Shown here piece by piece: positions 1 through 64,000 of a DNA stretch of 64,000 nt. Where the stretch lies: the NCBI GenBank assembly GCA_035703635.1, contig DASSXV010000010.1, forward strand, positions 1-64,000, written 5' to 3'. Position numbers and translations under genes: made by a program. Every line of letters begins with the position of its first letter. Positions within the stretch are counted from its first letter, which is position 1. The notes under the pieces are model-generated. The model made no database searches. It saw only the letters and a list, made by a program, of their open reading frames with translations, and was not told the DNA's origin. This stretch comes from Trueperaceae bacterium. GTDB taxonomy: Bacteria > Deinococcota > Deinococci > Deinococcales > Trueperaceae.

Positions 1-1025
1 CTGCTGCGCAGGGCCTTGATCTCGTACCGCGCGCTGGCGGCGGCAGCCGCGCGCGCGTCCGCCACCGCCCGTTCGGGCCACGCTCCGACGTAAGTGGCGC
101 GCTCTGCCTGGCTCATGCCCGCCGCCACGCTGCTTGCCAGGTGGAAGGCGGCGGCGTAACGCACTACCGAGGCATCGCACGTGAGGCCGGCTAGGAGCCC
201 GATGGCCTCTGCCTCTGCTTCCTGAGCGAAACCTGCGACGTGGGCGAGCTCATGCAGCGCCACCGCCAAGCCTGACGTCGGCGGCAGGCCGGCGTCGACG
301 TGCGGCTCGAGCAACCACGGACTGACGATGCCCGCGTAACCGAAGCGCAGCAACGTGCCGGGCGGCAGCGGCTTGACGCGAGTAGGCAGGGTCGGGGGCG
401 CCCCTTGGGCTAAGACGGTGGCTGGCAAGAACGCCTCGCGCACGCTCAAGGCAGCGGTCGCGACGCAGCGGCTGGCCGCGGCCTGAGCCTCGTGCGGCGG
501 CAGTCCCGCTTGCGCGCCGTCAGCGCCAGCGGTGGTGGTGCTGGTCAGCGCGGCAGCCGCGTTCAGCTCGCCGAGGGACCACGCTACGGCGCGGTCCAAG
601 TCGGACGGCGAGCTTGCGCCGACGGCCGCGCTCAAGCTCGAGGCGTGATACGCCAGACCGAACCCGAACGGGAACCAGCCGCCGAGCACGGCGACGATCC
701 AGGCCGCTGGCGCGAGGAGCGGCCGCCACGGGCTGCTCGATCCCTTGGCGGCACGCCGCGGCGCTACCAGTGCCGTAACGGCGCCGGCGGCCAGCACGCT
801 AAGTGAGAGGCCGACGAGAACGTAGCTCAAGCTGAACGTCATGTCGCCGCTCAAGGCCGCGGCCGCGCGCTGCCATAGCGGCAACCACCGCGCGACGTAG
901 ACGCGGTCGATCCAGGCCGCTGGCCACGGGATGAACTGCACGGCTATGCCAACGAGCGCTACCGCTGCGGCCAGCCAGTAGGACAGGCCGGGCGTTCGCC
1001 TGCTGCCAGTGCGTCTACCGTCCAC
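1..1025 (-). CDS. DUF3810-like membrane-anchored putative zinc metalloprotein (3' end runs off the window)
   Basis: Not in the ORF track; translated by hand from GTG at 1025: MDGRRTGSRRTPGLSYWLAAAVALVGIAVQFIPWP..., hydrophobic N-terminal segments, then GYAGIVSPWLLEPHV...ALHELAHVAGFAQEAEAE (HExxH plus downstream E). Overlaps the ABC-F stop. Confidence 0.7.
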   Translation of the reverse strand, partial: MDGRRTGSRRTPGLSYWLAAAVALVGIAVQFIPWPAAWIDRVYVARWLPLWQRAAAALSGDMTFSLSYVLVGLSLSVLAAGAVTALVAPRRAAKGSSSPWRPLLAPAAWIVAVLGGWFPFGFGLAYHASSLSAAVGASSPSDLDRAVAWSLGELNAAAALTSTTTAGADGAQAGLPPHEAQAAASRCVATAALSVREAFLPATVLAQGAPPTLPTRVKPLPPGTLLRFGYAGIVSPWLLEPHVDAGLPPTSGLAVALHELAHVAGFAQEAEAEAIGLLAGLTCDASVVRYAAAFHLASSVAAGMSQAERATYVGAWPERAVADARAAAAASARYEIKALRS

Positions 1026-3297
1026 CGCGCCCTCGCCTCCGCGCCCTTCCGGCGCGCCGGGTCCTGCCGGTCTGTGCTGGCCTCTCGCGCGCCGCGCCCC
1101 AGCCTTCTGCGCGCAGGAAGTGGCCCAGGTCCGCGGTGTGCCAGTCGTCGCCCGCAGCCATCAACCACCGCGAACTGAACGGCTCGACACTCTGGAACTG
1201 CACGGCGCTGGCGCCGAGGACCGTGAAGGCCAGGCGCACCGCCGCGTCTACGAGGGCGCTGCGTGAGCGCTCGAGGAGGCAGGCAGCGGCGGGCTCGCGC
1301 AGGCGCAGGTGCGCGACGGTGCCGATGAGCGCCACCTCGACGCCCGCGGCCGCCGCACTAGCTACGCTCTCGTCGTCAGGTGCGTAGCCGCGTAAGTGGA
1401 GCTCGAGGCGTCCTCCAACTAGGTCACCTACGACCGCGAGGCCGTGCTCGACCACGCGGTAACGCGGTAGCGCCTCTGGCAACCGAGCGGCGTAATGTTC
1501 CATGAGCTCGTCCTCGATGACCTCGATGCGGCGGCGGAGGCGGACGGAGTCGCGCTCGGACAACAGCAGCGGGTCGGCCAGCGATCTGAGCAGGGCAACG
1601 CGCTCGTCCTCCAGGCTGGATACGAGCTCGTCGTCGGCCGGCTGCGGTTCTGGGGAGGCAACGACCTCGCCCGCGACCGGCAGAGCGGTCGCGGCAGCGA
1701 GGGGATCGTTGCGGAGGTATGCCGCCACGTCGCGGTAACGAACGAGCTGCCTATCCTGTACGGACCAAACGACCTCACCGACCTTCTCGGCAAGGCGCCG
1801 GTCGTGAGTGGCGAGCAGCACAGCGGCGCCACTCGCGTCCAACGCCTCCGTCAGCTGCGCCTCGAACGCTTCGACGGCTTCGAGGTCGAGGTCGTTAGTC
1901 GGCTCGTCCAAAAGCCACAAGTCGCTGCGGTGAGCGAAGGCGAGCGCCAGGCCCGCTCGCGCTCGCTCCCCGCCAGAGCCCTGTGCGGGGAGCAGGTCCC
2001 ATGCGCGTGGTGGCACTCCCGCCTCCGCCAACAGCTTCGCTGCCTTGCCGCCCCCTACCGCGGCGGCCACTTGGGCGAGGAGCGAAACGTCAGGCTCCAA
2101 CCCTCTCTCGACCTGATCGACGAGCCGCAGTTTCAGGCCGGGCAGGTAGCTGACTTCCGTCAGGGGTCCCACCGAGGTGAGGTCGCCAGCGAGCAACCGC
2201 ACGACGCTGCTCTTGCCGCTGCCGTTAGGCCCGAGCAGCACGATGCGCTCGCCGCGGCGGACGCTGAACGTCACGTCGTCGAGGACGCCTGGCATGGTCG
2301 CGTGCCCCACGCTGACGAGGGTGTCAACCCGCCCGCCGGTGCGGCCTGCCTGGTCGCGCACGAGGACGGGAGAGGGGGTGCGCGTGTGCTGCTCGCCTGT
2401 TGCCGCGAGCGTGCGGAGCGCCACGCTCTGCCTTTCGGCGCGCCGCTTCCTCGCCGCGGCTTTGCGCCCGAACGTCGCCAGCTCGGCGGCCATGCGCTCA
2501 AGACGGTCGGCTTCGCGACCTTGCTCGCGGGCGCGCTTCAAGCTACTTCGCTTGAGCGCTTCGCGCCTGCGCCGCGCCACGCTGTACGCCCCACGCTCTG
2601 GCCACAGACGCCCTCCTGCCAGGAACGCGCTGCGGTTCGTGGCCGCGTCGAGTAGCGCGCGGTCGTGGCTGATGACGACGACCGCGCCATCGTGCGCGCT
2701 CAAGCGCCGCGCCAGCCACTCGCGCGCGGCGAGGTCGAGATGGTTCGTTGGTTCGTCGAGGAGCAGCACGTCGGCCGCGCGCACGAGGGTGAGCGCTAGG
2801 GCCAGGCGCCTGCGCTGGCCAGCAGAGAGGTGCCTCACCTCACGCTCTAGTTCGCCGCCTAGGCCAAGTGACGCCATTATCTCGCGCGCCCGCGCCTCCG
2901 CGGCGTAGCCGCCGATGCGCTCGAACTCGTGCAGGACGGCGTCGTACTGCGCGCCGTCCGCTTCCCCAGCCGCCATGCGCCGTTCAAGGAGCCGCAACTC
3001 AGCTTCTAGCTCGTGCGCTCGCTGGGTAGAGGTGTGCACCGCGTCGGCCACGGTCGGCCCGGGTAGTTGGGCGTCGCTCTGAGAGAGAAGCCCGATGCTC
3101 ACGCCAGGCGCGCGGCGCACGCTGCCGCTGCTCGGCGCCAGCTCGGCAGCCAGCAAGCGTAGCAGCGTGCTCTTGCCACTACCGTTGGCGCCGACCAACC
3201 CAACGCGGTCGCCAGTCGCGAGGCGGAGGTCGACGCCAGCGAACAGTTCCGCCCCCGCCACGTCGAACGCGACGTTGGCGGCGCTCAGCAGCTCCAC
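1015..3297 (-). CDS. ABC-F family ATPase with C-terminal extension
   Basis: Two ABC cassettes (GANGSGKS/LSAGQ/LLLDEPTNHLD and GPNGSGKS/SGGE/LLDEPTNDLD), charged inter-domain linker, no TM segments. Confidence 0.9.
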   Translation of the reverse strand: MELLSAANVAFDVAGAELFAGVDLRLATGDRVGLVGANGSGKSTLLRLLAAELAPSSGSVRRAPGVSIGLLSQSDAQLPGPTVADAVHTSTQRAHELEAELRLLERRMAAGEADGAQYDAVLHEFERIGGYAAEARAREIMASLGLGGELEREVRHLSAGQRRRLALALTLVRAADVLLLDEPTNHLDLAAREWLARRLSAHDGAVVVISHDRALLDAATNRSAFLAGGRLWPERGAYSVARRRREALKRSSLKRAREQGREADRLERMAAELATFGRKAAARKRRAERQSVALRTLAATGEQHTRTPSPVLVRDQAGRTGGRVDTLVSVGHATMPGVLDDVTFSVRRGERIVLLGPNGSGKSSVVRLLAGDLTSVGPLTEVSYLPGLKLRLVDQVERGLEPDVSLLAQVAAAVGGGKAAKLLAEAGVPPRAWDLLPAQGSGGERARAGLALAFAHRSDLWLLDEPTNDLDLEAVEAFEAQLTEALDASGAAVLLATHDRRLAEKVGEVVWSVQDRQLVRYRDVAAYLRNDPLAAATALPVAGEVVASPEPQPADDELVSSLEDERVALLRSLADPLLLSERDSVRLRRRIEVIEDELMEHYAARLPEALPRYRVVEHGLAVVGDLVGGRLELHLRGYAPDDESVASAAAAGVEVALIGTVAHLRLREPAAACLLERSRSALVDAAVRLAFTVLGASAVQFQSVEPFSSRWLMAAGDDWHTADLGHFLRAEGWGAARERPAQTGRTRRAGRARRRGRGGR

Positions 3298-3401
3298 GGA
3301 CCCGACCGTGCAGCCATGTGCAAGGAGATCACTGCCTCATCTTAGCCGCGCGGGTAGCCGCCAGCCTGAGGTGGCGACGCCGCTGAAGCTATGCTCGGGG
3401 C

Positions 3402-3740
3402 GTGAAACGCTTCACGGGCCGCGGCGCCAACCAACCGTTCACTTGCGCCGAGTGCGGTGCGGCCGTACCGCCTCTGGCCGGCGGCGGGTACCGCAATCAC
3501 TGCCCCCTCTGCCTCCACTCGCTGCACGTCGACGTGAACCCGGGAGACCGCGCCAACCCTTGCCGTGGCGTGCTCGAGCCGGTAGCGGTGGAGCACAGCG
3601 CCAAGAAGGGCTGGGTCATCGTGCACCGTTGCAGGACCTGCGGCGAACTCAGCCGCAACCGCGCGGCCCTCGAGGACCAAGAGCACCCAGACGACTTCGA
3701 CGTCATCGTGACGCTAGCGAGTGGCGGGCTGGCACCCTGA
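3402..3740 (+). CDS. RNHCP domain protein (Cys/His-rich, putative Zn-binding)
   Basis: CAECG, YRNHCPLCLHSLHVD, GDRA, HRCRTCG motifs; TATGCT 6 nt upstream of GTG. Confidence 0.9.
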   Translation: MKRFTGRGANQPFTCAECGAAVPPLAGGGYRNHCPLCLHSLHVDVNPGDRANPCRGVLEPVAVEHSAKKGWVIVHRCRTCGELSRNRAALEDQEHPDDFDVIVTLASGGLAP

Positions 3741-3786
3741 GCGCACCCGGCCGACTGGTACGCTGGGCAGCACCAAGGAGCCGATC

Positions 3787-4563
3787 ATGAGCTACAACTA
3801 CGTGACGCTGGAAGAGCAGGGTGGCGCGTTGCGCGTCGGCCTGAACCGACCCGAGGTACTCAACGCCCTCAGCCTCGAGCTGCTTACCGAACTAGCGCAG
3901 GTCCTCACCGGCCCTGCCGCGGAGGATCACGTGCGCGCCGTGTTGATTACTGGCAACGGCCGCGGCTTCTGCGCGGGCGCGGACTTGGCCGCCACGCCAG
4001 TAGACGGTGACATCGGCCGCATGCTCGAGGCGCACTACCACCCGGTCGTGCGCGGGATCGCCGCGCTGCGCAAGCCGGTGATCGCCGGTGTGAACGGTGT
4101 CGCCGCTGGCGCGGGCCTCAGCCTCGCGGCAGCTTGCGACATGCGCATCGCGTCGGCCACCGCTACCTTCACGCTCGGGTTCACGGGCATAGGCTTGGCC
4201 CTCGATGCTGGCAGCAGCTACTACCTCAGCCGCCTCATCGGGCCCGGTAGGACGTACGAGTTAGCCTTGACCAATCGCAGGGTCGACGCGAGCGAGGCTC
4301 TCGCCATGGGCCTCGCCGAGAAGGTGATCTCCCACGAGAGCTACGACTTGGAGGTGATGGCCGAGGTCGTCACCATCGCGCAGGGGCCAACGCGCGCCTT
4401 CGCGCTCGTGAAAGAGGAGCTCAGGGCCGCGCTCGACAACGGCCTCGAGGCGCAACTCGAGGTCGAGGCGCGAGCCCAAACGGCGGCGGCCACTTCCGAA
4501 GACGCGCGTGAAGGCGTTACCGCCTTCAAAGAGAAGCGCGCACCGCGCTACAGGGGGCAGTGA
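3787..4563 (+). CDS. Enoyl-CoA hydratase/isomerase (crotonase, PaaG-like)
   Basis: LNRPEVLNAL, FCAGADL, NGVAAGAG, AFKEKRAPRY; start moved to ATG 3787 after SD AAGGAG. Confidence 0.9.
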   Translation: MSYNYVTLEEQGGALRVGLNRPEVLNALSLELLTELAQVLTGPAAEDHVRAVLITGNGRGFCAGADLAATPVDGDIGRMLEAHYHPVVRGIAALRKPVIAGVNGVAAGAGLSLAAACDMRIASATATFTLGFTGIGLALDAGSSYYLSRLIGPGRTYELALTNRRVDASEALAMGLAEKVISHESYDLEVMAEVVTIAQGPTRAFALVKEELRAALDNGLEAQLEVEARAQTAAATSEDAREGVTAFKEKRAPRYRGQ

Positions 4564-6144
4564 ATGCCGACGGCCGACACCATCCTTTACGGCTCAGTGC
4601 TAACCATGGACCCGTCGCGGCCCCGCGCCTCCGGCGTGGCGTTGGCTGGTGGTCGCATCGTCGCCATCGGCGAGGCAAACGAACTGCACGAGGTCGCGGG
4701 ACCAGGGACGCGGATCATCGACTTCGGCTCAGCCTGCCTCATGCCGGGGTTTCACGACGCGCACGTGCACCTGACGCGCCACGGCATCGAGCTCGACTAC
4801 CTCGACCTCAGCACGGTTTCGAGCTTGCAGGCGGCATCCCAGCTCCTGCGCGAGCGCGCGGCGGCCACGCCACATGACGACTGGGTCATCGCTACGGGCT
4901 TCGGATTGCAACGGTGGGGCCTCGCTACCATCGGAGGCGACGAGCGAGACGTGCTGGAGGGAGCAACCCTCGGCCGCAAGGTCCTCATGCACAGCCAGGA
5001 CCACCACTCGGCCTGGGCGAGCAGCGCTGCTCTTGCCGCGGCAGGCGTGAGCGCGGCTACCCAGACGGGTCAGGGCGCCGTCATCGTGTTGGCTGATGAC
5101 GGTGGACCAAGCGGCTTACTGCTGGAGGACGCCGTTGACCTCGTGTCAGGCGCCGTTCCCGCCCTCACACGTGACCAACTCCGCGCGGCTCTGCGTAGGG
5201 CGGCTGAGCACCTATCCTCGCTTGGAGTCACTACCGTTCACCACATGGCGGCCGAGGGCGCGGCCTTGTGGCGCGAGCTGGCGCTCGAGGCGAGCGACGA
5301 CGCTTACGCTCTGCGCGTATGGGCGTGCATCCCACACGCTGACATCGAGGCGGCCGCGGCCATCGGCCTGGCCACCAACCAGGGTGGAAGCAACTTCAGG
5401 GTCGGGGGCGCCAAGTTCTTCGCTGACGGCGCGTTGGGTAGTCGGACGGCGTGGATGCTCGAGCCGTACTCAGGCACCTCTAACGTCGGCATGGCGATGG
5501 ACGGGCCAGACGTCCTGAACGCGCGCGTGCCCCTCGCGCTGGCCGCTGGCCTCACGCCCGTCATCCACGCCATCGGCGACGCGGCGACCCGCGCCGCACT
5601 CGACGTGTTCGAGGCAACGCAGGAGCAGTGGCGCGCCTTGGGTCTGCGGCCGCGGCTCGAGCACGCCCAGCACCTTCATCCCACGGACGTGGCGCGCGCG
5701 GGGCGACTCGGGATAGTGGCGTCCATGCAGCCCATCCACCTCACGTTCGATATCGCCTCGATCGAGGCGCTGCTCGGTGACAGGCTGGACCGCGCTTACG
5801 CCATGCGCTCCTTGGCCCGCGCGGGTGCCGTGCTCGCGTTCGGCTCCGACACGCCGGTCGCACCACCTGACGTGTTCGAGGGACTGCGGGCCGCCTGCCG
5901 CCGAGCCGACAAGGCGGGGCGCCGGCTCGCAGCCGCCGAAGCGCTGTCGCCGGATGCGGCCCTAGCCGCCTACACGACGGGCGCCGCCTACGCCATCCAG
6001 GCGGAGGGACGTTCTGGCGCACTGAAACCCGGTTACGACGCGGACATCGTGGTTCTCGACCACGACCCGCTCGTTTCGCTCGACGCGCTGTCGGTGGTGG
6101 CGACCATCAAGGGCGGCGTGTTCACGTACGGCAACCCGACCTGA
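4564..6144 (+). CDS. Amidohydrolase family 3 (YtcJ-like) metal-dependent hydrolase
   Basis: PGFHDAHVH, KFFADGALGSRTA, HAIGD, RLEHAQ, FGSDTPV motifs. Confidence 0.88.
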   Translation: MPTADTILYGSVLTMDPSRPRASGVALAGGRIVAIGEANELHEVAGPGTRIIDFGSACLMPGFHDAHVHLTRHGIELDYLDLSTVSSLQAASQLLRERAAATPHDDWVIATGFGLQRWGLATIGGDERDVLEGATLGRKVLMHSQDHHSAWASSAALAAAGVSAATQTGQGAVIVLADDGGPSGLLLEDAVDLVSGAVPALTRDQLRAALRRAAEHLSSLGVTTVHHMAAEGAALWRELALEASDDAYALRVWACIPHADIEAAAAIGLATNQGGSNFRVGGAKFFADGALGSRTAWMLEPYSGTSNVGMAMDGPDVLNARVPLALAAGLTPVIHAIGDAATRAALDVFEATQEQWRALGLRPRLEHAQHLHPTDVARAGRLGIVASMQPIHLTFDIASIEALLGDRLDRAYAMRSLARAGAVLAFGSDTPVAPPDVFEGLRAACRRADKAGRRLAAAEALSPDAALAAYTTGAAYAIQAEGRSGALKPGYDADIVVLDHDPLVSLDALSVVATIKGGVFTYGNPT

Positions 6145-6150
6145 CCGGCG

Positions 6151-6891
6151 TTAGCGCGCGCTGAGCGGTAGTTCATGCACGAAGCCGCGCGGGCGGCGAC
6201 TGAGGATGAACGCGACGGCCTCGGCGAAGGCGCTGGCCGCGATCCAGCCGCTAGCGTCGCCGTTCGGCATGGCGGCGTGGTTGCCTGGGGTGTCGAACGC
6301 TCCCGCCGGCATGATGCAGCCGACGTTCACGCCCTCCTTGCCGACCTGCGCGGCTAGGGAGCGCAGGTACGCAACCAATGCGCCTTTGGCCGCGGCGTAG
6401 GCAACGGAGCCGGGTGCGGGGGAGATGGCGGCCGCTGCCCCAACGGCAACTATGGCGCCTGAACGCGCGGCCAGCATGTCTGGGAGCACTGCAGAGATGG
6501 CGTTCACCGCGCTGCGCAGGTTGCCGTCCAGGGTGCGCTCGAGCGCGGCCGCAGTGGCGCTTGGGCCAGCGTTCGCGGCCGGCCCCCCTTCGAAGCGGCC
6601 GGCTAGGTGCACGAGCGCCGTAGCCTTACCCAGCTCGGCGCGCACCTTCGCGAAGGCGGTCTCGACGGCCGCTGGCGACGCCAAGTCGACAGGGAAGGTG
6701 CGCACGTCAGCGCCAGAGGCCTGCAGTGCGGCGAAACGCGCCGCAGTAGTTCCCTCGTTGCCAGGGCGGGCCGTTAGGGCGACGCGCCAGCCGCGCTGCG
6801 CCAAGTACGGCACGACGGTCCCAGCTAGGTCTCCCCCTGCCCCGGTAACTACGACTAGGCCTGGCGCCGCCGACTCATCTGGAGTGCTCAT
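6151..6891 (-). CDS. Short-chain dehydrogenase/reductase
   Basis: VVTGAGGDLA Rossmann-like motif, YAAAK (YxxxK), FDTPGN. Confidence 0.85.
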   Translation of the reverse strand: MSTPDESAAPGLVVVTGAGGDLAGTVVPYLAQRGWRVALTARPGNEGTTAARFAALQASGADVRTFPVDLASPAAVETAFAKVRAELGKATALVHLAGRFEGGPAANAGPSATAAALERTLDGNLRSAVNAISAVLPDMLAARSGAIVAVGAAAAISPAPGSVAYAAAKGALVAYLRSLAAQVGKEGVNVGCIMPAGAFDTPGNHAAMPNGDASGWIAASAFAEAVAFILSRRPRGFVHELPLSAR

Positions 6892-6943
6892 GCGTAACCA
6901 TACGCCCGACCTAGCCGCGCGTGGTGGTTAGCTATACTCGCGC

Positions 6944-8242
6944 ATGCCCGCGCGCACCACAGACACAGATGTACCCACCACGCTAGCCGCGACCTCTGCA
7001 GCTGACGCCACACTGCTGCCACTGCTCGTGGCCGCGCGCAGCGCCGCGCGGGCGTTGGCGGGCAGCGACCGCCACGCCCTGCTCCTAGCGATAGCTGCCG
7101 GGCTCCGCGCGGACGCCGCCGCGGTGCTCGCCGCCAACGCTCTCGACGTCGAGGCCGAGCGCGCCAAAGGCACGAGCGCCGCGCTCGTCGACCGCCTCAC
7201 CCTCACCACGGAGCGCATCGAGGGCATGGCGAGAGCCGTCGTTCAGATCGCAGAGCTACCTGACCCCCTCGGCCGAGTGCTCGCGGGTTGGGAGACGGCC
7301 TCAGGGCTGCGCATGCGCCGCATCAGCGTGCCGTTCGGCGTGATCGGCATGGTTTACGAATCGCGGCCCAACGTGACGGTAGACGCCGCCGTGCTCGCCA
7401 TCAAGGCTGGTAGCGCCGCCGTGCTGCGCGGCTCGTCGAACGCGTTGGCGAGCAACCGCGCGTTGGCGACCAGCATGCGCTCTGCTCTTGCCGCCGCGGG
7501 CGCACCAGCCGCCGCCGTGCAGCTCATCGACTCGAAGGACCGCGCGCTCGTAACCGCGCTCCTCCGGGCGCGTGGGTACGTCGACCTCGTCATTCCGCGC
7601 GGTGGGGCTGGGCTCATCCGCCACGTCGTCGATACCGCGCGCGTGCCCGTCATCGAGACCGGCGTCGGCAACTGTCACATCTACGTCGACGACGGCGCCG
7701 ACCTCGAGGCCGCCCTCGCCATCGTCATGAACGCCAAGGTGCAGCGGCCAGGCGTGTGCAACGCGGTCGAGACGGTCCTCGTGCATCAGTCGGTCGCCGC
7801 CGCTTTCCTGCCGCGCCTGGCTGAGGCCTTGCGCGCCGCTAGTGTGACGCTCTACGGCTGCGAGGTAACTAGGGGCCTGGTTCCAGGCATCGAGCCAGCC
7901 ACGCCCGCCGAGTACGCCGAGGAGTTCCTCGACCTCACACTCGCGTTGCGGGTGGTAGACAACCTCGGCGACGCGCTCGCGCACATCGCGCGCTACGGCA
8001 CGCAGCACACCGAAGTCATCCTCACCCGCGACCTAGCGAGGGCCGAGCGCTTCCGCCGCGAGGTCGACGCCGCCGTCGTCGTCGTCAACGCCTCCTCGCG
8101 CTTCACTGATGGGTTCGAGTTCGGCTTCGGCGCCGAGATCGGCATCAGCACCCAGAAGCTGCATGCGCGCGGTCCCCTTGGGCTCGAGCAGCTCGTGACC
8201 TACAAGTACTTGGTGGACGGCGACGGCCAGACGCGGGCGTGA
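6944..8242 (+). CDS. proA: Gamma-glutamyl phosphate reductase
   Basis: YESRPNVT, IPRGG, GVGNCH, VCNAVET, NASSRFTDG, ISTQKLHARGP. Confidence 0.96.
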   Translation: MPARTTDTDVPTTLAATSAADATLLPLLVAARSAARALAGSDRHALLLAIAAGLRADAAAVLAANALDVEAERAKGTSAALVDRLTLTTERIEGMARAVVQIAELPDPLGRVLAGWETASGLRMRRISVPFGVIGMVYESRPNVTVDAAVLAIKAGSAAVLRGSSNALASNRALATSMRSALAAAGAPAAAVQLIDSKDRALVTALLRARGYVDLVIPRGGAGLIRHVVDTARVPVIETGVGNCHIYVDDGADLEAALAIVMNAKVQRPGVCNAVETVLVHQSVAAAFLPRLAEALRAASVTLYGCEVTRGLVPGIEPATPAEYAEEFLDLTLALRVVDNLGDALAHIARYGTQHTEVILTRDLARAERFRREVDAAVVVVNASSRFTDGFEFGFGAEIGISTQKLHARGPLGLEQLVTYKYLVDGDGQTRA

Positions 8243-8319
8243 GACGCGCACGCCCAAATCTCTTGGACGAACGCCTAGTTGAACAGCGAGAAAACTCCGT
8301 CCAGCACGGTAAGAACCGT

Positions 8320-10428
<2,109 letters not shown>

Positions 10429-10448
10429 CCACCAAGGCGACAAAGGTC

Positions 10449-10479
10449 AGGGCCCGCGCAGTTCGCCTGCGCGGGCCCT
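10449..10479. terminator. Hairpin between convergent gyrB and act operon
   Basis: Perfect 13-bp stem AGGGCCCGCGCAG / CTGCGCGGGCCCT with 5-nt loop; U-tract weak. Confidence 0.75.
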
Positions 10480-10500
10480 AAAACTAGCTACGAGGTGCGG

Positions 10501-11313
10501 CTACTGCAGCCCGGCCGCTGCGCGCGCGTCGTGGACTTCCGACATCGTCAACATCTTGGCCCGCGTTGCCGCGACGTCGTCAGCCGTGTACGGCGAGTAG
10601 TCGGCAGGCAAGTTGGCTTCGTTGCCCCACGCCTTCATGACGTAGTCGAGGATGGCCGCGATCTCGGCGTCCTGCAACTGCAAGTGAGAAGGCATGACGC
10701 CGTTGTAGGTCATGTTCGCGACGCTGATGCTGCCTTGCATGCCGAATACGACCGCGTCGAGAGGGAAATCACGGTCGGCCTTGTAGAGGTCAGGCGCATG
10801 CCCGGCGAGGGGCGGGAACGCCATGGGGATGCCCTGCCCAGTCGCCTGGTGACAGGCAGAGCAGGTGCTGACGAACAGCGCTTCGCCGTCTAGCGTCGCT
10901 GCGGTCTGCGTGGCAGCGCCGGCGGCTGGCGCGGCTGTAGCTGGCGCACCAACCGCTGGCGCACCTGCTGCGGTAGGCGCGCCAGCAGCGGCTGCAGGAG
11001 CGGCGGCCGCCGCCGTGGCGTCGAAGAAGCCGGGCTGCACGACGCCGCGCTGCGCCACGAGCGCCATGGCCTGGTTGATGTCGATGCGCGCCTTGCCGCC
11101 ACCCAAGTCCTCGTAGCCGGTGATGCTGGCCACCGCCGAGTTCAGCTGGCTTTGGAACACCGAGCCGTCGAGCACCTGGAAAGTGCCCTTCGGCTTCGAG
11201 GTGGCGAGGAAGAAGATCAGAGCGACAAGCGCTGCCATGCCGACGGTGCCGAGCAACACGGCCGCGCGCACTTGCTTCTCGCTGATCAAGTACCTACGGT
11301 TCTGGTCAGGCAT
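10501..11313 (-). CDS. Membrane-anchored ActG-like / cytochrome c552 fusion protein
   Basis: N-terminal TM helix; ITGYEDLGGGKARIDINQAMALV (ActG-like); Ala/Pro linker; CSACH...GQGIPMAFPPLAGH...YNGVM class I cytochrome c; last gene of the act operon. Confidence 0.8.
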   Translation of the reverse strand: MPDQNRRYLISEKQVRAAVLLGTVGMAALVALIFFLATSKPKGTFQVLDGSVFQSQLNSAVASITGYEDLGGGKARIDINQAMALVAQRGVVQPGFFDATAAAAAPAAAAGAPTAAGAPAVGAPATAAPAAGAATQTAATLDGEALFVSTCSACHQATGQGIPMAFPPLAGHAPDLYKADRDFPLDAVVFGMQGSISVANMTYNGVMPSHLQLQDAEIAAILDYVMKAWGNEANLPADYSPYTADDVAATRAKMLTMSEVHDARAAAGLQ

Positions 11314-12496
11314 GGTGATCAGCCACCACCTTCACGAGACGTGGGTCGTTCGCAGGCAGCACGTTGCGGGTGGTGAGCGCGCGAGCGTACGCGGCTACCC
11401 AGATGCCGCCGAGGCCTATGAGCGCTAGGAAGTCTAGGAGCGTGAACTGGAATCCCTGGCGCGAGAAGGCGGGCACCACGAACCAGAAGTAGTTGAGGAA
11501 CTGCACGACGAGCGCCCACACGGCCACGGCCGCCAGGGCACGGCGCGTGCGTTTCACCCAGCGCGAGAAGAGGATCATGAACGGCGCGAAGAAGCCGAAG
11601 AACAGGATGAAGGCGCTCAAGCCGATCCAAGTGGGGTCGAAGCGGATGACGTACCAGCTGGCCGTCTCGACGACGTTGTTCGACCACTGGATGATCAGCT
11701 GCGAGATCTGCGTGTAAGCCCAGAACATGGTCACGGCCATGAGCATGTTGCCGAGGTCCTGGAGGCGCTTCGGGGTGAGGAGCTTATCGACCGTCGGGTT
11801 CTTGGCGGCCAGGTTCACCATCACCAGGATGACGAGCGCGAGGCCCGTGATCACTTGCCCAGACATGATGATGCCTGGGTAGATGCCGGAGAACCACGTC
11901 GGCGTTAGCGACATTGCCCAGTCGAACGAGGCGAACGTCATCGTGAGGATGTAGATGACGACCCAGAGGCCGCCCAGGTTCTTCATGCGGTATCCGGTGC
12001 GGCCCGCATTGCCTGCCTGCTCGTCTTGTCGCTTGCTCAAGTTGCGGTAGAGCATGGACCCGAGCGTGAAGACGCCGAAGATGACAACGGCCCTGACGAT
12101 GAAGAACCACACGTTCAAGTACTGCGACTTCGCCGCCACCGTTGGTTCGGCGGCGACGTACGCGGCGTCCGTCCACGGGTAGAGGTCGCCCATGCCGAGT
12201 ATGACCGGCACGAACAGCAGCGCGAAGAGCGGCACGATGCTGGCTGCCGCCTCGAGCGGTCGGATGATCAGCGCGCCCCACGAACCGCCCGCCAGGTGCA
12301 CTATGAACAGGAGCATGAGCGAACCGAGCGAGAGGCCGATCCAGAAGAGGTAACTGACTAGGTACGACTGGAAGAAGCCGTCAGCGCGGCCTGTGAAGCC
12401 TAGGATGACGGCCGCGATTAGCGCGGCGGCGCCGATGACGAGGCCAGCGAGTTGCACCTTGGCCGTGTCGATGGGCGGCAGCTTGAGCGAGGTCAT
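11306..12496 (-). CDS. actF: Alternative complex III subunit F (polytopic membrane protein)
   Basis: About 10 TM segments, FDWAMSL..WFSGIY, DLGNML...WAY..ISQ.IIQW; operon position. Confidence 0.9.
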   Translation of the reverse strand: MTSLKLPPIDTAKVQLAGLVIGAAALIAAVILGFTGRADGFFQSYLVSYLFWIGLSLGSLMLLFIVHLAGGSWGALIIRPLEAAASIVPLFALLFVPVILGMGDLYPWTDAAYVAAEPTVAAKSQYLNVWFFIVRAVVIFGVFTLGSMLYRNLSKRQDEQAGNAGRTGYRMKNLGGLWVVIYILTMTFASFDWAMSLTPTWFSGIYPGIIMSGQVITGLALVILVMVNLAAKNPTVDKLLTPKRLQDLGNMLMAVTMFWAYTQISQLIIQWSNNVVETASWYVIRFDPTWIGLSAFILFFGFFAPFMILFSRWVKRTRRALAAVAVWALVVQFLNYFWFVVPAFSRQGFQFTLLDFLALIGLGGIWVAAYARALTTRNVLPANDPRLVKVVADHHA

Positions 12497-13092
12497 CGGT
12501 TGGCCTCCGTTGGGGCTTGGCTCAGTTCTGCGCCAGCGGGTACGTCGCTGATGGCGGCGTTCTGGCTGAGTTGGAGGGCCTTGATGTACGCCGCTATGGC
12601 CCAGCGGTCCTCGACGGGCACGCGCGAAGCGTAGCTGTACATGCGGCCGAAGCCGTTCGTTGCGGCGTTGAAGAAGTAGCCGACAGGCGAGTCGAGTAGG
12701 CGCTGCGTGGTCGTGAAGTCAGCTGGCTGTGGGAAGCCCTTGAGGACGGCGGCACCCATGCCGTCAGCGTTGTAGTTGTGGCACGGCGAGCAGAAGATGT
12801 CGAAGCGCTCTTGTCCGCGCTGCAGCAGGTCGGAGGTGAGCTCGAGGGGGAGGTCGGCGAGGAAGCCGTTCGGCCCGAGGCCAGTCAAGTAGGCGGGTTC
12901 GAGTGCGCCGAACTCCCTAGAGACCGTGCCGGTAGGCAGCGGCCGCATGGCGGAACCGTCCGCGAAGAACTGCGAGCCCTGGAACGCCTTGGCTTTCGGC
13001 TGGTCGTACATGTTGCGTCCGCAGGCGCTAAGTAGCAGCGAGCTCAAGACGGCGACGACGAGGAGGACGCGGGTGCGAACTCGGCGGGTCAC
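12493..13092 (-). CDS. actE: Alternative complex III subunit E, monoheme cytochrome c lipoprotein
   Basis: GTG 13092 overlapping actD stop; lipobox LLSAC, NMYDQPK, CSPCH, GFGRMYSY, DRWAIAAYIKALQ. Confidence 0.9.
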   Translation of the reverse strand: MTRRVRTRVLLVVAVLSSLLLSACGRNMYDQPKAKAFQGSQFFADGSAMRPLPTGTVSREFGALEPAYLTGLGPNGFLADLPLELTSDLLQRGQERFDIFCSPCHNYNADGMGAAVLKGFPQPADFTTTQRLLDSPVGYFFNAATNGFGRMYSYASRVPVEDRWAIAAYIKALQLSQNAAISDVPAGAELSQAPTEANR

Positions 13093-13652
13093 TTCTCCAC
13101 CTCTGAGATGACGAGCGGCGCGAGGCCCTCGAGGAAGGCGCGGGTGGCGCCAAGCTCGAACTTCGGGTCGCGCGCTTCTATGCAGAGGAAGAAACGGTCG
13201 CGCATGGCGTTCTCGAAGCCCGGCGTGTTGAAGATCGAGTGGTATGGCCGCGGCATCCCGTTGCGCACGATCATGAAGATGCCAGCGGTGAGGCCGGCGA
13301 AGAGGATGGTGCACTCGTACATGATGACGATCCAGTTCGGCCAGCTGTTGAGCGGCTTGCCGCCGATGTTGAGGGCGTAGTACGACGTGTTCGCCCACCA
13401 CTGCATGAAGAAGCCGAAGAGCCCGCCGAAGATCCCCATCGCGAGCACCGCCCAGCCGAGGCGCGTTGGCTTCATCCCGAGGTCGAGGTCGAGGCCGTCG
13501 ACGGGGAAGGGCGTGTACGCGTCGATCCGGGTATAGCCGGCGTTACGCACGCGCTCCGCTGCTGACTTGATGTCCTCGACGGTGTCGAACTGCGCTACCA
13601 AGCCGTAAAGACTTGGCGCTGCGGCGTTGCGGCCGAGTGTGACGCTGCTCAT
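13089..13652 (-). CDS. actD: Alternative complex III subunit D (DUF3341)
   Basis: DAYTPFPVDGL, NIGGKP, two TM helices, DRFFLCIE. Confidence 0.9.
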   Translation of the reverse strand: MSSVTLGRNAAAPSLYGLVAQFDTVEDIKSAAERVRNAGYTRIDAYTPFPVDGLDLDLGMKPTRLGWAVLAMGIFGGLFGFFMQWWANTSYYALNIGGKPLNSWPNWIVIMYECTILFAGLTAGIFMIVRNGMPRPYHSIFNTPGFENAMRDRFFLCIEARDPKFELGATRAFLEGLAPLVISEVEK

Positions 13653-15088
13653 GCCGGCTCCTCAGCGTTGAAGTACTCCATGCGCGCGCGCTCGAACGCG
13701 TCGCTGCCATGGTGTTGGTCGTGGAAGGCGGTCTCCTTCGTTTCGGCCGTAGCGATCGACGGCAGCAGGCGGATGAAGAGGAAGAACAGCGTGGAGAAGA
13801 GGCCAAGGCTGCCGATGAACAGCGACCAGTCCCACACGGTGGAGACGTAATCCGCCCAGGAGGACGGCAGGAAGTCCTTCGTGAGCGACACGACGAAGAT
13901 CACGAAGCGCTCGAGCCACATGCCGATGGAGACGATGATGGCGATGATGAAGAGCGCCCATGGGCTCTGCCTGATCTGCCTGAACCACAGTGGCTGGATG
14001 GCCACGAAGTTACAGAAGATCAACGCCCAGAAGAAGATGGCGTGGTCTCCGAACATGCGGTTCCAGATCATGTAGCGCTCGAACTCCACGCCCGAGTACC
14101 AGGCCGTGAAGATCTCGATGAAGTAGCCGTATACGACGATCATGCCCGTAGCGAGCATGAGCTTGGCGGCGTTGTCGAGGTGCCGCAGCGTGATGAGATG
14201 CTCGAACTTGAGCGCCTTGCGCAAGGGAACGGCCAAGATGAGCACCATGGCGAAGCCTGCGAAGACGGCGCCAGCCACGAAGTACGGCGGCATGATGGTG
14301 TTGTTCCAGCCGGGGAGTTGTGCGACGGCGAAGTCCATGGCGATCGTGCTGTGCACGCTGAGCACGAGCGGGAAGCTAAGCGCAGCAAGGAGCAGGTAAG
14401 CGCGCTGGTAGCGCTGCCACGCCTTGGTCGAGCCGTTCCACCCGAGGCTGAGGATGCCGTACGTGAACTGCTGGAACTTAGTCTTGGAGCGGTCGCGGAG
14501 CGTCGCGAGGTCCGGGATGAGGCCGATGAACCAGAAGACCACCGAGATCGTGAAGTACGTGCCGATGGCGAAGAGGTCCCAGTCGAGCGGGCTGCGGAAC
14601 TGCGGCCACAGGCCCATGGTGTTGGGGTAAGGCACGAGCCAGTAGAAGACCCATGGGCGGCCTAGGTGAAGGATGGGGTAGAGGCCCGCGCAAACGACCG
14701 CGAAGATGGTCATCGCCTCAGCGAAGCGGTTGACCGTCGTGCGCCACGGCTGCCTGAAGAGGAGCAGCGCGGCCGAGATGAGGGTTCCTGCGTGACCGAT
14801 GCCGATCCACCACACGAAGTTGATGATCGGCATGCCCCATGCGACCGGGATGTTGTTGCCGAAGATGCCGATGCCAGTGGTGATCAGCTTGACGACAGAC
14901 ACGAGGTAGACGACCAGGACCGCCGCCGAGATGGTGAAGCCTATCCACCACCAGGCGGGAGTCTTGTCGACGTTCGCTAGGACGGGCGTCAGGATGGCGT
15001 CGTCGATGCCACCGTACGTCTCTCCCGGCCTGATGACGCGGTTCGTCTCGCGGAACGGCGCCTTAGGTTTGCGGGCCGTTACTGCCAT
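13649..15088 (-). CDS. actC: Alternative complex III subunit C (NrfD/PsrC-type quinol-binding subunit)
   Basis: [56 protein letters not shown] coupling to actB. Confidence 0.95.
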
Positions 15089-18072
15089 CAACCTCTCCCT
15101 TCGGAGTTGAGCAACGCCGGGTTGGGGTTCTTGACCTTGGCGAGGTAGGTGGTGCGCGGGAAGGTCTGCAGCTCTTCTAGCATCCAGTAGTTGAGCGGCG
15201 AGGCCTTGACGCCCGCGACGCGCGAACCGGTGTCGTTGAGGTCACCGAAGACGATGGCTTGGGTCGGGCAGGCGGCCTGGCAAGCCGTGACGACCTCGCC
15301 GTCGCGGATCTTGCGGTCCTCGTTGGAGGCGTCGATGCGGGCGGTCGCGATGCGCTGGGTGCAGTACGTGCACTTCTCCATCACGCCGCGCGAGCGAACG
15401 CTGACGTCCGGGTTGTTGGCGAGCGACATCTCGGTGGCGTCGGTTGCCAACTCCGCGTACTGCAGCCAGTTGAAGCGCCGCACCTTGTAAGGGCAGTTGT
15501 TCGAGCAGTAGCGCGTGCCTACGCAACGGTTGTAGACCATGACGTTGAGGCCCTCGGAGTCGTGCACCGTCGCGCCTACCGGGCAGACGGGCTCGCACGG
15601 CGCCTTCTCGCACTGCTGGCACGGCATTGGCTGGTGGAAGAACTCGGGAGCGTCGATGCTTCCTGAGTAGTAGTTGTCCACGCGGATCCAGTGCATCTCG
15701 CGGCCCTTGGAGACCTGCGCCTTGCCGACGATGGGGATGTTGTTCTCCGACTGGCAGGCGACAACGCAGGCGTTGCAGCCCGTGCAGACGGTCTGGTCGA
15801 TGACCATCCCCCACTTGTAGCCCTTGTACTCGTAGTTCGGGTAGAGGTCCGCCTCGTGGTGCGCGACTGGGTGAACGAAGTGCGGGTGCTCTGGCGCTTC
15901 CTTGAACTCGGCGAGCGTGCCGGAGCGCACGATGTAACGGCGCTCGCCCGTGCCTTCCAGGCTGTGGTGCATCTGGGTGCTCGCGAGTTCGTACTGGGCG
16001 CCCGTCTTGGTGACCGTCGCGGCGGCGGCTCCGCTGACCGTGTGGTCGAGGAGGAGGTAGCCGTTGACACCTACGCCCGAACCGACCTTACCCGCGTGCG
16101 TGCGGCCGTAACCGAGCGCCAAGGTGACAGCGCCCGGGGCGTGACCAGGCTGTACCCAGACGGGCGCCTCGAGGTCGCGGCCGTTGCTCGAGAGCTTGAC
16201 CATATCGCCAGTCTTGAGCTTCAACTCCTCTGCGGTGGCTGGCCCGACCAACGCGGCGTTGTCCCACGTCAGGTTCGAGAAGGCCTTCGGCAGTTCCTGC
16301 AGCCAGCCGTTGTTCGCGAAGCGGCCGTCGAGCAGCGAAGCGTCTAGCACGAGCTTCAGCTCGATGGGCGCGGCGGTCGGGAGGGCGGCCGTTACAGCGC
16401 CCGCCGTTACGTTGGCTGCGGCCGCGCGACTACCTGCGACCGTGCCGCGGTAAACGCTTTCGCGCCAGAAGTCGTCGAACGAGCCAGTGACGTTGGCCTT
16501 CCAGTAGTTGCGCACGATGTCGTAACCCGCGGCCGTAGCGTTGCCGTTCAGGGCGGCCATGACCTCGTGCGCGCTCTTACCGTTGTAGAAGGGGAGGATC
16601 AGCGGCTGCTGAATGGTGACGGTACCGTCGAACGCCCTGGCATCGCTCCACGTTTCAAGGAAGTGAGCTTGAGGGATGGTCCAGTCGACTGCGGCGGCCG
16701 TCTCGTCAGGGTAGAGGCCGAGGCGCGCCGTGAATGGAACCTTCGCGAGGGCGGAGGCGAAGTCGAGGCTGGCTGGCGCCGTGTAGACGGGGTTGGCGTC
16801 GAACACGACGAGCGCCTTGACGGTGCCGTCGTTCATGCCTGCAACTAGCGCGGTGAGCTCGTCGCGGTGCACGGCGGGGCGAGCGGCGGCAGGCTGGAGG
16901 TAGTTGACCGTCTTGCCTACGTTGCCTAGCGCCTGGTTCATGGCGTGCGCCAGCGCGTGAACGACTGGCGGCTGGTCTTCGCCAGCGATCACGACGCTCG
17001 TGCCCTGGTTGGCCTTCAGGTCTGCTACCAAGGCGTCGAAGAGCTCATTGCTTACAGCCGCCGGGCGGGTGGCGTTCGGCGCCTGTACCCCAAGGGCGGC
17101 AGCCAACGCCGCCGCCAGCGCGGCCACGTCGCTCGGCTTGAGAGCGACGCGGTGGTCAGCTAGCGAAGCCGAGTTGGACGGACTCGTCTCGAACTGGTAG
17201 AGGCGGTTCATGGTGTCCGTCGAGCGGCGGATGCGCCTAGCGTCGGCGAACGCGCGTGCGTCGGCCAACCTGGCCGGACCGGAGTTCATGAAGTCGGCAT
17301 CTAGAGCGACCACTACGGCGGCCTTGCTCAGGTCATGCACTGCGGTCGCGTCGGTCCCGAAGGCGAGACGGGCGCCCGCCACCGCGTTGTCTGGGTGGAG
17401 CGGGTCGTACTGGTACCAGCGCGCGGCCGGGTACTTGCCGAGGAACTCCTCGATCTGAGAGGCGAGCGTTGGCGACGTGACGTTCTCCGTGAGGAGCGCG
17501 AAACCCTCGCCGTTGGGCAGGGCGGCCAATGCGCCCGCCAGGGCGGCTGACGCGTCTTCCCAGGTGCTGGCCGTGCCGCCGTTGGCGTAGGCCTGCGAGC
17601 GGTCCGGGTCGTAGAGGGAGAGGACCTGCGCCTGCGTGACGGCGGCGGTGGCGCCGAGGCTGGCGGGGTGGTCGGGGTTGCCCTCCAGCTTGGTCGGGCG
17701 GCCCTGGTGGCTCTCAGCGAGCACGCCCTCCGCATAACCGCCGTAAGTGACGGCCGTTGCGAAGAAGAGAGGCTTGCCTGGCGTGATCTGGTCAGGTTGC
17801 TTGACGTACGGGACGATCTTCTCGTGCGCTAGCGGCGGGCGGGCGCAGGCGCTAAGACCGGCGAGCGCCATGCTGGCGCCGAGCAGCTTGAGGAAGTCAC
17901 GCCGCTCGAGGCCGGCCTCCATCGGGGCGGCCTGGCGGGGGAACTCTCGCTGCAAGAAGACCTGGAACTCCTCGGTGTCGGCGAGCTGATCGAGGCTGCG
18001 CCAGTAGTCCGGGCCTTCCTGGTTAGCTAGGCGCGCGCGGATCTGGGTGAGGTCTAGCTGGGAGTCACTCAT
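15088..18072 (-). CDS. actB: Alternative complex III subunit B (Tat-exported molybdopterin-oxidoreductase-like plus Fe-S domains)
   Basis: YWRSL...RRDFLKLLGASMALAGLSAC (Tat signal plus lipobox), GRPTKLEGNPDHP, CTGCNACVVAC, CQQCEKAPCEPVCP, CVGTRYCSNNCP, EKCTYC; ATGA overlap with actA. Confidence 0.95.
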   Translation of the reverse strand: MSDSQLDLTQIRARLANQEGPDYWRSLDQLADTEEFQVFLQREFPRQAAPMEAGLERRDFLKLLGASMALAGLSACARPPLAHEKIVPYVKQPDQITPGKPLFFATAVTYGGYAEGVLAESHQGRPTKLEGNPDHPASLGATAAVTQAQVLSLYDPDRSQAYANGGTASTWEDASAALAGALAALPNGEGFALLTENVTSPTLASQIEEFLGKYPAARWYQYDPLHPDNAVAGARLAFGTDATAVHDLSKAAVVVALDADFMNSGPARLADARAFADARRIRRSTDTMNRLYQFETSPSNSASLADHRVALKPSDVAALAAALAAALGVQAPNATRPAAVSNELFDALVADLKANQGTSVVIAGEDQPPVVHALAHAMNQALGNVGKTVNYLQPAAARPAVHRDELTALVAGMNDGTVKALVVFDANPVYTAPASLDFASALAKVPFTARLGLYPDETAAAVDWTIPQAHFLETWSDARAFDGTVTIQQPLILPFYNGKSAHEVMAALNGNATAAGYDIVRNYWKANVTGSFDDFWRESVYRGTVAGSRAAAANVTAGAVTAALPTAAPIELKLVLDASLLDGRFANNGWLQELPKAFSNLTWDNAALVGPATAEELKLKTGDMVKLSSNGRDLEAPVWVQPGHAPGAVTLALGYGRTHAGKVGSGVGVNGYLLLDHTVSGAAAATVTKTGAQYELASTQMHHSLEGTGERRYIVRSGTLAEFKEAPEHPHFVHPVAHHEADLYPNYEYKGYKWGMVIDQTVCTGCNACVVACQSENNIPIVGKAQVSKGREMHWIRVDNYYSGSIDAPEFFHQPMPCQQCEKAPCEPVCPVGATVHDSEGLNVMVYNRCVGTRYCSNNCPYKVRRFNWLQYAELATDATEMSLANNPDVSVRSRGVMEKCTYCTQRIATARIDASNEDRKIRDGEVVTACQAACPTQAIVFGDLNDTGSRVAGVKASPLNYWMLEELQTFPRTTYLAKVKNPNPALLNSEGRG

Positions 18073-18731
18073 CGGTGGCAGGTCGAGCATTGAATGAGTT
18101 TGTCAGTGTCGATGTGGTACGTCTCCACGAGGGTGGCACCCAAGGCAAGTTGCGCTTTCGGTTCGGCCAACGGCTGGTAGTCCATGTTGAAGACCTCACT
18201 TACGGGCCGCAGTGCCGTTTCGGGGTTGCGGTGGCACTCGAGGCACCACCCCATGGTCATGGGCTCGTTCTTCCAGATCTGGGCCATCTCGTCGACGCGC
18301 CCGTGACAACTGCTGCAGCCCACGCCGTTGTTCACGTGGACACTATGGTTGAAGTACACGAAATCAGGGAGTTCGTGAACGCGGTTCCAGCTGATCGGCG
18401 TTCCGTTGTTCCAAGAGTCGACGACCGCCTGCGTCTGCGGCGTGCCTACGCGCAACTGCGAGTGGCAGCCCATGCACGTTTCAGTTGGCGGCACCGACGC
18501 CGTCGACGAGGTCTCTACCGTCGTGTGGCAGTAGCGGCAATCTAGACCGACCTGCACTACGTGTAAGTTATGCGGATAGTCGATCGGTTGCGCTACGGGG
18601 ACGCCGACGTTGTTGTTAGTAGTGCGCGCGTAGAAGGGCAATGCGATCATCATGAGCACGGCGAAAACGCCCCCGCCCCACACGGCCCACGTAACGAACG
18701 CGTTCGAGTTCGGAGGGAAGTACTGCGGCAT
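18069..18731 (-). CDS. actA: Alternative complex III subunit A, pentaheme cytochrome c
   Basis: N-terminal TM helix plus five CxxCH (CRYCH, CMGCH, CSSCH, CLECH, CSTCH), LPDFVYFNHSVH; SD GAGGTG. Confidence 0.95.
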   Translation of the reverse strand: MPQYFPPNSNAFVTWAVWGGGVFAVLMMIALPFYARTTNNNVGVPVAQPIDYPHNLHVVQVGLDCRYCHTTVETSSTASVPPTETCMGCHSQLRVGTPQTQAVVDSWNNGTPISWNRVHELPDFVYFNHSVHVNNGVGCSSCHGRVDEMAQIWKNEPMTMGWCLECHRNPETALRPVSEVFNMDYQPLAEPKAQLALGATLVETYHIDTDKLIQCSTCHR

Positions 18732-18928
18732 CAGTCAGACACCTCTAGGCTCTCCCCTAAGCGGTGCAAGGAAGAAAATACGGGGGACGGCAACGCCACA
18801 CGGTTCGGCGTTGGCCGACTAGATTCGAAGCTCATGATGCTCGGATCGACCTCCTCACATAGAGCGGGGCCGTTCAGGCCCGCGCAGACACATTCGGCGC
18901 GGCTATGCGCCGCATTAGAACTTGGGAC

Positions 18929-18976
18929 AATCTAGCACAAACTACTTTCGGCCCCTTTCGGGACTTTCGTCCCGCT
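18929..18976 (-). promoter_or_regulatory. Putative act operon promoter: extended -10 plus palindromic regulator box
   Basis: Minus-strand TGcTAGATT (18937-18929); palindrome CGGGAC-TTTC-GTCCCG (18959-18974). Confidence 0.5.
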
Positions 18977-19104
18977 GCGCCAGCGCGAAAACGCGCCCCT
19001 CACGCGGTTGGCGTCAAGCGCGGCGGCGATCGCCCGATGCTATGACCTCGGACATGCTGCTTCAGGGTAAAAGACCACGGCGGTGGTCGATCAGGTGGTG
19101 TATG

Positions 19105-19135
19105 CGAACTCCCACCCGCGAAGGGTGGGAGTTCG
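19105..19135 (-). terminator. Hairpin downstream of tRNA-Ala
   Basis: 13-bp stem CGAACTCCCACCC / GGGTGGGAGTTCG, 5-nt loop, 20 nt after the tRNA CCA. Confidence 0.75.
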
Positions 19136-19155
19136 GTGCGGCGCTTGCGCTATCT

Positions 19156-19231
19156 TGGTGGAGCCTGCCGGACTCGAACCGGCGACATCTCGCTTGCAAA
19201 GCGAACGCTCTCCCAGCTGAGCTAAGGCCCC
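19156..19231 (-). tRNA. tRNA-Ala (UGC)
   Basis: Reverse complement GGGGCCTTAGCTCAGCTGGGAGAGCGTTCGCTTTGCAAGCGAGATGTCGCCGGTTCGAGTCCGGCAGGCTCCACCA: 76 nt, G3:U70, anticodon TGC, encoded CCA. Confidence 0.97.
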
Positions 19232-19270
19232 TCGGTACGCGCCGCTGGGCGCTTAGAGAGTATGTCGAGG

Positions 19271-20422
19271 TTAGGGTGCCGTGTCAAGGCGTGACTCCGC
19301 GTCAGCGGGTTTAGCGAAGAGCATCCGGCCCATGTTCGTCTGCAGGCTCGAAGTGACGATGACGTCTATGGTGTTGCCGACTAGCTCCCCAGCCTCCTCG
19401 ACGACTACCATCGTGCCGTCTTCGAGGTAGGCGAGGCCCTGGCCAGATTCGCGGCCCTGACGCACTATGCTCAGTGCGAGTCGCTCGCCAGGCAGGAAGG
19501 CGACGCGCACGGCGCTCGCCAACTGGTGGAGGTTGAGGACGCGCACGCCCTGCAGCGCCGCCACGCGGCTGAGGTTGTAGTCGGTCGTTATGAGGTCGGC
19601 GCCGCGCTGCAGGCACAGGCGCACGAGCTTGTCGTCAACCGGCCCCTTGCCGACGTCGTCGTGCGCCACCTCGGTAACCAAGCCAGCGGTGGTGGCCAAC
19701 AGGTCGAGGGTCTCGAGGCCGCGGCGTCCGCGCTGGCGCTTGAGCTGGTCGTCAGAGTCCGCGATGCGCTGCAGCTCGGTCAGCACGAAGTGCGGCAGCA
19801 CGAGCTTGCCTTCGAGGAAGTTGGCGTCGATGACCGATAGTAGTCGCCCGTCGATGATGGCGGAGCTGTCGACGACCTTGTCGTGCGTGTCCTTGGGGTT
19901 CCCAACGGCGCGGCGGCCCTCGGCTGAGGGCAACGGTAGGAGCCTGCGGTTGGCGACGAAGAAGCCACCTAGCCCTACGGCGAGGATGACCGCGACCAAT
20001 AGCGACCAGTACCAGGTGAACCCGGGCACACTGGCCAGGATGTTGTTTATGAGCACGGTGACGAGCAACCCGAGGGTGGCGCCGGCGAACGCAGCTAGCA
20101 CGGTGTCGGGTCGTACGCCGGCCACGCGCGCCACTAGTTTCTCCCAGACGTGACCGAAGCGCTGGGCGAGCTGCCCGCTGAAGAGGTAAGCGGTAAGCAG
20201 TCCGACGATGGTGATGAACAGCAAGTTGTTCGGGCCGGACAGCGCTCCGCGGCCCACGAGGAGCGAGCCGACGAGGTAGCCGACGAGCCCGCCGAAGATG
20301 GTCAAGACTCCCCGAGCCAACGAGGCCCCGACGTCGACGCTCGAGGCGCCAGTCGGCGCGGCGTGCTTATGTGGCCCGCTCTCGCTAGCTGGGCCGCGGT
20401 CGTCACGTTCGAGTGCGCTCAT
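19271..20422 (-). CDS. Membrane protein with PIN and TRAM domains (YacL-like)
   Basis: Four TM helices, VVDSSAIIDGR, RGRRGL, ITTDYNL, YLEDGTMVVVE, LQT..GRMLFA; follows radA. Confidence 0.92.
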   Translation of the reverse strand: MSALERDDRGPASESGPHKHAAPTGASSVDVGASLARGVLTIFGGLVGYLVGSLLVGRGALSGPNNLLFITIVGLLTAYLFSGQLAQRFGHVWEKLVARVAGVRPDTVLAAFAGATLGLLVTVLINNILASVPGFTWYWSLLVAVILAVGLGGFFVANRRLLPLPSAEGRRAVGNPKDTHDKVVDSSAIIDGRLLSVIDANFLEGKLVLPHFVLTELQRIADSDDQLKRQRGRRGLETLDLLATTAGLVTEVAHDDVGKGPVDDKLVRLCLQRGADLITTDYNLSRVAALQGVRVLNLHQLASAVRVAFLPGERLALSIVRQGRESGQGLAYLEDGTMVVVEEAGELVGNTIDVIVTSSLQTNMGRMLFAKPADAESRLDTAP

Positions 20423-21753
20423 GGCGAGCCCCAGAGTAACAACAGGGCGTCGCGTAAGGTTCCGACTCCATCCGGCAGCTCCCGCGAGCGCGGCCCGACG
20501 AGCCGCGGGTGACCAGCGCGCTTGGCCTCGTCGAGGCGCCTGCCTAGCTGGCTGACTGAGCGCAACTCGCCAGCCAACCCCACCTCGCCGACGAACGCCG
20601 TGCGATCAGGTGCAGGTTTGTTGGTAACCGCCGAGTAGACGGCCATCGCAACGGCGAGGTCGGCGCCAGGGTCGGTGACGCGCAGTCCGCCAGCCACGTT
20701 GACGAACACGTCAAGCGCTTCGAGCGGCAGGTCGAGGCGGCGCTCGAGGACCGCCAGCACCACGTCAACGCGGCGGGCGTCCAACCCTTGAACGACGCGG
20801 CGCGGGGCGGAGTACGGACTCTTCGATGCCAAGGCCTGAACTTCGAGGAGGAGGGGCCGTTGGCCTTCCAGCGCGGCCACGACGACCGACCCTGGCGCGC
20901 CGATGGGTCGCTCGGCGAGGAACGCTTCGCTCGGGTTGGCAACGGCGCGCATGCCGCTACCCGTCATCTCGAACACCCCGACCTCGCCGGCCGGACCGAA
21001 GCGGTTCTTCATGGCGCGCACCACGCGCAGGCCAGCGGCGGACTCGAGGGCGAAGGTGGCGTCCACCACGTGCTCGATGACTTTAGGGCCGGCGATCGAG
21101 CCCTGTTTGGTGACGTGACCGATGAGGACTAACGTCGTGCCTGCCGCCTTGGCAGCGTCGACGAGTATGGCGGTCGAGTCTCGCAAGCTCGTAAGCGTGC
21201 CAGGCACCCCGCCAGCCTCGACTACCAAGGTCTGGATGGAGTCGACGATGACCAGGTCCGGCGCGGTTGCGCGCAAGTGGTCGGCTATGACGTGGGCGTC
21301 GTTCTCGCGCGTGAGCTCGAGGCCAGCGCCGAGGCCCAAGCGGTCGGCGCGCAGGCGCACTTGCGCCGGCGACTCTTCGCCAGCCACGTAGAGCACCCTG
21401 CGGCCGGCGGCAACGGCGTGTTGAGCGAGTTGCAGCAGCAGCGTCGACTTGCCTATCCCTGGTTCGCCGGCGAGTAGTGCGGCCGAACCGACCACCCAAC
21501 CGCCACCCAAGACGCGGTCGACTTCGGCGTCACCACTCGAGTAGCGCACCAAGCTGGCGTCAGATACTTCGTCGAGGCGGACGGCCTCGAGGCGCCGCGC
21601 TTGGCCGCGCGCTCGACCAGCCGCTCGTGGCGCCGCTTGCGGCGCCTCCTCGGCCACCATGCTGCCCCAGGTGCCGCAGATGGTGCAGCGCCCCGTCTGC
21701 AGAGGACTCTTGGCGCCACACTCGCGACAAACGTAGCCGGGTGAACGCGCCAT
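20419..21753 (-). CDS. radA: DNA repair protein RadA/Sms
   Basis: CRECG..CTICG zinc finger, GEPGIGKS, KNRFG, Lon-like C-terminal domain (GEVGLAGELR). Confidence 0.97.
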   Translation of the reverse strand: MARSPGYVCRECGAKSPLQTGRCTICGTWGSMVAEEAPQAAPRAAGRARGQARRLEAVRLDEVSDASLVRYSSGDAEVDRVLGGGWVVGSAALLAGEPGIGKSTLLLQLAQHAVAAGRRVLYVAGEESPAQVRLRADRLGLGAGLELTRENDAHVIADHLRATAPDLVIVDSIQTLVVEAGGVPGTLTSLRDSTAILVDAAKAAGTTLVLIGHVTKQGSIAGPKVIEHVVDATFALESAAGLRVVRAMKNRFGPAGEVGVFEMTGSGMRAVANPSEAFLAERPIGAPGSVVVAALEGQRPLLLEVQALASKSPYSAPRRVVQGLDARRVDVVLAVLERRLDLPLEALDVFVNVAGGLRVTDPGADLAVAMAVYSAVTNKPAPDRTAFVGEVGLAGELRSVSQLGRRLDEAKRAGHPRLVGPRSRELPDGVGTLRDALLLLWGSP

Positions 21754-21817
21754 CAGTGACTCTGCTGCGCCAGGTGCGCGACGCTAGCCAGTGCCCCCAG
21801 CATGGTCGACCGGCGCG

Positions 21818-24031
21818 TCAAACCAGCGGCACCGGCCGCGCGAAGACGGCCTTGTCGTTCTCGATGGTCACGAGCAGCGGCTCGGCGTTGCCGTGCTCGA
21901 GGAGTTCGAAGGAGAGAGGGTCCTCGATGTAGTCGCGGATGACGCCGCGCAGCGGCCTGACGCTGTCGCCGCGCGGTAAGCGGTCTACGAGGAACGCAGC
22001 TACTTCCGCGCCGAAGGTCACTTGAATGTCTCGCGCCTGCAACTCGCGGCGGATGTCGTCGAGCATCTGGTTGGTGATTATGACGACCTGCTCCTTGTCG
22101 AACGTCTCGAAGGCGATGACCTCATCGAGGCGGTCGAGGAATTCCGGCGAGAAGATGCCCTTCAGGGGCTGCTCCGGATCCTGCTGGGCGCTGGCGTCCT
22201 GGAAGCCGATGCTGCTGCCGGAGCGGTTGAAGCCCGTGTTGCTCGTCATGATGAGGATCACGCGCCTGAAGTCGACCGTGCGGCCGAGGCCGTCGGTCAG
22301 TCGACCGTCGTCTAGCACTTGCAGGAAGGTGTTGTAGATGTCGGGGTGCGCCTTCTCGATCTCGTCGAGGAGCACGACGCTGAACGGCTGCCGCCTGACG
22401 GACTCAGTCAAGCGCCCGCCTTGCTCGTGCCCGACGTAACCGGGAGGGGCGCCGATGAGCTTGCTGATCGAGTGCGGTTCCTGGAACTCACTCATGTCGA
22501 GGCGCACGAGCGACCGTTCGCTGCCGAAGAGGAACACCGCCAGCTCTTTGGCGAGGAAAGTCTTGCCGACGCCGGAAGGACCGACGAAGAGGAAGGAGGC
22601 AGCCACGCGCGTGCGGCCGCCAAGGCCAACGCGCGAGCGCCTAAGTGCGGCGCCGAGGGCGCGGATGGCTTTCGTCTGCCCAACGACCTTGCGACTGAGG
22701 TGCTCCTCGATGTGGGCGACCTTCTCGTCGTCACGGTCGTCGATGTAGATGCCGCCCCACGAGTTCACGACGGCCTCGAGGTCCTCGCGACTTACGATCG
22801 GTGTGCCGTCCGGCTCCTCGAGCACGGGGAAGCCGAGCGACTTGTTGAGGCGCGTGCGCGACGCCGCCTCGTCGATCAGGTCGATGGCCTTGTCTGGGAA
22901 GTTCCTGCCAGGCAGGCTCCGCTCGCCGAAACGGACGGCCAACTCGAGCATCTCGCGGGGGATGACAACGCCGTGGTGCGCCTCGTACTTGTCGCGCAGG
23001 CCAACGAGGATCTCGAGCGACTCGGCTGGCGAGGGCTCGAGGACGATGACGGGCTGGAAGCGCCGCTCGAGGGCGGCGTCCTTCTCGATGTAGCGGTGGT
23101 ACTCACCTGTCGTGGTCGCGCCGATGACCTGCACCTCGCCGCGCGATAGCGGCGGCTTGAGGATGTTTGCCGCGTCGAGCGTGCCCTCCGCGCCGCCGGC
23201 GCCCACCAGGGTATGCAGCTCGTCGATGAAGGCGACCACTCGGGCCCTGCGCAGCTCCTCGATGATCTGGCGCAAGCGCTCCTCGAACTCGCCGCGGTAC
23301 TTGGTGCCAGCGACGACGTTGCTTAGTTCGATGGACAACACCCGCAGGTTGAGGAGGTTGGGCGGCACGCGGCCCTCGACGATGGCCTGTGCGAGGCCCT
23401 CGACGATGGCCGTCTTGCCGACGCCGGGTTCGCCGATGAGGACGGGGTTGTTCTTGGTGCGGCGCGACAGAATCTGGATGACGCGCCTGATCTCTTCGGT
23501 GCGCCCGATGACCGGGTCGAGCTTGCCGTCGCTGGCTTCACGCGTGAGGTCGCGGGCGTACTCGTCGAGGAACGGCGTGTTGACCGCCTCCGCCTGCCCT
23601 TTCGGGTCGGCGGCCGCCAGGATGCGCCAACGCACGGAGTCGACATCGCGCGTCAGGTTCTGCAGGATGCGGTAGGCGACGCCGTCGCCCTCGCGGATGA
23701 TGCCGAGGAGGATGTGCTCGGTCGCGATGATGATCGACCCGAGGCTCCGCGCCTCGGAACCAGCCAACTCCATCACGCGCCTAGCGCGAGGCGTGATGGC
23801 CGCTGCTTCGTTCTTGGGGAGGCCGTCCCCACGACCGACCATCTCCTCGACCTGCAACCTGAAGTCATCCAACGACGCCCCGAACTCCTCCAAGACCTTG
23901 CTCGCCGTGCCGCTCTCCCGAAGCAGGCCTAGGAGCAGGTGCTCAGGGCCGATCATGGTGTGGCCAAGCTTGGCGCCTTCCTCACGTGCGTAATGGAAGA
24001 CTAGCCGGGCCCTGTCGTCGTATCTATTCAC
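21818..24031 (-). CDS. clpC: ATP-dependent Clp protease ATPase subunit (ClpC/ClpA family)
   Basis: Two Clp-N repeats, [34 protein letters not shown] ClpP-docking loop; clpC-radA-yacL synteny. Confidence 0.9.
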
Positions 24032-24102
24032 GGAAGTCCGAGCCGGTACCGCCGGCCAGCGCGTGAGAAGGTGACTAAGAGCGGACGTTGCCGCATGAAC
24101 AT
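24028..24102 (-). CDS. Putative leaderless 24-aa uORF coupled to clpC
   Basis: TACTAT 6 nt upstream of ATG 24102; [24 protein letters not shown]; its TGA overlaps the clpC GTG (GTGA). Confidence 0.4.
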   Translation of the reverse strand: MFMRQRPLLVTFSRAGRRYRLGLP

Positions 24103-24323
24103 AGCCACATAGTACCCGTCGGGGCTTAGCTCAAGCTGCGACTTCGTTACCATTTCCTTCATCCGCGGGGCGCCACGCCGCAGACTTCGGCGCGGGCCGG
24201 AACTGCGCTAACGCTTACAATCGTCGGGTTACGGCGTCCGCACGCGCCTGCGCTAACCTGGCTACGCGGTGCGGCGGCGAGAGCTCCGGCCAACGAGTAA
24301 CCCGCGGCCGCACTAGGAGAAGC

Positions 24324-25196
24324 ATGCTGTTCCAAGAGATCCTTGCGCGCCTCGACCGCTATTGGGCTGAGCGCGGTTGCGTCATCGCCCCGCCGCAGGA
24401 CACGGAGGTGGGGGCGGGCACGTTCTACCCGACCACGTTCCTGCGCGCGCTCGGTCCTGAACCGTGGCGCGTCGCTGGCATAGCCCCGAGCCGCAGGCCG
24501 GCGGATGGGCGCTACGGCGACAACCCTTACCGCTTCCAGTACTTCTACCAGTACCAGGTCATCCTCAAGCCGTCGCCCGCTGACGTGCAGGGCCTCTACC
24601 TCGACTCGCTTTACGCGCTCGGGATCGACCCCAAGGCGCATGACATCCGCTTCGTAGAGGACAACTGGGAATCGCCCACGTTGGGTGCGTGGGGCCTCGG
24701 TTGGGAAGTGTGGATGGACGGCATGGAGATCACGCAGTTCACCTACTTCCAACAGGTCGCAGGAACCGACTGCAAGCCCGTGTCGGTCGAGCTCACTTAC
24801 GGCCTCGAGCGGCTCGCCATGTACCTCCAGGGCAAGGCGCACGCCTTCGACGTTGAGTTCGCACCCGGCGTAACGCTCGGCGACTTGCGTCGTGACCTAG
24901 AAATCCAGCACTCGCGCTACAACTTCGAGGAGTCGGACCCCGACCTGCAGCGCCTGCTGTTCGACAAGTTCGAGCACGAAGCGTACCGCCTGCTCGGCAA
25001 GCGCCTCGTCTACCCAGGCTACGAGTTCGTTCTGCGCTGCTCGCACGCCTTCAACCTTCTCGACGCCCGCGGCGTGCTCTCGCAGACCGAGCGCCAGGGG
25101 TACGTTCAGCGCGTGAGGCGCATGGCAGAGGCGACGGCCAAGGCGTACTTGGACTACGAGGCCGCCAAAGCGGCTGGGGGAGAGAGCCATGGCTGA
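24324..25196 (+). CDS. glyQ: Glycine--tRNA ligase alpha subunit
   Basis: [56 protein letters not shown]. Confidence 0.97.
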
Positions 25197-27357
25197 CCTC
25201 TTGTTCGAGGTGGGCACGGAAGAGCTGCCAAGCTGGTACGTCAGCTCCGGGGGAGATGCGCTCGTGGCGCTGATCACGGAGCGGCTGACGGCCGCGGAGC
25301 TCGTTCCGAGTGAGGTCATCGGTTATGCGACGCCGCGGAGACTAGCGGTGTGGGCGAAGGGCCTCCCAGCAGCAACGCCGCGCCGCGCGGAAGAGCGCCG
25401 CGGGCCGCCCGCCAACGTTGCCTTCGGCGCTGACGGCGCGTTGACCAAGGCGGCGCTAGCGTTCGCGGCCAAGAACGGTGTTGGCGACGCCGCGCTCAAG
25501 CGCCGCGACGACGACAAGGGCAGTTACCTTTACGCCACCGTGGAAGTCGGTGGCGAGGCGGCAACGGCAGTCCTGCCCGAGTTATTGGCGAGCGTCGTAC
25601 GCGACCTCCCTGCACCGCGCAAGATGCGTTGGGGGGACGAGCCGACGCCGTTCATCAGGCCGATCGCGTGGCTCCTCGCGCTGCTAGACGACAAGCCGTT
25701 GACGGTCGAGGTCGCAGGCGTCAAGTCGGGCACCGTGACGCGCGGCCACCGTTTCCTGCTGCCTGGCGAGTTCCAGATCACCAGCGCGGCCGAGTACGCG
25801 GAGGCGTTACGCGACCGCTACGTGCTCGTCGACCGCGCGGAGCGGCGCTCAGCCACCTGGCGCGCCGTGGAGGCGGCCGCCGCCGCCAACGGGCTCGTGG
25901 CGGAGCACGACAGCGCCCTCCTTGACGAGGTCACCGATCTGGTCGAGAGCCCGTTCGGGATCCTAGGGGAGTTCGCCTCGGGCTACCTGGAGTTGCCGGA
26001 GGAAGTGCTTGCGACCGTGATGGTCAAGCACCAACGCTTCTTCCCGACGCGGGCGCCGGGCGGCCGCTTGGCCTCCGCCTTCGTTGGCGTGTCCAACAAC
26101 AAGGTGGCTGACGAACAAGTAGTGCGCAAGGGCTACGAGCAAGTCCTCGCCGGCCGGCTATACGACGCGCGCTTCTTCTGGCGCTCTGACTTGCGCAAGA
26201 GCCTCTCGCAGCACGCGTGGGGTCTCAGCGGCATCGCGTTCCAGAAGGAACTCGGGAGCATGGCAGACAAGACCGCCCGTGTGGGTGAGACGGTCGGGCT
26301 CCTCCTTGACGCCCTTGCCTTGCCGCAGAGCGAAGCGGACGCGGCCAAGCAGGCGCTGCCGATCTTCCGCGCCGACCTTGCCACCGAGATGATCTTCGAG
26401 TTTCCGGAACTAGAGGGCGTGATGGCCCGCGCTTACGCGCTGGCGGAGGGATTGCCTCAGGCCACGGCAGACGCCCTGCTTGGCGGCGTCAGCCCCAAAA
26501 CGCATGAAGACGCCGTGCCTGCCACCGCGGCTGGCGCCGTGCTGGCGCTAGCCGATCGCGTCGACAAGTTGGTTGGCTTCTTCGCGCTAGGCAAGCGTCC
26601 ATCCGGGTCGGCCGACCCCTTCGCGTTGCGGCGCGACGGCCTTGCCGTGGCGCGAGTACTGGCGGCTAGCGGCTGGATGCTGCCCGTCACTACCCTCGTC
26701 GAGGCGGGGGCCGCAGCGTACGCCAACGGCCTCGTGACTGTTACCACCGATACGCAAGAGGCGGTCGTCGAGTTCATCTGGGACCGCGTCGCCTCGCTAC
26801 TCGTCGAGAACGGAGCCCCCGTCAACGCGGTGCGCGCGGCCATCCTTGGTTCAGTGACGGTGGTCGGGGCAGCGCGCCGCGTCGAACTGCTCACTGCCCT
26901 GCTTGCCCTGCCCGAGATGACGGACCTGATGGCCCTCTACAAGCGGGCCGCGAACCTCTCCAAGAGCAGCGGCCAACCCATCGACGGTCACGCTTTCGAC
27001 CGCCCAACCCGCGCGCTAGGCGCGGACGTCAGGCCCGCGCTCTTCAGCGAAGCGGTCGAGCAACCGCTCCTCGACGCGTTGCCTGCCGCCCAACGCGGCA
27101 TTCACGAGTTGTTGGCCCTCACCAAGCAACAACTCCCTGGGTGGGACCTGCGCGACCCGGCCCCGCGCAGCCTTACGGGCCTCGAGCCGCACGTTGCCGA
27201 GGTCGTCAGCATCAAGGCGCCGCTTGACGCCTTCCTAGACGGCGTACTCGTGCTGGCGGACGACGCCGACGTGCGGCGCAACCGCCTGGCGCTTCTATCC
27301 GAGGTCGTGCGCGTGCTGCGCCAACTCGGCAGCCTCGAGCAGTTGGCGGGCAGCTAG
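25189..27357 (+). CDS. glyS: Glycine--tRNA ligase beta subunit
   Basis: [50 protein letters not shown]. Confidence 0.96.
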
Positions 27358-27396
27358 GCGGAGCGCCTCGCCCCCACCACACGTATCGCCATAGCA

Positions 27397-27433
27397 GAAG
27401 CGAGCCCCGAGACTAACTCCCGGGGCTCGCTTC
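27397..27433. terminator. Hairpin between convergent glyS and tRNA-Leu
   Basis: 13-bp stem GAAGCGAGCCCCG / CGGGGCTCGCTTC. Confidence 0.75.
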
Positions 27434-27463
27434 GTTGCCTTGTTGCCGCTGAGCCGTTCCATC

Positions 27464-27550
27464 TGGTGCCGAAGGTGGGACTTGAACCCACACATCCTCT
27501 CGGACATACGACCCTGAATCGTACGCGTCTACCGATTCCGCCACTTCGGC
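27464..27550 (-). tRNA. tRNA-Leu (CAG)
   Basis: Reverse complement GCCGAAGTGGCGGAATCGGTAGACGCGTACGATTCAGGGTCGTATGTCCGAGAGGATGTGTGGGTTCAAGTCCCACCTTCGGCACCA: 87 nt, long variable arm, anticodon CAG. Confidence 0.97.
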
Positions 27551-27637
27551 ACGCGCTCAACGGGTTAGAAGAATACCTAGCGCCGCCGTCCCGCGCAAGT
27601 GCCGGCGCGCGAGGACGCCGCTCCGCGCGTGTCGGGC

Positions 27638-28726
27638 TCAGGTCAGGAGCTTGCCGCCAACTAGGAACGGCTCGCCGTCGAGGGTGACGGTGCCTTCCTC
27701 GCGCAAGTCGCAGACCAGGTCCCAGTGAATGCTGCTCTCGTTGCGCCCGCCCGTCTCGGGGTACGAGGAACCGAGCGCTAGGTGGATGGTGCCCAGGATC
27801 TTCTCGTCGAACAACGTCTGCATGGTCGGCACCGTGATGTGTGGGTTAGTGCCGATGCCGAGCTCCCCAAGGAAGCGCGAGCCGCCGTCCGTGTTCAGTT
27901 GCTGGTCGAGCACCTTCTGACCTTGCCTTGCCGTCGCCTCGACGACCTTGCCCGCCTCGAAGCGCAACGTAACGCCCTCTACCACCGTGCCTGCCACGCT
28001 GGACGGGATGGCGAAGTGGATGACCCCCTCAGCCGAGTCCTCGAGCGGACCCGTGAACACTTCGCCTGACGGCATGTTGCGCTTACCGTCGGAGTTCGTC
28101 CACGTGCGCCCCTTGACCCTCAAGCGCAGGTCAGTGCCTGGACCTTGGATCCTCACCTCGTCAGCTTGCGCGAGGCGATCGACCCAGCCCTGCTGCGCCT
28201 GGCCGAGTTCGCGCCAGCGCGCGGCCGGCTCGGGATCGTGGAGGAACATGGCGCCGTACACGAACCGCTCGTAGTCGTCCGTGCTCATGCCTGCCGCCTG
28301 AGCGGCGGCCGGGGTGGGGTAAAGCGTGCCGACCCAGCGCGTGCGCGTGACGCGGTGGCGCGTGACTTCCTTCAGGCGCTTCCCGAGCGCTGCCAGCCGC
28401 TCCGGAGCTGCGTCCTGCAGATGGTGTGAGTTCGTCGGGGCGGAGATGCGGGCGTAGGCGTCCATCCGCTTGATCTCGTCGAGTTGAACCAGTGGCTGTG
28501 ACGCGAGCAGGTCGTCAGACGCGAGTTCGAGCAAGTCGGCGGTCTGCTCCGGGTAACTCAACCTCAAGTGCGGTTCGGCGCCAGCGGCGAGCGCTTGACG
28601 CGTGAGCGCACGCGCCATAGGTAACGCACCCACCTCGACCTGCAGCAGGACGTTATCCTTCGGCCGGAGGTCTAGGCAGTACTCCACGAGCAATTTCGCG
28701 TAGCGATCGAGAATGGGGTGAATCAT
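27638..28726 (-). CDS. Aminopeptidase, peptidase M29 family (AmpT/PepS-like)
   Basis: NMPSGEVFTGP, LGELGIGTN, LFDEKI.GTIHLALGSSY, SSIHWD. Confidence 0.92.
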   Translation of the reverse strand: MIHPILDRYAKLLVEYCLDLRPKDNVLLQVEVGALPMARALTRQALAAGAEPHLRLSYPEQTADLLELASDDLLASQPLVQLDEIKRMDAYARISAPTNSHHLQDAAPERLAALGKRLKEVTRHRVTRTRWVGTLYPTPAAAQAAGMSTDDYERFVYGAMFLHDPEPAARWRELGQAQQGWVDRLAQADEVRIQGPGTDLRLRVKGRTWTNSDGKRNMPSGEVFTGPLEDSAEGVIHFAIPSSVAGTVVEGVTLRFEAGKVVEATARQGQKVLDQQLNTDGGSRFLGELGIGTNPHITVPTMQTLFDEKILGTIHLALGSSYPETGGRNESSIHWDLVCDLREEGTVTLDGEPFLVGGKLLT

Positions 28727-28739
28727 GCTGACGACGGTA

Positions 28740-29198
28740 TCACTCGTCGCGCGGGCCGCGTTCTACGGTGAACGCGCTCGACCCGATCGCCACGAGGGCG
28801 CCGTCGGCGTCGAAGACCTCTGCGCGCACGACGATGACGCTGCGGCCACTGCGCATGACCGTCGCCACGGCCTTCAACTCGGCGCCGCGACCGGGTCTAA
28901 GGAAGTCGACGCGCATGTCGATGGTCGCCACGGTCGGGGCGTGACTCAAGTCGTCGAGCGTGAGGGCGGCCGCCGCTCCGGAAGCGCCGTCTACCAGGGC
29001 GGCGATGAGCCCCCCATGTGGCATGCGCCGCACGACGTTGCCGATGTGCTCGTCGCGGACCGCAAGGGTGAGCGTGACGCTGCCAGCGGCGCGGTCGATG
29101 TTCGCGACCTTGAGCCCAAGGTGATGGTTGAAAGGGATGACGTCCTCGATCAGGGTCTTGATGGTGTTGTCGAGGGCGTTCGTTCGGCTACCAGTCAT
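28740..29198 (-). CDS. PaaI-family hotdog-fold thioesterase
   Basis: PFNHHLGL, HGGLIAALVD, TIDMRVDFLRPG; likely true start ATG 29198 (TAGCAT 5 nt upstream). Confidence 0.88.
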   Translation of the reverse strand: MTGSRTNALDNTIKTLIEDVIPFNHHLGLKVANIDRAAGSVTLTLAVRDEHIGNVVRRMPHGGLIAALVDGASGAAAALTLDDLSHAPTVATIDMRVDFLRPGRGAELKAVATVMRSGRSVIVVRAEVFDADGALVAIGSSAFTVERGPRDE

Positions 29199-29277
29199 GC
29201 CGCATGCTACCCACGTTGCGGCGCCCGTGAACGGCCAACACGCGCGCTCGCGGCGCCATCTCCTATCATGGGTGCAG

Positions 29278-30270
29278 ATGAGCGCCGACCGCCCCCCTAA
29301 ACGTAAGCCAGCACCACGAAGGCCAGCCGCTTCAAGGCCTTCCTCGCCCAAACCGACGGCGTCCAAGCCAGCGGGTGGTAAACCCTCCCGCGGCAAGCCT
29401 GCCAAGGGCCGACCGGCCACGGGCCGACCAGCAGATGCCAAGTCAGCGGCTGGCAAGCGGGCGAGCGCTCCACCAACCACGGGCGGGCAACTGCGCGGCG
29501 GCAAGCCAGCGAGGGCGCGTAAACCGTCTGCGCCAAAGCCGCAGGCGGAGAGCAACCTACCTGGTGAGCGCGTGCAGCGCCTCATCGCACGCGCAGGCAT
29601 CGCTAGCCGCCGTGCGGCTGAGGAACTGATCACGGCGCGGCGCGTCAAGATCAACGGCAAGTTGGCGCAACTCGGCGACCGCGCCATGCCAGGCGACGAC
29701 GTGCGCGTCGACGGCAAGCAAATCCACGTCAGCGAGGAGCACGTGACCTACGTGCTCAACAAGCCGATCGGTTACGTGACCACCGCGCATGACGAACGCG
29801 GCAGATCCACCGTCTTCGAGTTGCTGCCGCCGACGCCTGGCCTGCACTCCGTCGGACGCCTCGACCGCGGCTCGGAGGGCCTCCTGCTCCTGACTACCGA
29901 CGGTGACCTCACCCTCAAGCTCACTCACCCACGCTTCGAGCTCGAGAAGGAGTACCGCGTCTGGACGAAGCAGGGCCGCGTCGACGGCCCGACCCTTAAG
30001 CGCCTCCTAGCAGGCGTCGACCTCGAAGACGGGCCCGCCGCCGTACGCAGTGCGCGGCCAACGCCGGGCGGCGCCGTGGTCGTCCTAACGGAGGGGCGCA
30101 AGCGTGAGGTAAGGCGGCTCTTCAAGGCCGTCGGCTACACGGTGGAGCGCCTGGTGCGAATTCGCGTTGGCAGCCTCAAACTTGGCGACCTCGCCAGCGG
30201 CGGGTTCCGCGAGCTGTCGGCGAAGGAACTCAACGCCCTTGGGTATAATCACGACGAGCGGCGCGAGTAG
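29278..30270 (+). CDS. rRNA pseudouridine synthase (RluB/RsuA family) with basic low-complexity N-terminus
   Basis: S4 domain (SRRAAEELI), LNKPIG, VGRLDRGSEGLLLLT, HPRFELEKEY, EGRKREVRR. Confidence 0.92.
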   Translation: MSADRPPKRKPAPRRPAASRPSSPKPTASKPAGGKPSRGKPAKGRPATGRPADAKSAAGKRASAPPTTGGQLRGGKPARARKPSAPKPQAESNLPGERVQRLIARAGIASRRAAEELITARRVKINGKLAQLGDRAMPGDDVRVDGKQIHVSEEHVTYVLNKPIGYVTTAHDERGRSTVFELLPPTPGLHSVGRLDRGSEGLLLLTTDGDLTLKLTHPRFELEKEYRVWTKQGRVDGPTLKRLLAGVDLEDGPAAVRSARPTPGGAVVVLTEGRKREVRRLFKAVGYTVERLVRIRVGSLKLGDLASGGFRELSAKELNALGYNHDERRE

Positions 30271-30338
30271 CGTCAGCGACCGTGCCGCGGCCCACTGGGC
30301 CAAAACATTCAGGGCGTGCGCCCGCAAGGTCGGCGCCG

Positions 30339-30920
30339 ATGGAGTACCCGAGCGTGCAACCGCCTGATCCGAACACCCAAGTAGCTGAAAGCATCTTCCG
30401 TGAAGGCAGTGGCACCGTTCATATCGACCAGGCCACCATCGCCGCGCGCGTCGCCGAGCTTGGCAAGCAGATCACCGCCGACTACCCCGACGGCGACCTA
30501 CACCTGATCTGCGTCCTGAACGGCGCTTTCATCTTCATGGCCGACCTCGTGCGCGCCATCGACAGGCCCCTCACGCTCGACTTCCTGTCCGTGTCTTCGT
30601 ACGGCTCGAGAACGGAGTCTAGCGGCGAGGTGCGCCTCGTCAAGGACCTCGAGCAGAGCCTCAAGGGCCGTCACGTCGTGCTCGTGGAAGACATCGTGGA
30701 TACGGGCCTCACCATGCAGTACCTGTTGTCGTACTTGAGGGGGAGGAGCCCGGCCTCGGTGAAGGTCGCCACGCTGCTCAGCAAACCGTCGCGGCGCAAG
30801 GTCGAAGTGCCCATCGACTACGTTGGCTTCGTCATCGAGGACGCCTTCGTGTACGGCTTCGGCCTAGACGTCAACCACCGGCTCAGGAACCTTCCGTTCG
30901 TCACTAGCCAAGCGACTTGA
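30339..30920 (+). CDS. hpt: Hypoxanthine phosphoribosyltransferase
   Basis: VLNGAFIF.ADL, VSSYG, LVEDIVDTGLT, FVYGFGLD; start uncertain (30282/30339/30354). Confidence 0.94.
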   Translation: MEYPSVQPPDPNTQVAESIFREGSGTVHIDQATIAARVAELGKQITADYPDGDLHLICVLNGAFIFMADLVRAIDRPLTLDFLSVSSYGSRTESSGEVRLVKDLEQSLKGRHVVLVEDIVDTGLTMQYLLSYLRGRSPASVKVATLLSKPSRRKVEVPIDYVGFVIEDAFVYGFGLDVNHRLRNLPFVTSQAT

Positions 30921-32083
30921 TGCGCAGACCACGTCGTTACGCCATCGTTGCGCTACTCGTTCTCACCGCTGCTCTCGTCACTCTCACGGTCTCGGCCGCG
31001 CTGCGCGACAGCACGCCTCCGCAGCTTTACGTCGAGGCGCCCGCCCGCTTAGCGGTCGGGGCGCCCCTCGGCTTGTTCGTTAGCGCCGACGAGCCGGTAA
31101 CCTACACCCTCGAGTACGGCGGCGAGCGCCACGAACTCATAGAGCAAGACGCCACCTTCACGGTGCCAGCGCTAGCTGGCGCCCAGCTCGCGAGCCTGAG
31201 CGCAGTCGACGGCGCTGGCAACGAGACGCTGCACGAGTCTCTGATCGTAGGGGTGCCCACTCTCGAACCCGTGCTGCAAGTCGCCGAGATCGTCACTTCG
31301 GGAGACCCGATCGGCCTGCACGTCCTAGCGCTGCCTGCGGCAGACGCCGACCCCGTCACCAACGCCAAGGTGACAGACATCAGCCTGCAAGTGAACGGTG
31401 CCGCCATCCCGCTACGTCAGGAAGGCGCGGCTTACCGCGGCATGCTCGCCAGCCCGATGACGGTCGATGACAGCACCATCGAAGCGCACCTCACGGTGGT
31501 AGACGAGTTCGCTAGGCGTTACGACGTGACCACGCCGATAGTGCTCGAGCCGCTACCCGTCGCGGTTGAGCAGCTCAGGTTGTCGGCGGCCACACTCTCG
31601 GTGATCACCCCAGAGGGCCGTACGCTAGAGGCCGAGACCAGCGCACGCATCCTGGCTGGCGCCAACCCGGACCCGCTATGGACCGCACCGTTCATCATGC
31701 CGATCGAGGGCGTGTCTACCAGTGGCTTTGGGGACGCCAGACGCTACGAACAGGGCGGTCCCGCCTCCTTCCACTACGGCCTCGACCTCGCCGCTCCGCA
31801 AGGCACGCCCATCCACGCGACCAACGACGGCGTCGTAGTGGTGGCTGGCGCGTACCCCATCAAGGGTGGGTGGGTGGCGATCGACCACGGTGACGGCCTC
31901 ATCAGCCACTACTTTCACATGTGGCAAGTCGACGCCGTTGTTGGCCAGCAAGTGCACCGCGGCGACGTCATCGGCTTCGTCGGAACTACCGGGCTCTCGA
32001 CTGGCCCGCACCTCCATTGGGAGATGCGCGTGCGGGGCGCGGCGAGCAACCCCTTCGCCTGGGTAGGCAAGACCTACCCGTGA
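30920..32083 (+). CDS. M23 family metallopeptidase with N-terminal anchor
   Basis: Hydrophobic N-terminus, HYGLD (HxxxD), GPHLHWE (HxH). Confidence 0.9.
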   Translation: MRRPRRYAIVALLVLTAALVTLTVSAALRDSTPPQLYVEAPARLAVGAPLGLFVSADEPVTYTLEYGGERHELIEQDATFTVPALAGAQLASLSAVDGAGNETLHESLIVGVPTLEPVLQVAEIVTSGDPIGLHVLALPAADADPVTNAKVTDISLQVNGAAIPLRQEGAAYRGMLASPMTVDDSTIEAHLTVVDEFARRYDVTTPIVLEPLPVAVEQLRLSAATLSVITPEGRTLEAETSARILAGANPDPLWTAPFIMPIEGVSTSGFGDARRYEQGGPASFHYGLDLAAPQGTPIHATNDGVVVVAGAYPIKGGWVAIDHGDGLISHYFHMWQVDAVVGQQVHRGDVIGFVGTTGLSTGPHLHWEMRVRGAASNPFAWVGKTYP

Positions 32084-33678
32084 ACCGGGCGCAGCGCCGA
32101 GGTCGCGGGTTGGCCTTGGGCCTAGCCCTTACTGGCACGCTGATCGGTCAGGCCATAGCGGGCGTGCCCCTCCAGGCACCTGCCATGCCAGCCGGCACGC
32201 TGCCGTGGAACGAAGTCGTCTGGTACGAGGTGTTCGTGCGCTCGTTCCAGGACTCAGACGCCGACGGGGTTGGTGATCTTCGCGGTGTTACCCAGCGCCT
32301 GCCATACCTGGCCGACCTCGGAGTAGGCGGACTGTGGCTGATGCCGACGTACCCAAGCCCGAGCTACCACGGCTACGACGTCACCGATTACCTCGCCGTA
32401 AACCCGGACTACGGCACGGCGGAGGACCTACGCACTTTGATCGGGGAGGCACACGCCCTCGGCATCCGGGTGATCCTTGACTTCGTCCCGAACCACAGCT
32501 CGTCACAACACCCATGGTTCATCGCCGCCGCCGCTGGCGACCCGGCCTACCGCGACTACTACCGTTTCGAGGCCGATCCGGCGCCCATCCGCGGGACGCG
32601 TGGCGGGAGCGCCTGGCACGCAACGGGTGCGGGCACGAGTTACCTCGGGCTCTTCTCGGAGCGCATGCCGGACCTGAACCTGGCCTACTCCGCCGTCACC
32701 GCCGAGTTACAGCGCGCGGCGTACTTCTGGCTCGAGCTTGAGGTCGACGGGTTCCGCGTCGACGCCATCCAGCACCTCATCGAGGGCGCGGACGGGCAGA
32801 TCTCGAACACGCCGGCAACCTACGCCTGGGTGGGCGAGTTCGAGGCCTTCCTTCACGAGGTTGCGCCACACGCCTTCCTGGTCGGGGAGACGTGGACGGA
32901 GATGCCGGCCATCGTGCGCTACCACGAGGAGTCAGGCCTCGACATGTCGTTCGACTACCCGCTCTGGAAGGTCGTGCTCGCCGCCCTGCAGTCCCGCAGC
33001 GCGGCCGACCTGGCGTTCACGCTGGAGCAGGAGCAGGCGCTCTACCCGGCTGGCGCCGTGCGCGGGACCTTCCTCTCCAACCACGATCAGACGCGGCACG
33101 CCACCAGGCTGTCGCTACCACGGCGAGACGAGGCGCGCCTGAAGCTCGCGGCTGGCCTCCTCCTCACCCTGCCGGGGACGCCGTTCCTCTACTACGGTGA
33201 GGAGATCGGCATGCCTGACGGCCCCGGAGCGTTCGACGTCGAGAAGCGCACCCCGATGCGCTGGGAGGCGGAGGCCGTGGACGGTACCTTCGGCTTCAGC
33301 GCGGCCCAGCCGTGGACCGACCCAGGCGCCGCCCTGACCGGCGTCAGCGTGGCGGAGCAGGCGGCAGACCCAGGTTCGCTCCTCAATCACTACCGCCGGC
33401 TGCTGGCGCTGCGCAACGCCAGCCCGGCCCTGCGCTCGAGCGAGTGGCGCGTACTGCAGACCCCATCGCGCGCCGTGCTCGCCGTCGAGCGCCTGGGGGC
33501 CGGCGGGGAGCGCTTGATCGTCATGGCTAACCTAGGCACCCGCGCCGTTACCTTCGCGCAAGGGGAACTACCCGAGGTTGACGCGGTCGACCTCGTCGGC
33601 GGTGAGGCCGTTCCAACCGATGCGGCTGGAGGCGTGCAGCTTCCAGGCCTTGCCCTCTACGTGCTCCGCGTCCGGTGA
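32080..33678 (+). CDS. Secreted GH13 alpha-amylase family glycosidase
   Basis: Signal-like N-terminus from GTG 32080; YEVFVRSFQDS, SYHGYDVTDY, GFRVDAIQH, VGETW, FLSNHDQ. Confidence 0.9.
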   Translation: MNRAQRRGRGLALGLALTGTLIGQAIAGVPLQAPAMPAGTLPWNEVVWYEVFVRSFQDSDADGVGDLRGVTQRLPYLADLGVGGLWLMPTYPSPSYHGYDVTDYLAVNPDYGTAEDLRTLIGEAHALGIRVILDFVPNHSSSQHPWFIAAAAGDPAYRDYYRFEADPAPIRGTRGGSAWHATGAGTSYLGLFSERMPDLNLAYSAVTAELQRAAYFWLELEVDGFRVDAIQHLIEGADGQISNTPATYAWVGEFEAFLHEVAPHAFLVGETWTEMPAIVRYHEESGLDMSFDYPLWKVVLAALQSRSAADLAFTLEQEQALYPAGAVRGTFLSNHDQTRHATRLSLPRRDEARLKLAAGLLLTLPGTPFLYYGEEIGMPDGPGAFDVEKRTPMRWEAEAVDGTFGFSAAQPWTDPGAALTGVSVAEQAADPGSLLNHYRRLLALRNASPALRSSEWRVLQTPSRAVLAVERLGAGGERLIVMANLGTRAVTFAQGELPEVDAVDLVGGEAVPTDAAGGVQLPGLALYVLRVR

Positions 33679-33754
33679 CGGCGCGTACGCTGGCCGTCGG
33701 CCCTGGCCAGCGCCGCTGCCCCCGCCGCCGGGCGGCCCCGTATACTTGGCCCTT

Positions 33755-34768
33755 ATGAGCAAAACTCCCCCCGCTGCCAAGCCGCGCGTCTTCTCAGGCG
33801 TGCAACCCACCGGCTCCCTTCACCTAGGCAACTACGTGGGAGCGCTGCAGCAGTGGGTGGCGCAGCAGCACGAACGCGACAGCATCTTCTGCGTCGTCGA
33901 CCTGCACGCCCTCACCGTCCCGGAGGAGGTCGAGCCGGCACGCCTACGCGAACAGGTGCGCAGCGCCGCCGCCATCTACTTCGCGGTCGGGATCGAGCCG
34001 GAGAGCAACGTGGTCTTCGTGCAGTCCGCCGTGCGCGAACACAGCGAGCTGACGTGGCTCCTCAACTGCGTAACGCCGCTCGGTTGGCTCTACCGCATGA
34101 CGCAGTTCAAGTCGAAGTCGGAGGGGCGCGAGAGCGTCGGGACGGGCCTACTCGACTACCCAGTGCTGATGGCGGCCGATATCCTCCTGTACGACACCGT
34201 GACGGTGCCCGTCGGCGAGGACCAAGTTCAGCACATCGAACTGACTCGCGACGTCGCGCAGCGCTTCAACAACCTCTTCGGCGACGTCTTCGTCGTGCCG
34301 AAAGCGCAGATCCCCACCGTTGGCGCGCGCGTGATGGGCCTCGACGAACCGACCGTAAAGATGTCGAAGAGCCTCGCCGTTCACAGGCCCGGCCACGCCA
34401 TCAACCTCCTGGACGACCCCGCGACGGTCAAGAAGGCCGTGATGAGCGCTGTCACAGACTCTGGGCGCGAACTGCGCTTCGAGCACGCCTCGCCCGGCGT
34501 ACGCAACCTCCTCGCCATCTACCAGGTGCTGACAAAGAAGTCAGCTGAGGACATCGAAGCCGAGTTCGACGGCGCAGGCTATGGGCACCTCAAGAAGGCC
34601 GTGGTGGAGGTGATCGTCTCTACCCTCGAGCCCATCCAGGCGCGCTACCACGAGTACATGAACGACCGCGCGCAGCTAGAAGCGTTGCTAACCGGTGGTG
34701 CCGAGAAGGCGCGCGCGATCGCTGACGGCACCATGCGGCGCGTGCGGGACGCCATGGGGGTGAGCTAA
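33755..34768 (+). CDS. trpS: Tryptophan--tRNA ligase
   Basis: FSGVQPTG.LHLGNY, YPVLMAADI, VPVGEDQ, KMSKS. Confidence 0.97.
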   Translation: MSKTPPAAKPRVFSGVQPTGSLHLGNYVGALQQWVAQQHERDSIFCVVDLHALTVPEEVEPARLREQVRSAAAIYFAVGIEPESNVVFVQSAVREHSELTWLLNCVTPLGWLYRMTQFKSKSEGRESVGTGLLDYPVLMAADILLYDTVTVPVGEDQVQHIELTRDVAQRFNNLFGDVFVVPKAQIPTVGARVMGLDEPTVKMSKSLAVHRPGHAINLLDDPATVKKAVMSAVTDSGRELRFEHASPGVRNLLAIYQVLTKKSAEDIEAEFDGAGYGHLKKAVVEVIVSTLEPIQARYHEYMNDRAQLEALLTGGAEKARAIADGTMRRVRDAMGVS

Positions 34769-34808
34769 CGCTCAGCGCGCGCCCCGTGCCAGAGGGTGGT
34801 GCTGGCGC

Positions 34809-35717
34809 ATGAAGGCGAGCGCCAGCGTGATCTTCGTGTTCCTTGACGGCGTTGGTCTAGGCGCCAACGACCCAGTGACCAACCCGCTCGCCAGCGCAAC
34901 GATGCCTTACCTCACGGAGCTTCTGGGCGGGCGCCTAACGCGTGAGCTCCCAGACGTCACGAAACCCGACCTCGTGTTCCGCCAGCTCGACGCCACCCTT
35001 GGAGTGGACGGACTGCCGCAGTCGGCGACCGGGCAGACGACGCTTCTCACAGGCGTCAACGGGGCGGCGGCGATGGGTCGTCACTACGGACCGTGGCCCG
35101 GCCCGACCCTCAAGGCTGTCATCGCGCAAGGTACGCTCTTCGACCGCGCCAAGGAGCTGCATGGCGCGGTGCTGGCGAACGCCTACCCGCCCCAGTACTT
35201 CGCTGCCATGGGCGGCAGGCGCTACCGGCCTAACGCACCGGTCGTGGCTGCCACGGCTGCCGGCACTGAACTTCGCGACCTCGACGCGTACCGCGCCGGC
35301 CTCGCCGTCGGTCCGGACATCGACGGTGCGCGGCTCGTGCGCCTCAGTCCAGACTTGCCTCCGCAAGGCGTGGCCGGAACCGCCGCCGCGCTGATGCGGC
35401 TAGCGCACTCCGCGTCGTTCGTGTTCTTCGACGTATGGCCAACCGATGCCCTCGGACACGCTAGGGATTTCGAGGGGGCCGTCAAACTCCTCGGACTAGT
35501 CGACGGGCTCCTCAGCCGCATCTTCGGCGCCGACGTGACGGTGGTGGTCACTTCCGACCACGGCAACCTCGAGGACGTCTCGTCTGGCCAACACACCCTC
35601 AACAAGGTGCCGCTGCTGGTCAGTGGACGCGGCGCAGCGGCCTTCGTCGCTGCCAAGTCGCTCCTTGACGTCGCGCCAGCCATCCGGCGCGTGTGGGAGC
35701 AGGCTGAGGACGCCTAA
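34809..35717 (+). CDS. Alkaline-phosphatase-superfamily metalloenzyme (phosphoglycerate mutase/phosphopentomutase-like)
   Basis: FLDGVG, PQSATGQ, TDALGH, TSDHGN, HT metal-ligand motifs. Confidence 0.8.
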   Translation: MKASASVIFVFLDGVGLGANDPVTNPLASATMPYLTELLGGRLTRELPDVTKPDLVFRQLDATLGVDGLPQSATGQTTLLTGVNGAAAMGRHYGPWPGPTLKAVIAQGTLFDRAKELHGAVLANAYPPQYFAAMGGRRYRPNAPVVAATAAGTELRDLDAYRAGLAVGPDIDGARLVRLSPDLPPQGVAGTAAALMRLAHSASFVFFDVWPTDALGHARDFEGAVKLLGLVDGLLSRIFGADVTVVVTSDHGNLEDVSSGQHTLNKVPLLVSGRGAAAFVAAKSLLDVAPAIRRVWEQAEDA

Positions 35718-36901
35718 GCCAGGCCGAGGATGATTATCAGCGCCTCGTACCAAGCGCCAACGAGCAGCAAGACGCCTGCGATGGGCAGCATGAGCAGTAA
35801 CTTGCGGAAGCCGCGCAAGAACTTACCTGGCGCTCCGCGCCTGACGACGGTGGCGAGCAGCATGCCGCCGCCAGCCACGACCAGGAAGTAGGACGTCAGT
35901 TCGAGCACCAAGAGGATGAGCAGCAAGAGGATGTAGAACGGCCCGCCAGAAGCGAGCAGGCCGAACGGCACGCCCTGCGTGAAGAAGGACGCCGCCGCGA
36001 ACAAGTAGGCTGGCACGCCGAAGAGGGCGGCAAGCGGGAAGGTAACGGAAGTGGTTACCACCCCGAAGTTCTGGAAGTAGGTGGTGGCCGCGGCGCGCAC
36101 GACGTTACCGCTGCCGTACGCCTGCGTTGCACCGACGCTGCCGATGGCGGCGTTGATGACGTCTAGCACCGCCTGCTCGCATTCCGCAGGCAGGGTCGTT
36201 CCGACGTAGGCGCCCAACGCGAAGAGGGCGTAGAGGCCGATCAGCGTGACGGCGACCAGGCGCCGGTGCTCCTTGATGGCGGCCATACCCGCTACCAACC
36301 AGCGGCGAATAGGTGAACCGGGGCGGAGGAGCGCGAGCAGCACGAGTAGCGAGAAGGCGACGAACACCCAGCCAGCCGCTGGCGTCTGCAGCCACGCGCG
36401 CACACCAGTCGGTTGGTTCTGGTTGAGGAAGCCGACGTACGAGGGCGTCCACGTGCCGCCGCTCCGCTGCATGACGACTTCTACGACGTCGAGCTGGTTC
36501 CCTGGCCTGACGGCTGCGTACGTGAAGCGCCTAACGTCGGGGTCGGCGCTTGGATGCTCGATGCGGTCCTCGACGCGCACTTCCGTGCCTGGCACGGGTC
36601 CGGGGTTGACGACTATCGCGGGTAGTTCCCGACATAGTTGCGCAGGGTCGAGGCCGATCAGGTAATCAAGGGAGGCGGCAGGTCGCGCGAGCCACGCCTT
36701 GACGGCGGCGTCCGCCTCTGCTGGCACGGTGTCAGCGGAAGCCATCGGTGTTGGAGACCCTTGCGCGGTGGCGCCTGGAGTTTCGTTCGGTGTCGCGACG
36801 TCGGCGGGTTCTTGGGCGAACGCGAACCCAGTTAGTAGCGCCAGCAGCAAGAGTAAGTTGACGATCTGACGTGGGTTGCGGGCGGGACGGGATTGCACCA
36901 T
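35714..36901 (-). CDS. Membrane protein, SpoIIM/DUF95-like C-terminal domain
   Basis: Signal peptide (LLTGFAFAQ), soluble domain, then multiple TMs with YFQN, LELTSYF, AWYE. Confidence 0.65.
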   Translation of the reverse strand: MVQSRPARNPRQIVNLLLLLALLTGFAFAQEPADVATPNETPGATAQGSPTPMASADTVPAEADAAVKAWLARPAASLDYLIGLDPAQLCRELPAIVVNPGPVPGTEVRVEDRIEHPSADPDVRRFTYAAVRPGNQLDVVEVVMQRSGGTWTPSYVGFLNQNQPTGVRAWLQTPAAGWVFVAFSLLVLLALLRPGSPIRRWLVAGMAAIKEHRRLVAVTLIGLYALFALGAYVGTTLPAECEQAVLDVINAAIGSVGATQAYGSGNVVRAAATTYFQNFGVVTTSVTFPLAALFGVPAYLFAAASFFTQGVPFGLLASGGPFYILLLLILLVLELTSYFLVVAGGGMLLATVVRRGAPGKFLRGFRKLLLMLPIAGVLLLVGAWYEALIIILGLA

Positions 36902-36980
36902 TCACTCCTGTGGCCGCCGTGGCGGGAACGGCGCCAGCATACCGCCTTGGCCAAGACGGGAGTCGTAGACTTGCCCGAGT

Positions 36981-37487
36981 ATGCGCCTCAAGCCCACCGT
37001 CTGGTACTTGAACGCCGCACACCGCACCTTGCTGGCGGCGGTGCCTGCGTTGGCGCGGCCGGATGACGCTTGGGCGAGCGCTTACCTTACTAGCCGAGAG
37101 TTCGCGCTGTTCGTGAGCCTGCCTGCACAGGAGCGGGCTCACGGTGTCGAGGTGGCACGGCGCCTGCTGCGGCGCAGGCCGCGGGCTACCTCCGAGCTGA
37201 TCGCCGCGGCCTTGCTTCACGACGTTGGCAAGCTTGGGACCCCGCAGGGCGCGTTGTGGCGCGTCCTCACCCACCTCTTGCCGCACGCGGGTGCCGCGCG
37301 TAGTGCGCCGCGGCTGCGTGGCCTGGCCGGTGCGCGCCAGGCGCGCGCGCACCACGCGACGTACGGCGCCGAACTGTTGAGAGACGCGGGGTCGTCTGCG
37401 CGCGTCGTCGCCCTCGTGGAGGGTCACCACTCAGCCGCCGGCGACCCAGACCTCAGGCTGTTGCAGGAGTGCGATGAGCGCACCTGA
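36981..37487 (+). CDS. HD-domain phosphohydrolase-like protein
   Basis: RAHG, ALLHDVGK, HHATYGA, EGHH, C-terminal D. Confidence 0.8.
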   Translation: MRLKPTVWYLNAAHRTLLAAVPALARPDDAWASAYLTSREFALFVSLPAQERAHGVEVARRLLRRRPRATSELIAAALLHDVGKLGTPQGALWRVLTHLLPHAGAARSAPRLRGLAGARQARAHHATYGAELLRDAGSSARVVALVEGHHSAAGDPDLRLLQECDERT

Positions 37488-38772
37488 AGTCGAGGCCACT
37501 CCGCACCTCGACTGGCTCTTCGCCCTGCAACGCTTCGGGATCAAGCCGGGCTTGGGGTCAATGAAGGCTCTCCTCGCGGACCTAGGTTCGCCGCAGGTGG
37601 GCCTGCGCAACGTGCTGGTGGCGGGAACGAACGGCAAGGGGAGCGCTGCGCGCGCGCTTGCCGCCTGCCTGGCGGAGGGCGGCGAGGTAGCGGGCCTGTA
37701 CACGAGCCCTCACTTGCAGCACGTCGGCGAGCGCGTGCGAGTCGCGGGCGTGGCGACGCCAGACGCCGCGCTGGACGAACTCCTCGGGCGGGCGCGGCCG
37801 GCTGCGGAGCGTAACGGGAACACCTTCTTCGAGGTCATCACCGCCGTCGCCCTGCTGCGCTTCGCCGAAGCTGGGGTGAGCACTGCCGTGCTCGAGGTTG
37901 GACTCGGGGGGCGCCTGGACGCCACGAACGCGGTCGAGCCCGCCCTGAGCGTGATCACGTCGGTGGCGCTCGATCACACGGCCGTCCTCGGCCATACCTT
38001 GGAGCTGATCGCCGGCGAGAAAGCCGGCATCATGCGCCCACTCGTGCCCGTGCTATCCGGCGTCTGCGAGGCCGGGCCCACCGCGGTGATCGCGCGGCAG
38101 GCGGCCGAGCTCGGAGCGCCCCTCAGCCAGTACGGCGGTGATTTCTGGGGCTCGGATGTCGACGTCGCATGGGAAGGGACCTCGTTCACCTGGCGCCACC
38201 CAGGGGCCGAATGCGACGGCGTTAGAGTCTCCTCGCCGCTCGTCGGCCGTCACCAAGTAGGGAACCTTGCCTTGGCGTTGGAGGCGGCGACCGCCCTTGG
38301 AGTGCCGCTGCAGGCGGCCTTGGCAGGAGTGGCGGCTGCGAGTTGGCCTGGGCGGCTCGAGTCGTTCTCGTGGAACGACCGCAGGGTCGTCCTGGACGGC
38401 GCGCATAACCCCGCCGCCGCCGCCGCGCTTGCCGCCGCCATCGGTGAGCTGACCGGTGGCGTGGCGCTGCTCGTCTTCGGCGCGTCGGCAGACAAGGACG
38501 TGGCTGGCGTCACCCACCTGCTCGCCCCCCTAGCAGAACGCGTAGTCGTCACGCGTGCGGCGCGCAGCCCACGCGCGATGGAGCCAAGCGCGCTTGCCGC
38601 GTTGGTACCTGGCGCCTCGGTAAGCTCCGATCCGGCCAGCGCGCTGCGGGCCGCACGAGAACTCACTCAGCCTGGTGACACCATCGTGGTGGCGGGCAGC
38701 CTCTTCTTGGTGGGTGAGGTGCGCGACTTGCTCACTGGCGGCGCTGTGGAGAACCGGCTTCACTGGCAGTGA
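37474..38772 (+). CDS. folC: Folylpolyglutamate synthase/dihydrofolate synthase
   Basis: VAGTNGKGS, YTSPHL, LEVGLGGRLDATN, WPGRLE, LDGAHNP, GSLFLVG. Confidence 0.96.
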   Translation: MSAPEVEATPHLDWLFALQRFGIKPGLGSMKALLADLGSPQVGLRNVLVAGTNGKGSAARALAACLAEGGEVAGLYTSPHLQHVGERVRVAGVATPDAALDELLGRARPAAERNGNTFFEVITAVALLRFAEAGVSTAVLEVGLGGRLDATNAVEPALSVITSVALDHTAVLGHTLELIAGEKAGIMRPLVPVLSGVCEAGPTAVIARQAAELGAPLSQYGGDFWGSDVDVAWEGTSFTWRHPGAECDGVRVSSPLVGRHQVGNLALALEAATALGVPLQAALAGVAAASWPGRLESFSWNDRRVVLDGAHNPAAAAALAAAIGELTGGVALLVFGASADKDVAGVTHLLAPLAERVVVTRAARSPRAMEPSALAALVPGASVSSDPASALRAARELTQPGDTIVVAGSLFLVGEVRDLLTGGAVENRLHWQ

Positions 38773-39409
38773 CTTCACTAGCCTTGGCCTTGGGCGCGTT
38801 GCGCCAGGCCAACAAGTGCTTCAGGAGCACGATGGCCACGATAGGCAGCACCCCGGTCACCACGGCGAAGCTATCCTCGCGCGGCCAACCGCTGCGGTCG
38901 AGCGTCAGCAGGGCGAGGAACGGGTACGCCAGCATGGTGATGATCGCGGCGAGGCCCGCGCGCCTCACGATGAGGTAGAGCGCCACGATCAGGATGAGCG
39001 CGGCCAGCCCGACCTGCGGGTAGAGCGGCAACGACACGCCTAGCGTGGTGGCTAGCGCCTTGCCGCCCCTGAAGCCGACGAACATCGAGAAGGCGTGCCC
39101 CAGGACGGCGCCGAAGCCTGCCACCAACGGCGCTGCTAGCGCGGGCGCTTCGACGCCAGGCGTGTTGGCGGCTGAGGCCGCCGCTATGAAGAGCCCGAGG
39201 TAGGTGGCGAGCGCACCCTTGGCGACGTCAAGCGCGAGCACCAGTACGCCCAAGCCGAGCGTCAGGTTGCGCGCGGTGTTCATGGCGCCCATGTTGCCTG
39301 ACCCCAAACTGAACACGTCCTTGCCCCGCGCCCGTGCGATCCAGGCGGCGGTCGGCACCGAACCGACCAGGTAGCCAACCGCGAGTGCGGCCAGGAGCTC
39401 AACCAGCAT
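38732..39409 (-). CDS. plsY: Glycerol-3-phosphate acyltransferase
   Basis: YLVGSVP, GSGNMGAMN, DVAKG, GHAFS...FRGGKALAT; start ATG 39409. Confidence 0.92.
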   Translation of the reverse strand: MLVELLAALAVGYLVGSVPTAAWIARARGKDVFSLGSGNMGAMNTARNLTLGLGVLVLALDVAKGALATYLGLFIAAASAANTPGVEAPALAAPLVAGFGAVLGHAFSMFVGFRGGKALATTLGVSLPLYPQVGLAALILIVALYLIVRRAGLAAIITMLAYPFLALLTLDRSGWPREDSFAVVTGVLPIVAIVLLKHLLAWRNAPKAKASEVTASEAGSPQRRQ

Positions 39410-40133
39410 GCGATGCGGCCAGTTGCTCACGCGCCGCTGCGAAGCTGCGTAGGTCACGCACGTGGTAAGCCACGTACGCTTCCAGCATGCGCCAAAGCTG
39501 CTCGCGGTGGTGGTAAGCGTTCGCCAACGCCGCCGACATGCTGCCCGCCACCAAGAGCCGCAACTCCGTAACGGCCTGCGGGGCCAGCGCGTGGCCACTG
39601 CGGCAGGCGTCGCACGTGAGGCCGCCTGCCTGGAGGTCGAAGGCGACGAACGGCTCCGGCGCACCGCAGGAAACACACGCCTGCACGCGCGGCGCCAGTC
39701 CGGCAACGTCAAGGAGCCGCCAGGCGTAGAGGAGGGCAACGAGGTCTGGATCGTCGTGCCGCGCTAACCCCCGCAGGGCGGAGGTCAAGTAGTCGTAAAC
39801 CCTCGCTTCGAGGTGCAGGTCGACGGTTAGCGCGTCAGCTAGTTCAGACAGGAGGTGCGCGTAAGGGTAGACGGTCGTCATACTGAGGCCAGCGAGCGCC
39901 CCGTTCAGCTGGACTTGTGTGAGGAGCGCTAGGTCCTCCTCCTGGCGCCGGTAGTACTGGACGGTGACGTCGTGGAAGAGCGAGAGCCTGCCAAGGTTGC
40001 CGCCCGGCAGGGTGCCCTTGCGCGCAACGGCGCGCCACTTGCCCTGCCGACCGAGGAGCGTCACGACGATGTCTCCAGACGGCAGCGCCTGCCGCTTGAT
40101 GACTAGCCCGTCGCTAACGGTGTAGCGTTTCAC
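39399..40133 (-). CDS. recO: DNA repair protein RecO
   Basis: OB-fold N-terminus (DIVVTLL..GK.RAVARKG), CVSCG...CDAC zinc motif. Confidence 0.9.
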   Translation of the reverse strand: MKRYTVSDGLVIKRQALPSGDIVVTLLGRQGKWRAVARKGTLPGGNLGRLSLFHDVTVQYYRRQEEDLALLTQVQLNGALAGLSMTTVYPYAHLLSELADALTVDLHLEARVYDYLTSALRGLARHDDPDLVALLYAWRLLDVAGLAPRVQACVSCGAPEPFVAFDLQAGGLTCDACRSGHALAPQAVTELRLLVAGSMSAALANAYHHREQLWRMLEAYVAYHVRDLRSFAAAREQLAASHAG

Positions 40134-40142
40134 TCCTCAAGT

Positions 40143-40445
40143 CTAGCGCCCTTGGTGCCACACCACGACCGCCGGGGCTGACACGCTCCGCAGGGTGGCC
40201 GTCACCCCGACGGGGAACGCGAGCGCGTCACCGTGGCGTAGCACGCGGAACGCTCCAAGGGCGAGGTCGACGATGACCTCGCCGCTCAGCACGAGCACCC
40301 AACGCTCCTCGCTGCCGTCTAGCTCGTGAGGCGCGAGCAGCCGTTGCACCGCGAACGGCCCGCCAGGCACGGCGATGGCCGCACCTGCAGCCGAACTGGC
40401 AAGAGCAGGTAGGTTGAGCGCCCTGCCTGGGGCGGCTTTGCTCAA
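40143..40445 (-). CDS. Small cupin-like protein
   Basis: WVLVLSGEVIVDL...LRHGDALAFP beta-barrel pattern; coupled to topA stop. Confidence 0.6.
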   Translation of the reverse strand: MSKAAPGRALNLPALASSAAGAAIAVPGGPFAVQRLLAPHELDGSEERWVLVLSGEVIVDLALGAFRVLRHGDALAFPVGVTATLRSVSAPAVVVWHQGR

Positions 40446-43387
40446 CCCTCTCCAGCCTGCTTGCGCTGCCTGCCGTAACTCATGCGCAGTTTGAAGAGCC
40501 CGCGCTTGTTGCGCGCGGCGGCGTCGGCCGCGTCGATCCCGAGTTGCGCAGCGGCTGCTTCGACGCTGATGGCAGGGGCGCCCGCGCCGAGCGTGAGGCG
40601 CACGACGGCCGCGTCGTCCGGCTCGAGTTCGCCCAGGAGCGCAGCTAGTTGCTCGTTCGTTGCCTTCGGGCCGGTCGGCCTCGCTGGTTTGGTGCGGGCC
40701 TTGGCCTTCGTGGCCTTCTTGGCCTTGGTGGGTGCTTTGGCCTTGGCGCCTGCTTTGGCCTTGGTGCCAGCCTTCGCCTTGGTGCTCGCCGCCTTGGCGC
40801 CGCGGCCGCCCCGCGTGCCGCCGCCTGCTGCCTCACGCGCGTCAAGGAGGTCGCTAGCTTGTTCGAGCGAGAGGTCGTCGACGCTCAGGTCGCGTGGCAG
40901 GGAGGCGTTCACGCTGCCGCGTTTGACGTACGGTCCGAAGCGCCCCTCGTACAGTTCGATCGGGTCGCCCGTGCGCGGGTCGGCGCCCAGCTCCTTGATG
41001 GGCGCCGTGCCACGGCGCTTCTTCTGAGAGAGGAGCTCGAGGGCGCGGTCGAGCCCGACGTCGAGCAGGAACTCGGCCTTCGGGATCGAGGCGTAGACGT
41101 TGCCGTGCTTCACGTACGGGCCGTAGCGCCCGATGCCGACCTCGACCGGCTTCGTGTCGTCAGGGTGCTCGCCCAGCTTCATCGGGAGTTCGATGAGCTT
41201 GAGCGCCAACTCGGCGTTCACGTCGTGCGGGGCTACGCCTGGCGGCAACGAGACGCGCTTCGGCTTGGCTCCAGCCTCGCCCGCCTCGCCTAACTGCAGG
41301 TACGGACCGAACGGCCCGCGCTTCAGGTAGATGGGCTCGTCGCTAATAGGTTCGGTCGCGACGACGACGTCGCCCATGTTGCCCTCGACGAGGTACTGCT
41401 CGAGCTCCGCCTTCGTCAGGTCGCCAGGCGCGACGTCCCGCGGCAGCGAAGTCGTCTTGACCTCACCGTCGAGCGGACCCTCGACGTACGGGCCATAACG
41501 CCCGACACGAACGATGTAAGGCGCCCACGCCTCGTTCTCGACGGTGGAGATCTGCCGTGCATCGATGACCTCGAGCGCGTCGTCCACGAGGCGCAAGATG
41601 CCGTGGTCGCCGAGGTAGAAGTCGCGCAAGTAGGTGCCGGAAGCGCGCGCGCCAGAAGCGATGTCGTCTAGCACGCGCTCCATCTGCGCCGTGAACTCCG
41701 TGTCGACGAGCTGCCTGAACTGCTTCTCGAGCAAGTTGTTAGTGGCGAACGCCGTGAAGGTAGGGACGAGCTGCTGACCTTGCTTCCGCGCGTACCCTCG
41801 AGCCTGGATGGTGTCGATGATGCTCGCGTAAGTGCTCGGCCGCCCGATGCCCTCCGCCTCGAGCAGCTTGACGAGCGACGCGTCCGTGTAGCGCGAAGGA
41901 GGCTTGGTCTCGTGACCTTCCGCCGTGACGCTCGAGCAGCTGAGTTCATCGCCGCTCGCGAGGGTGGGTAGCGGCTGATCGCGGTCGTCGAGGGCGGCAT
42001 CTGGGTCGTCGCTGCCCTCCACGTAGGCGCGGAAGAAGCCGGGGAAGAGGACCGTGCGGCCGCTCGCCCTGAACGCCAGCTCAGGTTGATCTGCTTGCGT
42101 GACCATGATGCGCGCCGTCACGAACTTGATGCGCGCGTCCGCCATCTGCGACGCGACAGTGCGCTTCCACACCAGGTCGTAAACCGACGCCTCGAGGCCC
42201 TTGAGGCCGTGCTCATCGGCGGTGCGCATCTCGGTGCCTGCCGGGCGGATGGCCTCGTGAGCTTCCTGCGCGTTGCGGGCAGGGCCCTTGTGCTTCCTCG
42301 TGCCCTGGCTGAGGAACGACTCTCCGTAGCGCCGCTCGATGGCCTCGCGCGTCGCGACGAGCGCTTCTTGCGAGAGGTTAGTCGAGTCGGTACGCATATA
42401 GGTTATGTAGCCGTTCTCGTACAGGCTCTGCGCGACGCGCATGGTGTCGCGGGCCGCCAAGCCGAGCTTGCGGCTCGCTTCCTGCTGCAGCGTAGAGGTG
42501 GTGAACGGCGCGGCCGGGCTGCGGTTCTGCTCGCGCTCCTCGAGCCCGGTTACACCCCAGGCGCCACGCGGCGCCGCGTCGGCGAGGCCCCGCGCCTCGA
42601 TCTCCGACAACTCGATGACGTCGGTGCCGCGTTTTAGTTCCGCTTTCAGCTTGCCGCTCTCCGCGTCGTAATCGCGGCCGCTTGCCACGCGCACGCCGGC
42701 TACGTGCGTCAGTGTCGCCTCGAAGCCGGCGCCGCCTTTGGCCACCTTGGCGCTGAGGTCCCAGTAGCTGGCAGGCACGAACACCATGCGCTCGCGTTCA
42801 CGCATCACGAGGAGCCGGACGGCGACGCTCTGCACCCGCCCCGCGCTGAGCTTAGGCGCGATCTTGCGCCACAGGAGCGGGCTGATGGCGTAACCGACGA
42901 GACGGTCTAGTACCCGCCGCGTCTCCTGCGCCTCGACCAAGTTCGAATCGATCTCGCGAGTGTTCTCGAGCGCGTCTAGGATGGCGCGCTCAGTGATCTC
43001 GTGGAAGACCATGCGCTTGACTGGAACCTTCGGCTGCAGCAACTCGATCAGGTGCCAGCCGATCGACTCGCCCTCGCGATCCTCGTCAGTCGCGATGTAG
43101 ACCTCGTCTGCGCTCTTCAAGGCGGCCTGCAGCGTCTTCACCACAGCCTTCTTCTTGGGAGACACGACGTAGAGGGGCTCGAAACCAGCGTCCACGTTGA
43201 CGCCAAGTCGCGCCCACTCGTTGCCCTTGTAGCTGTCCGGAATCTCGGCCGCGTTGGACGGCAAGTCCCTGACGTGGCCCATGCTGGCCTCTACTTGGTA
43301 GTCGGCTGGCAGGAAGCGCTTGATTGTGCGCGCCTTGGTTGGCGACTCGACGATCACGAGTCGCTTCATGGCAGGTGATGACGACAA
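40442..43387 (-). CDS. topA: DNA topoisomerase I (type IA) with Topo_C repeats, Lys/Ala tail and terminal HTH-like domain
   Basis: LVIVESPTKA, ATDEDREGE, SAGRVQS, ITYMRTDS, AQEAHEAIRP, GIGRPSTYA; four GR(Y/F)GPY-type repeats and no Cys4 ribbons; start TTG 43387 or ATG 43369. Confidence 0.97.
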   Translation of the reverse strand: MSSSPAMKRLVIVESPTKARTIKRFLPADYQVEASMGHVRDLPSNAAEIPDSYKGNEWARLGVNVDAGFEPLYVVSPKKKAVVKTLQAALKSADEVYIATDEDREGESIGWHLIELLQPKVPVKRMVFHEITERAILDALENTREIDSNLVEAQETRRVLDRLVGYAISPLLWRKIAPKLSAGRVQSVAVRLLVMRERERMVFVPASYWDLSAKVAKGGAGFEATLTHVAGVRVASGRDYDAESGKLKAELKRGTDVIELSEIEARGLADAAPRGAWGVTGLEEREQNRSPAAPFTTSTLQQEASRKLGLAARDTMRVAQSLYENGYITYMRTDSTNLSQEALVATREAIERRYGESFLSQGTRKHKGPARNAQEAHEAIRPAGTEMRTADEHGLKGLEASVYDLVWKRTVASQMADARIKFVTARIMVTQADQPELAFRASGRTVLFPGFFRAYVEGSDDPDAALDDRDQPLPTLASGDELSCSSVTAEGHETKPPSRYTDASLVKLLEAEGIGRPSTYASIIDTIQARGYARKQGQQLVPTFTAFATNNLLEKQFRQLVDTEFTAQMERVLDDIASGARASGTYLRDFYLGDHGILRLVDDALEVIDARQISTVENEAWAPYIVRVGRYGPYVEGPLDGEVKTTSLPRDVAPGDLTKAELEQYLVEGNMGDVVVATEPISDEPIYLKRGPFGPYLQLGEAGEAGAKPKRVSLPPGVAPHDVNAELALKLIELPMKLGEHPDDTKPVEVGIGRYGPYVKHGNVYASIPKAEFLLDVGLDRALELLSQKKRRGTAPIKELGADPRTGDPIELYEGRFGPYVKRGSVNASLPRDLSVDDLSLEQASDLLDAREAAGGGTRGGRGAKAASTKAKAGTKAKAGAKAKAPTKAKKATKAKARTKPARPTGPKATNEQLAALLGELEPDDAAVVRLTLGAGAPAISVEAAAAQLGIDAADAAARNKRGLFKLRMSYGRQRKQAGEG

Positions 43388-43421
43388 GATTACTAACCCC
43401 TATCCTTCGTGAAGCGGGCAC

Positions 43422-43449
43422 ATTATACGCACGCTCCTCGTGAGGTCAA
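43422..43449 (-). promoter_or_regulatory. Sigma-70-type promoter of topA
   Basis: TTGACC (43449-43444), 16-nt spacer, TATAAT (43427-43422). Confidence 0.75.
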
Positions 43450-43457
43450 GGGCGTGG

Positions 43458-44060
43458 TCAGACTGGGCGCCGGTTACTGATGGCGCGGCCTAGCGTAACC
43501 TCGTCTGCGTACTCTAGGTCCCCGCCTACGGGAAGACCGTACGCGATACGGCTGACCGCAACGCCTGAGGACCCGAGTTGGCGCGCCAAGTAGTGCGCCG
43601 TTGCCTCGCCTTCCACGGTTGTCGAGGTGGCGAGGACGACCTCGCGCACGCCAGCTAGGCGCTGTTGAAGGGCGGCGATGGTCAGTTGCTCAGGTCCGAT
43701 GCCGTTCATGGGGCTGAGGGAGCCGTGCAGCACGTGATACAGCCCCTGGTACTCGCCTGAGCGCTCGATGGCAAGCAAGTCAGCTGGTTGTTCGACAACG
43801 CACAAGAGGGCGCGGTCGCGGCGCGTGTCTGCGCACACGGCGCAGCAGTCAGACCCGCTGCTCATGACGTTGAAGCAGAGCGGGCAACGCTCGAGGCCCG
43901 TCTTAGCCTCAACGAGGGCGGCGGCTAGCGCCCTCACTTCCTCTTCAGGGCGGTTGAAGAGGTAGAACGCCAGGCGCTGAGCGCTCTTCGGCCCGATGCC
44001 AGGCAGGCGCCCCAGCTCGCGGATGAGCGTAAGGAGCGCCGTTGGGAAGCGCACGCTCAT
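43458..44060 (-). CDS. recR: Recombination mediator RecR
   Basis: LPGIGPKSAQR, Cys4, YHVLHG, EGEATA, SRIAYGLPVGGDLEYAD. Confidence 0.97.
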   Translation of the reverse strand: MSVRFPTALLTLIRELGRLPGIGPKSAQRLAFYLFNRPEEEVRALAAALVEAKTGLERCPLCFNVMSSGSDCCAVCADTRRDRALLCVVEQPADLLAIERSGEYQGLYHVLHGSLSPMNGIGPEQLTIAALQQRLAGVREVVLATSTTVEGEATAHYLARQLGSSGVAVSRIAYGLPVGGDLEYADEVTLGRAISNRRPV

Positions 44061-44109
44061 GCAACTACCGCGCTTAGGTGAGTACGCCGGCGCCGCGTGT
44101 TCTGCTGGC

Positions 44110-44421
44110 TCAGAGCATGCCCCCGAGGCCGCCCATGCCGCCCATGGCAGCGCCCATCTCCTTCTCCTGCAGTTCCTTGGCCTTGCGCTGAGCGTCGCTT
44201 ACGGCGGCCGTGACGAGGTCTTCGAGCATCTCGACGTCTGACGCGTCGACGACCTTGGCATCGATGCGCACCTTGGTGACGGTGCCGTCGCCCGTTGCCT
44301 CTGCACGCACCAAGCCGGCGCCCGCCGAGCCCTCGACGGTCATGCTTGCCAGGCGCTCTTGCGCCTCGTTCACTTTCTGCTGGGCGCGTTGGGCTTCTTT
44401 CATCAGCTTCTGGATGTTCAC
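44110..44421 (-). CDS. ybaB: YbaB/EbfC nucleoid-associated protein
   Basis: LMKEAQ, GSAGAGLV, EMLEDLVTAA; dnaX-ybaB-recR synteny; SD GAGGAG. Confidence 0.95.
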   Translation of the reverse strand: MNIQKLMKEAQRAQQKVNEAQERLASMTVEGSAGAGLVRAEATGDGTVTKVRIDAKVVDASDVEMLEDLVTAAVSDAQRKAKELQEKEMGAAMGGMGGLGGML

Positions 44422-44472
44422 GTTCGCTCCTCTGTGGTCAGGTGCTGCGTATAAGTCAAGTGACTTGGGTTC

Positions 44473-45138
44473 TCAGGCGTCGTCGTTGTCCAACTCGGCG
44501 CCGGTTGGGTCATCGTACCCGTCAGCGAAGGCCGCTTCTGTTGCGCTCTGTGCGTCGCTCTCGTCCCCGGTGTCAGCAGCTTGGCGCAGCGGAACGACCT
44601 CGATGACTTTGCCGGGGAAGAGCGCGACCAACTCCGCGAACGCCTTGCCCTGCGGCGTGTCAGTACTGACGGTCTTCGGCGCGAACGCAGGCTGAGTGGC
44701 CGGTGGCTTGCTCCCGCCGCGCGGTGGGCGCTCGCCGGCTCTGCTCGGCGCTGGTCGCGCGGCAGGCGCTGCGCGGCTGCTCGAGCTCGCCTGAGTGCTT
44801 GACTGGCTCGGCGTCGCCAGCTCGGGTGACTCATCGTCGACCGGCGCCCCGCCACCCCCCGCGGGGAGTTCATCGCTCCCGTCGTCCGCCCACAGGTCCC
44901 CAGTGGCGCCACCGAATGACGAGTCGACGTCCTCCGGAATGAAGTCCGTGACCTCGGCCGGAGCGCCGCTTGGGCGCGCAGCTGGCGGGGGCGTGGCCGG
45001 CGCAGGTTGCGGAGCTTGGGCTACCGGGGCGGGGGTTGGCCGCGGCCGGCGAGGCGCAGGGTCGAACGCGGCCGCCTCGCTGGTTCGCCCTTCCGGTTCG
45101 CTCGCTTGCGGAGCGGGAACTGCCCGCCCCGTCAGGCT
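44473..45138 (-). CDS. dnaX: -1 frame continuation of dnaX (tau-specific C-terminal part, 221 codons)
   Basis: Frame checked codon by codon as open from 45156 to TGA 44475-44473, with no usable own start; Pro/Ala-rich linker, then GKAFAELVALFPGKVIEVVPL and an acidic tail; fills the dnaX-ybaB gap. Confidence 0.75.
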   Translation of the reverse strand, partial: SLTGRAVPAPQASEPEGRTSEAAAFDPAPRRPRPTPAPVAQAPQPAPATPPPAARPSGAPAEVTDFIPEDVDSSFGGATGDLWADDGSDELPAGGGGAPVDDESPELATPSQSSTQASSSSRAAPAARPAPSRAGERPPRGGSKPPATQPAFAPKTVSTDTPQGKAFAELVALFPGKVIEVVPLRQAADTGDESDAQSATEAAFADGYDDPTGAELDNDDA

Positions 45139-45144
45139 TTTTTT
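45109..45144 (-). other. Putative -1 frameshift signal
   Basis: A AAA AAA (45144-45138), spacer GCCUGA, hairpin CGGGGCGGG-CAGUU-CCCGCUCCG (45131-45109). Confidence 0.7.
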
Positions 45145-46643
45145 GGACCACCACCGCTAGTGGCGCCCGTGACTTTGGCGCGCGCGTTGCCTGCGGGTCC
45201 GTCGATGACCAACTCGTACCCGGGGCCAGCCACCTCAGCCACTAGCTTCGTGAACTCGTCAAGGCGCTGGAGCAGTTGCTTGTGGTGGAACTCGTTCTCT
45301 GCGGGGAAGATCACGCGGATGACCGTGTCTGCTTGCTCAACGCGTGCTGGGGCGAGGAAGGCCTTGAGGCGCACGTCGGCGCGGCTCCTCACGGCATGCC
45401 ACGAGAAGGCGCCGGCCGGGGCGCCCGCCATGGGCGGCGCCTCGACGGCGGGCGCCGCCTCGGCGGCTGGCTCCGCTGGCTTATCCCTCTCCCCGACGTC
45501 ACGGGGCGCCGCGCTCGGGCCCTCGACCTTCTTGGGCTCCGCACGCTTCGGTGCCGCGGTCTGCTGAGCTTCATGCGTGGCGGCGGCCGGCGCTGTGAAC
45601 GCGGCGGGCACGTTGCCGCTAAGCGCATTGCGCGCCTTGATGAGAGCGACCTCGAGTGAGTAGAGGTCGTCGTGCCTGATGAAGCGCTCCTGCTCGTCAT
45701 CGAGCGCGTGGAGTAGTCGCAGTAGTTCCGTGTCCGTGAGCGCGAGCTGCGACTCGCCAGCTAGTTGGGCGTGCAGCGCCGTCCGCAAGGTGCGCGCCAA
45801 CTGCTCGGCGAGGGTGCGCGGCGCGAAACCCGCCCGGTAGAGGCTGCCCGCCTGCTCGAGGAGACCAGTCAGGTCGCCGGTAGCCAAGGCTGCCGCCATG
45901 GCAAGCAGCCGCTCGTGAGGTGGTAGTCCGAGCGCGTCCTCCGTGTGTTGCAGCGTCACAGGCTCGCCGGTGGCTAGGAGGCGATCGAGGAGCGACTCTG
46001 CATCGCGCATGCCGCCGTCCGCACTGCGCGCCACTAGGTCGAGGGCGGGCGCCTCTGCGGCCACGCCAGCGCCCTCCGCGAGCCGCGCGAGTTTCCCGAC
46101 GATCTCGCCGTCAGTCAAGCGCCGGAAGCGGAAGTGCTGGCAGCGCGAGAGCACCGTCGGCGGCAGGCGCTCCGGTTCAGTCGTCGCGAGGATGAACATC
46201 AGACCTGGCGGCGGTTCCTCGAGCGTCTTGAGCAGGGCGTTAGCTGCGGCTTTGCTGAGCATGTGCGCCTCGTCGAGGATCCAGACGCGCGTGCCGCCGC
46301 GCATGCTCGCGAGCATGGCGTGTTCGCGCAAGTCGCGCACGTCCTCGACGGAGTTGTTGGAAGCCGCGTCAAGCTCGATGACGTCCGGGTGCGAACCGGC
46401 CTGGACGAGGCGGCACGACTCGCAGACACCGCACGGGCGTTTCTCGGCGGGGGCCTCACAGTTGACGGCCATGGCGAGGAGTCGCGCGCTGGTCGTCTTA
46501 CCAACCCCGCGCGGCCCAGAGAATAGGTAAGCGTGCCCGACTCGCCCGCGCCTGATGGCGGAAGTCAGGACGTCCTTGACGTGGTCCTGCCCCACGACCT
46601 CGTCGAACGTGACCGGCCGTGCCCGTTGGTAAAGAGCCGACAT
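45132..46643 (-). CDS. dnaX: DNA polymerase III subunit gamma/tau (frame-0 product, 503 aa)
   Basis: ALYQRARP, GPRGVGKT, Cys4, ELDAASN, ILDEAHML, LKTLEEPP, SRC, GGMRDA. Confidence 0.97.
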   Translation of the reverse strand: MSALYQRARPVTFDEVVGQDHVKDVLTSAIRRGRVGHAYLFSGPRGVGKTTSARLLAMAVNCEAPAEKRPCGVCESCRLVQAGSHPDVIELDAASNNSVEDVRDLREHAMLASMRGGTRVWILDEAHMLSKAAANALLKTLEEPPPGLMFILATTEPERLPPTVLSRCQHFRFRRLTDGEIVGKLARLAEGAGVAAEAPALDLVARSADGGMRDAESLLDRLLATGEPVTLQHTEDALGLPPHERLLAMAAALATGDLTGLLEQAGSLYRAGFAPRTLAEQLARTLRTALHAQLAGESQLALTDTELLRLLHALDDEQERFIRHDDLYSLEVALIKARNALSGNVPAAFTAPAAATHEAQQTAAPKRAEPKKVEGPSAAPRDVGERDKPAEPAAEAAPAVEAPPMAGAPAGAFSWHAVRSRADVRLKAFLAPARVEQADTVIRVIFPAENEFHHKQLLQRLDEFTKLVAEVAGPGYELVIDGPAGNARAKVTGATSGGGPKKA

Positions 46644-46719
46644 CTCGCGGGGAGTCTACCATCGGGCTCGCTCCGCCCCCGTCCGCCGCCAGGCCGGTAG
46701 CCGGTTGTAACATCGACCC

Positions 46720-47613
46720 ATGCAACGGCTAGAGACAGCGGGCATGCGCGTAGCCGTCGCCCTCGGGGGCGGTACGGCGCGTGGCCTCGTGCACGTCGGC
46801 GTCCTCAAGGCGCTCGACGCCAACGGAGCGCCGCCCGTCATGCTCGGCGGCACGTCGTTCGGAGCCATCATCGCGGCGCTCTACGCCCTCACGGGCAACG
46901 CCCTCGAGGTGGAGCGCATCGTGCGCGATCAGGACATGGCGGAGGTCTGGCGCCAGGGACTCGACTTCGGTCTGCATCATGGCGCCCTGATCAACGGCCG
47001 CCGCCTACGCGACTGGCTTGACCGCAAGTACTTCCTCGGCGCCACTTTCGCTGACGTGCAGGTGCCGCTCGTCATCGCCACGACCGACCTCGCTACTGGC
47101 GAGCTAGTGCGCGTCGATTCCGGCAACATCGCCGACGCCGTGCGCGCCAGCTGCTCACTGCCAGGCCTCTTCGCCCCGGTGAAGGCCGGCGGACGCTGGT
47201 TGATCGACGGCGGCTTCGTCGAACCGGTGCCGTTCTCGAGCCTGCCTGTCGCCAACGGTGTCGCCAGGCTAGGCGTGCACGCAGGTGTCGACGTGCGGCG
47301 CTCCGGCGTGGTCAGGGCCATCAGGCGCTTCAACGCCTCGCGCGTAGGGCAAGCTTTCCTGCGCCGCGGGGCGCGCGTCGAACCCCACGGGCCGCTAGGT
47401 CAGATCTATCGGGGCTTGGCGATCTCATTGGGCTCGTACAGCCACGCACTGCAAGCACCGGCCGCGGCTACGCTGCTGCGGCTAGATCCTCACATGGCGT
47501 GGTGGGACTTCCACAAGTCGCCCCTCGCCATCCAAGTCGGCGAGCGAGCCATGACCGAACTCATCGCTAGCGGCTTCATCTGCCGCGGCGGCGCGGTACC
47601 CTCACCGGCATGA
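46720..47613 (+). CDS. Patatin-like phospholipase
   Basis: GGGTARG, GTSFG (GxSxG), DGG. Confidence 0.9.
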   Translation: MQRLETAGMRVAVALGGGTARGLVHVGVLKALDANGAPPVMLGGTSFGAIIAALYALTGNALEVERIVRDQDMAEVWRQGLDFGLHHGALINGRRLRDWLDRKYFLGATFADVQVPLVIATTDLATGELVRVDSGNIADAVRASCSLPGLFAPVKAGGRWLIDGGFVEPVPFSSLPVANGVARLGVHAGVDVRRSGVVRAIRRFNASRVGQAFLRRGARVEPHGPLGQIYRGLAISLGSYSHALQAPAAATLLRLDPHMAWWDFHKSPLAIQVGERAMTELIASGFICRGGAVPSPA

Positions 47614-48827
47614 CGACGCCAGCTCGCTCGCTCTTCCCGGCCCTATCCCAAGCAGACTGGTGGGGACCCTTCATGGCCAGGCGAGAGGCGAGTGCGTCCA
47701 GCGCCGACTTACCCGTAGCGCTCGCTGCCGCTGGGTACCCGGACCCGGCCTCCGCCATGGCGCACACCATCCTCAGTAACCGCTCCGTGCTGAGCACCTA
47801 CGCGACGGGCCGCGTGCCAGACGGACTGCGCACGCTACTACGGGCCGAACTGTGGCGCTTGGGTGAGCTCTTGAGGCGCGTGAACCAACCCGTCGACGGG
47901 GTCGCGTCGACCAAGCACCCGATCGTCCTGACGGGCCTGGCCGAACCGTGCCTGAGCGCCGGTGCGGCCGAGCGCGTGGCCAAACTCGCCTCTGCGCTAT
48001 CGACCGCCGACGCAGACGGCGTTTCAAGCGTGTTCCTCGAGCTCTTGAGGACCGTAGGCAACGGACCGGCGGCGCTCTACCCCGTACTGACGTGGCGCGG
48101 CGGTCGTCTGGAGCCCGTGCGCTACCCGGACACGCCGGCGTGGGAGGAGCTCGTCGACTTAGATGACCCGCTCGAGCGCTTGGCGCAGAACACGGAGGCG
48201 CTGCTGCTAGGCAGGCAAGCGAACGATGTCCTCGCTTACGGCGCGCGCGGTAGCGGCAAGTCGACCGCCGTGCGCGGCTTGGCGCAGCGTTACGCCAGCG
48301 GCGGCCTCCGCTTGGTGGAGGTGCCCGTAGGCGCGCTAGAGGAGCTGCCGCTCCTCCTCGAGGAGTTGAGGCCGCAGCCTCTCAAGTTCGTGCTGTTCGT
48401 CGACGACCTCTCGTTCGGTGGTGGCGACCAGGAGTACCGGCCACTCAAGAGCCTCCTCGAGGGCGGCGTGAGGCGGCGGCCAGACAACACGGTCGTGTAC
48501 GCCACCTCCAACCGCAGGCACCTAGTGCGCGAACGCCTCAGCGACCGTCCAGACCCCCTCGACGACGACGTTCACGCTTGGGACACCCACCAGGAGCGGC
48601 TAGCGCTAGCCGACCGTTTCGGGCTCGTCATCACGTTCCCGGCAGCAGATCAACGGCAATACCTGAAGATGGTCCGTTCCCTCGCGAGCGCCAAGGGCAT
48701 CTCGTTGGCCCAAGACCTCGAGGAGCGGGCGCTGCGCTTCGCTGAGTGGAACAACGGCTACTCCGGACGCACGGCCAAGCAGTTCGTGGCGTCCTTGCAG
48801 GTCGCACCGGACCCGGGCCGTGGGTGA
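47610..48827 (+). CDS. DUF815 AAA+ ATPase
   Basis: GARGSGKS, FVDDLSF, YATSNRRHL, LADRFGL, SGRTAKQF. Confidence 0.88.
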   Translation: MTTPARSLFPALSQADWWGPFMARREASASSADLPVALAAAGYPDPASAMAHTILSNRSVLSTYATGRVPDGLRTLLRAELWRLGELLRRVNQPVDGVASTKHPIVLTGLAEPCLSAGAAERVAKLASALSTADADGVSSVFLELLRTVGNGPAALYPVLTWRGGRLEPVRYPDTPAWEELVDLDDPLERLAQNTEALLLGRQANDVLAYGARGSGKSTAVRGLAQRYASGGLRLVEVPVGALEELPLLLEELRPQPLKFVLFVDDLSFGGGDQEYRPLKSLLEGGVRRRPDNTVVYATSNRRHLVRERLSDRPDPLDDDVHAWDTHQERLALADRFGLVITFPAADQRQYLKMVRSLASAKGISLAQDLEERALRFAEWNNGYSGRTAKQFVASLQVAPDPGRG

Positions 48828-48879
48828 GGGGAAGAAGACCCTAGCCCCGCGCGGGAGGCGCCGTTAGTCTGAAGTTGCG

Positions 48880-51576
48880 ATGGTACCTGGATCACTGGGC
48901 CACCCCAACGCAACCGAAGCGCGCGCCTTAAGCCCATGGGCGGTCGAGGCGGCTGAGCTCCTCCAGACGTGGCGCGTCGACCAAGCCGAAGGCCTGAGCC
49001 CCGCGGAGGTCGAAGAGCGCCTCAGCGAGTACGGACCCAACACGCTCGAGTTCAAGCACGGCCCGGCCTGGTGGACGGTGCTCCTCAACCAGTTCAAGGG
49101 CGTGTTGACGTTGTTGTTGGGAGGGGCGGCCGGGCTCTCGGCGCTGTTCGGTCAGTGGGCTGAGGCCGTCGCCATCCTGGTCGTGCTCGCACTCAACGCG
49201 GGCATCGGCTTCGTCACTGAGCTGCGCGCGGCTCGCTCCGTCGAGGCGCTTAGGCGGCTCGGAGTGTCGCACGTGCGCGTCAGGCGCGGCGGCCACCTCG
49301 CTACGATCGAAGCGGACGACCTAGTGCCGGGCGACATCCTCGTGGTCGAGGCCGGCGACCTCGTGGGGGCGGACTCGCGCGTGATCAAGGCGAGCCGGTT
49401 GGAGGTCGACGAGTCGAGCCTGACTGGCGAGTCCGTGCCGGTCGCCAAGGCTACCGCCCCGGTCGCTTCCGCCACCCTCCTACCGGAGCGCACCCCGATG
49501 CTGCACAAGGGCACGCCGGTCACCCGCGGGACTGGCGAGGCCGTCGTGGTCGCAACAGGCATGGCTACCGAGCTCGGCCGCATCAGTGCCCTCGTTGACC
49601 GGGCAGCCCCGCAAGGCACGCCGCTCGAGGCGCGCCTCAACGATCTGGCCCAGCGCCTCGTGTGGCTGACCGTCGTCGTGGCGGTGGTGGTCACCCTCAC
49701 CGGGCTTCAGTCAGGCAAGGGGTGGCTGGTGCTGCTGCAGACGGCCATCGCGCTCGCAGTCGCGACGGTGCCGGAGGGTCTGCCGGTGATCGCCTCCCTT
49801 ACCCTGGCGCAAGGGGTGAGGCGCATGGCCAGCCGCAACGCCTTGGTCAACCGCCTCTCGGCGGTGGAGACGCTTGGCGCCACCAGCGTGATCATCACGG
49901 ACAAGACGGGCACGTTGACGGAGAACCGCATGCGCGTCGTCGAGTGGCGCCTACCGGGCGGAGAAGTGTCAACCGCTAACGGTGGTCAGCCGCGGCCGCT
50001 CAGCCAGGAGCTCGCCACTGAGCTGCACCTAGCGCTGACGGGCGCCGCGCTTTGTTGCACGGCGGAGTTGCCGGAAGTCGGGGGACGAGAGGGCGAAGGC
50101 GTTGGCGACCCGCTAGAGGTGGCGCTCCTGCTAGCGGCACGCGAGGCCGGGATCGAGCGCGGCGCCGCGCTGGCGCGGTTCCCTGAACGACGGCAGTTGG
50201 CGTTCGACTCAGTCACCCGGCTGATGGCAACGGCCCACGACCTCGGGGAGGGCGAGGTTTGGGTGCTGGTGAAGGGCGCGCCCGGCGAGGTGATCGCGGC
50301 CGCCACGAGCGTCGCGGCGGGCAGCGGACGCAGGCACCTCACTACGAGCGAGCGCACGCACTGGCTCGAAGAGAACAGGGCGTTGGCGGCGCGGGGCCTG
50401 CGCGTCATCGCCATAGCCGAGAAGGCAGCGGCGGGCGAGCCGACGGAGCCGTACGCAGACCTCTCGCTCATCGGCCTCGTCGGCCTCTCCGACCCGCCGC
50501 GCAAGGAGGTGAGCGCGGCGCTAGCTGGCCTTGACGCGGCTGGCATCAGGGTCGTGATGGCGACGGGCGATCAGGCAGTGACTGCTCGTCGCGTCGCGGA
50601 GCAAGTCGGCTTGACCGTGACGGGCGAGGTGCTCGACGGTCTCGCCGTCGCGCGTCTGCTGGCGGCGGGCGCGGCAGGTAGCGCCGAACTCTTGAACGCC
50701 TCCGTGCTCGCACGCGTGGCGCCGGAACAGAAGTTGCAACTCATAGCACTGCACCAGGGCGCGGGGCACGTCGTCGCCATGACGGGCGACGGCGTCAACG
50801 ACGCGCCAGCGTTACGCCGCGCCGACATCGGGGTCGCGATGGGGCTGCGGGGAACGGAGGTGGCGCGCGAAGCGGCAGACATGGTGTTGCTCGACGACGC
50901 TTTCGGCACCATCTTGGCCGCCGTCAAGGAGGGGCGCGTGATCTTCGACAACATCCGCGCTTTCGTCCTCTACCTGCTCTCTTGCAACCTCAGTGAAGTG
51001 ATGACCATAGGACTGGCCGGGCTGCTCGGCTACCCGCTGCCATTGCTGCCGTTGCAGATCCTCTTCCTCAACCTGGTGACGGACGTGCTCCCCGCGCTCG
51101 CCCTCGGGGCAGGGAGGGGAGACGTGCGTATCCTGGCGCGGCCGCCACGCCCAGCCAGTGAGCCGCTCTTGGCCCCACGCCACTGGCGCAGCGTCATCGG
51201 CTACGGAGCGCTACTGACGCTCAGCACGCTCGGCGCGTTCGAGCTGGCGTTCAGGCTGCCGGGGGCGACCAGCGGCACGGCCATTACCGTCGCGTTTCTG
51301 ACCTTGGCGCTCGGGCAGGTGTGGCACGTCTTCAACATGCGCGACCCAGGTAGTTCACTAGTCAACAACCAGGTGACTCGCAACCGCTTGGTGTGGGCCG
51401 CCGTCCTCACATGCAGCTTGATCGTCGCGCTGGCAGTAGCCTTACCTGGACTGCGGCAGGTGCTGGCGATCGAGCTCCTAGGCGCACGGGGCTGGACGCT
51501 CGTCGCCGTAGCAGGGCTGCTGCCGATGCTTCTCGGTCAGGTTGGCAAGGCCCTAGGCCTCGGGCGCGTCTCCTAG
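48880..51576 (+). CDS. P-type cation-transporting ATPase (type IIA, Ca2+-like)
   Basis: TGES, PEGL, DKTGTLT, KGAP, TGDGVNDAPAL, QILFLNLVTD. Confidence 0.93.
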   Translation: MVPGSLGHPNATEARALSPWAVEAAELLQTWRVDQAEGLSPAEVEERLSEYGPNTLEFKHGPAWWTVLLNQFKGVLTLLLGGAAGLSALFGQWAEAVAILVVLALNAGIGFVTELRAARSVEALRRLGVSHVRVRRGGHLATIEADDLVPGDILVVEAGDLVGADSRVIKASRLEVDESSLTGESVPVAKATAPVASATLLPERTPMLHKGTPVTRGTGEAVVVATGMATELGRISALVDRAAPQGTPLEARLNDLAQRLVWLTVVVAVVVTLTGLQSGKGWLVLLQTAIALAVATVPEGLPVIASLTLAQGVRRMASRNALVNRLSAVETLGATSVIITDKTGTLTENRMRVVEWRLPGGEVSTANGGQPRPLSQELATELHLALTGAALCCTAELPEVGGREGEGVGDPLEVALLLAAREAGIERGAALARFPERRQLAFDSVTRLMATAHDLGEGEVWVLVKGAPGEVIAAATSVAAGSGRRHLTTSERTHWLEENRALAARGLRVIAIAEKAAAGEPTEPYADLSLIGLVGLSDPPRKEVSAALAGLDAAGIRVVMATGDQAVTARRVAEQVGLTVTGEVLDGLAVARLLAAGAAGSAELLNASVLARVAPEQKLQLIALHQGAGHVVAMTGDGVNDAPALRRADIGVAMGLRGTEVAREAADMVLLDDAFGTILAAVKEGRVIFDNIRAFVLYLLSCNLSEVMTIGLAGLLGYPLPLLPLQILFLNLVTDVLPALALGAGRGDVRILARPPRPASEPLLAPRHWRSVIGYGALLTLSTLGAFELAFRLPGATSGTAITVAFLTLALGQVWHVFNMRDPGSSLVNNQVTRNRLVWAAVLTCSLIVALAVALPGLRQVLAIELLGARGWTLVAVAGLLPMLLGQVGKALGLGRVS

Positions 51577-51609
51577 CACGAAACGTGCCGCCGTCCTCGA
51601 CTCGTCTAA

Positions 51610-53442
51610 CTACGGGGCCCGCGCGAGGTCGGGGGCCAGCAGCGCTAGCGCTGCCGCCAGGCGGTAAGCGTCGCCGCGCGTGAGCGTGGCAGGTGGAGAG
51701 GCGAAGTCGATCAAACCAGCTGCCATCAGGTCAGTCCAGTTGCTGGCGCCAGCGCAGTCGCCGAGGTCGCAAGCTGCTTGCGCGAGTAGTTGCGCGGCTA
51801 AGTCGCTCGTAAGCGGCGTCGCGCCGTCTCCCAGCGTCAGCTCGAGCGCGAAGGCAGCCAACGCCGTACTGAACTCAGATCGGTAATAGAAGCGGGTCGC
51901 GACGTTGCCGAGCAGATACGCGAACGAGATGGCGCTGACCGGTGCGTCTAGTTTCGGGTCGTTCTCGTACCCTCCCACGGCCAAGCCGCGAGCCACCAGC
52001 ACGCGGAACGCAGAGTATGCAGGGTGCTTGGTCGGCCCTACTGCCGGGCGCGGGCGCACGTCGGGGAGGAGCGCGCCTCGCGCTTGCAGGCGGTCGCGCA
52101 CTAGCGAGATGAGGTCTTCGCCGTGAGCCACCTGGCTGGCAGGCACACCCAAGCGCACTGACGTGGCGGCCGCCACCCCGGCAGCCTCCGCCATCGCCAT
52201 GCCGAACGGCACGACGCGCGCGGACGCGAACGCGACGGGGTCGTAACCTGCGCTTCTGCCAACGACCCACAGGTCATCGACACTCGCCGTAACGAGCATG
52301 CACAGGCGTCCGCCGTAGATCTCCGGCGTGCCCCACACGAACCCGGAATCGTACGGGGTGAAGCTCTGAGCGTCTAGCGGGTAACCGCCAGCTGCGACGT
52401 CCTGCGCCGTCACGACGTTCGAGAGGGTGTCGTCTGCGCTGAGGATGCAGTCCGCGAGGAGGTGGCGCGACTCGCGCACGTACAACTCCGTGGCGGCTCC
52501 CGCCAGCCGCGCCTGCTTGAACCCCGGTAGGTGCTCGCGCAAGTAGGCGATGATCTCCTCGCCCTCAGCCAAGCCGATGACGCGGCCCGCTGCCAGGCTG
52601 GCTGGGTCGAGTGGGTCCAGCCCGTAGATGAGGAGCGCGTTCACTAGCACGCTGCCATCTACCTGCAGTCCGAGATTGAGGCCACGCAGACGCGTCCTGC
52701 TCGATGTCGGCACGTAGGCGGCGGGCACGCCTCCGAAGTGCCCCCACGCCACCGTGTCACGCATGCTGGCGTACGCCTTGCCCTGTGCGGATACCCCGCG
52801 CTTGAGGGCGGCCCAATCGACGCCTGCGACGTTCAGCACCAGGGTGTCTGCCTGGCGCTGGGCAACGCCGAAGCGCTCCCACCCGAAGTCGAACGGCGCA
52901 CCTGCCTTGGCGGCCAGGTCGGCGTCCGCGCTGGCGTCGATCACTTGAATGGCGTTGACGGCCACGCCCTCGTCTGTCAAGGTCACGCCGCGCAACGCGC
53001 CGTCGACGAAGCGTGGCTCGACGGGTCCCGCGCCGAGCCACAACTCGACGCCTGCTTCGGCCAAGAGCCTGATGAACGCACGCTCTGCCGTCAACACGTC
53101 GAAGGCGTCGTGAGCGCCGACCTGGCGCCACCAGCGTCCGAAGATGCCGCGCTGGTAGTTGAAGGGCTGGGTCCGCATGTCCAGCATGTTGAGTTCGCCG
53201 AGCACGAACAGGCCACCGACGCGCTCGTCGCGCGACACGAGTAGTGTCCGCGCGCCCTCCTCGGCCGCGCCGATCGCTGCCGCGATCCCCTCCGGCTCAC
53301 TGCCGTAAACGACGACGTCGAAGTACGCAACGCCGCCGGTACCGGGATCGCTGGGGCCAAGCTGCGTCCTGGCCGCCAAGGCCGTGTAAGAGAGGAGGGC
53401 GAGGATCACGATGGCGACCCGCGCTAACGCGCTGCGCTTCAC
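51610..53442 (-). CDS. FAD-dependent oxidoreductase with signal-like N-terminus and SLH-like C-terminus
   Basis: DVVVYGSEPEGIAAAI, IDASADADLA, LYVRESRH, YPLD, SARVVP.GMA; C-terminal LVARGLAVGGYEND..LDAPVS. Confidence 0.8.
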   Translation of the reverse strand: MKRSALARVAIVILALLSYTALAARTQLGPSDPGTGGVAYFDVVVYGSEPEGIAAAIGAAEEGARTLLVSRDERVGGLFVLGELNMLDMRTQPFNYQRGIFGRWWRQVGAHDAFDVLTAERAFIRLLAEAGVELWLGAGPVEPRFVDGALRGVTLTDEGVAVNAIQVIDASADADLAAKAGAPFDFGWERFGVAQRQADTLVLNVAGVDWAALKRGVSAQGKAYASMRDTVAWGHFGGVPAAYVPTSSRTRLRGLNLGLQVDGSVLVNALLIYGLDPLDPASLAAGRVIGLAEGEEIIAYLREHLPGFKQARLAGAATELYVRESRHLLADCILSADDTLSNVVTAQDVAAGGYPLDAQSFTPYDSGFVWGTPEIYGGRLCMLVTASVDDLWVVGRSAGYDPVAFASARVVPFGMAMAEAAGVAAATSVRLGVPASQVAHGEDLISLVRDRLQARGALLPDVRPRPAVGPTKHPAYSAFRVLVARGLAVGGYENDPKLDAPVSAISFAYLLGNVATRFYYRSEFSTALAAFALELTLGDGATPLTSDLAAQLLAQAACDLGDCAGASNWTDLMAAGLIDFASPPATLTRGDAYRLAAALALLAPDLARAP

Positions 53443-54602
53443 TACTCGTGCCTCCCACGCCCGCGCGGCACCAACTCGTCGACGATGGTCGCCACCACCG
53501 TCATCGCCGCGTCGGGCCGCGCGAGCTCGGCGCAGTTGGCGCGCATCTCGGCTAAGCGCTCAGGCGCTTCCAGTAGGCGCCTTAGCTTGTGGCCGAGGGT
53601 GGCGATAGGCTCGACGCGCACGGCCACACCATGCTCGAGGAGCACGTTGGCGTTGACTTCCTCCTGCAGGGGGTAAGGACTCACGAGCATCAGCGGCAGG
53701 CCAGACGCCAGCGCCTCGCTGCTCGTCAACCCGCCTGGTTTGCTCACGAGGATGTCGGCGGCGGCCATGCGCGTTGCCATGTCGTTGACGAGGCCGTTGA
53801 CTGAGAAGGAGACGGGCGCCTGAACACGATCGACGTACGAGCGCGCCAGGCTCAGCAGGTCCGGACTGCGGCCGCACACCACGACGACGTGGAGGGGCCA
53901 CCTGAAATCGATGAGCTGGTCGAGTATTCCCTTCAGCGTCACGGCTCCAAGGCCGCTAGCGAGCAGGAGCAGGACCTCGCGGTCTAGCGGCGCGCCGATC
54001 GCGGCGCGCGCCTCGGCGCGGGTGGGTGGGTTCGTGAACGCGGTGCCGATCGGGATGCCAGTGACGCGAATGCGATGGTCGTTGACCCCGGCCGCCATGA
54101 GTTGCGCACGCACGTCGTCAGAAGCGACGAAGTAGCGCGCGATACCCGGCTGCAACCAGAAGGCGTGCGCGGCGAAGTCGGTGATGACCTCCGCCTGCGG
54201 GAGTGGACGGTGGCGCCGTATGCGGCCGGAGACGATCTCGGCCCCAAGGAAGTGCGTGTGCACCACTACGTCCGGCTTGTAGCGGTCGATGATGCCTGGA
54301 ACTTCGTATGACAACATGCGAGTGACGCGCGCCCGTAGGCGCTGCTGCACGTTCTTGAACTCGCTTGGCCTGCGATCGAGGTGCCTGCCAACCCACTCGA
54401 CGAGGTCAGGCACCGTCCTTACGAGGTCGAAGTACGCCTGCCTGTACAGCCGCCTGAAAGGCACTGCGGTGTACTCGAGGAGGTCGACGTGGGTGCTGGC
54501 GACTTCTTGGGCCGCGCACGCAGCTTGCAGGGCGTTCGCGGCGGCGACGTGACCGCCACCGATAGAAGCCGACAGGATCAGCACGCGGGGCCGGTCAGTC
54601 AC
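53442..54602 (-). CDS. MGDG-synthase/UgtP-like glycosyltransferase (GT28)
   Basis: SASIGGGH, HTHF, VITDF..H.FW, VTGIPI, SKPGGLTSSE, QEEVNA; GTG 54602 with TATGCT 6 nt upstream. Confidence 0.9.
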   Translation of the reverse strand: MTDRPRVLILSASIGGGHVAAANALQAACAAQEVASTHVDLLEYTAVPFRRLYRQAYFDLVRTVPDLVEWVGRHLDRRPSEFKNVQQRLRARVTRMLSYEVPGIIDRYKPDVVVHTHFLGAEIVSGRIRRHRPLPQAEVITDFAAHAFWLQPGIARYFVASDDVRAQLMAAGVNDHRIRVTGIPIGTAFTNPPTRAEARAAIGAPLDREVLLLLASGLGAVTLKGILDQLIDFRWPLHVVVVCGRSPDLLSLARSYVDRVQAPVSFSVNGLVNDMATRMAAADILVSKPGGLTSSEALASGLPLMLVSPYPLQEEVNANVLLEHGVAVRVEPIATLGHKLRRLLEAPERLAEMRANCAELARPDAAMTVVATIVDELVPRGRGRHE

Positions 54603-54704
54603 GGCCGGAGCATAGCAAGGCCACCGACCGCCGGCCAAATCGCCTCGGCTTCTCCCTCAGACGCCTCAGTAAGACCGGGTGATAGCATCGCGGAGGAGGC
54701 TCAG

Positions 54705-55784
54705 ATGCTACGAGTCGGGTCGGTGGTCGCCATCACCTTGTTGTTCCTTGGAGGTTGTGCGCCAACTACGGCGCCCAAGATGCACGACCTTTACGTCTAC
54801 GGCGTGGACAACGCGCGCTACTCGTACTTCTACGGCGAGCCGACGCAGCTCGTATACGCGGGCCAGACGCTGTCTTTGACCACCAAGGAGGGCGCCGTCG
54901 CTAGGGCGCCTCAGCAGTTCGAAGTCACTGGCACGCTGGCGGTCGACGGCAAGCCGTTCCTGCGCGAGGCGCTGGCGCCGCTTGACGTGCCGCCCGTGAC
55001 CGTCAGCCGCATCCCTTTCACCACCGACATGCTCGTTACGGTTGGCAGCAACGTCTCCGAGGTCATCTATTACGACGGCCAGTCGTTCCTGCGCCTCATG
55101 CTCGAGGGCGAGGCAGGCACGGTGCAGCGCGTCGTGCCGCGACCGCGCCTCAACCTGTTACGTGGCCTTGGTGAACTCACCACGGCGGAAGCGGACGCCC
55201 TCGCGAGCGCCTTGAGGGCCCGCGGCGGGCCGTTCGCGCTGGCGCTGCTACCGACCGCCTCGCTGCCGCCGCACCCCGTCGACGGGCTCGGGGAACAACG
55301 CCGCACCGGGGTTTACGTGCAGCGCGACATCGCGGTCGACACGTCCGCCGCCGCCACGGCGCCCGAGGAGCTCGCGTGGGACGTGGTGGCGCAAGGCAAT
55401 CAGGCCGTCGGCTTCACGTCGGCCACGTACCGCATGGTGTCGAACCGCGAGCAGCTGATCTCGCTGTGGCAACAGGCGTACGGCAGTCAGCTGAGCGTGC
55501 CGCCGGTGCCGGAGCTGGACTTCCGTCGAGAGACCGTCGTTGCACTGTTCCTAGGCACGAAGTCGAGCGGCGGTTACGGCGTGCGGGTCATCGACGTGCG
55601 AGACGAGCAGGGCGAGCTGTACCTCGACCTGCAGTTCACGGAGCCTGGCCCTGGCAGCATCACGACGCAGGCGCTCACTAGCCCGTGGTTGATCGTGCGC
55701 GTGCAGCGCGGCGGCTACTCGGCGGCCTGGCTACGTGACGACGCCAGCGGCAACCTCGTTGGCGTTGCCCGCATGGACCAGTGA
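54705..55784 (+). CDS. Lipoprotein with C-terminal PrcB-like domain
   Basis: SD GGAGGAGG, lipobox LGGC, LFLGTKSSGGYGV...TQALTSPW. Confidence 0.8.
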   Translation: MLRVGSVVAITLLFLGGCAPTTAPKMHDLYVYGVDNARYSYFYGEPTQLVYAGQTLSLTTKEGAVARAPQQFEVTGTLAVDGKPFLREALAPLDVPPVTVSRIPFTTDMLVTVGSNVSEVIYYDGQSFLRLMLEGEAGTVQRVVPRPRLNLLRGLGELTTAEADALASALRARGGPFALALLPTASLPPHPVDGLGEQRRTGVYVQRDIAVDTSAAATAPEELAWDVVAQGNQAVGFTSATYRMVSNREQLISLWQQAYGSQLSVPPVPELDFRRETVVALFLGTKSSGGYGVRVIDVRDEQGELYLDLQFTEPGPGSITTQALTSPWLIVRVQRGGYSAAWLRDDASGNLVGVARMDQ

Positions 55785-55808
55785 CGCCTGCCTGCCCGCA
55801 AGGCGCGA

Positions 55809-56957
55809 TCAGGTGAGCGCGAGCGGGTCGAACAGCCTGCGGTACTCCTCGTTCGCGTAACGGTCCGTCATGCCCGAGATGTAGTCGGTTATGGCGCGTT
55901 CGAGGCCGAGGTCAGGCACTTGGCGCGCCACGTCTGGCGGCAGCATGGCCGGCGTTTCAACGTACGCATGGTAGATGCGCTCGAGCACGAGGTGCGCCTT
56001 GCGCGTCATGCGGATGAGGCGGTGGTGGAAGTAGAAGTTAGAGTAGAGGTAATCCTTTAGCAGCGCTAGTTCGCGCGCCATGCCGTCGGACGGCGCGAGC
56101 AGCTTGCTGGCGGCGTTGCGCACGTCAGCCAGCGACTTCACGCCGTGGTCGGCCAAGCGCGCATGCGTCGCGTGCACGACGTCGGTGATCACGTCACCCA
56201 AGAGCTCGCGGATAAGGACGTAACGCTGCCCAGAGTCGAAGCGTTCAATGCTTAGCCCGAGGCGGCTGAACAGCTCGCCGATGATGGGAACCTCGACGAC
56301 GCCGAGGGGCGTCAGGTGACCAGAGCGGAGGCCGTCGTCGAGGTCGTGGGCGTTGTACGCCACCTCATCAGCCACGTTGACGACCTGCGCCTCGAGCGAC
56401 GGCTGCACGTCGGGCTCCCAACTGGGGTCGGGCACGTCGTAAGTCGTCTCGTGCTTCATGATGCCTTCTAGCGTCTCCCACGTCAGGTTCAGGCCGGGGA
56501 AGCCGGGGTAGCGCCGCTCCAGCTTGGTGACGATGCGCAATGACTGCCTGTTATGGTCGAAGCCGCCAACGGCCGCGGCCAAGCTATCGAGCGCCTTCTC
56601 CCCAGCGTGCCCGAACGGCGGGTGCCCGAGGTCGTGCGCTAGCGCGATCGTCTCGCTGAGGTCTTCGTTGAGGCCAAGCGCGCGCGCGATGCTAGTCGCC
56701 ACCTGCGCCACCTCGAGGGTGTGGGTGAGGCGCGTGCGGTAGTAGTCGCCCTCGTAGTTGACGAACACTTGCGTCTTGTACTCGAGCCGCCTGAAGGCGC
56801 TCGTGTGCACGACGCGGTCGCGGTCCTTCTGGAAGGCCGTACGGTAGGCGCTCTCGCCCTCAGGGTGGATGCGTCCGCGCGACTCCACGGCTAGGGAAGC
56901 GTAAGGCGCCAACGTCAGTCGTTCGTTGCGCTCGAGCTGTTCACGCGTCATCAACAT
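55809..56957 (-). CDS. dgt: Deoxyguanosinetriphosphate triphosphohydrolase
   Basis: DRDRVVH..AFRRL.YKTQVF, RTRLTHTLEV, HDLGHPPFGHAGE, DYISGMTD. Confidence 0.94.
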   Translation of the reverse strand: MLMTREQLERNERLTLAPYASLAVESRGRIHPEGESAYRTAFQKDRDRVVHTSAFRRLEYKTQVFVNYEGDYYRTRLTHTLEVAQVATSIARALGLNEDLSETIALAHDLGHPPFGHAGEKALDSLAAAVGGFDHNRQSLRIVTKLERRYPGFPGLNLTWETLEGIMKHETTYDVPDPSWEPDVQPSLEAQVVNVADEVAYNAHDLDDGLRSGHLTPLGVVEVPIIGELFSRLGLSIERFDSGQRYVLIRELLGDVITDVVHATHARLADHGVKSLADVRNAASKLLAPSDGMARELALLKDYLYSNFYFHHRLIRMTRKAHLVLERIYHAYVETPAMLPPDVARQVPDLGLERAITDYISGMTDRYANEEYRRLFDPLALT

Positions 56958-56979
56958 GGTGGCGGTACCATACCAACCC

Positions 56980-57750
56980 ATGCCCCTAGATCTCGATGCT
57001 CTCCTACGCACTTGCGTGCAGACTACCTACGAAGCGGGCCGCCTCACGCTCGGCTACTTCGGCACCGACCCGCAAGTCGAGTTCAAGCCGGACGACTCGC
57101 CCGTGACCCAGGCCGACAAGGCGGCGGAGGAGTTGATCAGGGCGCGACTCGAGGCCGCCTACCCCGACCATGGCATCGTCGGCGAGGAGTGGGGCAGGGT
57201 GCGCGACGGCTCTGAACTCAAGTGGTTCATCGACCCGATCGACGGCACGAAGAGCTTCATGCGCGGCGTGCCGCTCTACGCCGTGCTGCTCGGTTTGGAG
57301 GCCGCTGGCGAGGTAGTTGTCGGCGCGGCTTACTTTCCTGCCCTCGGCGAGATGTTGTGCGCCGCCAAGGGGAAGGGGGCGCAACTCAACGGCCGGCAAG
57401 TGAAGGTGCGCGGCACGCTGACGTTGGCGCGCTCGTTCGTGTCGTTCACGGATGCTGGCTCGTTCGAGGCAGCCGGCCGCGGCGCCGCCTGGGAGCGCGT
57501 CAAGGCCGCCAGCTACTACCGCGTCGGCTGGTCAGACGCGTACGGCCACGCGCTCGTTGCGTCCGGGCGGCTAGAGCTGATGCTCGACCCGGTGCTCAAC
57601 CCTTACGACGCCAGCCCCTTCGGGGTGATCCTCCCAGAGGCCGGCGGCTACTTCGGCGACTGGGCTGGCAACCCAGGCATTCACGGCGGCGAAGGGTTGA
57701 GCACTTCATTGCAGCTCCTACCAGAGGTCCTCGAGCTCCTAGCCGATTGA
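56980..57750 (+). CDS. Inositol-monophosphatase family, histidinol-phosphatase HisN-like
   Basis: [33 protein letters not shown]. Confidence 0.85.
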
Positions 57751-57805
57751 GTTACGCTCATGCCCTGACCGTCCACCGTTGAAGGCGGTAGTAAGCTCTT
57801 GGCAG

Positions 57806-59035
57806 ATGGACCTCACCCTTAGACGCTCGACCCCAACTACTTGGATCGGTAACGTCGCCATCGGCAGTGGCCACCCGGTCGTGGTTCAGTCGATGACGAA
57901 CACAGACACGGCGGACGCCGCCGCAACCGCCGAGCAGGTCGCTACCTTGTGGCGTGCGGGCAGCGAGATCGTGCGCGTTACGGTAAATGACGCCCGTGCA
58001 GCCGCCGCGATTCCAGAGATCAGGCAGCGCCTAGACGACCTAGGCGTGACGGCGCCGCTGGTAGGCGACTTCCACTACAACGGGCACCAACTCCTCACCG
58101 CCTACCCGGCTTCGGCGGCGGCGTTGGACAAGTACCGCATCAACCCAGGCAACGTCGGGCCAGGGAAGCGCCACGACGAGAACTTCCTGACCATCATCGA
58201 CGTCGCCATCGAGCACGCCAAACCAGTGCGCATCGGGGTCAACTGGGGGTCCCTCGACCAGAACCTGCTAACGCAGATGATGGACGAGAACGGCAGGCTG
58301 GCAACGCCAGCGCCAGGTCACGAAGTGTTGATCGAGGCGCTCATCGCCTCGGCGCTCCTCTCGGCGACGGCAGCTGAAGAGCACGGCCTCGGGCACGACC
58401 GCATCGTCATCAGCGCCAAGGTGAGCACGGTCCGCGACCTGTGGGAGGTCTACCGCCGCCTTGCGGCGCGCTGCGACTACCCGCTCCACCTTGGACTGAC
58501 GGAGGCTGGCATGGGCGTGAAGGGCACGGTCGCCAGCACGGCCGCGCTCGCCCCACTGTTGGCCGAGGGTATCGGCGACACCATCAGGGTCTCGCTAACG
58601 CCAGACCCAGGCGCTCCGCGTGAACGTGAGGTAGAGATCGCCCAAGAGGTGCTGCAGGCGCTCGATCTGCGGCGCTTCGCCCCGACCGTCACCGCCTGTC
58701 CGGGTTGCGGTCGCACGACGAGCACGCTCTTCCAGGAGATGGCGCGCGACATTCAGGCGCACCTCAAGTCTGCGATGCCAGGCTGGAAGGACGTCTACCC
58801 AGGGGTCGAGGGTTTGCGCGTGGCCGTCATGGGTTGCGTCGTGAACGGGCCGGGCGAGTCCAAGCACGCAGACATCGGCATCAGCTTGCCGGGAACGGGC
58901 GAGGCGCCTAGAGCCCCCGTCTACCAGGACGGCAAGCTCCTCACGACCTTGCAGGGACCGCGGATCGCGGCGGACTTCAACGACTTGCTTGACGCCTACG
59001 TGCGCCAACGTTTCGGCGCCGTTACTGCCGACTAG
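57806..59035 (+). CDS. ispG: (E)-4-hydroxy-3-methylbut-2-enyl-diphosphate synthase
   Basis: [47 protein letters not shown]. Confidence 0.97.
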
Positions 59036-60101
59036 CGGTCACTTGCTCCACCTGGTCGTTCTTCACTAACAGGCGTTGGGTTGGCGGGGCGAACTCCAGC
59101 CCCACCTCCGTGAAGCGCTGGTAGAGCGTCAAGTAGATGGCTTGCCGCGTGCTCATGAACAGGCCGTAGTCCGGCTCCTTCATGTAATAGACCGTTTCGT
59201 AGTTGAGGACGCCGCTAGCGAGCGACGTCAGGTGGGCGCGGTCGAAGCGTGCGGTCTCCTGCGCCGTCACCGCCTCCTCGATGATCTGCGGCACTTGCGC
59301 CACCAGCGCGACCGGCGCGCCGGCCGTCAACCCGAACGTCAACACCGCGCGCCTGTCGCCCATGCGCTTGTAGTTGCGGATGCGGCTAGCGAGGAGGTCG
59401 CGGTTGCCGATCACGAGCTGCTCGCCTGACACGCTGCGCAGCCGCGTCGTGCGGAGGCCGACGTGCTCGACGTTGCCTTGCATGTCGTCGACGGTGATCG
59501 AGTCGCCAAGCTCGAATGGCTTGTCGAAGTGGATGGAGAGCGAGGCGAACAGGTCGGCGAGGATGTTCTGTAACGCCAACGCCACCGCGATCGACGTGAC
59601 TCCAAGGCCAGCTACGAGCGCGGAGACGTTGACGCCCAAGTTATCGAGGGCGAGGAGCGTGAAGACGACGATGATGACGAGCTGGCCGAGGAACGCGGCG
59701 GCGGAGAGGGGAGCCCCAGAGCCAGCCGCCAGCCGCGCTCCGCTCCTGGCCAGCAGGAGACGGTTCAAGATGGCGACCGCCCAACGCGCCGCCTGGGCGA
59801 ACACGGTGATGGTGAGGACCTTCTCCACCAACGATCGCGCGGTTGGCCCGACCTGGAGCACGAGCGCGCCGACGTAGACGGCCAGTACGAGCAGGAACAG
59901 GAACCAGGTCGTCGAGAAGAGCGCATGTGCCGCGTTGGTCACCGCGGATGCCTGCTCCCGCGCTGCCGCCTTGGCGAACTGCCTGGTAAGCAGGCGACGC
60001 GCCACGAGGAGCACGAACAGCATGGCGACGGCCACCGTTACGGCCATCAGCCAGTCGGGTAGCGAGCGTTGAAGGTCTGCTGGGTCGACAGTTGGTGTCA
60101 T
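59022..60101 (-). CDS. MscS-family mechanosensitive channel
   Basis: [37 protein letters not shown]. Confidence 0.92.
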
Positions 60102-60123
60102 GGTCTTGCCTTATCCTACCCAC

Positions 60124-60717
60124 ATGAAGATCTACACGCGCACGGGTGACGACGGCAGCACCGGACTGTTCGGTGGCTCGCGAGTGGGGAAGGACGACGC
60201 CAGGGTTGAGGCGTACGGCACCGTTGACGAGGCCAACGCCGCGCTAGGTTTGGCCCGTGCCGAGTTGGCCAAGGAAGGCCCGGTAGAGCCTGAACTAGAA
60301 GCCGACCTCGCGCAGTTGCAGAGCCTGCTCTTCGACCTCGGCGCGGACCTCGCCACACCTGGCGGAAGCAAGACGCGCGACTTCATCCAACCGATCCAAG
60401 AGGCCGACGTGGACCACCTCGAGGCGCTGATCGATCATTATTCGGAGGAGTTGCCACCACTCACGCATTTCATCCTGCCTGGCGGCACCGCTGCCTCCGC
60501 CGCGTTGCAACTGACGCGCGCGGTGCTTAGGCGCGCCGAGCGCCACGCCGTCGCCCTCGCACGCCACGAAGACGTGGGTCACCACGTACTGCCGCTCCTC
60601 AACCGCCTGTCGGACTTGTTCTTCGTGCTGGCGCGCGTCGCGTGCGTCCGCGCCGGCGTGGCGGAGGTCGTGTGGGTGGCGCGCAAGCCGGAGCGCAAGC
60701 GCCGCCCAACCAGCTAG
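60124..60717 (+). CDS. ATP:cob(I)alamin adenosyltransferase (PduO type)
   Basis: MKIYTRTGDDG, AYGTVDEAN, FILPGG, RRAER, NRLSD. Confidence 0.94.
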   Translation: MKIYTRTGDDGSTGLFGGSRVGKDDARVEAYGTVDEANAALGLARAELAKEGPVEPELEADLAQLQSLLFDLGADLATPGGSKTRDFIQPIQEADVDHLEALIDHYSEELPPLTHFILPGGTAASAALQLTRAVLRRAERHAVALARHEDVGHHVLPLLNRLSDLFFVLARVACVRAGVAEVVWVARKPERKRRPTS

Positions 60718-61784
60718 CGGGGCTGGCGGAGGTCAGTCACGCTGTTCAAGCCGCGACGGTCGAGCTCGGCGGAGATGCCCGTGAGGATCTCGCGTACGAC
60801 CTCGGGCCCGCGGTAGATGAACGCCGTGTAGAGCTGCAGCAGGTCGGCGCCCGCTTCGAGCCTGGCGATGGCGTCCTGACTGCTCCAGATGCCGCCTACC
60901 GCCACGACGGGCAACGCCGTGCGCTCGCGGATCTGTTCGAGGACGCGCATGGCGCGGCCAGCTAGCGGCTTGCCAGATAACCCGCCCTCCTCTGACCGGT
61001 GTGCCGAAGTGAGGCCGTCACGCGCGAGGGTCGTGTTCGTCGCCACCAGGCCAGTGGCTCCGGCGCCACCAGCGGCGTCCACCAGGTCGGCGAGTTCGGC
61101 GCCGTCCAGGTCGGGGGCCAGCTTCACCAGCACGGGCTTGTGGCCAAGCGACCCTCGAAGGTCGTTGACTACCCGTAGCAGCTCAACGAGGGGTTCCGTG
61201 CGTTGCAGCGTGCGCAGCCCCGGGGTGTTCGGGGACGAGACGTTCACCACGAGGTAATCGGCGACGTTCCACACGGCCGTGAGGCCCGCGCGGTAATCGT
61301 CGGCCGCACCGTCGATGCTCGCCGCTCGCGATTTGCCGACGTTGACGCCCAAGACCGCTCCGCTGGCGCCACGCCGTAGCGCCGCCAGCCGCTCCGCGAT
61401 GGCCGTGGCGCCCGCGTTGTTGAAGCCCATGCGGTTGATGAGCGCCTCGTCCTCGATGAGGCGAAAGAGCCGCGGCCGCGGGTTGCCAGGCTGAGGTAGG
61501 GCGGTGACGCTCCCCAACTCGACCGCCCCGAAGCCCATGGCAGCTAGAGCGGGGAACGCCACCCCGTTCTTGTCCAGCCCGGCCGCCAAGCCAAGTGGGT
61601 TGGGGAAGCGCAACCCGAAGGCGTCGACCGCTAAGCGTGGGTCGCTAGCCGGTGCGAGGAGGCCAAGGAGCCGAGGCAAGGTGACGGTGCGACTAGCCAG
61701 CGCCAGGCCGGACATCACCAAGTGGTGGGCGCGCTCCGGTTCGAGTTCGAACAGTGCGCGCTTGACTATGGGGTAGAAGTTCAC
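60714..61784 (-). CDS. pyrD: Quinone-dependent dihydroorotate dehydrogenase (class 2)
   Basis: [51 protein letters not shown]. Confidence 0.96.
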
Positions 61785-61879
61785 TAGGTTCCTTTGGCAG
61801 CTGCGCGCCTGCGCGCTAGGCAGTTGAGTTTACCCGAGCGGCGTTCTAGGCGGCTTCTGGGCCGTGGTAACGTCCCTTG

Positions 61880-62701
61880 GTGCAAGAGCAGCTCTTCGAG
61901 TCGGAGTTCGAGCAGTTCCTGGTCGTCCAGGAACACTTCAACGGTACACTCGGCGAGCTCGCCCACGCGCTGCGCACCCACGAGCTGGCGCCCGCTCGCC
62001 TCGACCTTTACCACCTCGTCAGGGCGTACCTCGCTTACTTCGAACACCACGCGGCCGGGGACCTCGAGCTCGCTACCGAAGCGCTGCCGCGCGTGGCACA
62101 AGTCATCGAACTCAAGACGCGCCTGCTGCTCCCGAAGCCCCCGCGAGAAGCGGAGGAAGAAGAGGAGGAGGCGGTCGCTGCCGCCCTCGAGGCGGTCGCT
62201 CTGCTCGAGGAGTTGGAGGAGGCCATCCTCTTCCTGCGCAGGCGCCGGGAAGAGCGCCGCCTCGTCGTGCCAGCGCGCGCGCCCACCCCAATTTACCCGC
62301 GCAAGGAGCGCCCGCAGCGCGTCACCCCCCGCGACCTTGCGCGTATGGCTGGCAGGTACCGGGTGGGTGGTTACTTCGAGCTTGCCATCGAACGCTTGAC
62401 GCTCGCAAGCATGGCGCGCTTCCTCCTCCAGGCCCTGAAGCGCGTGAGGCGCGGGCCGCTATGGGAACTGCTCGATGCGCGCGACTGGCCGACGCGCACT
62501 GTCGGCCTGGCGGCCGTGCTCGAGCTCGTGCGCGAGGGGCGCCTTGTCGCTACGCAGGACGAACCGTTCAGCGAGATAGTGGTGACCGCCGCCAGTGGAC
62601 GGGCAGCAGCGGATGCCGACGCCGCCAAGGACTTAGCTGGTGACGACTGGGCTGAGGACGAGTCCGACGCGGACGCGCTCACTAGCCAACCCGCAGCTTA
62701 G
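61880..62701 (+). CDS. scpA: Segregation/condensation protein A (kleisin)
   Basis: FNGTLGEL, IELKTRLLLP, AVLELVREG...Q.EPFSEI, acidic tail. Confidence 0.85.
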   Translation: MQEQLFESEFEQFLVVQEHFNGTLGELAHALRTHELAPARLDLYHLVRAYLAYFEHHAAGDLELATEALPRVAQVIELKTRLLLPKPPREAEEEEEEAVAAALEAVALLEELEEAILFLRRRREERRLVVPARAPTPIYPRKERPQRVTPRDLARMAGRYRVGGYFELAIERLTLASMARFLLQALKRVRRGPLWELLDARDWPTRTVGLAAVLELVREGRLVATQDEPFSEIVVTAASGRAAADADAAKDLAGDDWAEDESDADALTSQPAA

Positions 62702-63549
62702 AACTCCAGGGTTCCCTCTTCAGCTAACCGCCGCGCCATCATCTCGCCTACCGCCACGGCGGATGTCGGCTCCGCGCCGTCCTCCATGCTCCACACGGCA
62801 GAGAGGCCAGCCCACGCGAGGGCCCAACGCCGTTGCCGTGCGAGGTCGAGACCAGCTGCCGCCGCCGATATCGCCAGTTGCCGCTCGACCAGTTCTTGCT
62901 CGGGCGGCACGACCACGTCGCGGTCGAAGAGGTGGTGTACGTGGTCGAAGCCGCGCTCGCCGTAGAGTCCCTTCGGGTCGATCGCCAACCAGCCGCGCTC
63001 CTCACCGAAGTCGAGGACGTTCTCATGATGCAAGTCGCCGTGCAGCACGACCTCGTCCTGCGGAGCGGCCAGCAGTTCGCGCGCAGCGGCTGCACTGGCG
63101 CGGAACACGCCCCCGAGGCGCTCCGCGGCTGGCCATAGGTCGCGGAACCAGCGCTCTAGCGTCACTAGCCGTGGCGGAGGGGCAGCAGTGCGCCCGAAGT
63201 GCAGCGTAGCGGCAGTGTCGGCGAGGATGCGAGTCGCCCCTTCGTCGTCGCCGCTTTCGACCATGCGTAACAGCGAGCGCTTACCCTCTGCCCGCTCCAG
63301 CACGAGCGCGCCCGTCCCCTCGTCCCATGCGAACACGGTCGCCGCACCCTCGCCTGCCCACCACGCCATGACCCGGCTGCCACTGCGCTCCTCGTGGCTG
63401 CTCGGGACCTTGAGCATCGCGGGCGCGCCTGCCGCCAGGCGCACTGGCAGGAGGAGGCTACGGGTGTAGCTCGTGAAAGGCGCCCCGTCTGGCACGAGAG
63501 CCCAGGCGTCAAGGTACTCACGGAAACCTTCGAGTGCAGGGTCGTTCAT
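62698..63549 (-). CDS. APH(6)/StrB-like aminoglycoside phosphotransferase family kinase
   Basis: AMLK, WWAGEGA, LVLERA, LHGDLHHENVL, WLAIDPKG. Confidence 0.85.
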   Translation of the reverse strand: MNDPALEGFREYLDAWALVPDGAPFTSYTRSLLLPVRLAAGAPAMLKVPSSHEERSGSRVMAWWAGEGAATVFAWDEGTGALVLERAEGKRSLLRMVESGDDEGATRILADTAATLHFGRTAAPPPRLVTLERWFRDLWPAAERLGGVFRASAAAARELLAAPQDEVVLHGDLHHENVLDFGEERGWLAIDPKGLYGERGFDHVHHLFDRDVVVPPEQELVERQLAISAAAAGLDLARQRRWALAWAGLSAVWSMEDGAEPTSAVAVGEMMARRLAEEGTLEF

Positions 63550-63572
63550 GCCGTGGAGCGAATGGTAACCGA

Positions 63573-63611
63573 CGCGGGCGCCGCCGACTCGAATGGTCGG
63601 CGGCGCCCGCG
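63573..63611 (-). terminator. Hairpin downstream of typA
   Basis: 16-bp stem CGCGGGCGCCGCCGAC / GTCGGCGGCGCCCGCG, 7-nt loop. Confidence 0.75.
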
Positions 63612-63629
63612 AAGAGCGTTCCGCGTGGC

Positions 63630-64000
63630 TTAGGCGAGCGCCTTGCCGCGGTCCCGCTTGCGCATGTTCGGGTCGAGGATGCGCTTGCGCAACCGCAGCG
63701 CCTTCGGGGTGACCTCGAGGAGCTCGTCGTCGTCGAGGTACTCGAGGGCTTCTTCGAGGCTGAGGCGCTTGGGTGGCGTGAGGATGATGTTCTCGTCAGA
63801 GCCGGAGGCGCGCACGTTAGTGAGCTTCTTGTTCTTGCAGATGTTGACGTCGAGGTCACCCATGCGCGAGTTGGCGCCAACGATCATGCCGACGTACACC
63901 TCGGTGCCTGGGACGATGAAGAAGATGCCGCGGTCCTCGAGCTTGTACATGCTGTACGCGAACGTCTCGCCGTTCTCCATCGAGACGAGTGACCCGTGGT
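63630..64000 (-). CDS. typA: Translational GTPase TypA/BipA (C-terminal part; 5' end outside the window)
   Basis: [49 protein letters not shown]. Confidence 0.95.

Follow-up and report, generated by a model that had tools for sequence, protein, structure and literature searches.

Recoding of dnaX and the Trueperaceae locus

Recoding of dnaX is known to proceed by two routes. In E. coli, the frameshift signal in dnaX consists of an A_AAA_AAG heptamer, an upstream SD-like element, and a downstream stem-loop, as outlined in PMC3711429. In Thermus thermophilus, transcriptional slippage on a run of nine adenines makes gamma, according to the account that PMC1088944 gives of Larsen et al. (2000). 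A reversed organization, in which recoding is needed to make tau, was described by Antonov et al. (2013, NAR; PMC3711429) and restated by Atkins et al. (2016; PMC5009743). The reversed taxa discussed in the main text of PMC3711429 are Chlorobi (Chloroherpeton and two Chlorobium species), whose runs range from A7 to A10 and for which transcriptional realignment was favoured. Five Deinococcus-Thermus species belong to that data set, and the main text does not mention "Truepera," with further genera listed in a supplementary figure. We found no report of a reversed dnaX in Trueperaceae in the literature covered, which took in the main text of PMC3711429.

The sequence examined here (the window) is a 64,000-nucleotide stretch of Trueperaceae DNA. 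Its dnaX gene and all other features described below lie on the minus strand, and their coordinates are mostly given in the direction of reading. The zero-frame open reading frame (ORF) of dnaX (46643..45132) encodes 503 amino acids followed by TGA, and its default product would be gamma-like. In both the ORF list and the sequence, the ORF ends in CCA AAA AAA GCC TGA, so that the protein terminates in GGGPKKA. This short product comprises clamp-loader ATPase domains I to III, a linker, and a DnaX_C domain. Pfam searches matched it to PF13177 (DNA_pol3_delta2, E = 9.9e-47) and PF22608 (ATPase lid, E = 1.3e-10). The gamma3 domain (PF12169) scored 23.0 bits, just below its 24.4 cut-off, and DnaX_C (PF20964, residues 422 to 480) scored 18.3 bits, below a cut-off of 26.2 that relatives exceed. 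In a search of the PDB, the E. coli gamma/tau chains were matched at an E value of 1e-67, while the last 100 amino acids of the short form obtained only chance-level matches (E > 0.5) to PDB sequences. The ORF is a member of the DnaX clamp-loader family and contains the AAA+ clamp-loader ATPase module.

The 3' end of this ORF holds the elements of a putative recoding cassette. The slippery heptamer A_AAA_AAA (45144..45138) lies in X_XXY_YYZ phase relative to the zero-frame codons CCA AAA AAA. It is followed by a 6-nt spacer (45137..45132) made up of GCC, the final sense codon of the zero frame, and the stop TGA. A stem-loop of 9 bp with a 5-nt loop (45131..45109), the presumed 3' frameshift stimulator, begins at the first base past the stop. 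The hairpin, CGGGGCGGG-CAGTT-CCCGCTCCG, includes one G-U pair and folds with a computed energy of -16.9 kcal/mol. The stem starts 6 nt past the heptamer, within the 5 to 9 nt spacing of -1 frameshift sites, and the spacer of E. coli dnaX is likewise 6 nt. A G-rich SD-like stretch, GCGGTGGTGGT (45157..45147, encoding Gly-Gly-Gly), is situated 2 to 12 nt upstream of the heptamer and is a candidate 5' stimulator. Judged by its sequence, the site has both the X_XXY_YYZ heptamer and the downstream structure expected of -1 frameshift sites of the dnaX type. A first-pass annotation of this DNA had proposed the A7 run, the 6-nt spacer, and the 9-bp hairpin with its single G-U pair; these elements, and the coordinates that it assigned to the A run, the hairpin, and the end of the -1 frame, all held on rechecking.

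Runs of this length are exceptional in the genome: the A7 run is one of only five A/T runs of 7 in 2.9 Mb, and there are no longer ones. About 10% of lysine codons are AAA (1,150, versus 10,050 AAG), and both tRNA-Lys(CUU) and tRNA-Lys(UUU) are encoded, unlike the situation in E. coli, which has a single tRNA-Lys. The presence of both tRNAs weighs against a ribosomal frameshift. The energy of the hairpin is by itself weak evidence, because 45 of the 2,134 34-nt windows of the gene fold equally well or better. When loci were ranked against all windows within their own gene, the median rank of the hairpin was 7%, with 3 of 18 loci at 23 to 40%, a rank that is unremarkable given how GC-rich these genes are.

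Since a missing A in the assembly would produce the same picture, the first-pass annotation had left room for a sequencing error. Positions 45138 to 45144 are crossed without gaps by contigs from two DNA runs of different studies and from two RNA-library runs, all of which have A7 and no indel. Some RNA contigs leave other parts of the stretch uncovered, from which we conclude nothing. The A7 run is the true DNA sequence, and an assembly error is excluded.

The arrangement corresponds to that of a reversed dnaX, in that the short ORF ends at the putative shift site and the -1 ORF encodes the tau-specific C terminus. As in the reversed genes presented in the main text of Antonov et al. (PMC3711429), the ORFs overlap, the shift is to -1, the stop comes straight after the site, and the short form results from standard decoding. 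The inverted logic noted in the first-pass annotation is supported at this locus but is not new, since reversed dnaX genes of other taxa were already described (PMC3711429 and PMC5009743). The layout is known from other bacteria, and it is for this family that we found no earlier report.

The reading that we favour, with a probability of about 0.78, is that a programmed -1 ribosomal frameshift yields tau and that the default product is gamma-like. Under normal decoding, ribosomes would read CCA AAA AAA GCC, stop at TGA, and release the 503-amino-acid DnaX. A fraction of them would pause with two tRNAs on A_AAA_AAA, where the stem-loop located 6 nt downstream would hold them, probably together with the upstream SD-like G-rich stretch. 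These ribosomes would slip back by one base and translate 221 further codons, and the efficiency of frameshifting would set the tau:gamma ratio. That the event takes place on the ribosome, and how efficiently, is what we infer. In comparison with E. coli, the gene, the direction of the shift, and the combination of heptamer and stem-loop are the same, with a candidate SD-like element upstream, and the A_AAA_AAG heptamer itself occurs in 31 relatives, with A_AAA_AAA in the window. In Trueperaceae, unlike E. coli, it is the zero frame that stops and the shifted frame that would lead to tau, and the site is located past DnaX_C.

Conservation of the cassette across the family

A search of 128 Trueperaceae genomes recovered dnaX in 122, from which 112 loci were taken and 99 could be classified. 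One locus, apparently in frame, was left out because a run of Ns (X in the translation) occupies exactly this site. The full cassette, composed of a heptamer in phase, the one or two sense codons after it, a zero-frame stop, and a stem-loop, is present in 79 of the 99 classifiable species genomes; the other loci consist of 2 further variants of the -1 type and 18 in which the frames are continuous. The persistence of the stop and the hairpin in these 79 genomes, together with the covariation of the stem, answers the comparison with relatives that the first-pass annotation had suggested.

The heptamer of the cassettes is A_AAA_AAA in 42 cases, A_AAA_AAG in 31, C_CCA_AAA in 5, and G_GGA_AAA in 1. 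A canonical heptamer in phase lies inside the 0/-1 overlap at 80 of the 81 loci of the -1 type. The length of the A run is much less constant, reaching A7 to A9 at 44 of these loci (A9 at only 2) and amounting to no more than 6 (runs of 4 or 6) at the remaining 37, which keep the cassette nonetheless. It is the phase in which the heptamer lies that has been conserved, and not the length of the run. The spacing is equally regular, with one sense codon before the stop in 73 of the 79 cassette loci and two in the other 6, and with the hairpin starting 0 to 2 nt past the stop in 78.

Covariation within the stem was assessed with a covariance model built from seven sequences, which finds 61 of the cassettes at E ≤ 0.01, and on an alignment fitted to the structure of that model. 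Pairs were counted on this alignment because MAFFT put the 3' arms out of register in loci with differing loop lengths, and the MAFFT cassette alignments were rejected for this purpose. Among the 61 cassettes of the model-fitted alignment, 98.5% of cells are paired, and 5 of the 7 pairs have changed on both sides. Compensatory cells number 27, as opposed to 5.3 in shuffled alignments, none of which (0 of 500) scored as high, and the slid controls were 37 to 75% paired. This is the pattern of a structure under selection. At the fourth pair of the stem, G-C, G-U, and A-U alternate; the change on the 3' side is synonymous (GCC to GCT), and GCT is the rarer alanine codon in this genome.

Across the 79 loci, pairing of the 17 nt upstream of the heptamer with an anti-SD consensus, which may not be the host's own sequence, has a median energy of -8.4 kcal/mol. 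Measured with the same consensus, SD-like pairing falls in the top 10% of the in-phase positions of its own gene at 65 of the 79 loci. The assembly did not yield a 16S 3' end for this genome. The G-rich SD-like stretch also codes for conserved glycines.

These features bear on the chief alternative, that the A7 run is lengthened by one A through slippage of RNA polymerase and that the resulting A8 mRNA encodes tau, the reverse of the situation in Thermus thermophilus. In the alignment, Thermus-like dnaX genes from the same order have their A8/A9 run at this site, slippage on the A9 run of Thermus makes gamma (PMC1088944), and slippage is also what Antonov et al. (2013; PMC3711429) favoured for reversed dnaX genes with poly-A sites. 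At the 44 loci with A7 to A9, one added A would give the same protein, but the 37 loci with runs of 4 or 6 adenines retain the cassette all the same, and slippage does not require the X_XXY_YYZ phase that has been kept. Moreover, ribosomal events are stimulated by elements of the kind present here, namely a stem that covaries and begins 6 nt downstream, and a candidate SD-like stretch. In the RNA-library contigs the main form is A7, but this counts only weakly against slippage because contigs drop minor variants, among which a minority of A8 transcripts could hide. Overall, we regard slippage as unlikely, though it is the only alternative that retains appreciable weight. Heptamers that lack poly-A, the covarying stem, and the candidate SD-like element all point to the ribosome, and the same three features distinguish Trueperaceae from the Chlorobi cases as these are presented in PMC3711429.

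The -1 frame extension and the tau tail

The -1 frame continues from 45138 to 44473 for 221 codons plus TGA (stop at 44475..44473), across the junction GGPKK-SLTGR. The 502 residues shared with the short form and the 221 of the extension add up to a long product of 723 amino acids, so that translation bears out both the stop-free interval and the product size given in the first-pass annotation. The openness of this frame alone is weak evidence, because 554 of 20,000 mononucleotide shuffles of the extension are also without a stop.

The extension has three conserved stretches. An acidic/aromatic motif, DFIPEDVDSSFGGATGDLW (44946..44890), lies in the middle, with I67, P68, D70, V71, and W83 invariant in 12 sequences. 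Toward the end, the extension reads AFAELVALFPGKVIEV, and the tail motif at this end, AFAELVALFPGKVIEVVPL (LFPGxVxEV; 44643..44587), has F174, P175, and G176 invariant in 16 sequences. It is followed by an acidic C-terminal tail with GYDD (44586..44476), in which all 12 aligned sequences share G207, Y208, and D209. A tblastn search with the extension found homologs in the -1 frame of relatives at E values from 1e-66 to 1e-4. A search for related loci with a 12-sequence alignment of the extension gave 11 loci, 8 of which were already in the set. The tail profile matched in an open -1 frame at 57 of the 79 cassette loci, gave no match at 19, and matched in the +1 frame at 3, one of which has Ns in the stretch.

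The extension matched no Pfam family, even at E ≤ 10, and no PDB sequence at E ≤ 10. It shares homology with the C-terminal tail of the tau proteins of other families in the order, where this part follows the same site without a change of frame, and the counterpart of the tail motif in the in-frame Thermus-like tau is LFGGRL or LFKARL. The Taq tau_c chain 4IQJ_M runs from the DnaX_C domain across the KK site and linker and includes the tail. A predicted complex between a 72-amino-acid tail piece and the C terminus of Pol III alpha scored 0.72, versus 0.00 for the best of three controls, although the score may reflect memory of 4IQJ; in the benchmark, 58 of 80 solved complexes attained that mark, as did 2 of 110 mismatched pairs. 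The predicted interface involves residues 8 to 36 of the piece, with at least 79% of contacts agreeing between runs and a partner pLDDT of at least 59. Since a like complex has already been solved, the prediction shows likeness and not binding. On this modeling, the LFPGxVxEV tail is predicted to contact the C-terminal domain of Pol III alpha, in line with the resemblance to a tau C terminus that was noted at the outset.

Could the extension instead be translated separately, by re-initiation past the dnaX stop, as a free tail peptide? Public gene calls are split in this way: of 79 cluster representatives with a match to the tail profile, 77 are 37 to 245 amino acids long and have the match at their C-terminal end, and just 2 are long (710 and 784 amino acids). 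The short calls may, however, be fragments or calls from internal starts. In the window, as the first-pass annotation had claimed in saying that the -1 frame lacks its own start, there is no ATG, GTG, or TTG in this frame before codon 170, which is itself inside the tail motif, and the frame opens a mere 22 nt ahead of the zero-frame stop. The tail is also fused to DnaX in in-frame relatives and in other families, and we judge two separate proteins to be quite improbable.

Hardly credible is the last alternative, a homopolymer sequencing or assembly indel or a real mutation that cost the gene its tail and left only the short form: a one-base loss from A8 would look identical in a single assembly, and the ORF is continuous in 18 of 99 relatives, but A7 recurs in the contigs of four data sets (two of DNA, from independent studies, and two of RNA), the same split is found in 81 of the 99 species genomes with four heptamer types, the -1 frame tail is open and conserved across genera, and a dead tail would not be expected to retain a motif that resembles, in the modeling, an alpha-binding one. 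The choice that the first-pass annotation posed between an error and a programmed event can be settled against the error, with the cassette recurring in relatives. Its central claim, that gamma is the default and that tau needs a -1 shift, gains support from the family-wide cassette and the homology of the tau tail.

Proposed polarity of recoding within the order

Thermus-like genomes, which belong to the same order, have their A run at the same aligned place, a few residues past the last strand of DnaX_C, and the tau-specific part is in both cases the same linker and a tail with an LF(G/K/P)xR/K motif. In contrast to Trueperaceae, these genomes encode tau in the zero frame, have a run of A8/A9, and lack a stop directly after it; in Trueperaceae the run is A7 or shorter and sits in heptamer phase, the stop comes one codon later and is followed by a hairpin, and tau lies in the -1 frame. 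The site was also considered as a Thermus-type slippage site (about nine adenines and a zero-frame tau), a description that its A7 run, its -1 frame tau, and the rarity of A9 in the family do not fit. The short product is the counterpart of the Thermus gamma, because it keeps DnaX_C and the Thermus slippage run is at the same aligned position. The designation gamma is thus appropriate insofar as it denotes the short default form but not in the sense of an E. coli-style cut after domain III.

One recoding site just past DnaX_C may have been kept across the order while its mechanism and polarity changed, a scenario to which we give even odds. Thermus-like families have A8/A9, an in-frame tau, and gamma by slippage; Trueperaceae would have the ribosomal -1 cassette, gamma by default, and tau by frameshift; Deinococcus-like genomes have no signal; and at least five lineages of Trueperaceae would later have re-fused the frames. 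If true, this would be a natural series in which to ask if bacteria require gamma in addition to tau, and in what proportion. Essential tau, which couples polymerases to the clamp loader, would in Trueperaceae rely on a purposeful translational error, and the composition of the replisome would then follow the frameshift rate. The 79 natural cassette variants, with four heptamers and many stems, and the 18 in-frame relatives provide material on which to test the rules that -1 frameshifting follows in bacteria of high GC content, and the same natural variants bear on the long-standing question of the purpose of gamma.

The DnaX of Trueperaceae seems to have been annotated wrongly, as a short gene plus a hypothetical protein, because nearly all of the tail-matching representatives are short orphan ORFs and because no long fused relatives of the tail were found with the whole extension or its residues 155 to 221 as queries, the latter being weak evidence. 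Downstream of dnaX, the operon continues (43458..44421) with ORFs of 103 amino acids (44421..44110) and 200 amino acids (44060..43458), which from gene order and sequence we take to resemble ybaB/ebfC and recR.

Anatomy of the dnaX site

The zero frame of dnaX in the window (46643..45132, minus strand, as are all features of the site) is 503 codons long and ends ...GGT GGT CCA AAA AAA GCC TGA. Its A7 run, in the phase A_AAA_AAA (45144..45138), is followed directly by one sense codon (GCC) and the TGA stop, and directly after the stop lies a hairpin, CGGGGCGGG-CAGTT-CCCGCTCCG (45131..45109), which forms a stem of 9 bp, one of them G-U, with a folding energy of -16.9 kcal/mol. Starting at the last A of the run, the -1 frame continues through 221 codons without a stop before reaching a TGA (44475..44473), and it contains no ATG, GTG, or TTG before its codon 170. 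The first-pass annotation had described this hairpin, an extension without its own start, and a 723-aa product (502 + 221), and all of its coordinates are correct by sequence and translation.

Taken singly, neither the open frame nor the hairpin is rare in 70%-G+C DNA: 554 of 20,000 shuffles of the extension matched it in having no stop, and the hairpin energy is equaled or bettered in 45 of 2,134 windows of dnaX. The A7 run itself is unusual in this genome. Its 2.9 Mb contain A/T runs of 7 at only five places and no longer ones, and AAA makes up about a tenth of lysine codons (1,150 AAA versus 10,050 AAG). The other four runs lie outside the window (G000 contigs C15:106694, C40:22497, C57:2824, and C66:59614), the one on C15 being flanked by inverted GC-rich arms (GCGGCC/GGCCGC).

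An assembly error at the homopolymer, for which a check of A7 versus A8 had been proposed, is ruled out. When contigs from public sequencing runs were aligned to 44700-45600, four crossed the A7 run without an inserted or deleted letter: two from DNA runs of different studies (X2, a single 22,370-nt contig, and X4) and two from RNA-library runs (X15, covering 44702-45368, and X16, covering 44940-45436). A7 is the main form in both DNA and RNA libraries; contigs drop rare variants, and minor A8 transcripts are compatible with this result. Run X4 also holds a 373-nt wastewater contig of another organism (record 12) that matches the window only at 45122-45158, with 3 differences over these 37 nt, and whose flanks match the reverse complement of a relative's sequence (L004). 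Because this match is confined to the cassette (in-phase heptamer, one or two sense codons, stop, and stem-loop), the cassette is the best-conserved stretch of dnaX DNA between species. Downstream of dnaX are a 103-aa and then a 200-aa open reading frame (43458-44421, minus strand), which in order and sequence resemble ybaB/ebfC and recR, the usual operon partners of dnaX.

Distribution of the cassette in Trueperaceae

Related loci carry record titles naming Truepera, Trueperaceae, and Deinococcota. An initial 30 loci were drawn from 41 related genomes; in many of these species, tblastn located the homologous extension in the -1 frame with respect to dnaX, and in 18 loci the heptamer, single sense codon, stop, and stem follow one another as in the window. 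Across the family, dnaX was found at an E value of ≤1e-60 in 122 of the 128 genomes searched, a tally that includes one unpublished genome (G107) absent from the loci analyzed. Nine further matches at contig ends were left out of the 112 loci analyzed, and 13 of the 112 were unclassifiable (9 run off the contig end, 3 contain N in the gene, and 1 is stopped early, at codon 61). Among the remaining 99, the cassette contains A_AAA_AAA in 42 (one codon precedes the stop in 36 and two in 6), A_AAA_AAG in 31, C_CCA_AAA in 5, and G_GGA_AAA in 1; two more are -1-type variants (one with its heptamer 27 nt before the stop and one with G_AAA_AAA), and 18 have a continuous reading frame. The cassette is present in 27 of the 31 genera counted. 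The proposed check for a conserved A run, stop, and hairpin in relatives finds the cassette in 79 of 99 loci; what is kept is the phase of the heptamer, and A runs vary from 4 to 9 among the 81 -1-type loci.

The -1 extensions have a median length of 194 codons (range, 74 to 473). A profile of the 72-aa tail of the extension matches in the open -1 frame of 57 of the 79 cassette loci, finds no match in 19, and matches in the +1 frame in 3: L157, which has Ns within the stretch, L131 (genome G094), where the match is weak (E = 8e-4), and L117 (G050), which has an A9G run. The +1 placement in L117 and L131 could stem from a different shift, from another indel, or from misassembly of the low-complexity linker. 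In another locus, L137 (G071), dnaX carries a TGA in frame near codon 61, with the remainder of the gene and the -1 tail intact; a sequencing error is one possible cause among others. Six loci of one genus, g36 (L077-L079, L129, L139, and L141), have an A8 run (CCA AAA AAA ATA GCx TGA); two sense codons precede their stop, the spacer is 9 nt, and the stem is stronger, at about -23 kcal/mol. In the same genus, L119 has G_AAA_AAA.

In a FastTree phylogeny built on residues 1 to 355, with six loci from other families as the root, in-frame genes are nested in cassette-bearing clades at five places. At least six changes are needed, a count in which gains and losses are not distinguished; the simplest reading would be a single gain and then five re-fusions.

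Ribosomal frameshifting or transcriptional slippage

The site is most likely a programmed -1 ribosomal frameshift lying at the Thermus slippage position, with a signal like that of E. coli dnaX in its three parts but reversed in polarity. The E. coli signal is described with the same elements, i.e., a heptamer, a stem, and an upstream Shine-Dalgarno (SD)-like sequence (PMC3711429). Addition of one A by RNA polymerase would yield an identical protein, and a share of such slippage is possible at the window's A7 run, whose position is homologous to the known slippage site of Thermus. However, 80 of the 81 -1-type loci carry a canonical heptamer in phase, and across the 81 the longest A run measures 4 nt (6 loci), 6 nt (31), 7 nt (36), 8 nt (6), or 9 nt (2). 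Also arguing against slippage, the stem begins 0 to 2 nt past the stop in 78 of 79 loci and covaries.

Covariation was assessed with a model built from seven close sequences, which found full-length cassettes in 61 loci (E ≤ 0.01). In this alignment, whose fit to the model leans towards structure, 98.5% of 396 cells pair, versus 92.1% in shuffles; both sides have changed in 5 of 7 stem pairs, and there are 27 compensatory cells, versus 5.3 in shuffles (0 of 500 shuffles as high). Sliding the partner by 1 to 3 columns reduced pairing to 37 to 75%, with at most 3 compensatory cells. Stem pair 4 alternates among G-C, G-U, and A-U between loci, its 5' change replacing Gly with Glu in the -1 frame and its 3' change being synonymous (GCC to GCT, the rarer codon).

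Pairing upstream of the heptamer also points to the ribosome, but is no more than suggestive. The 17 nt upstream pair with an anti-SD consensus, which may differ from the host's own sequence, at a median of -8.4 kcal/mol, and 65 of 79 loci rank among the top 10% of positions within the gene concerned; the same stretch codes for conserved glycines, and a search of this assembly found no 16S 3' end.

The two products and their precedents

The short form contains the clamp-loader ATPase module (Pfam) and matches E. coli gamma/tau structures (E = 1e-67), with a weak DnaX_C match (PF20964, residues 422-480; 18.3 bits, below the 26.2 cutoff). DnaX_C scores above the cutoff, upstream of the tail, in the in-frame relatives L016 (residues 439-531, 27.9 bits), L028 (31.5 bits), and L030 (67.9 bits), indicating that the short form differs from E. 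coli gamma, which is cut after domain III. The proposal of gamma by default and tau by recoding is supported, with the correction that this gamma is not of the E. coli style.

Thermus-like relatives of the same order have a single reading frame of 515 to 613 aa. Seven of the eight loci examined (L028, L030, and L043-L047) have an A8 or A9 run a few residues past the last DnaX_C strand, and L042 lacks one there. This run aligns to the Lys-Lys site of Trueperaceae, and 3' of it the proteins have a Pro-rich linker and the motif LFGGRL or LFKARL, of which LFPGKVIEV in the window's tail is the counterpart. In T. thermophilus, slippage on A9 at this site makes gamma (PMC1088944). The crystallized Taq tau_c chain 4IQJ_M spans DnaX_C, the Lys-Lys site, linker, and tail. 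Deinococcus-like loci (L024, L026, L027, and L029) are in frame without a run at the site, and their length of about 760 to 800 aa fits that of D. radiodurans DnaX, given as 786 aa (PMC11219805). The tau-like C terminus noted for the extension is homologous to in-frame Thermus-like tails after the same site.

A complex between the 72-aa tail and the final 330 residues of the genome's own DnaE1, predicted with own alignments (A6 and A5) supplied, reached a score of 0.72 over three runs (the highest of 3 controls was 0.00), with contact agreement of at least 79% and partner pLDDT of at least 59; 58 of 80 solved complexes reach the mark for this score, as do 2 of 110 mismatched pairs. The predicted interface joins tail residues 8-36, which hold the motif, to residues 238-280 and 306 of the alpha piece. 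Since the structure of a similar complex has been solved (4IQJ), memory may account for the score, and the prediction shows likeness, not binding. Domains, site alignment, tail motif, and predicted complex together support a long form that is tau and a short form that is a Thermus-type gamma.

Genes whose short product comes from standard decoding and tau from recoding are a known kind. Antonov et al. (PMC3711429) report 17 in 12 genera, 12 of them with A7-A10 runs, naming in the text Chloroherpeton thalassium and two Chlorobium species, and Atkins et al. (2016; PMC5009743) describe tau from frameshifting in fewer bacteria, with the gamma stop directly past the shift site. Transcriptional realignment is favored for the former set, whereas a ribosomal shift is most likely in Trueperaceae. 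The PMC3711429 data set includes five Deinococcus-Thermus species; "Truepera" is absent from its main text, and the genus list in a supplementary figure may include it. A full-text search for Truepera or Trueperaceae with dnaX returned only unrelated papers. The first-pass observation is confirmed and its reading is supported, with correction on the nature of the short form and on prior report of the layout: the inverted logic was previously reported in other taxa. The principle is not new, and Trueperaceae dnaX is a well-populated natural series of moderate interest.

The gene also appears to be split in public gene calls. Of 79 cluster representatives matching the tail profile (E ≤ 0.001), 77 are 37 to 245 aa with the match at the C-terminal end, some perhaps being contig-edge fragments, and only two are long (710 and 784 aa); homologous-protein searching found no long fused relatives of the extension, which is weak evidence.

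A second conserved motif lies mid-extension (44890-44946, minus strand; DFIPEDVxSSFGGATGDLW, with EELPADFWD in other genera). Acidic and aromatic, it has no family match and might dock a further partner of the replisome. DnaE1 ends ...E(T/V)PF in the window's genome (L050:3209-6493, contig C83, minus strand) and, among loci L052-L072, in Trueperaceae and Thermus-like relatives, an ending that resembles the C-terminal tip of SSB proteins; that of Deinococcus-like relatives ends otherwise (...GGMRA).
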